From contig JAQGDQ010000077.1 in NCBI GenBank assembly GCA_030141605.1, forward strand, positions 248,001-312,000: DNA of 64,000 bases, in the 5' to 3' direction. The notes under the pieces are model-generated. The model made no database searches. It saw only the letters and a list, made by a program, of their open reading frames with translations, and was not told the DNA's origin. Every line of letters begins with the position of its first letter. The first letter of the stretch is position 1. The position numbers and the translations under genes were made by a program. Of this stretch, positions 1 through 64,000 are shown piece by piece. This stretch comes from Tubiluchus corallicola (taxonomy: Eukaryota > Animalia > Priapulida).

Positions 1-90
1 TCCTTGCAGCATACCAAAGTTATCATCACTATCCAATTTTGCATGTTTTCCTCTATGGAAACTTGCAGCGATATATTTTTATTTCACTAG

Positions 91-3000
91 AATTCGTGGA
101 AATCCTACGGTTTTCACGTAAATTATTTTTTAAGGATGCGGAGGTGAGATGGGACACAGAAATCTTTTCCAGGGCAGCCTTCATTGCAGTTAAGATCTTT
201 CGCAATTGACAGTCTTTTTACATTAATTTAGATTAAATTTAAGATTAAAACTGTGTAACAATGTTTCTGACAGTAGGAGAATATTTCTAAAATCAATGCT
301 AATTAATTCTATCGATATTAATTAATGATATCGTTAGTTGCCAGCTAATTTGGGAAAGCATTGATACGAATTTTTGAGACAGTTTATAAAGAAAAAGTTT
401 CATTTCTTATTCAGGTCTCTCACCGTTGTGGATATCTACGACGGATTGTGGCATCATTTTTGTCTGGTTGTAGAAAGTGACCCAGATTTCGTACATCTCT
501 ACGTAGATGGAGGACTTGAAGTAAACCAGTAGTTGTTTTGTAAACAATGTTGTATCAATTCTAAAAAATATGATAGCTAAGCTCTATAGCTCTGCGTCAA
601 GCGTCGAAATCTGATTGATTTAAATTATCATTCCGATAATAATAAAAAGTACTTTTAGATTTCAGAGCTGTGCGTCGTAGGTGTAGCGAAAGTGACGTGT
701 TTTTCTCACTGTTACAAAATTTATTGCCACTCTTTAAATAATTGTTAGCAGTCACACATAACCGTGGGAAGCCGTGAACTTTCTTGGGTAGACATTAAGA
801 TTCGGAGGCGATTAGCTTCTTGACCTTTGTGTGTGCTTAGCAACCGAGTTTGACCAACATCGAATCTGGTCAGTAAATGAATAGGTGTCATCAGAAAAAT
901 TATTACATAATGCCGTTCGGAATACCGACCTGAAATGCGAATAAATAATAATCAGTGCTACTTGTTATAATAATGGCTTTGTCTGTTTATTGTCACAGGA
1001 TAATGTCAAGTTATGCAAGTCCTACGTCCTACATACTGCACGGAAAAATCTTATTGTACTTTTTAGGCTTATAAATGCCTCGAATTACCAACTAAATCAT
1101 TTGTTTTACGGTATTAAAAAGACTACCTTGTGAACACGTATAAGACGATTATCCTGAAGTAGCCAGGATTTCGTATAGTGCAGCAGTGCTGCTATGCAAG
1201 AATGTCTCCACGTTTAAGCTAACAATCCACGACGAACTCCATTTAAAATGTTACTGTATAAATTTTGGTGATTTTCATCAGGGACAAAATTGGTCGTTCC
1301 AGAGCCAACAGGGGTGCTTTAAATTGCTTAATGTCAAATTACCATAACTATCTGGCGAACTTCTGCGCTTGCTTTATTATTACCAGTATTTAACCGAACT
1401 GTCTTGTTTCAAACACATTTAAGGTGTTACCAGAAAAAATTGTATCTCCAGCCTGTATCTCCATTTTTGTATGCTTACATTCGTATTTCGTTTTGCATTT
1501 TTCACTGTCAATAGGCCTAATTTCTTGCCTTCTTTTTATGCTTATTTTAGTAAAGAAAAGAAGTAGAATAAGACAAACAAAGCAAAACGAAACAAAAAAC
1601 AAGATTAATGGAAACAAAACGATTCTAAAATGAACAATTATTTTGAATAAAGCTAAGTTGTCATTTTTGTCATTTACAGGCTGGAGGTGAAACAATTTCA
1701 GTGGCAACAGATCAGTATAATAATTTGGATCTGGAAGATTTGGACGAATTCGATCCGGATCCCGTGGGTGCAATTGGTACAACAATATATAATAATGAAG
1801 CGGACGGAGAGGCTTTAGAGGAAGAAGATTATGGATATTTAGGTATGCTCTGTGATTTCAATGTCTACTCCAAAGCTAAGACACAGGGACAAGTTGCTGG
1901 CATTGCTTCGTCTGGAATGAACAACAATGGCGATGTTTTAAGATGGTCAGATATAAACGATATAGCTACATGCGATGTAAGTTGACTGCTAAAATGTTCG
2001 TTACAATTTCACTTGCGTAATGGGGATATTATTGAGTAATAGTTGTGACAATGTCCATAGGACTACCAAGGTTTTACTAAACAAAAATTTAAAAATTTAA
2101 AAGTTGGATGAGTACAGCAGCGAACTTACACCAGCCGTCCACACATTTCCCACATCAGATGTTACAGATTTTTCTGGCCACGCTCTAGCTTTCTTTGGAC
2201 ACTGACTTCACTTTTATTTTTATAGTAACGCTAAAAAATTAATGTTCATATTATCTGTTAGCTGCATTTTCGGAAGTGCTGCTAATAAATTCTCCTATCT
2301 TATTTGACTTCATTTGCTTTGAGTGTTGATTAATTTATTAAATTCTGTGCAGTCATAGACGGTCAGTGTAAATGATGTTGACCAGCATTATATTAAAATC
2401 CATGAAGTTATCTAAAATATATTAATTCTGCTCTGCATACAGCTTCAACGGCTTCACAATTTCCGGCGATTCATATGTCAAACGAAAGACTAGTTTAAAT
2501 TATTTTCCATAACTGGTGGGTGTGGGGTTATTTTACAATGACCCGTCAATCTGGGTGTTGATTGGTTGGTAATAAAAGCATGTATGGCAATGGTTGTCTA
2601 TGTTAATGAATAAACGTTTATGTCAATCGCTTTTCCAGCAATATGTTTTTATGCAAATCCCGAGCTTGTCTCATTTACTTCCTTTGTATTTTAGGCGCAA
2701 CAAATCAGACCATCTACGTGTCTTACTTCATCAGACTTGAAGAAAAAGTGTGTTAACCCAGCAATTTCCACAGAAGTTTCTGATTTATTTGATATGTTAA
2801 ACGAAATCTCAGAAAAGAGTGAAAGCAGCAAAGGAAGCAACAATAAAAAGTCAAACAAGGCTTCCGGCTATGGTAAAGGGAACAAGCGAAAAACCAGCAG
2901 TAGCAAAAACGGTTACGGCAACAACCAGCAGAATCTTGGTTACAATTCAGAGTTTGGCAACTCTTTCTTCAGTAGATATGCCTTTGACAACAACAATCAT

Positions 3001-3345
3001 GGTGGATACAACAATGGTAATAACAATGGCTATGGTGATATTGGTAACGGCAGAAACGAAGGATATGGAAAGACGAACAGCAATAGTGGTGGATACGGCA
3101 GTGACAGTAATAATGGCTATGGCGGGTTAAATGGGAATATTAAAGGATTTGGTGAAGTTAATTTTAATAATGGCCGCTATAGTGGATTTAATAGGGGCAG
3201 TGGATTTAATGGTAATAGTGATGGACGTGGTGATGGCAACGGCTATAACAGTAACAATAACAATAAGAACTATGGTAGTAATACTGGCACTCATAAGAAT
3301 GGTGAGTACGGGAATAGTAATGGTGCCAATGCTCCTATAGGTTAA
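91..3345 (+). CDS. 3' part of a spliced gene: pentraxin/LamG (concanavalin-A-like) domain followed by a Gly/Asn/Tyr-rich low-complexity tail; 5' end lies outside the window
   Basis: Phase-compatible GT-AG exons 91-117 (tentative), 415-520, 1680-1976, 2695-3345 translate to ...DIYDGLWHHFCLVV...VHLYVDGGLE|AGGETISVATDQ...GYLGMLCDFNVYSKA...GDVLRWSDI. These match the DGxWHHxC, LYVDG and GxLxxFNxY...GxxxxW motifs of pentraxin/LamG domains. Confidence 0.75.
415..520 (+). CDS. pentraxin/LamG gene exon (SLTVVDIYDGLWHHFCLVVESDPDFVHLYVDGGLE)
   Basis: ttcag acceptor, gtaaac donor, WHHxC and LYVDG motifs. Confidence 0.8.
1680..1976 (+). CDS. pentraxin/LamG gene exon with acidic insert
   Basis: tttacag acceptor, gtaagt donor, phase 0-0; overlaps ORF 1701..1985. 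Confidence 0.8.
2695..3345 (+). CDS. terminal exon: linker with two Cys plus Gly/Asn/Tyr/Ser-rich tail
   Basis: ttttag acceptor in frame with ORF 2737..3345; TAA stop; AATAAA-containing AT-rich 3' region follows. Confidence 0.8.
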   Translation, partial: AQQIRPSTCLTSSDLKKKCVNPAISTEVSDLFDMLNEISEKSESSKGSNNKKSNKASGYGKGNKRKTSSSKNGYGNNQQNLGYNSEFGNSFFSRYAFDNNNHGGYNNGNNNGYGDIGNGRNEGYGKTNSNSGGYGSDSNNGYGGLNGNIKGFGEVNFNNGRYSGFNRGSGFNGNSDGRGDGNGYNSNNNNKNYGSNTGTHKNGEYGNSNGANAPIG

Positions 3346-5176
3346 GTGTAAGGAGCTAACACGAGCACTATAACAATGTGCTCATGATAGTAAAGTATAA
3401 TAAAGGCCTACAAATTGATGAGCAATGAGCTTTTACGTTTGAGCAATGCAACATAGCAATAATTTTACAATTTTTTCTTGAATTAAAAATATTTATAATA
3501 TTTATTTTATAAAAAATTAAAGTATCTATTTATTATTTGCTAACTACCAAATTAAATGACTAACATTGGTACTTTTATATATTTGATAGAGAATAAGGAC
3601 GCTTGGTGACATTTAAGCCTACATAATTAAACATAATCAAACATATATGTTGTATTTTAATCGTATATTTTTGGGTGTTTAAGCTTAACTTTCATGCAAG
3701 AGAAATACCCATTAGTATGTTTTTTTAAGCTTTATACAGTTTTAATATTGTATTCGTCTAACAGCTATTATCCAACATTTAATATTTATCATCAAATATT
3801 TATTTATTATAACTTCTGTGCATCAGGTAGCTGTAATGATTTGTTACTACCCTACTGAAATTATGATTCTTTAGAATTTGTATGTTTTACAAATGTATTT
3901 CTGCGCCATTGCATTTAATAGTATTAATGTATTATAATAAGTTTATAAACTTACATTTTCAAATTAGAGAAAACAGACAAATTTAATATGATTGTACAGG
4001 CCATAATTGTAAATACATGTCACTAATATACAGCAACATAATTTAATCAATTTTTTCTGTAATATTAATTATTAAGACATAATTGCCACGATCTTTAAAA
4101 TCATGGAAGCTTCTCACGTAATAATTATGATAAAATGAATAAAATAAACAATAAACTTATGTATAGATTGTGCAATTATTGCATACGATAAAATTTTTAA
4201 ACAAAAACACAAATATTTACTGATCATATTACATAGTTAAGCACATCGATAATAATCTAAATCTAGTATAAAATTACTTATTTAATGCAAACTAAACTAC
4301 TCGAAAATTAAAGAAGAAATTTACATACAACAATAGATAAATCATTATTATACAATCTTGTACAAAGTAAAATTCCAAAAAATGAGGTAAGTTAAATTTA
4401 ACTTGGACTGATCAAAATAAAGACAGGACATCAGCTACTTCAGCAAAGCTGTGATGATCCAGTACGTGATTCCTAATTAAATCAATTTTTAGTGGCAAAA
4501 GAATTACTAAAAATAAAGCATTACTAAAAATGAATCAGCCGGGTTACTAAAAAAACTTGATTTATAATTTTTACAGTAGTTATCCAGGATTTTACGAGAT
4601 AACACCATGAATACCTTATTATTAACTCAGTTTCTTACTTAATTATCAGAAGGCACCAAACAGAGCGCAAACAATTTTTTTCACTTCAGAAATTCTTCCA
4701 TATTGCACGAGCCCAGACACTTACCGCACTAACGTAACTCTAGTACTTACAGCTTACATTGTTTTCGAGCCTGCCCACTCCTTGTTTCCCTCCTCCATGA
4801 GCCCAGTCCCGGGCCTACTGAAACTAACTTAACTTTATTAGTTGTTCTTGAACAAGTACAAAGTACTACTGTTGTCAAAATTTGAGTAGGCCTACAGTTT
4901 ATATTAGAAACTTTTAAGAACACAAAAGCATGGAATTTATATTCTTTACGTAAAACGGTATATTACAGACAATGCTTATGTTTGATTTTTGGAATCTAGC
5001 CTAAAATATCCGGATTGACATGACAGTACATCCTGCGGCGCAGGTCACTGTAATTCATCTGACTGAAAGAAAGTTTTCCAGGTTTCTTTGGTTTGGTCAT
5101 GACTCGCGTGTGCATTCCGCAAAACAAAAAGTAGTTTTCATTTTCAAAGTCAGTTTTATTGAATTATAAGGTAATG

Positions 5177-29447
<24,271 letters not shown>

Positions 29448-30016
29448 TGCCGTGTCCGTTCTTTGGATGGTCACAGTAGTCGTATCATCTGATATTGAAC
29501 AGTAAACTGTGACGAAAGTGCAGCCGAAGTTCAACAATCATTTTGCGGCAGTGGTACGTCAACGTGTGAGTCGCGCGGAGAAGATAAACGAGGCCAAAGA
29601 AGTTGCCTCTTCTTCCTAGCGCAATCGACCCACTCCTCAAGCTTCCTGTTTTTATGCGCCTAGTTTTTCAATGGCAGCTGTTGCCAGAAAGAAAGTTATA
29701 TAGTAACAGTTTCAATTTCAAACTCGACCTGACCTCAATTATTAGTTTTATTGCTTGTCTGCGTGTGTTATTGTGTTTACCAGGTGAAATGGCAGCCGTT
29801 GTTCATTCGTTGTACTAGCATTGGCTGCTCTTTCATTTATTAAGAATACAAACGCTTCTATAGTTTTACATTATAATGAACCGATAAGCGTGAAACGAAG
29901 GTTTATCACATTCACTGGAGAGACATATTATCCTGCCACAGTATTCCTAGTCAGAATGAAATCGAAGGAACTATATGCAGCACGAGTTCAGTAGTCTTCT
30001 TTATTAGCTATTTTAG

Positions 30017-30030
30017 CCACGAGATGGCGC
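30017..30030 (+). promoter_or_regulatory. CTCF-like motif CCACGAGATGGCGC
   Basis: Visual match to the CCACnAGRKGGCGC consensus; lies between the two divergent genes. Confidence 0.4.
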
Positions 30031-33000
30031 GTGCGAACAGCACTAGCTAACGTCGCAGTATGCTGAAAATGGTACGGATCCAATGCTCCAGGGAAGCTCA
30101 GGTGCCAGGATCGATTAGTGTTTCAAGTCCTCAGAAGCTCACACATTTCTTACATTTTAGATGTTTTGGAGACATTTTTAATTGAAATTTGAGTGTGCTT
30201 ATCAATACTAAACTTCATTTTCGCAAATCTCTTGCAACGTGAATTGCAGCCTCGTCAACTGTTACTTTTTAAATAATACCCAGTAAGCGTATGTAACCGG
30301 ACTTATTGTTGCTAACTGAACAAATTGTTAAATATAGAAGAATAAATTTTTAAGTTATGTGAAATGTAAAAAAACTTCCATTATCAAGAAATCTACTAAT
30401 ATGTAAAAAAATCAGCAATAAAGTTACATTTTCATTCTTGACAACGCTATTAAAATGCTGGTTTAGTCATGACTAATGTAAGTTCAGCAATGAATAGCAC
30501 TGTGCACATAGGTTTACATTAGCAGGTATAATAAAAATAGTTTCCAGATACAAAATACACACTGGCTTAGCTTGCTGATAAAAGGAACAAACACTTCTCA
30601 CTCCATTCACTCCAATTTATTTTGTTTTATGTTTACTTTCCTTGCTGTTGTTTGAGACAGTTCACCTAAGAGTTAACCTGTCACACACTCACGCGTTACT
30701 TAGCATACAATTTAGTAAGTAAACATAGCGAGACGCTAGATGTTAAATTTAATGTATTAACCTACAACACGACAAGCCCAAAGCATGCAGGTCAATTGCA
30801 TAGGTATTTAAAGGCTATTGTGGTTATTTCAGAAAACGTACATGATGGAGTCTTCTGGTGGAATATTGTGGCCTTGCCCCCCTCCCTTCCCATAATATTT
30901 GCTATAACATACGTATTGTGTAACAACTATAGTTCAGCACTGGAACTCTAATGATTTTGAAGAGCCATCTAGTGTAATATGAGAAAGTGACAGTCAAAGA
31001 GATAACATCATACTACTAGACCCATGAACTTATGAGTTTGCACAAATCATTTGCACTAGAAATTCCTAAGTCCTGAATGGTGTTGTAAAAAGTAGTTTAT
31101 TTTATTTTAACCTAGGTGTTATCGTTAAAATCCATTTTGTGCAAAATGCGTTTTGTCATGTTAATCTTTTAATTGTGGCTTCTAAGAAAAACATTGAGTT
31201 TCAACATATTTTCTCATAAAGGCCATGTACTCAGTGATCGACGTCTGGGAGCAATTCATTGCTTATGTACTGAGCATACTACTATTTTTTGAATAATTAG
31301 TTATTTTAATTTAATCAGTTTAATTCAAAAGTCAAGTCAATTTATCAGGAAGACTCATTTATTACTCAAGCAGAAGTTGAGCGCAGTCAAGCTGCAAGTC
31401 CCCCAAGATTGCTATATTTGAAAGCATGTAGGTAGCCTACTCTAGCAATGTTTCTATATGTGTGACCATAGATAATATGTGACAATAAACTTATTAATAC
31501 CCGGATGTGAACAAGGCGTGATAATGAGGCTATAACGTGCTCTAGGGGGATCATGGCTCGCACTACATTCAGTACCACAAAGCCATTCTATATCGCTAGC
31601 TCAGACAGGCGTATTCTTACAGATGCTTATTAGCGACTCGTATACAAATTTCCCTGTAGATGTGTGAATGAAACGTAATGTGAGGGTGCGTATCAGCAAA
31701 ACAACATCACATAGAATGTAACGTGTACTTTGGCCTGGGGCACATTTTGTGGTCAAACTCCTTAAAAATGGAAGAAATTTCAATTTTATGGGTTCCAGTC
31801 TTATTCGGTTTAACAAAATTTTAATTTAAAGAAGCAAAGAGAAAAAGTTTTTTTGTGATCAACGCTTATTAAAATATCTGTACTTTTTATTCTTTTCTCA
31901 TGTATATGTATGATACATCACTAGTATTATACCAGTTGACTTGATTGATTATACACTGCTAGAATATTAAAGCTTATTAAAATGTTTTAACTTTTTAGGC
32001 TAGGATGAGATCTCGGCTGTATGCTATTGGTGAACCAATAATTGAAACTGCAGAACAAGCGGTATGAAATCGCAAGATTCTAGGTTCAAGCCTTTGTTAT
32101 CCCACAATTTTCTAGTACCTCCGCCAATTAGCTAGCCATTAGATTAACAGCTACATGTATAAGAATATGATGTTTCTCTTAATGCGCTTAGTTTATTTAG
32201 TTGGCATTGCGTAGATAAAACCTGATGATACGTTACACTTCAGTTTCGATTTAATTCTGTTTGAGACGCCCAGTAGACTGTTAATTGACAAGTTTAAGGC
32301 CCCAGTTTCTTTCAGTGGGGTTGTTGCTATTCCATTTATGCTGAAATTAAGATTTCCAGTTCATATATAATACGAAAATTTACAATGACCCAGGGAAAAG
32401 TTATTTGTTACTATACAGAAATCTTTCAATTAGTAGAAACAGTTGGTTTTGAAGTTAGAAAGTTAGCCTAATTTTACTTACTGTTCCATAACATGGAAAT
32501 GGTCGAAATATCTGATGCTTTATTAAAATAGTGAAATCTATATAAATACATATATTATCATAGCTTACTGTAATATTTACAAATAAGTATCATCTGCATA
32601 TTTATAAATCAGATTTATAATTCAACAGGTTTCACATTGGTGTGGCGCCCCACCTCGGTGTGGCGTATCTTCGAGATACCGGGTTCTATTTACCTTGGCA
32701 ACCCGATTACTTGGATACGCAAGCGCGAGCAAATCTTTATACAAATAGTTGGATACTCATTGTGGTAACATAGTCATAACCTATACCTTCGATCCATCAC
32801 ATTCCGAAGAGCGTTTTATCTACTGATTATGGTCGCATATACGACGTAGACTAAGTATAAACCAAATGCTTTTATTTATATATAATCTCAGTTGAAATTT
32901 ATTAACACTTGCACAAAAAAATTCGTTGATAAGTAAATTATAATGAACAAGAAAAATATTGTAGCAAAAACGGGCATTTTTTTAATCAAAGCAAAAATTA

Positions 33001-36000
33001 TAATTATTTTACCGCAAAAACAAAATATGCAAGGAAACTGTCAGGGCACATGGCACTGGTTTAATGTCATGTCATGATAGAATTATTATATTAAAAAAAC
33101 CATCCCGAAAATGAATTTTTTGCTTATTTCTGATATAAAATTTTAATTTGCTGTCATATTCATGTCATTAACAATTCTAATGCGTTACTGAGAGACAAAA
33201 AACAAAAACCACGCGAGAATACGATTTTAGCACTTTCTCCTACTTGTAACATTACGCGTATTAAATATAAATACCAGCCAGTGTTTTTGCTCATCATAAT
33301 GAAGCATCCCTGTTGATATGTTTCTCAGTTGTGAGAGCACATGTCGTTTATTTATTTGAAATTCCCTTATGATTTTTCTTAATATCCGCAGCACAGTGGC
33401 CATCTTCCCCAAGTCAATGTGCTAATGCTTACTTTGTGGTAATTGCCAGGCAGTGGCAGTTAATCATATCTGTGTGTGTGGCGTAGAAGCTCATTGTAGA
33501 TTTTTTGTGTTGTCTTTGAAGAATTTTTCTTTAGTCATTTGCCGTCGACGTTCAACATTGAATTTATAGGTCGTAGTTATACATCGCCATTGTGTCCATG
33601 CTTCTTTCTAGTTCTTTATCTATGTAGATTATACATTGCTATGTATAAAGACATCTCTAGTATAATTGGTGTGCCTGAGGTTTATGCCACAGCTACACAG
33701 TTAGATAATATTCAGTTTTCCTGGATTCAACTTATAAAGGCGTCTCCATAGAGATTTTACTCTACTATTCGTCTTCACAGTACGACAACTTCCATTTAGA
33801 TACTCCAAAATTACCTCTTATATGTGGTGGATTTGAATGATATGATTTGCTGCGTAAATTATTAATTATGTTTCAGAGAAACACTCTTGGAATTAGTCTC
33901 GGCAAAATAGTTACATATATAGACTACAGAGTGCAGTTTCGATGATGCGAGATGAAATTATCCCCCGTGTATTAGAGCTGCATTGCGGCGATAGTGTCGG
34001 TAAGAAAAGAAAGAAAAGATATTTATTCAGGATAAACTTGATTGAGCAGAACTCGTTTACAACAAGGTTCTGGCTGGCAGCTGCAGTAATCTAAAATTAA
34101 GAAAAATAAAGAAATGTAAGTACATGGACAAACATAAAATTTACAAAACATACATAAAAATCGTAAACAATGTGTGACTTAATATATAAGAAAGTGTGCA
34201 GAAGCACGCAAAAAATAAAGCTAAGATTTCAATCGGAAAAAGCTTAAAACTTAAAATAAACAAAAAAGCAAAAAAACTTAGACATATTAAAAATTGAGAA
34301 ATAGAAATGCAAGCAATTAAAAATAATGTTTTAATGGCATAGCAAAAAGCAGAATGCAAAAGCAAATTACAGCAATAATAAATATTATACATTGAAAATC
34401 TAGAAAAAAGATTAAAAATAAAAGGCAGCTGATATTACAAATGCAAAAAGAATTAAGAAGAAGCAAAGAGCAAAAATCTTAGACATGTTAAGAACGAAAA
34501 TAAAAATTACCAGTACATGATATGGGTAGAGACGATCTGACGATCCACGTCATGCGTGTCATGAGTCACGGAAAATTAGTTATAAAGTTGACCTTATTAA
34601 GGTGTCGACATCATTTTAGTCACTGATTGCACCAACAACAAATCAAGAACGAGAGAGAACACCATCGTACCTCAAGATGGTCAATGACGAAAGCCAATCA
34701 GTCATCAACATTTACCAACTTTCAACGGGTTTCTTGGGTTAACTCAATTCATAATGTTTCGTCCAACGTCGAAGACTTTGTTTACTGTTTTACTATACTG
34801 CTAAAATACAATCAGCGACAGCATTAACGAAAAAATATAGTGCATAAATAGATGAACAAACAAATAAACATTCCAATTATGTTATAACGGACGTAAGTCT
34901 TCTACGTAATGGATTCAGGTCCTGGTACTATTGTCTTACAACAATAAATGATCTACACAAGCACCAAGTCTTTCCTTGTTTTATAAGATGCCCATGACTT
35001 TATTCGTAAAGGTCTGCCTGCCTCTACTTTTCCCTTCAGCCAAATTATCTGTCAATGAAGAGTTAATTACCATCTCTGCGCTGTCAGCCGTTGTGTCTTC
35101 AATACCGTCTTGCAACCACTTCAATCAACCTGGTACTGCTGGATAGAGAACAACTTTCATGGATGGGCAGAAAGCTAAAAGTGGTCTTTGGGTTGTAGTT
35201 GCAACATTACATAATTCACATTTACATATTGTAGCAGCATTGTAACGTACCTGGCGGTTAAATAAACCGTTTATTTATCCAAGCTGTTTAGAGGCGCAAA
35301 GTTATAGAGTCATATTCAACAGTTGAGATGCAATGATTCATACTTCATGTGAAATATGAAACAGCGGATGGTCAATAATCGGTGACAGAAACCATTTCAC
35401 ATCTGCTCTGTTCAATTCACGTTAAACTGCTGGAAGATTTATTGGCCGTTTGATGTACTTACTCGCTGGGGAATCGGCATTGCTTGAGGTCTGTCTTCCT
35501 ACACTGCGATGATTTGCGTTGTAGGGTTAAGCTAGGACTCCCTTAAAATGTCCATTACCAACCAGGCATGTGGCTTCTGATGTCCATTGTGCCATACGTT
35601 CCCGAAGGACTAAAATGGAGACATTAAAGTGCTTCAATCGGGCACGTCCTACTTGCTTATTTTTTTTAAAGTTAAAATTTCCGTAAAAAATCATGGACGC
35701 CTTTACAGTTGCCACGAGAGCATTTTTTCATAGAAATTTAGAATGCGCACTGTTGGGACAGATCCATTTATGCATCAGAGTTAAAGAAATCACTACAATT
35801 TAACAATATGTACAGGGCAGATTGATAATATTGGCATTAATTGGCATAATCCATTTAACGGGCATATTTTTCTGGCTGCATTGGAAAAATGCATAGTCGG
35901 ACTCAATATGGCTTGCGCAATGGCCCGTAGTATGTGAATGCAAAATTTCAGCCTCCAACGACGAAAACTGTGGCCTGTAGTAGCTTTCACTTCGTGTCGG

Positions 36001-37787
36001 ATCTGAAAAACCTGCTGCCTAAATAACTGAAACGTTCAGCAGATAAATTAAACATGGGTGAGGTTTTTTGCAACACTAAGGCAATGCAAAATTACAAAAT
36101 TAATTTTATAGTTCTTGATATTAAGAAGATTTATTTATTTGTCTTTCGTTATTCTTTCATTTTTGGTTACAACTTCTTGCAGTTTACGTCGTGGCTTTAC
36201 CCCAAACCGAGCAGTTTCCTATCTTAACCGATCACGTTCGTCTGCAGTGAATAGCGCAATCAGCAATAATTATTAATACGATTTTTTTCTGTCAAAAGAT
36301 CGAGAAGTGCTTTCTTTGTCAGTGGTTAGCAGCTGCTTCTCTCATGTGCAATACCTTTTAAGTCTCTGGAAAGTAAAACGTTTTCCAAAAAGACCTGCCG
36401 TTTTTGATTTATGCCACTCACGTGTATAAGGCAGTATTGCTTTTTATTGCTCAGGCGATATACAGGACAGAAATAATGAAGTCCCGTAACAGCACACGTG
36501 AGCCCCGTTGCCTTATCATACACATTATAATTATAAATTGTCCATTTTTGCTGTCACCCAATGTCGCTGACACATTTAGAAATTTTATCGTTTAGTTTTT
36601 GTCATCAATTAAAAATAGAAGGTGTTTGTGGTCATACAACTTTCGATAACCAGAAAAGTCGAAACTCTTGTTGGCAAATTTTCCCGGGTTACAATATGTA
36701 CGTTAACTATGAGACTCAGCGTGAAGGGCATGTGGGTGCGTGTGTATTAGAGGGGGAGTAAGCAAAGAAGAACATAGGCGCATAACAATACATTTAGTAT
36801 TTTCTTTTCTTATTTCATTCAAGTTTTTTCTAATTTTACTACCTCTAGTCTAGTAAGAACTTTTGGCACTATCGTGCTTTTCTTTTATTATCTCGATAAA
36901 TTAATGGCATACTAAAATATCGCTAAGTTGACAAAGCAGTTAATATTCATAATTATTTGCGTGGTTATAGGTATTATACTGTTGTTTCTGCAATAACCAT
37001 TGACATCCTCTATTGAAGCCTTTCGATTGACAGTTTCCCGACTGCAGGCAATCAACCAGATTTATGTAATTGTAAATCATAAAATAAAAGTCATTTAGTA
37101 AGAAATTATTCTATTTGCATATTCGAAGCAATATTTATTTATCCCTGCTGTGGTTATTACACATATCATATTAGTACATGATGTGTTCTGCCAATAGTTC
37201 ATAAATTGTGTATAAATAGGAGAACGACGAAAATTTACCAAAGATAAACGGCAACTATATAAATTAGCTTCTTCTCGTTCCATCACAGATCTCGCTTTTG
37301 GTCTCATGTCTGCAGCAGAGAACAGTGAAAGTAGAGAAAATTAATAAGTCACAAACCAAATAATGATGTTACATCAGAAAAGCCAAGCTGAGCCAGAGTA
37401 AAACTCGAATACGCATGTTGCAGCCCTTGGATCACGAATTGAGACCAACTAAGCTAAGTCGATTCTCCTGGATTAGTCTAAATTAAATGCAATGCTGTCG
37501 TTTGCTCGACTGACTGACAAGCGCTCTGATGGGCTGGATGAATAGCTAACTAACTGAGCGATTGAGTGATTATATCCAACTGACTAACCGATTGACCTGC
37601 CAACCAAGTACCTGTATAGGAGATAAACAAAAAAGGGAAGAGCGATAATATTGATTTGTAACAATGCTTTGATGTATGCCAGGGTTAAATTAGCGGTCAT
37701 TGGCTCGAGTCTTAGTTACAGTATTAATGCGGTACATACGTTATAATTAAACCACTGAAATGGCTTAATACAGATTGTTTCATGTCA

Positions 37788-37958
37788 TCACGTGACAATT
37801 CATGTGAAGCCACGTAGTAGCCAAATCTCCTCGCTAACATCGTTTTGCCACATCAAAACTCCCCCTGGACAGTTCCTATTTCACCCGGTCACTTGTAACG
37901 CATTAGACTTATTCTTAAGCTCATTCCGATGACGTCACCACGAGGGTTGGTCACGTGA
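37788..37958 (+). promoter_or_regulatory. promoter cluster: palindromic CRE TGACGTCA (37930-37937) and two TCACGTGA E-boxes (37788-37795, 37951-37958)
   Basis: Exact motifs within about 330 bp upstream of the signal-peptide ATG. Confidence 0.6.
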
Positions 37959-38120
37959 TCGACGCAGGACTTTAGCAGAAGCCTCAGGACTTTCGAGATT
38001 GCTCAACTTGAAACACTAATAAATGAAGTGATTGGACTCGACCGTGACACACGAAACCAAATCGGAAACTGATCAGGACCTTTCGAAAACCGGAAAAGAA
38101 TTCTCCGAGTTAAAAGCAAA

Positions 38121-38213
38121 ATGAGGAGCTTACGAAGTTTAGTTATTGTCACATTTTTTGCAACGATTCTTTGTTTATCATCGGTGCTAGCAACTGCATC
38201 GGCTTCCAGACAG
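38121..38213 (+). CDS. signal-peptide exon of neuropeptide precursor (MRSLRSLVIVTFFATILCLSSVLATASASRQ)
   Basis: caaaATG, basic n-region, hydrophobic core, small-residue cleavage region, CAG|gtaaca phase-0 donor; linkage to downstream exons is inferred. Confidence 0.75.
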
Positions 38214-41200
38214 GTAACAATATTAAACTCATTTGCGTTTTTACAGAGAAAACGTAGGCTTTCAGATAAAATTTTATTATAATTTAATAGGTATTTAAAA
38301 TGCATCAGCATTAAAATAGACAAATGCATTTTACATACATTAATTCTAACACATGAACAGTAACTATATAGATAAAACTAAAATCGTAATACATGTGTAT
38401 AAAAATCATTAGAAAACAACTCAAAAACCAGTACTTTAGGTCCATATTAAATTTTTAATTCGTTAAAAGGGCTTCTTTGTAAAGATAAGTTTTAAGAAAA
38501 TATTTCAAGTGTTCAACATTAGTCATTTTACGTGTATGAATTGGTAAATCGTTCCATAATTAGGGTGCTGCTGCGCAAAAACTAGGAGATGCATATGTGA
38601 CTTCATTATAACGCGGTACAACAAATGTCGATGAACTAATTGATCTAAGATTACGTTTGGGCACGTATGGCTTCAAGAAATCTCATATATAGGATCGTGC
38701 TAAACCATTAAGAGCTTTGATTGATATCAAGAGAATTTTTATTTTATTCTGAAAGAGACGGGCTACTGTGCAGTTGCATGAGAAAATGGGCGTTGCACCT
38801 GGAACAAAACTCAATAATATGTTTTCATAAATAGAATGCCCTAAAAAGAATCAGGTATTTAAAATAATGGTTAATTATCTAATGAATATTATATGGTTAC
38901 TGTTAGAATCACAGCAATTTAACGAATGTTAACAGGTTACTTATAATTAATTACTAAGGATAAGTTAAAATCAAACGCATCCATTTTCAGACAGTTTTTC
39001 TAGTTTTTGTTTACATGTGCCCATGTAGTTATTGAATTATTCTCAATGTATGATGTGATTTGCAGTGTATTAAAAATCCTCAACGATTAGAAAATAAAGA
39101 AGCTTCCATGTAAAAATACATATTATTTCTTTCTAAAAAAATTTTTGCCGTAATTATTTATCGTGATATTTTTTTATATTTACTAGCATTACTACTAAAC
39201 GATGGTGTTTGAATGTCGCGCTTCTGTTTAACTTTTTTGAATGTTTGGACAAAATCTGTTTAAACTATTTGTCGAATTGATTTTTTATACAGTTTGCAAA
39301 TCATTGCTTAGCGCTCGACGATAGGGCGATTAATAAAAATAGGGCATAGGACCGGAATCTACCTTCACTGTTAATCTTCTAGGATGAGACACTGAACCGG
39401 CAGGGGTGTGCTAGCCGCGTTCGATTTGATGTACAGTACAAGTACATCGTAGTTTAAGTTTTAACAAGGAAAGCGCCCAGGAGCTGTGTTTTGGCAGCCA
39501 CCAGACTATTTACTTGATGGTGCTTATGTTCCGCCGCAAAGCACACATCGTGACTGATTTTTTTATTCTGTGCTACTTGTCGTCCATTGGAGCCGGAAAT
39601 TTTAGATTTCTGTTACTTGTGTCATTGCCGCATTATGTAACTTATAATTATTTCCCATCTGTTGGTCACTTCGATATTTGTGACATAAAAAACACCTTCA
39701 AAACATTGAAAAATAATGAAAAATAAAACCTATACAAACTACATTTTACATTTACATATTTATATACTTGATGATATAAGTGAAAAATAATGCGAATTAT
39801 TGCCATATTATTAACTATATTATAGACATAATAAAAGCAGACTGGGATATTTATACAAAATATAAGTATACGACAAAAAACGACGAACGAGATGTTCAAG
39901 ACTGGGTGTACAAGACGGCCATGACTCGCCATTGTTATTGTGACGGTGTTTCTATATTCGGTGCCTTCTTGCTGGTGTTCACTGATCTGACCATTGACTT
40001 TTGAAACCTGTTGACTTGTACTTTAAGCTAATCGATTTGCTCAGCAAAAGGTTGTTTTGATAAATTTTAATAAATCATTAGATTTTAAAATTAATTTTAC
40101 AATTTTGCTGAAATGTACAAAATTTGCTGATTTTAGTCCAAATCCTGCTACGTAATAGTACGAACACATAGAGCGGAAACAGCAGCAAACATTTTGTAAT
40201 CAACCAAAGCAGAGTGGCAACAAAGAACATTATCATAAGTTGAAACTGAGATTAAAATTGGAGAATCTAAGTAATGTCAAAATAAAAAATGGTGGAAATT
40301 TATTTATTAAGTATTAAGTATTAATCTATACATACCACTTGAGTATTTCGCACTGATGCGGAATGGAAAATCGGTTTATGTTGTTTTCAATTCGCCCGTT
40401 TATCAGATCCGCATATCATGTCATAACTTCATAATGTGTATTTATGCATAATGAAACTATTCTAATTACGTCATCTGTTCACAAATAGCGTAGAGATCAT
40501 TTGCTTTAGTCATGTAAATTATATGCTGACCAAAATTAGGAGTTGATTATTTATTTACATGTTTATCGGTCAAACAGCGCAGGCGCGCTTTATTTTAACT
40601 GAAATAGAACGAAAACAATGTGCAAATGCTGAAGAAAAACATTCACACTTTTGCAAATGCACTAATTTTCGTACTGGTTGTTGTTGGCGTAATTAGTCTG
40701 AGTGAAAGTTTCTTTGGGCACTGAACGCTGTCAACTTTTCCCGCATAAGTTCAATGTCTATCATGGTGGCACAATATTTTTGGCTAGCTGTTTAAAATGA
40801 AGCCTATGGCTAGCCAACTTTTCTTAAAAGTGTGTGAGTGTGTGTACGTGTGTGGATGTATGCCTACAGTTTGTGCACGCATATTGATTATACCTTTACA
40901 ATTACTGAATATGGGCCAACTAAAGCATTAGTTGGAGACCTTATAAAAATAAAAATAAAATGTATGAGTTATAGTTTTATTTGCTAGAAAAATAAAGTTC
41001 TTTGCAAAAAAATTGCTAGCAGTTTTTATCTGACAGGCAAGCCAAATGGTGAAACAACTAGTCTCGAGTGCGAACCATTGGTTATTCGCTTATTGAGTTT
41101 TCCTGTCCAACTGCCTGGAAATGTTGTTTAAAGCATCATTTAGCGTTACCGTGGAATCCGCTTCGTGAATATATTAATTATAACACCATTTAGCAGTGCC

Positions 41201-42909
41201 GTAGAATCGGCTTTATCGTAAAAATTTGAAACTCAAAGTTATTCTATTGTGATGTCACAATATAAAAAAATTGGCCATGAACAATGAGAACCAGAACGAA
41301 ACTAACTTCACGGCGAAACTAACTGTTTATATAGTTACGTAGCAAGCGAATAACCCAAAATGAAGAACAATATCTCTCTCTGTGCACTAAATCTATACAA
41401 TTATATGGTATTGCTTTTGAACCATAGTCTCACAATGATCAGAAACATTTGTATTTTAAAAACACGAATAATATTTGTGAAACACTCAATTGCACAATGC
41501 ATGCTAATGAGTGTTAAAACCACAGAAAATTACATATTCAAAAATCAATTTGTAGTCGAAATGTCAAAATTTGATGATTAACGCCGTAAGGATTTTGTTT
41601 GAGTTTGATAAAAGATCTGGTAGATTAGCTTACTAATCAAGGACAGATTTTTAAATAGGATGTAACCGAGCATTTCCCAAAAAAGGCTATTATCTGTCTA
41701 ACAAGGAAATGGACAATAATATTGTAGGCAAAAGCTTACTGCACCCTTTTGATGAGCATCATACTGTTACCGATTGATGTATGAATGGCCGCGATACATA
41801 ACACTTTCTGAAGTGCCAAAGTACCTTTTAGCGTATTAATGCCTGGAAGTATTACAGTTTTACACCGTGTGCATGCTGTCTACCACAATTCTCGTAAAAA
41901 TCACACATAAGCAATTGCTCAAGGTTATTTAATGATTTTGACATATTTTGCATTTTTATTTTCAAAATAGTAGTTGAATTGAAAATTTTTGTCTTTTTGA
42001 AAGTGATTAGCGAAATACAGGGTAGTACATCACCTTTTGCTAGTGGTACAAGAAAACAACAACTAACAGTACAGAACAGTATATTATGTCAAAGTATTGC
42101 TAAATCAATAGAGAATTTGTCATGCCCTCAATATGTAGTGAGAAAGCCTCGTGCGATATGTCTTGAGAGATATGATTGGGGCAACTCGAAATCGAACTCA
42201 AGATCCTCTAACACAATTTGCTGATGCGTGACAAGCCTATAGGTTACTGATCATGATCAATGGCATGTTCTTGGATCATCTTAGCCTTCACTCGGTCTTT
42301 CAGGATGTGCTTGGTGGGTTGAAGTTGGATGAATTTCCATACCATTCAGTTCAAAATTTACACAAGTAGTTAGTATTACAGTATTTTGTGGGCGTCTTTA
42401 CAACTGTTCAATTTGCTCGTGTCTTTAAATTAGCGTTTTAACACTAGGGCTATATCTTACTTCTTTTCAAACCACTTGTTTCACAACAAAAAATTTGCGA
42501 TGATCCATATAGAGAAGTAATGTAGACTGAACGAACTATTATTTGACGATTGTAATGTTTGCTTTCTCATGATGCAAAAATTTACATTATTTTTTCTCAT
42601 TCTTGTCAATCTTAATTTTATGTTGGGGTCTTATTCAACTTTTGTCTATTTGTGCGCTGCCAATAACTTTAGTTTGCTTCATTTAACGAGTTTCTGATGC
42701 TTGTGTCTTTATTTGAAAGCAAGTGTGTCTGGTTTTCTTTAGTTTTCGCTTGCAATGCTAAAATCATGAAATGACGACTTATGATTGTGTTTCTAACACG
42801 TGAACAATTTACTGTAATCACCTCAGAATGATGCGTAGAACATGAACTATTTTTGCTTACGTTTCCTGAGATAATAAAACAGCGTTTTGTTCTTTGTTTC
42901 TTTCTTTCT

Positions 42910-42932
42910 TTCGTCTCGTCTCGTCTCGTCTC

Positions 42933-43030
<98 letters not shown>

Positions 43031-43255
43031 TCTCACTCTGTCCGCCGGCCTGCCTGCTTGCCTACCTGTCTTTCTGTTTACCTACCTACTTAAATACTTA
43101 CCTACTTACTTATCTGCCTACGTACCTACCAATCACACGACTTTCCTACCTTCTTACTTGCTTACAAACCCACCTACTCAATCTCCTACTCATTTAATCA
43201 AGCAACTACTCAACGACCTATCTACCTACTACCCACCTACCTACCGACCTAACCA
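42910..43255. repeat. (TCGTC)n + (TC)n + degenerate (CTAC)n compound microsatellite
   Basis: direct reading. Confidence 0.93.
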
Positions 43256-43984
43256 ATAATAAATATAAAGGGCTCTTAACACCAGTTAATTTAGACATTT
43301 AATTACGCAATTGACAAGTTTCCAAGGAAAATGGGAGTTAATAAATAACGATTACTGTTTTAACTAAACAAGAAGTTTACTTGTCTTGTCGAAGACCAAC
43401 ATGCCTCACAGTTTGGCCTGTTAAACTTAAGTTGTTAACAATTGCTGAAAGTCTTCCTTTGCTTACTTCCCTGTATTTGAAATTGTCTTCAAAGATCAGT
43501 CTTCACAAAATTGCAAAATTGAGATCCAACAAACCACTGTTCTTGTTGGTAATTTTGCTATTCAAGATCACAGGTTTCAGACTCCCCTGGACATTAGATT
43601 TCATATTATTCGTCGTAATTTCGCATCATCCGCAGATGGGTGTACGACTGCTGGCTTACAGCCAGCCGACTGCAAAGATATTCGCTATCTGATTTTTCTG
43701 TTACCAACGGGATGCTAGTCAATAATAGATCAAATGATGATCGCGCTAAAAGACTGAATTGCTAAATTTTCTGTTTCGTAAGGTAAGAGTTATAAAAGTT
43801 GTACTATCTCCTTTGACTGCACACTAGCCTCTGCTCGTGAACATTGCTTTATTTGTGGAATGATATACGCACAGATTTTGCCTTGTAGTCTTGGCATGTG
43901 CAAGGAATGTTGCTGTTACCTCGCATAACCTGTAGCTGTTTCACCTGCTGATTTTTCACTCGCATGTGCTTGAGCATAGGTTTT

Positions 43985-44270
43985 CATTGTCATCATGCCA
44001 CCACCATGATTGACTGTCATTATCATAATCATCGTCGACGTCGTTATCATCTTTATTATGATTATGATCATCCTAGTCACTAACCACAATCAAGAGCATC
44101 ACCACTACCACCATTATCTTGATCGTTGTCGTGTCCACCCTCTTCCTTCTCCTCCTCCTCTCTTCATCGTCATCATCATCAACATCATCATCATCATCAT
44201 CATTATCATCATCACCATCATAATCATCTTCAACTTCATAGCTGTCATTATCATCATCATCATCATCCCA
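43985..44270. repeat. degenerate (CAT)n tract
   Basis: direct reading. Confidence 0.85.
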
Positions 44271-46537
44271 GTTATTTAGTTTGGTCCTTTTTCCAATATG
44301 GTGTTAACGACCTATTTAAGAAAACGCAGTTGAATAAAAACTCTTTCTTACCATTCAAAACTTTGCATATACAATAACAAACACATAGTGAGTTTCTATA
44401 ATGAAGTTTTAGACACAGTAGAAGTAGCATTGCATGTAGGCCTATATGATAAACTAAATCTCACGGACAAGGATGGTCGGTCATTATACTTTTGCCTGCG
44501 GGTTTACTAAGAAACGTTTCAACTTACTAAGCCTTGAAATTTTATGCAAACAACCGACGTACTGTATTTTTCGTATAGTTTCCGCAGGCTTACAAATTTG
44601 TTTTCCGAGGAAATCATGCAAGTACTTCGCCATTTAACTCATTGACGCATGGTTTCATATCCGCTGATGATGTATGCATTATTTCGATTTCCGTATAACG
44701 AACGATCGACGAGCAAAACTTTAAACACACTTTCGTGGTTGACAAAGTAAACGCATTATTAACTGGGATTAAACCGGAAAAGCTGTAATTTAAGTTGGTT
44801 CTATGTTACACTGTTGTTGCATTAATGTTTGGCGTCTTCATCTAGCCACTAGAAAGGCAGGATAGTCTGATAAATGAATAAGTTTGTTTACGGCTGATTA
44901 AATGTTCCGAAGCAATGTCTACCACGCGACCTATTAGAAGCGCATAAAAAAGCATTATTATAAGATAGAAAAGAGCTGCAATCTGGTGCCTCATATCTGT
45001 ATCACAGCTTTCGTTTTTTATTATAGCACAAATAACAAAATTATAGTTTTTTCGTTTTTTAGCGAAAAGAGCACAACACGCTATAACTTTTTCGTCTACA
45101 ATAACTTGTCGCTGTAATAAAAATACCAGGATTCATGCTAACTAAAAATATAAATATTTAACTGGCTAATGTTTTTATACAGAACAAATATGCTTTTAAA
45201 ATTCATTAATTACTGTGGCTATTTATTGATAAAAACTAAAAAGATCTTTTTAAACAACCAACTTTCTGAAAAGCTCTGAGTGGTGTTAACGGTGGGTAGA
45301 AAGGAAATTGCAATATTTGCTTTTATTTGCCCAGATTGCCATCTTGTAGACCCTGCGTAGTGACAGTTTTCGAAATCATTGTACAGCCTAGACATGGCAC
45401 TATTTGAGCACTGACACGCGCTTAACACTAGTCATGCGGGTATTCGGTATTTGTTAAATCGTTTGTGTGCCATAGTTACACAGTTTTAAATGAGATAATT
45501 TCGCCAATTTTGTTCAAGGCTAACAAATGAACTGTAAAGGCTTCATTTTAAACTACATTTACGAGCTTGCTTACCTCGTCAATTAAAGGCAGTTAAATAA
45601 AAACAAATCGTTAACAATTTGTAGAAATGTTAGTATGACTTGAGTTGAACATGTGTCGTAGCTCTTACACTGTAGTATAACCTCCTCCCCGTGCATCATT
45701 ACAACTAATTTGGCTTCACTTTTAGTTGCATGGTTAACTCCTAATATAATCATTTTGGTAGTACAGTTTACACAATACACAAGCCCAAAATCATGTTATT
45801 TACTTTGCGCATTATAACTACTAACTGGTGCATTACCGGTGGTTATTCTTTTGGAAGAAAGTTATCGCAAATTTCAATTAACTTTCATTTATTATTTTTC
45901 CATAATGTAAGCAATTGCATGTAATGTAATGTAATCATTACATGTCATGTTTGCATTTGGACCAGTTATGTAATAATTCTATATCTGTATATGATCGCGA
46001 TAGAAACTGCAATATTATTATTCCATCTGGCCTATATAAAAAACGAAGGCCTGTATTTCAGTGCATATAAGATCTTACGATCAAATGAAATTGACAAAAA
46101 TAGTTGTATTTGTAACGTGTGCGCATTTCAGGTGAGAAAAAATTCAGTGGCAGAATAAGTTAACCTATATTTTTTGGCCAACAGTCAACGAAATCATCGA
46201 AGGATAATTTCTTTTAACGCCAACGACAGTGTGGCAGGAAGAATACAATTTCTTTTCTTACAAACCCGTTTACTATGATTGTCGGCACCTTATACTTTTT
46301 TCACTCTGAAACGTACGCACGAGAACGCCCATAGCAAAAAAGATTCTGAGTATTACAAGTTTACCAGCTTATTTGTCAATATTGTTGTTCTTGACAACGC
46401 ATCTACATCGTTTGCGATAACTTGTTAATCTTCTTTAACCTTTACCTTAAAAAATTCATAGTTACTGCGTAAATATTTTGCGTTTGTCTTCACACAAGTC
46501 ACGATGTAACTTAAAAAATATTTTAACTACGTTTCAG

Positions 46538-46729
46538 GGTGAAGACAGGTGGAGACTAGCTCAAAAGCTTATTCAACGGGTATTCGATAGAACATTACTA
46601 GACGCCATAGCTCTGCGTCGGAATCGGATGGATTTTCTCCCAGAGAAACGGGATGACGATTATTACAGAAAATGCTCGATTAATCCAATCACTTGCTTTG
46701 GTAAACGGAAAAGATTCTCTCTGGATTAG
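46538..46729 (+). CDS. AstC: terminal exon A of allatostatin-C/somatostatin-family precursor; predicted peptide DDDYYRKCSINPITCF-amide
   Basis: tttcag acceptor, phase 0; KR|DDDYYRKCSINPITCF|G-KRKR; C-x6-C-F ring as in insect AstC (CYFNPISCF). Confidence 0.88.
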   Translation, partial: GEDRWRLAQKLIQRVFDRTLLDAIALRRNRMDFLPEKRDDDYYRKCSINPITCFGKRKRFSLD

Positions 46730-49700
46730 TCAGCTGACGTTCTCCGAGTTAGACATGAAAAAACTTGCCACATCATTTCACTTCCATTGGGCGATAAGCG
46801 TAAAGATTAGAAAAAATTTGTTTTTAGCTTAAAATTTTGTAATGTAGCATTTACAGCATGTAAAACTATTCAATCATAACTTCATTAGTATTCGTTTTTT
46901 TGTTCAATATAAATAATTCATGCCAAAAATGGAATCTTGTGAATGTGAAGCAAGTGCGAGAAATTTGATGTGTAGTTCAGTGATTTTTTGTATTTCCTGG
47001 CAAATTTCTATTTATACTCATAACGGAAACTTGTAACTGAGACTTACTTTAACAAGCGGAGCCAATTTTTTTCTACCCCACGCCAATTCAGTCTTAATTC
47101 CATTTAAGGAAGTAGAATTCATTACTAGCTGGTGTGGCTGTTGTCACATGCTCACAGTGTCTCAGACAACATTATTAAGAGACCTGTGTCGTAATTTTAT
47201 AGGACAGATAAAAATTTGAATGTCATTTGTTATTTTTTGGCAAGACTGGTAAAAATAAAACAGCAAACATAAAAGTAGTTATTCACACGATTTATCTATA
47301 GGTGTGCTTTGAACTCGACTTCACGTGATGAGATTGGTGGCCTGTGTGATCCTTGTCCAAAAGGACGAAATTTTAGCTCTGCCTATAGTTAGGAAATGTA
47401 AAGTGCTGGTCCAAATGATCTAACCCAATTCCAAATTTCCCAATATCTCTTCTTATAATTTAAAAATTTATAAATGCTGCCAGTGCTTCAGTAGCCGTCA
47501 CTTCTGCATGTTATGTGTAGCCGTCGCTTCTGCATGTTATGTAGCAAAATACAAATATAAAATTCTCCATGTAAATAACGTAACAACAGTGCATCTACTC
47601 AGGCTTGCTCGCTTAGTTCTGTTCGGTAAAATTTTGTCCTATATTTCTATTGGACTGATGGTTGAAAAGAAACTGCCTGATATTAGCATCACGTTTCTAC
47701 ATCTGAAGCTCAACATTTGAGCTATCAATTTATCACTTGTTGGCAAATAATAGTAATGATACCACAAATAATGGTAATGACGTAACACATCTATAGAAAC
47801 CTAGCACTTTTTATTAGATTATATGGCCTTCAAAGGCGTCCTATAATATGCTTACAGCACACAGTCTTACCAACTAATTACAGAATCATGTTTCTTGCCT
47901 TGTACAGTATCTCTCTTTTATATTCTTATTTATTTCAGCTAAAACAATTTATTGCACAACGCCTACAGTCTACACCCACTGGGAATTTTAGCCAATAATA
48001 ACTTTGTGTTAATCACTTTCCGTGAAACCTTTGAATGACTAAGTTATTGTTATTGTAAAGAGTGCAACAAAACCTTCTTTAATTTAGGAGAATTTGGTTT
48101 ATTCAACAGGAAACATCTTTATTTTTTATGCAAACTATATCATGTTGTATAAGCTTTTTTATGTAAACTTGTTTTAGTTTGTTTCATTTTGAATGAAATT
48201 TAGTAGATTCTTTTGAAATAACACAATTATTATGAAAAACCTATGTATATAAGCTGCTCAGAAAAACAATGTATTGTAAATTAGGTAAATGATTTAGCAG
48301 GTATATTAGCATTTTTATTAAACAAAGTTATAGCTTGAGCAATGCGCTCATGATACCACACGTAACGTTAGTCTAAATATTATAATTTTGCAATAATAGA
48401 ACTGTATTCATTTGCGTTCACTGTAGTCAATAATCGTTTTTGAAATAGTTATGTTTACATTGGCAACACTACGCCATTCTTCAACAAGATAAGTAAAACT
48501 ATGTATTTTGTGTTAAACCTTTTCCAAAAGTCGGCTTCCGCTCGTCTTGGTTTAAATTTAACAAATTATCAAAAACTTGTATTTTTACTTTGTTCGTCGT
48601 ATTTGAGTGTATTCAAGTGTGTGTGTGTGTGTGTGCAGATTTTTTTATTTGTGACAGAGAGACAAAAATAACAAAATCTACATTTGGTTACTTGTTTTGT
48701 TTTAATTTGGCTCCACGCGTCGGTAAGAACATTATAACAAAGGGCGTTTTTCCGAAATATTTGATTTTGCAGATCTTGAATTTACTCTTAGTGTGTGACC
48801 ATTTACCGTCCGCAGTGCGGAGCGATATTTAGGAAACTGCAGACAGACAACTTTGATAGATTAATATTTCTCACAACTAGATTACCAAATATTCTCCGGA
48901 GAAGATTCGGGTTTAATCGCTCTAAATTAATTAAATCTTCGAAAATGATAAATTGCTAGCTACCAAATTTATTCCATGAGACTCAAGTACTTCTATGTCC
49001 CATGACTTTACTTGGTTGAAATCTGTTACCATTGATGAAAGCTTTCGTGTTAAAAACATTAACAAGAAAAACATTAGAAGCAATGAAAAATTGTTATACT
49101 GTCCATTGTATAAGAGAGTTATGTCTCAAAAGTTATATTATAACTACTGGAGATTTACTACTACTACTATAACAAAAGATTAGAGACATAACATGAACAA
49201 GACTTCGCGTGATCTCTCTCATGTTTCTTAGCGTCATGTAAAACTCACAAGGCGAATAATTTTAATGCATAATCTAAGGGCTCGAGCCGCGCAACTAAAA
49301 GATACTAATTTTCTCTTAATGCGATGTTGTCCCAATGGAACACTCATATTTACGCGGTGCACGCGCAAAATTGCTTCGTCGCGGTGTGCTGTTATATGAG
49401 CACTTAAATGGCTATGGGCTTAAATAAGCTTTCTAAACATTAAAGACTACCCTTTGCTTCAGGCCTTCTATTCAGCTGTTGTTATTATATAGGCTGCTAG
49501 TAATGTGGTCTATACTATGCTAGGCCCTGATGACAAAAGTGTCTTAGTGACAACCTAATAACAACGAGGAATAATCAGGGGTGGTACAACAATTCGGTCA
49601 CTGGAGCCGAGTGTGGTTGTATTTCGACGACTAACTGAATTTGAAATAATGCTTTGAACCTCCATCATTGAATACCATCTGATAAAGCCTCGGTTCCCCA

Positions 49701-50429
49701 GTTACTTTTCTACTAGGTATTTTATTGTAAAAGCAACTTTGTAAAGAAATCCTGCCGTAAAAGTTTTTGCTCGTTAATGTTTTTATATTTCGTTTTGGAT
49801 GTAGTTTGTATTTAAATGATTTGTTTGCGTTCTTTCAGTTAATGACTTCAAACTGAGATACGTACTTATGCTTCCCATCAGCAAAAAGACGTAAATCGAA
49901 ATCAGTAATAGGAGGTAGCTCAGTAATGTAGATAAGAAAAAGCAGTGGTACTACTATTATACTACTCGAATTTTCGATTTACATGTATGAGATATACCGT
50001 TTTCAGTTGACTGCTAAAATGATGTAGTAATGACAGCCTGGTCTAACTGTTTTATATTTCAGATCTCGGGCGTGCTTGGTTTACGAATAACAGGGCAGCA
50101 GGTATTTTATTTGAGACGGTAGTTTGGGTATATACATGCTGAATCAAGGGACGTCTCTCAGCTCATATCGGCTGGTTTAAGCGTTTCTTTTCTACCTTAT
50201 GAAATGTTGTCACTTCTGAATAAAGCTCTCTGCCACTTCTAAAGCAGATTGTTCAAAGATTGTCCAATAAGCAACGAGGTGCAAGCCGTTTCTGCAAGGT
50301 CTGAACCTTTGCATGTACCGTTGCTACATTACCATCAGGGAATAGTAACATATAGTCGTGTTGGTTATGTCAAAGAAGTAGCAGCCTTTTATCAAGTTGT
50401 ACACTGTTTCAAATTCAATTGCAGAACGA

Positions 50430-50545
50430 TTATAACAATAACGGCGGCAGTGGCGCCAGTAGCAGTAACAGCAATAACCATGACAAAAACAACAACAGCA
50501 ATAAACAACAACAACAACAACAGCAACAACAAAAACAACAACAAG
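50430..50545. repeat. degenerate (AAC/AGC)n tract
   Basis: direct reading. Confidence 0.8.
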
Positions 50546-50620
50546 AGAGCGTTTTTAAATATTGTGTAAGCAGCAGCTGTACAATATGTACCTTTAATGT
50601 GTTTAGCTTTACACATTTAG

Positions 50621-50638
50621 CTGGATGGCTTCGATCAG
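50621..50638 (+). CDS. candidate 18-nt microexon (LDGFDQ) of precursor B
   Basis: catttag acceptor, CAG|gtaagc donor, phase 0-0, 0.7 kb upstream of exon B. Confidence 0.4.
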
Positions 50639-51339
50639 GTAAGCCGTAGAAACCAAGATGCGCACTAAGACTTTACGGATAATATTTCAAAATATAAAAA
50701 AAAATTAAGGCAATTGCAGACACTGTTATGCGAATGTCATTAAAGACTATCCAAAACGATTTCCTTTAAAATGTCAAAATAAATAACGCTAATTTTGGCA
50801 AAATGATTTGGCTAATTATAATGGGGGTATACTAGATCGAGAGCTCTTAGTCCACAATTTGTGGCTTTGCTCTAAAACTAAAAGAGCAATAAAAGGCTTA
50901 GAACAGAATTTTTCAGTTGCGCTCCGATTTTAAGCGTTTTAAAATTCACAAAATGCTTAAATGAGACCTCACAAATTTTGCTCCGTTTAATTATATAGTA
51001 CAATCGTTACGTGGGCATAGCTTTGATATAGAGAACACATTTGTGAACACACGATATTTATTTGCTGTGCAGTGTTAGTTTCTGTATTGTTAAGGCATTA
51101 AATCGAAGAACCTTTTACGCGTTTTACAGTAACTATTATAATGAAAGATAAAGAATAATGGAAATGCAAAATGCACGTAAAAGTTTAATTAAGTTTATTA
51201 ATGTTATCAAAGTATTGCAATTAAGTGTGCGAGTAAAGGATGCTATGTAAGCATATCTTCGATACATTTTAATTGCACCAGAACGCGAATGCCACTTATA
51301 TACATAATAATTATAAATTCACTAAAACTTTTTTGCTAG

Positions 51340-51504
51340 GAACTGAATCCTGACACTTCATCGATTCTTAACGAGCTGGCCAATAGAATAGCCGAAGAGT
51401 CTTTTCGCGATCCGGACCAGGACCTCATACTGGCGGTGAAAAGAGAAAATTACAGGAAGTGTTTCGTCAATCCCATTTCGTGTTTCGGCAAGCGTCGAAA
51501 GTAA
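51340..51504 (+). CDS. AstC: terminal exon B of allatostatin-C/somatostatin-family precursor; predicted peptide ENYRKCFVNPISCF-amide
   Basis: ttttttgctag acceptor, phase 0; ELNPDTSS...VKR|ENYRKCFVNPISCF|G-KRRK*; AATAAA at 51909; missed by the ORF track. Confidence 0.9.
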   Translation, partial: ELNPDTSSILNELANRIAEESFRDPDQDLILAVKRENYRKCFVNPISCFGKRRK

Positions 51505-52829
51505 CCAGGATGGAAGTAGAGTTGTGGAATTCTAGAAGTTAACTGGCAACTCGAGATTGGAATTATTTATTATCTGCTAGCCCGTTTAGTATCCAAAACA
51601 AAAAGTTATTGTTTTGGTAAAATTTAATTTTGTTGTTTTACACTAATGTTGTTGTTTTAAGTCAAGAAGATATTTAAAATATAACGTGGATTTTCGAGCT
51701 CAGATTAACCAAATCTTTTCCTTAGGAAAACCCGCCAGGATAGGAAATTAAATACGTAGAAACAGGAATTCTAATGTTACTTTTCAAGCAGCAGAACAAA
51801 AATGATTAAAAATAATATGATTACTAAAATATGTTTATCGCACCTTGTGCAATAGCAAGACTGAAAAAGAACAATTATCAAATTTTGTAAATAGGAAACT
51901 ACCGTACCAATAAAATTGAAAAGCACAATAATGCGGCCTTGCTTACTAATGTTATATATGTAGTGTTTGTATGTAATATGTAGTCAGTATGTAGGTATCC
52001 TATAGGTATAGTATAAATTGTTATAAATAATTAGTGCTTTCTGGAGGATATCCAGTGCACCCCAGGAAGCTATCTAGCTATCTAGACGCAAAATGTTTTA
52101 GACATACGATATCTGGACACATAAACACTAAGTGTTTTGGGCACGTAAGTCACTTCAGAATGAGGTACTTTTTAGATTAATAAGCCTTTTTAGATTAATA
52201 CTTAGGTACATAGGTAATTTCGAGATTTACCTATCACAGGTCGTTTAAATATATAGGTTATTTTGATTTGTAGGTGATTTGAAAAACATAAATAAATCAC
52301 CTTGAAAGTCAGACATAAATTTGGAGATATACTTAATTTTGACATATATGTCACCTGTGATCCTTTGACATATAGGTCCCTGTGATCAGAGACCTAAGTT
52401 CAAATTCGGCTCAATCCCCGACTTTTTCACATTTTGTTTGTTTCAGCCATATTTGGATTGGACTGGGATGTGATATCATTTAGCAACATAGGTTGTTTAG
52501 CTATACTTTATTCTGGGGGACGGGTGTATTTCACCCGTTTCTATACGCCAACCGTAGCGCAGGTACGGTGGCTAGACTTACTCGCGTTGCCGTTCTTGTT
52601 CTTGTACACACTTCATAAAAATGCGTTGTAATTAGCGAACGGATCACGATCAGATGTGGTAGGTATATATGTTGGGAACTAGCAACCACACACACGCGCG
52701 CGCGCGCAGTAACGGAAAGTTTTTCTTCAAGAGTACCCAGGGTTTTATAGTAACTCCCGAAAACTTTAAAGTGCTACTTGTTCTACATTCTTCGTGAAAT
52801 TTAATTTAGCTTACGGTGCTGACAGGTAA

Positions 52830-54610
52830 TCACCCACTTCACCGGTTATCTTTTCGTCAGCTTATTTTTTCGCCAGTCTATCTTTTCGTCAATGTAATCG
52901 TGACTAACGCTGAAGACTTAACTGACCTAGAAGTCCCCATTATAGGTATCAACATGATTTCATTTAACCGCTTTGTGAAAAGAAGATTTAAGTCTTACAG
53001 ATGCGTGCCATATATCATTGGATTCGCTATGAATCGTAGAATCTCATGCATTTCGTCAAAGTCGCGAGTCGAGTTCTGTTTAGCCAGAAAACGGCAATAA
53101 ATAGGATGTCTAGTCGAAAATTTGACATTCAGGATCTTCTGTTATTTTCGTTCTGTGATGTTTAGTTTACGAGATACGCATCTTTTTTGGAATAACTCAA
53201 AAACGTGACTGTGTAAATTTGGTATGCTTGTAGCTAGTGTAATTTCGGGTCGTGACCCTTTGACCCGCCCGAATTATGATCCGAAAATCGTTAAAATATG
53301 TCTATTTTTTATAAACCAATACTCCTACAAGAAGTGCCACCAACCAAGATGGCACACAGTGATGATAGTTCGATCAATTATCTATCCAATAATGTGCACA
53401 CAGCCACCACCGCCGCACGGCTGCCACGCTATCCCTGTTTTTCTGGACCTATGTCAGTACCATACTTAGACTTACATAACAGATATTGGTGAGGTTCAGA
53501 AAAATCAGGACCTCGAGTCCTAACAGCTTCTCGGCCTAATAAACTAAAGACGTCTCTATCTCGAGTGTCAGCCACCTGATCTTTCGGAAGGCTTTCTTCA
53601 AGAGATATGGCTTCCCAAATCAGGCATTTTGACACTTCGCTTCACATATTAAAGGAAACATCTCGTTTGTGCTATTTGCCAAATTTCGGTTACTTTCGGG
53701 TAAACAAAAAAGAGAGAAAATATTTAACACAGCGCATCTTATTCTACGTTTAATGGTAAATTTTTTTGTCACGGTTACGTATTTTCTCGGCTTTTGGCTT
53801 CCATTCACAGAGCGCTTAAAGGAAACCATGTCGGTTTTTCTCTATTGTCCATATTGTCAATAATGTATTGTACGGCAATTTCATGTTTGATGCCTTGTAG
53901 AACGACAGCGATGTCAGGGCTCGACAAAACGGAGACGGTATCTATAGCCAAAGCACAGTACTTTACTTCAGCTTGTAAAGGCTTTGTTTCGTTTGGATAG
54001 GTGATGTTTCTTGTAGGAGCAATGGTTTATCTATCAAAGATTGACATATTTTGACGATTTTCGGGTTACAACTCAGGGCGTAAAAGCGTCACGACTCGAA
54101 ATTACAAGCTAAGGTGGCTCTTTACCTACCAAGAGTACGCCAAATTTGGTTAAGTAGCACTGTCTAGTTTTGAGTTATTCCAAAAAGATGCGTATTTTGG
54201 AAACTAAACCTCGCAGAACGAAAACAACAGCAGACCCTGAATGTTAAATTATCGACCGGACATCCAATTTATTACACCGTTGTGGCTAAAAGAAACTCGA
54301 CTCGCGATGCATCTGATTCTACGTTTCCTTCCGAATCCAATGATATATGGTACGTCTCTGTAGGACTTGTATCTTCTGTTCATAGAGCTTTTAAATAAAA
54401 CCATGTCGATAAATAATGGCCAATGGTGACTTCTAAGATCTGTTAGGTCTTCAGTGTTAGTCACGATGTCATGATGTGTTGGCAAAACACTGGAAAAAGA
54501 TAGACTGGCGAAAAGGCAGACTGGTGAAAAAATAGACTGGCGGAAAGATAAACTGGCGAAAAGATGCACTGGTGAAAAGATAGACTGGTGAATTGTTCCC
54601 CGGCGAAACG
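52830..54610. mobile_element. non-autonomous fold-back/MITE-like element with ~0.5-kb imperfect inverted arms and terminal short subrepeats
   Basis: About 52830-53300 is the reverse complement of about 54050-54610 (e.g. atcgtgactaacgctgaagac at ~52897 vs gtcttcagtgttagtcacgat at ~54447); both ends carry ttcgccagtctatcttt-like units. Confidence 0.7.
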
Positions 54611-57042
54611 ACATACAATCATGCTGACGTTATGCATGCATCCTAAGGGCAACAGAGCCCGAGCTTCAATTTACTGTCATGGAGGTTTTGGAGGGGCAGC
54701 GACTAATGCATGTGTAATGCTGAAATATGTGTAATGAAATTATCAGTATGTAGGTATCCTATAGATGGTAAAATATAGGTATTGTATAAAAATATACTTG
54801 TCTTTTCGCAAAATCCAATAATGTGATGTCTAAAAAATCGTGTATAAAAAACGATATCTCTGATTCTGATTTGAATAAGATTATTTCTCGTTACCTCGAA
54901 CTCAACTTCCTCAACAATAAGTAAATACAGTCTGCAGGTCAAAATTGCATAAATTACGTAAGTATTAGGACCTTTTCATAGTATACGGATATTTTCACCT
55001 AACGATTGTAGATGGGGCCATTCCGGTAACTGACATATGCGATTGACACGGTACAACTAGATTTGTTGCCGGACCTTTTTCATGTCGAACTGAGAAACGC
55101 AGTCTAACGGACAATTGTAATAATAATATATTATAAATTAAGTAGTTTAACGTAATAAACGCCAAACATGTGTAAGAAAAGCTTTTCTGGATAATTCTCT
55201 TTACAAGCGATTAAAATAGACAATTAAAAATTTCTAGTTCGTACATCTTCAAAAATTTAGCCGGACTTGCCGCAGAAAACAAGCAAAAATTCTCGCCACA
55301 GCTAAGTTGGTTTCAATTTCTTTCAAGTTAAAATGAAGGCAAAGATAAAATGGGAAAAGGCAAAATAATATCGCTTTCATTATCCCCTTCGCCATTATTG
55401 TTAGACGATCACTATTCTCATCCCACCTGTTAAATTATAACTGCAACTATCATCCTCCCTCGGCTTCTTGCTTATCGCTATCATCATCGTAATCTCATTA
55501 CATAGTGTCCAAATGCGTTGTGTGTCAAAATGATCTATGCATCTTCAAAAGCACCTTTGTTCAAATGACCTATATGACCAACTTGCCATAATGCCCAAAC
55601 ATCTCGTGTCCAAACTGCCTTCTGTCTGGAAAAATCAGTGTTCAAATTACCCGTGACTTCATGTGCCTAAGTCACGTGAGTGTCCCACAAGTACCCAAGA
55701 CTATATGTGTGACTAAATATTTTGCGGCCAAATATCTTACGTATCCGCCTGCCTCCTTGATCACCGCTAGCGAGATGCAGTTTTTCAACTTACCTGACGG
55801 GCAGACGACGAAGGCGACGAGGAAGTTTATTTTTAACTTTTACATAATGTTACACAGCCGTCATGAATCTAGGATAGCATTCTGGACGACAAAGAAAGCT
55901 CTAACGTAATCACAGAACATAGCTGACAACTAAAATTATTAATTGTAAATTATTTCAGATTATTCAAAACACGTGTTAACAGAGCTTATAAGATTCAGAT
56001 TCAACTTTTTCATGTGGGAGCATTTACACACCATACAGAGAATCGATGGCCGCTATAAACTGCCGTCGTGTAAATGGTGTTTGATGTCAATTAGCTGACA
56101 GTTGCACACTTAGCACGTAATCTGAGTAACTAAGTTTCAGTGTCAAGTGGAAATTTATAAAAAAAGTATCGGGATCATGTCAAGCAAAAAATTGTCCACA
56201 ACTATGTGCTAAAACACAGACATGGTATTTGCAGTAACCGTATCGAGCGAAAGTATAACATGATGTGATGTAATATGAATCGATTTTCTTGTTTGTCTGA
56301 CATTTTAAAATATCTAGTGCTCAAGCGTGTATCATCTAACTGAGCGACAGTATTAGCTTTAATCTTTTTTGCCCCATATGAATAGGCCAACGGAACTGAA
56401 GATAGCAAAGGTGGTAATGGGTGGTGCTTGAGTAGTGTAAGGTCAGGGTTAATTCTGTTTAACATGGATTCAGAAAAATAAATCTTGTCTCAGTCAAGTG
56501 TGTCAGTGTAGCTGACAATTGTACTGTAAAGCAATTAGTTCATAACTTATACATATATGGAAGCTGGTTTATAAAGTGAACCGTTCAAAAAAGTTCTTCG
56601 GAGCTCAGGTTCTTGGTAGGATAAAATAAAGTTGAAACCACTGCATCTGAAACTACAGAATTTACAATAGCGTGCTTTAGGCGGCGTGTTCTTCCCATGT
56701 CTTTCCATCTGTTTGCTGCAGCCTTCCACTGAATATTAGAAGCTCTGATAATCTAAATGCGTTCAAAAATTGCTCAATACTCATCTTTTGCAATAGAAAA
56801 TGAGAATTTAATTGGATTTTAAGTTTGCCTGCATTTTGCTAAAAAGGTTTTTATATTGATTTCTTAATATAAATTTTTAAGACCTTTCCTCGTGGAATTA
56901 TAGTGTATATAGTTGCATGAATTACGTTTTTGCTTGATTTTTTTTTAATTAATTAAAAAGCTTTTTAAATATTAATACTTTTATAACGTAAAACGCAACT
57001 GAGTATTTATATACACATGATGACTGTATAAATTTTATGTGT

Positions 57043-57138
<96 letters not shown>

Positions 57139-57170
57139 AATAATAATAATAATTATAATAGTAATAATAA
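57043..57170. repeat. (AAC)n then (AAT)n microsatellite
   Basis: direct reading. Confidence 0.96.
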
Positions 57171-58419
57171 CTAGATTTTAGCGGGAAAGGCTTGCTGGTA
57201 GTATAGGCAAGTTAGATAAGAACCTAAGATCATGTTAAACCAACCGTGATTTTTTTTAAGTAATCACTGAACTTTTAAATACATTGACCCCTTGTTCTCG
57301 ATGCCGCTGATCTAGTGCCCATTGAAGACTCCTTGTCAGGTAGGGAATAGTTTTTTTAGATTTGACCTCATTTCCTTAGATAAGAAGTAAAGATCTGCAC
57401 TCGTGTTTGTAAGTTAACTTTGTACTGTTACTGGTTAATCAAATAATTAACAAAATATTTAGCAACAATATTACCAAACATCTAATCTGCTATTATAAAC
57501 TGTATTTTCCTATTATAACCGTAGACCTATATTTATATAAGTGTACGAAAAAAAAGCGACAAACTTAAAATTGCAATATCGGTCTCCAAAATTTTACCGT
57601 TTCGTTTTCCAACAAGTAAACCAGTGATGTACCCTTCATGACCGACAAGTGTTTTGCCCTCCACAGGGGTTTTTCGAGACCTATATTGCGCAAAAACAGA
57701 ATTGAAAACGTTGTACTGCATTGATTAGTAAAGAGAAATAATACATTACAGATGCCTTCATTCCAATACAACTTCCGATGATATTATATGAATAGAAATT
57801 TAAATCTGTTGAACAGTAAAGTAGTTAGCAGACCCATGTAAAAGTTGGCTGAAAATTACAATTGGCTGAAGCTACAGCATTATGTAAAGTAGTATGTAAA
57901 TTATTTATGAATAGGGAAAGTATTTACTTTTGAATAAATTTTGATCATGCTTTGGAAAATGCATATGGCGTAAAGTAAGTGCTACTGTTACAGAATTTAT
58001 TTTGTACTGCGCTCTTTAATCAGCATGTAGTTAATCAGAGCGCTAAAAAATCTTTCCAATTAACAATTATTATAATTAACAACTGACACCGCATTGTTTC
58101 AAAATTCAAAGGCTAAAGAATTTTACGACATAACATGTTTGTAATTACTTGTTTGAGCAGTGTCAGAATTACAATTAATTAAAACAAAACCGGCAATACA
58201 ATCTTCTAACTTTTTTATATATTGTCTCTGTTTCTTAATTTAGACCTATTCGTCTTTTCGTTGTAATTATGTTGTCAAAAACTTAGTTGCTAATAAATTT
58301 TTGATGTGGATAGTGACAGGCACGTAGCCAGGAATTTATAAGGGGGAGGGGGGCACTAATACATGTGTGTCAGCGTCGTCGAAACAAAGATATGGGCAAA
58401 TACCAAACGTAACATGGCA

Positions 58420-58810
58420 AACACCAGATCCTGAACGTCAAATTGTCGACCGGACATTCTATTTATTGCAGTATTGTGCCTAAACAAAACTGGCTCGCGA
58501 CTTTGACGCAGTCTATCAGATCCTACGTTTCATTGCGAATATGGAATATTCGACATATGGAACGTTTCTGTACGGCTTATGGCTTCCGCTCAGAGAGCGT
58601 TTAAAGGAAACCATGTCGATACCTGCTATATAAGTATAAGTATGGTACCGACACTGGTACAAAAAAACGGGCATAGCGTGGCAGCCCTGTAGTGGTGGCG
58701 GCCACGTGGCACATCATTGGATAGAAAATTGATCCTACAATCGATCCATTGGGCACCATCTTGGTAGGTGGCGCTTCTTGTAGGAGTAGTCGTTTTAACT
58801 TGACACATAT
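58420..58810 (-). repeat. dispersed copy of the repeat family found at 52.9-54.4 kb
   Basis: 58427-58620 resembles 54233-54410 directly; 58620-58800 is the reverse complement of about 53310-53480. Confidence 0.7.
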
Positions 58811-59644
58811 TTTACGAAGTAGACCACATTTGCTCTCACTGTAAGCAAATTGCTGGATGTGCATATTTTTTTAAATTCAATGAAAGGGGAGCTCGGACTG
58901 CCACTGCTTCCCCTGGCTATGTGCATGGATAGAGAAAGAGAACGTGAAATTTGTTAAACTAATGCTCGGTTTAGGCCTTTCAGTTCAAAACGAGTTTGTA
59001 AATTTTGTTTCCTAGTCTAAAACAAGTTTGTACTCAACGATGCTTGCTACAAGTTCATGTTCTACAGCTGAGAAAACAAAGCAGGAACAATGGGTTAAAA
59101 TATGGGCAAATTATTCTTACGATAACGCCGATAACAATAATTATGATATTACAATAAACAATATAATGAAGTTTACATTTGCATTACAAATTGTTCTACG
59201 AAGTCTAGGAAATTAAATCTTTGTGGCCTAAATGTGTTTTTATGTTGCGATAATAATAATTATCACAAAACTAGATAAATTTCTTTATGTTAAACAGAAG
59301 TTACATTATAACATCATAAATAAAGTGAAGCATTTCATGCCTTATGTCGAGGCTAGAGATTGTCCTCAACAAGGGGCTTCGGAGATAACATAATGCTGAG
59401 CTACAAACACCACGCTAACTCCACACAAGATTGTTAGCCCATAGTTTATTTAGAATAAAAGGAAACAACTTAAAGAATAAAAACCTGTATGGCCTATTCA
59501 AGTGTAATTAACCTATACAATAGATAATGCGGCTTAAAGTATTTCATTCACATAGAAAACCTTTGCGAATTCAATTGTTGTAAGCTTGAAACATAATGAG
59601 ACTTGTTTGTCAGAGGGATCTAGACAAGTAGGTAGTATAATTAT

Positions 59645-59693
59645 AATGATGATGATGATGATGATGATGATGACGATGATGATGATGATGATG

Positions 59694-59765
<72 letters not shown>
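59645..59765. repeat. (GAT)n(AAT)n compound microsatellite
   Basis: direct reading. Confidence 0.96.
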
Positions 59766-61728
59766 CAATATACCTAACAATGTATAGCATTCTAATAACA
59801 CCGACAATGATAATAAAAGCGTAATAATAAATTAATATTATTTGTTTTTCCTTCTTGAGCATTATTAGGACCTTATTGCTCCAAATTATACCAAAAGAGC
59901 CCCAGAGTATAATAAAAAATTTATTTTGTCGTTTAATAAAAATGGAAATAGTGATACTGATGTCAGGTACAAATTGTCTGGTGCCGCCATTTAACAATAA
60001 TGGATTCCGGATCACTTGGCCTTTACTGTTGTTACGGCGATTGAATAAGAACAGATTTGTTTGACTTGTTCAGTAACAGCTCATTAACTCCGCGTCAAAT
60101 GGCTTCAACACCTTAGCTTCGCTTAAACAGGTTGTTACAGATAAAAATGTTTTGCGCCATTACCCTTCCCAGGCAGTAGTATATGCATTTGGAGCGACAT
60201 TAGTAGTATTATGAGCTAGAGTACTTTTTCACTCTTATATTGTATATAGCAGAATTAGTTGTATAGACACGTATATGTTATGTTTGAAATGTAATTTGTG
60301 ATCAACATAACTAGCTGACTTTTGCTTATATTTCTGAAATTTTGCTAACATGTTAGAATAACAATTTCTGGTGTAACGTTGTACTTTGTATCATGTATTT
60401 TACTAGCAAGTAGCATGCTGTTTATGCAGTAGCTCTGTAGAAATAGTAATGTAGCTAATTCTTTATATATATACAATTATACATAAACATACATGTATAA
60501 TGTATATATATATATATATATACTAACAACAAACCTAACTAATAGCTACTAAATAAAGAAATCAAAGAATATAAAATAGATTTTAACAATTAGTAAGTGA
60601 ATATTGGTATGTTTTTTCAAAGAAAATGTGTATTTCCTTATTATAGTACTTGTAACTAGTTGGAAATGATGGTAGTGACCTTTGTGAAAATATTACTTAC
60701 ACGAAAGTATGCTCATCACATTCTCTGATCTTAAAAACATTGGTGTGGATACCACTTTAACCTCGTTCAGGCCACTATATTACTCAGTTACTGCACGAAA
60801 CGTTGTTTCGGGTAACGACAGACATGTTTTTCATTTTTAGGATTCTGAGATGTTTTGGTAATCTTAGAAATATCACTACTTGATCTAGGTGTACCTACAG
60901 TTAGGTCGTCTTTAAGCACTTTTTGCTGAGTTATAGCAAAATTCCCTTCTGACATTTTTTGCGGTTTTGAGGGTTTTCAACGTTCGTGTGCGTAGATTTT
61001 TAGTATATTTATCAACACATTTTTATATACTAGGTACAAGTGAAAATATTCTTATTGTAGTTTGTTCAGCGCAACAGCTACATTTTGCCTGGACTACAAT
61101 AGTCTTTGATTTACTTAAAAACTTGCTAAAAATAGACAATTTTACTTACGAGTTAATTAAAATGCATGGCTAATGTGAAGGGCTCTTCTCAATGGAAATT
61201 TTTTAACATGCGCATCTCATTGCTGTCATAACAAGCCTTCCCAAGTTTGAGTGGTTTTCAGTTATCGCGTCGTTATCAAATTATGTAGATCTAAATTTAT
61301 ACAAGTCGCAGTACCATCTCTTGTGGAAAACAATAATCACATTTTATCATTATTAATTAAATATATGAACCATATAATAGCCGCTGAAATAACAGCTTGT
61401 TTTAGTAATGTGATGTAATGTAACATATATCTAGTTTTGGACATTCGAACTACATAATTATGTAGTTTGTTGAATACATTTCTAGAAATAATATAAGTTA
61501 CTAGGTTATCAATCGTTAAATAATACTACTCAGTAAATTGTGCATATTTTAATTTTTTAAGTTATCAATGTCTCGAGTCTACTAACCTTGCTGCAACAAC
61601 CACTGCTAAGTGACTAATATAACTAATTACAACATTATTAATTGCACTTTTCGTTCAATGTAGAAACTCTGTTAAATGTATGTGAAACTCACATTTTGCT
61701 TAATTTATTATTCAGCTCTTTGCTCAAC

Positions 61729-62297
61729 AGCTAGGTTCCATTAGAAGTGCGCTGAAATTACGACGGATGGCACTACGTTCTCCTACTTTGATTTTAAACA
61801 TGTGACAATGTATCACTGCAGTTGATATTTTCTATGTGAGACGGTCAATTACAAAACTGATTCTGATATAACACGATTACAGCTTCCCGCAAAAGATGGC
61901 ACCACGATGTAAAGATTTAATTTAGAAGATGCAAAAACAAAAAATATAGTAATAAACTAATTACAATAATATTAATTAAAACACTTTTCCTAACTGTAAA
62001 AACTCGATTAAAATGTATGCGAAACTTTCATCTTTTTAATTTATTATTAATCGCCTTCTTCGAAAAAAACACAAAGCTAGGTCCCATCCCATTGCAAGTG
62101 CGCTGAATTCAAGACAGATGGCACTACGTTCTCCTAATTTGATTTTAAACATGTGACAATGTATCACCGCAGTTGCTATTTGTATGTGAGACTGTCAGGT
62201 ACAAAACTGATATTGATATAATACGCTTACTGCTTCCGCAAAAGATGGCATCATGATCTAAAAATTCAATTTATTAGATGCAAGAACAAAAAATATG
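61729..62297. repeat. direct duplication of ~220 bp (about 61729-61948 and 62075-62297)
   Basis: Shared blocks such as gatggcactacgttctccta, ttgattttaaacatgtgacaatgtatcac and ccgcaaaagatggca. Confidence 0.88.
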
Positions 62298-64000
62298 ATA
62301 GCACTCCTTTACGTTCATTTTGAATAGGTAAAACTACTTAATACGCGCAGTTTATTTTTTATAAATTTTGCAATATTTTTCATCAAATTTCTCTACTGAG
62401 GCTGGCGTCATGCATGTAAGTGGCCCCTTAAGCTTCTTACGCATGTAAAAATGTACACACTTTTGCACTTTAACTACAAGCGTCCCCATGTAATGAGGAT
62501 AGGAAGCTTTGGTTTGCGTTTCTTGACATCGAATATCTTGAACTAACACGGTTATATTGATCAGTAGAAGACGGTATAACAGTTTAAACAATTGGACATT
62601 AGTTGTAAGACTCTAATCTTCCCCAAGCCATGCGAGGAGCTGATATCAGAAAATCGAATGCTGATTGTACAGAAATAGGTTATATTATGTGAAAAGCACA
62701 GATGAATCCGACTTAAAATAGATTACCATTGCACATTGCAATATGCACTATGGAAATTTAAAATTATTAGCCCAAAGCAACTAATATTGTGTTTTGATCA
62801 ATAAGTGATTTCTGGAAGTCGCAAATCTATTTATGACTCTCAATTTCCATTTCACATATATAATTTATTAAATATTCAGCAGACTGCAGTTTTACAATTC
62901 ATTATAATACATTACAAATACAATGCAATACATCACAATGCAAAAAACACTATGCAGACAGAACCCCGCACATGGGACGCACTAATAATAGTAACATTAG
63001 TAAACGGTATTTACAATAGTTAGATATTACAATTACATTATATTGTGTTATATTACAAAGTTTATTCCATTTTCAAAGTTTCAGTACACAACAAGTTATA
63101 GAACTGCATTTACAATTTTCAAAAAATTAATATTGTAGAGCAAATTGTATTCAAAATTCTGGTAAACTACATTTTAGGAGAAGCATTTTAATTATAATAT
63201 ACATTGGAAACTTTACCTTATTAACTAAAGCAATATGTAAACTAAATTTTGTAAATTTCGTTTTTTAAAACACTCAAAATTGTCATTTCAAATTTTTTGG
63301 TCCATAGGTAGATTAATAAATAAAAACACGGGAAAATTTTCGCAATAAAACTGGATAAATTTGTCCTTAGATCATGATAATTTTTACATTCAAGTACAAG
63401 ATTCATTTCGTCCTCAATTTTTCCTTCATTACCATGTTGACATATTTGATTCTTTCAGGTACCTTGGGTATTCTATGTCGGCCTAGTTGCATATACAAGT
63501 TGTGAGAACTGATGCGCAATTTAGTAAAGTTCGATCTTAGTCCATGATTATGTATAAAAAGAAGATACTTTTCGGTTTCAAATTCTTAATTAAATTTTGT
63601 ATAAGTTCTTAGTTTATTAGTTTCCCCTGTTTTGCCCGTTTCTTTTGTAACACATTCCTTCCAGTAAATTTTATAATTTGTTTGTAGCCCCCCTTAAAGC
63701 AAATAAAAAAATTTGGTTTGATCGACACTTTGCTGTTCCTAAACACGTGAAAAGCCCAAATGACGTGAAATGTTTCTTACGAATTGTAACCAGCATCCCG
63801 TATTTTGGTTAAGGAGATTTTTATTTTCTTCGTATGTTTGGTATGTCAATGTATTTTGTGGAGAGTTCAGTATTTTAAACCAGTATTTTATTGTCCTAAT
63901 TATAACGTCTACGTATAGAGCGAAATGACCCAGCTCTCCCCTGACCGCATGATTAACGGAAAATTTATTGACGCTAAGAACGAACTTACATAACTTTACA

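What the first reader, a model, noticed from the sequence alone, without database searches (positions are those of the whole stretch)
46538..51504. Two paralogous amidated allatostatin-C/somatostatin-type peptides encoded 4.6 kb apart
Seen: two phase-0 exons with the same layout KR-peptide-G-basic cluster-stop, giving DDDYYRKCSINPITCFa and ENYRKCFVNPISCFa (shared YRKCxxNPI[S/T]CF). Exon B is missing from the ORF track. Established: C-x6-C-F is the AstC ring, AstC is the protostome counterpart of somatostatin, and insect PISCF-type AstC ends in a free acid while amidated arthropod paralogues end in AVSCFamide. Inference: a PISCF/PITCF ring plus amidation, with Ile/Val instead of Phe before Asn, is an unusual combination and may be a lineage-specific duplicated ligand pair.
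Basis: partly seen in the sequence, partly recalled or inferred. Interest (0 to 1): 0.88.

Follow-up and report, generated by a model that had tools for sequence, protein, structure and literature searches.

The report
One allatostatin-C gene, two alternative peptides
In an unidentified invertebrate, a single hormone gene joins one shared front exon to either of two duplicated last exons and so is predicted to release two slightly different ring-shaped allatostatin-C peptides, an arrangement already described for this family in some beetles.

Summary
Both exons are real (46538-46729, 51340-51504), but they are two alternative last exons of one gene, not two genes. Transcript-like contigs of a public run begin both exons with the same upstream letters. 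These match (20 of 21) the end of a signal-peptide exon at 38121-38213 with a phase-0 GT donor. The two isoforms are 94 and 85 aa, each with one amidation-ready C-x6-C-F peptide. Isoform B has a poly(A) end near 51922 in a second run. The closest named relative is Priapulus caudatus 'prohormone-1-like' (XP_014663882.1), with ring C-QVNPIS-C-F-G. The 'unusual' mix of Pro ring, non-aromatic residue before Asn and Gly is therefore already in public databases. Duplication of the last exon with alternative splicing is described for beetle allatostatin CCC (PMC6585902). The host is unidentified; a priapulid-like animal is my guess. Caveats: only 21 letters lie on the upstream side of each junction, from one run, and no RNA contig covers either ring's end. 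Verdict: a genuine new member of a known family with a precedented gene design. Interest is moderate to low.

The parts
37930..37937 (+). Perfect palindromic CRE-type site, with two CACGTG E-boxes at 37789 and 37952; candidate promoter elements (function inferred, label recalled)
   Evidence: 1 of only 2 such sites in the window, about 190 nt upstream of the ATG; untested
38077..38120 (+). 5' untranslated part of the signal exon covered by run X6 (true 5' end unknown)
   Evidence: X6 contig 38077-38161
38121..38213 (+). Shared first coding exon: 31 aa, hydrophobic signal-peptide-like sequence, ends in a phase-0 CAG|GTAACA donor
   Evidence: X6 contigs cover it to 38214; resembles the N-terminus of the Priapulus precursor, 0 of 5000 shuffles as good
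38214..46537 (+). Intron to exon A, 8324 nt, GT..AG, phase 0
   Evidence: X6 junction letters match the exon-1 end 20 of 21 and the intron end only 8 of 21
46538..46729 (+). Alternative last exon A: pro-region, KR, peptide DDDYYRKCSINPITCF (46652-46699), Gly (46700-46702), KRKR, stop; isoform 94 aa
   Evidence: X6 contig 46535-46687; 3 of 4 listed differences synonymous
47254..47259 (+). First AATAAA after exon A; candidate poly(A) signal of isoform A (not shown to be used)
   Evidence: no contig shows this end
51340..51504 (+). Alternative last exon B: pro-region, KR, peptide ENYRKCFVNPISCF (51445-51486), Gly (51487-51489), KRRK, stop; isoform 85 aa; intron from 38214 is 13126 nt
   Evidence: X6 contig 51338-51459; 4 of 5 listed differences synonymous
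51505..51922 (+). 3' UTR of isoform B with AATAAA at 51909 and a poly(A) end just after 51922
   Evidence: an X5 contig 51515-51922 goes on into a run of A; the window has no A-run there

Best explanation
This is one allatostatin-C-family neuropeptide gene whose peptide-coding last exon was likely duplicated in tandem; transcript-like contigs join the signal-peptide exon at 38121-38213 to either copy, so it is predicted to make two secreted precursors, each releasing one disulfide-ringed, amidated peptide. Shown by sequence or calls: the three exons, GT-AG phase-0 joins in frame, both junctions in one run (21 letters on the upstream side), a poly(A) end for B in a second run, and mostly synonymous differences in both exons. 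Inferred from established neuropeptide processing: the signal peptide is removed, convertases cut at KR and at the basic cluster, the Gly gives the amide, and the two Cys form the ring. Inferred and untested: isoform A ends at its own poly(A) site before exon B, so the choice is one of alternative last exons, probably differing between cell types; both peptides act on AstC-type GPCRs, most likely as inhibitory modulators of gut or body-wall muscle, feeding or neurosecretion, as in other protostomes.
For: Both X6 contigs, one on exon A and one on exon B, start with the same loose letters. These match one place in 64 kb, 38193-38210, with 0 matches in 100 shuffles, and end at the GT donor: 20 of 21 letters fit exon 1, against 8 and 7 of 21 for the intron ends. 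All 5 X6 records lie on the three exons and none in the introns (4 of 30 bins), while DNA run X1 covers all 30 bins. Exon 1 independently resembles the Priapulus precursor's N-terminus (0 of 5000 shuffles). Exons B and A are 46% and 41% identical to that precursor. The Atlas puts the Priapulus protein nearest to 'Prohormone-1-like' (0.91) and 'Allatostatin C' (0.89) clusters. A six-residue loop, Asn in the loop and a phase-0 pro-region intron are family features (PMC9048919 section 12; PMC7536072 passages). The same design is described for AstCCC in two beetles (PMC6585902 section 43).
Against: Only 21 letters lie on the exon-1 side of each junction, under the tool's bar of 31 for a bridging record. 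The tool listed no joint for X6. Both junctions come from a single run whose RNA nature is a guess and whose sequence is 90-99% like the window, so it is another individual or population. Neither X6 contig reaches the second Cys or the Gly. The A contig ends at 46687 in adapter-like letters. The B contig ends at 51459, and its 9 loose letters differ from the window at 3 places, including the first Cys codon; I read this as a contig-end error, but it is unresolved. The pro-regions alone are not significantly alike (A vs B 1947 of 5000 shuffles; vs Priapulus 506 and 238 of 5000). No Pfam family matched the exons. The FxP motif and the extra phase-2 intron of fly and worm AstC genes are absent. 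No peptide or receptor data exist.
Confidence: 0.85

Rival explanations
1. Two tandem genes, as in the arthropod AstC/CC/CCC triplication, with exon B having its own signal exon between 46729 and 51340.
For: Local gene duplication is known in the family (PMC5141488 and PMC5831470 passages). Nemerteans have two AstC paralogues. One weak hydrophobic ORF with phase-0 GT sites starts at 47508.
Against: The X6 contig on exon B starts with exon-1 letters. The 47508 candidate starts in a 26-bp tandem repeat, scores lower (2.22 against 2.79) and has no X6 cover.
Confidence: 0.04
2. One exon is the working copy and the other is a decaying duplicate that is still spliced but gives no active peptide.
For: The pro-regions have diverged beyond significance. 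The loose end of the B contig changes the first Cys codon if taken at face value.
Against: Both exons keep open frames, processing sites, Gly and both Cys in the window. Listed differences are mostly synonymous: 3 of 4 in A and 4 of 5 in B, although the contigs carry 5 and 9 other letters in all and the rest were not listed. B's 3' UTR is polyadenylated in a more distant relative.
Confidence: 0.06
3. The shared upstream letters are an assembly or library artefact (a chimeric contig or template switch), and one or both junctions do not exist in vivo.
For: The anchors are short (21 letters) and come from one run, whose contigs carry adapter-like tails.
Against: Both joins fall exactly on a GT donor and AG acceptors and keep the frame. 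Exon 1 is homologous to the N-terminus of the Priapulus precursor, found by a search that did not use it.
Confidence: 0.03
4. The peptides belong to the somatostatin/urotensin-II (SSRP-like) family or are a venom or secretion mimic, not AstC ligands.
For: Lower-ranked Atlas hits include urotensin-2 (0.79) and somatostatin (0.77) clusters; the tool calls scores under 0.9 leads only.
Against: There is no FWK/IWK motif. The six-residue loop has Asn and a PI[ST]CF end. The closest relative is annotated prohormone-1-like, a name used for an AstC-like precursor.
Confidence: 0.02

Closest known systems
Priapulus caudatus 'prohormone-1-like' precursor, XP_014663882.1 (isoform X2, 83 aa) and XP_014663881.1 (X1, 96 aa)
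   Same: Short precursor with a similar signal region, KR, [DE]-[YN]-[FY]-R-K-C start, ring ending VNPISCF as in exon B, then Gly and basic residues; 46% and 41% identity to exons B and A.
   Different: Its two annotated isoforms share one ring and differ only after it, so there is one peptide, not two. It has Gly-Gly after the Phe. Its gene structure and the rest of its genome were not examined.
Unnamed 79-aa precursor P0002 from a Logan assembly
   Same: Ends in KR-DYFRKC...PISCF-G-RRK; 55% identical to the Priapulus protein.
   Different: His in place of Asn in the loop; organism unknown; one sequence only.
Allatostatin CCC gene of the beetles Nicrophorus and Aleochara (PMC6585902, section 43 read)
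   Same: A signal-peptide exon spliced to either of two duplicated last coding exons, giving two slightly different AstC-family peptides.
   Different: There the two acceptors lie in one last exon, the longer mRNA holds both peptides, and the first product lacks the C-terminal basic residues. Here the exons are 4.6 kb apart, both keep Gly plus a basic cluster, and the ring is of the Pro (PI[ST]CF) type rather than NAVSCF. An independent origin is inferred.
Arthropod AstC (PISCF), AstCC and AstCCC/prohormone-1 (PMC5831470, PMC5141488 passages; sequences in the PMC9048919 supplement)
   Same: C-x6-C-F ring two residues from the end, Asn in the loop; PISCF as in AstC; Gly-Lys amidation signal as in AstCCC precursors.
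   Different: Three separate genes. Fly and beetle AstC precursors end SCF-RK without Gly and have Phe before Asn. Fly and worm genes have an extra phase-2 intron.
Spiralian AstC and nemertean AstC2 (PMC8557429 supplement part 7)
   Same: Precursors of about 85-100 aa in nemerteans, many with Gly plus basic residues and non-aromatic residues before Asn; a single phase-0 intron in spiralian genes.
   Different: No Pro in the ring in the sequences seen. The two nemertean forms have different signal peptides, so they are separate precursors.

Membership tests
Protostome allatostatin C | Two Cys enclosing six residues near the C-terminus (PMC9048919 section 12) | tested here: met
   C-SINPIT-C and C-FVNPIS-C, each followed by Phe
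Protostome allatostatin C | Asn within the loop (most members) | tested here: met
   Both peptides
Protostome allatostatin C | Short secreted precursor: signal peptide, pro-region, dibasic site, one C-terminal peptide | tested here: met
   94 and 85 aa isoforms; signal peptide judged by hydropathy and by likeness to the Priapulus N-terminus, as no SignalP-type tool was available
Protostome allatostatin C | Phase-0 intron in the N-terminal/pro-region (PMC7536072, PMC9048919) | tested here: met
   Donor after 38213, 93 nt from the ATG, phase 0
Protostome allatostatin C | Sequence relationship to annotated members | tested here: met
   Profile search finds Priapulus prohormone-1-like at E 1.5e-12 (the profile included P0002); Atlas neighbours of that protein are Prohormone-1-like and Allatostatin C clusters
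Protostome allatostatin C | Activates an AstC-type GPCR | not testable with these tools
   No genome is held; no receptor sequence or assay
Arthropod/nematode PISCF-type AstC subgroup | FxP motif in the loop (common, not strict) | tested here: not met
   I-N-P in A and V-N-P in B; Priapulus also has V-N-P
Arthropod/nematode PISCF-type AstC subgroup | [quoted passage not shown] | tested here: not met
   Both pro-regions are continuous in DNA and in X6 contigs
Arthropod AstCCC / prohormone-1 | NAVSCF-amide consensus (PMC5831470) | tested here: not met
   Rings end NPI[ST]CF; only the amidation signal is shared
Somatostatin / urotensin-II / SSRP-like | FWK/IWK core motif (PMC7536072) | tested here: not met
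   No Trp in either peptide; no Pfam Somatostatin or Urotensin_II match at E up to 1
Duplicated-last-exon neuropeptide genes (beetle AstCCC, DH37/DH47 type) | One upstream exon spliced alternatively to homologous last exons | tested here: met
   Both junctions seen in X6 contigs with 21-letter anchors; a single run, under the tool's 31-letter bar

The most novel reading that the evidence does not exclude
The host is unidentified. If it is a hemichordate or xenacoelomorph, groups with SS/AstC-type receptors for which no precursor had been identified according to PMC8851493 (2022), this gene would supply the missing AstC-type ligands. It would also show that a six-residue, Pro-containing, amidated ring is the ancestral bilaterian form, and that one gene can make a switchable ligand pair. 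The likeness to Priapulus in both the peptide and the signal region argues for an early-branching ecdysozoan instead.
Probability: 0.06. Interest if true: 0.75.

Novelty: new member of a known kind. Interest (0 to 1): 0.36.

Why it matters
The two peptides were not found in the papers or databases searched, so the gene appears to be undescribed. It is a second, probably independent case of the AstC family expanding by exon duplication and alternative splicing rather than by gene duplication. If the host is priapulid-like (my estimate about 0.55, from sequence likeness only), it and the Priapulus record suggest that the ancestral ecdysozoan AstC combined the Pro ring of insect AstC with the amide of AstCCC. 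That would bear on how the arthropod triplication divided these features. It gives a small, testable ligand pair for receptor assays. It does not reveal a new mechanism.

Tried and rejected
No genome is held for the window, so copy number, receptors and host identity could not be checked. The look-up of sequencing runs listed no holder on record as RNA; X6 and X5 came in by species label only. My first scan for signal exons missed the true exon because its donor patterns were too narrow; a looser scan found it, with 2 other candidates before exon A and 1 weak one between A and B. Word-index searches with exon A alone (0 of 11 candidates) and with one neprilysin exon (0 of 104) found nothing, so the neighbour gave no host clue. 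Of the 3 HMMER hits, P0001 (a repeat protein with no matched stretch) and P0003 (no ring) were dropped as chance; P0002 was kept. Two metagenome scans found no relative. Pfam gave no family for the three exons, Rfam had 0 matches in the window, and PDB sequences had 0 matches to the profile. Whether X6 is spliced across the neprilysin gene was not tested. Exon-A 3' UTR and poly(A) use are not covered by any transcript-like contig. Paper searches for NPITCF and NPISCFG found 0 papers. PISCFamide gave 2 papers. One applies it to a partial crayfish AstC. The other applies it to fly, moth and beetle AstC, although the fly precursor has no Gly, so I treat that use as loose. Supplement searches of PMC8557429, PMC9048919 and PMC8851493 did not find these peptides or the Priapulus one. 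Subscription papers, including the 2016 triplication paper, are not in the library, and bioRxiv supplements were not consulted, so an earlier description cannot be excluded. Look-ups of earlier scan findings by place, sequence and words gave nothing on this gene.
Full report
Observation. The window is 64 kb of AT-rich (34.7% GC) animal-like DNA. Exon A starts after a CAG acceptor at 46537 and encodes 63 aa, ending KR-DDDYYRKCSINPITCF-G-KRKR-FSLD-stop. Exon B starts after a TAG acceptor at 51339 and encodes 54 aa, ending KR-ENYRKCFVNPISCF-G-KRRK-stop. The two align at 37% identity, mostly in the peptide. A post-hoc pattern for this layout occurs twice in the window and never in 200 composition-preserving shuffles. 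No third peptide exon was found downstream of 38213.

One gene, not two. Six public runs were listed; none is on record as RNA. Laying four of them on 38000-54000 showed that run X6 (same species label, guessed RNA) has only five records here: three on 38077-38214, one on exon A and one on exon B. The A and B contigs both begin with the same loose letters. These match a single place in the window, 38193-38210, with no match in 100 shuffles. That place is the end of an exon that starts with ATG at 38121, encodes 31 hydrophobic, signal-like residues and ends at a phase-0 CAG|GTAACA donor. For both contigs, 20 of 21 letters before the acceptor fit the end of this exon, against 8 and 7 of 21 for the intron ends. 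The isoforms are 94 and 85 aa. In a second run, X5, a contig over 51515-51922 runs into a poly(A) stretch shortly after the AATAAA at 51909, and the window has no A-run there. Of the differences listed between X6 and the window, 3 of 4 in A and 4 of 5 in B are synonymous; the contigs carry 5 and 9 other letters in all, and those near contig ends were not listed.

Limits of that evidence. Each junction has only 21 letters on the upstream side, under the tool's 31-letter bar, and both come from one run. Neither contig reaches the second Cys or the Gly. The B contig's last 9 loose letters differ from the window at 3 places, including the first Cys codon. The A contig of the same run ends in adapter-like letters, so I read this as a contig-end error, but it is not settled. 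The 3' end of isoform A is not seen. One weak hydrophobic ORF at 47508 is the only candidate private signal exon for B; it starts in a tandem repeat and has no X6 cover.

Relatives. A profile of the two exons against 1.84 billion representatives gave 3 hits, of which one, P0002, is a complete 79-aa precursor with a matching ring, unnamed. Adding it to the profile found 2 of 11 candidates: P0002 itself and Priapulus caudatus 'prohormone-1-like' (E 1.5e-12), which ends KR-DYFRKCQVNPISCF-GG-RK. Its two RefSeq isoforms share that ring. Exons B and A are 46% and 41% identical to it. Exon 1, which took no part in the search, matches its N-terminus better than all 5000 shuffles; against P0002, 139 of 5000 did as well. 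The pro-regions alone are not significant. The Atlas places the Priapulus protein next to Prohormone-1-like (0.91) and Allatostatin C (0.89) clusters. Exon B's own best hits were an unnamed arthropod cluster (0.91) and Prohormone-1-like (0.82). The host could not be identified; a priapulid-like animal is an inference from this likeness alone.

How it most likely works. Tandem duplication of the last exon is inferred to have given two acceptors competing for one donor. Use of A with its own poly(A) site gives isoform A (inferred); skipping A gives isoform B. Standard processing (established knowledge: signal peptidase, prohormone convertase, carboxypeptidase, amidating enzyme, disulfide formation) would release a 16- and a 14-residue cyclic amide. 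Action on AstC-type GPCRs as inhibitory modulators is inferred from the family, whose reported roles include inhibition of muscle contraction and feeding (PMC8514136 passages). It is untested here.

Comparison with what is known. PMC9048919 (passages, section 12 and supplement hits) defines protostome AstC by a six-residue loop, usually with Asn, often with FxP, and a phase-0 pro-region intron, and argues that AstC and somatostatin are paralogous; PMC8851493 (passages) and PMC7536072 (passages) bear on the same point. The gene meets the loop, Asn and intron criteria. It lacks FxP, the fly/worm phase-2 intron and the somatostatin FWK motif. Amidation-ready AstC precursors with non-aromatic residues before Asn are common in nemerteans (PMC8557429 passages and supplement part 7). 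PMC6585902 (passages and section 43) reports that the last coding exon of the AstCCC gene is duplicated and alternatively spliced in two beetles, and that DH37/DH47 probably arose the same way. PMC4888303 (passages) describes alternative last exons for CNMamide. PMC6188537, PMC5141488, PMC5831470 and PMC9960350 were seen as passages only. Neither peptide was found in print; subscription journals are not covered.

Verdict. A real, apparently undescribed AstC-family gene that makes two predicted amidated peptides by alternative last exons. The peptide type has a near relative in RefSeq, and the gene design has a published precedent in the same family. It is a new member of a known kind, interest 0.36. 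The interest would rise only if the host proved to be a lineage that lacks a known AstC ligand, or if the two peptides proved to differ in receptor use.

Noticed in passing
window 5180-18373, - strand: A multi-exon M13 (neprilysin/ECE-like) peptidase gene: 10 reading frames hit Peptidase_M13 or M13_N (1, 9 of 149 frames scanned), with an intact HEITH zinc motif in 7929-8084. It points away from the AstC gene. M13 peptidases degrade neuropeptides (recalled), but nothing here links the two genes functionally.
   Followed up: partly
window 22041-22190, - strand: An EGF-like exon (Pfam E 4e-10) lies 3.7 kb upstream of the first M13 exon on the same strand; if spliced to it, the peptidase would carry an N-terminal EGF domain. 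Not tested with transcripts.
   Followed up: no
window 365-3345, + strand: Likely 3' part of another gene: a weak Laminin_G_3 hit (E 0.03, below cut-off) at 365-529, an acidic frame at 1647-1985 and a 216-aa Gly/Asn/Tyr-rich frame at 2695-3345; no Pfam family for the last two.
   Followed up: no
window 37789-37957: A perfect CRE-type palindrome at 37930 (2 in the window) and two CACGTG boxes lie just upstream of the signal exon; such a site is also known from the vertebrate somatostatin promoter (recalled).
   Followed up: no
runs X5 and X6 laid on window 37300-52400: Runs under the same species label as the best DNA holder share next to none of its words and are mostly 90-99% (X6) or under 95% (X5) alike where they lie, which hints at cryptic species or loose labels. 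X5, guessed to be DNA, holds a poly(A)-ended contig with an adaptor-like other end, so it is probably at least partly cDNA.
   Followed up: partly
P0004/P0005 (Priapulus caudatus XP_014663882.1, XP_014663881.1): An AstC-type precursor with a PISCF ring followed by Gly-Gly, annotated only as prohormone-1-like; it was not found in the three AstC supplements searched.
   Followed up: partly
window 52846-54592: A high-copy repeat with a 16-bp unit, present in both orientations, with many partial contigs in DNA runs; a likely non-autonomous mobile element just downstream of the gene.
   Followed up: no
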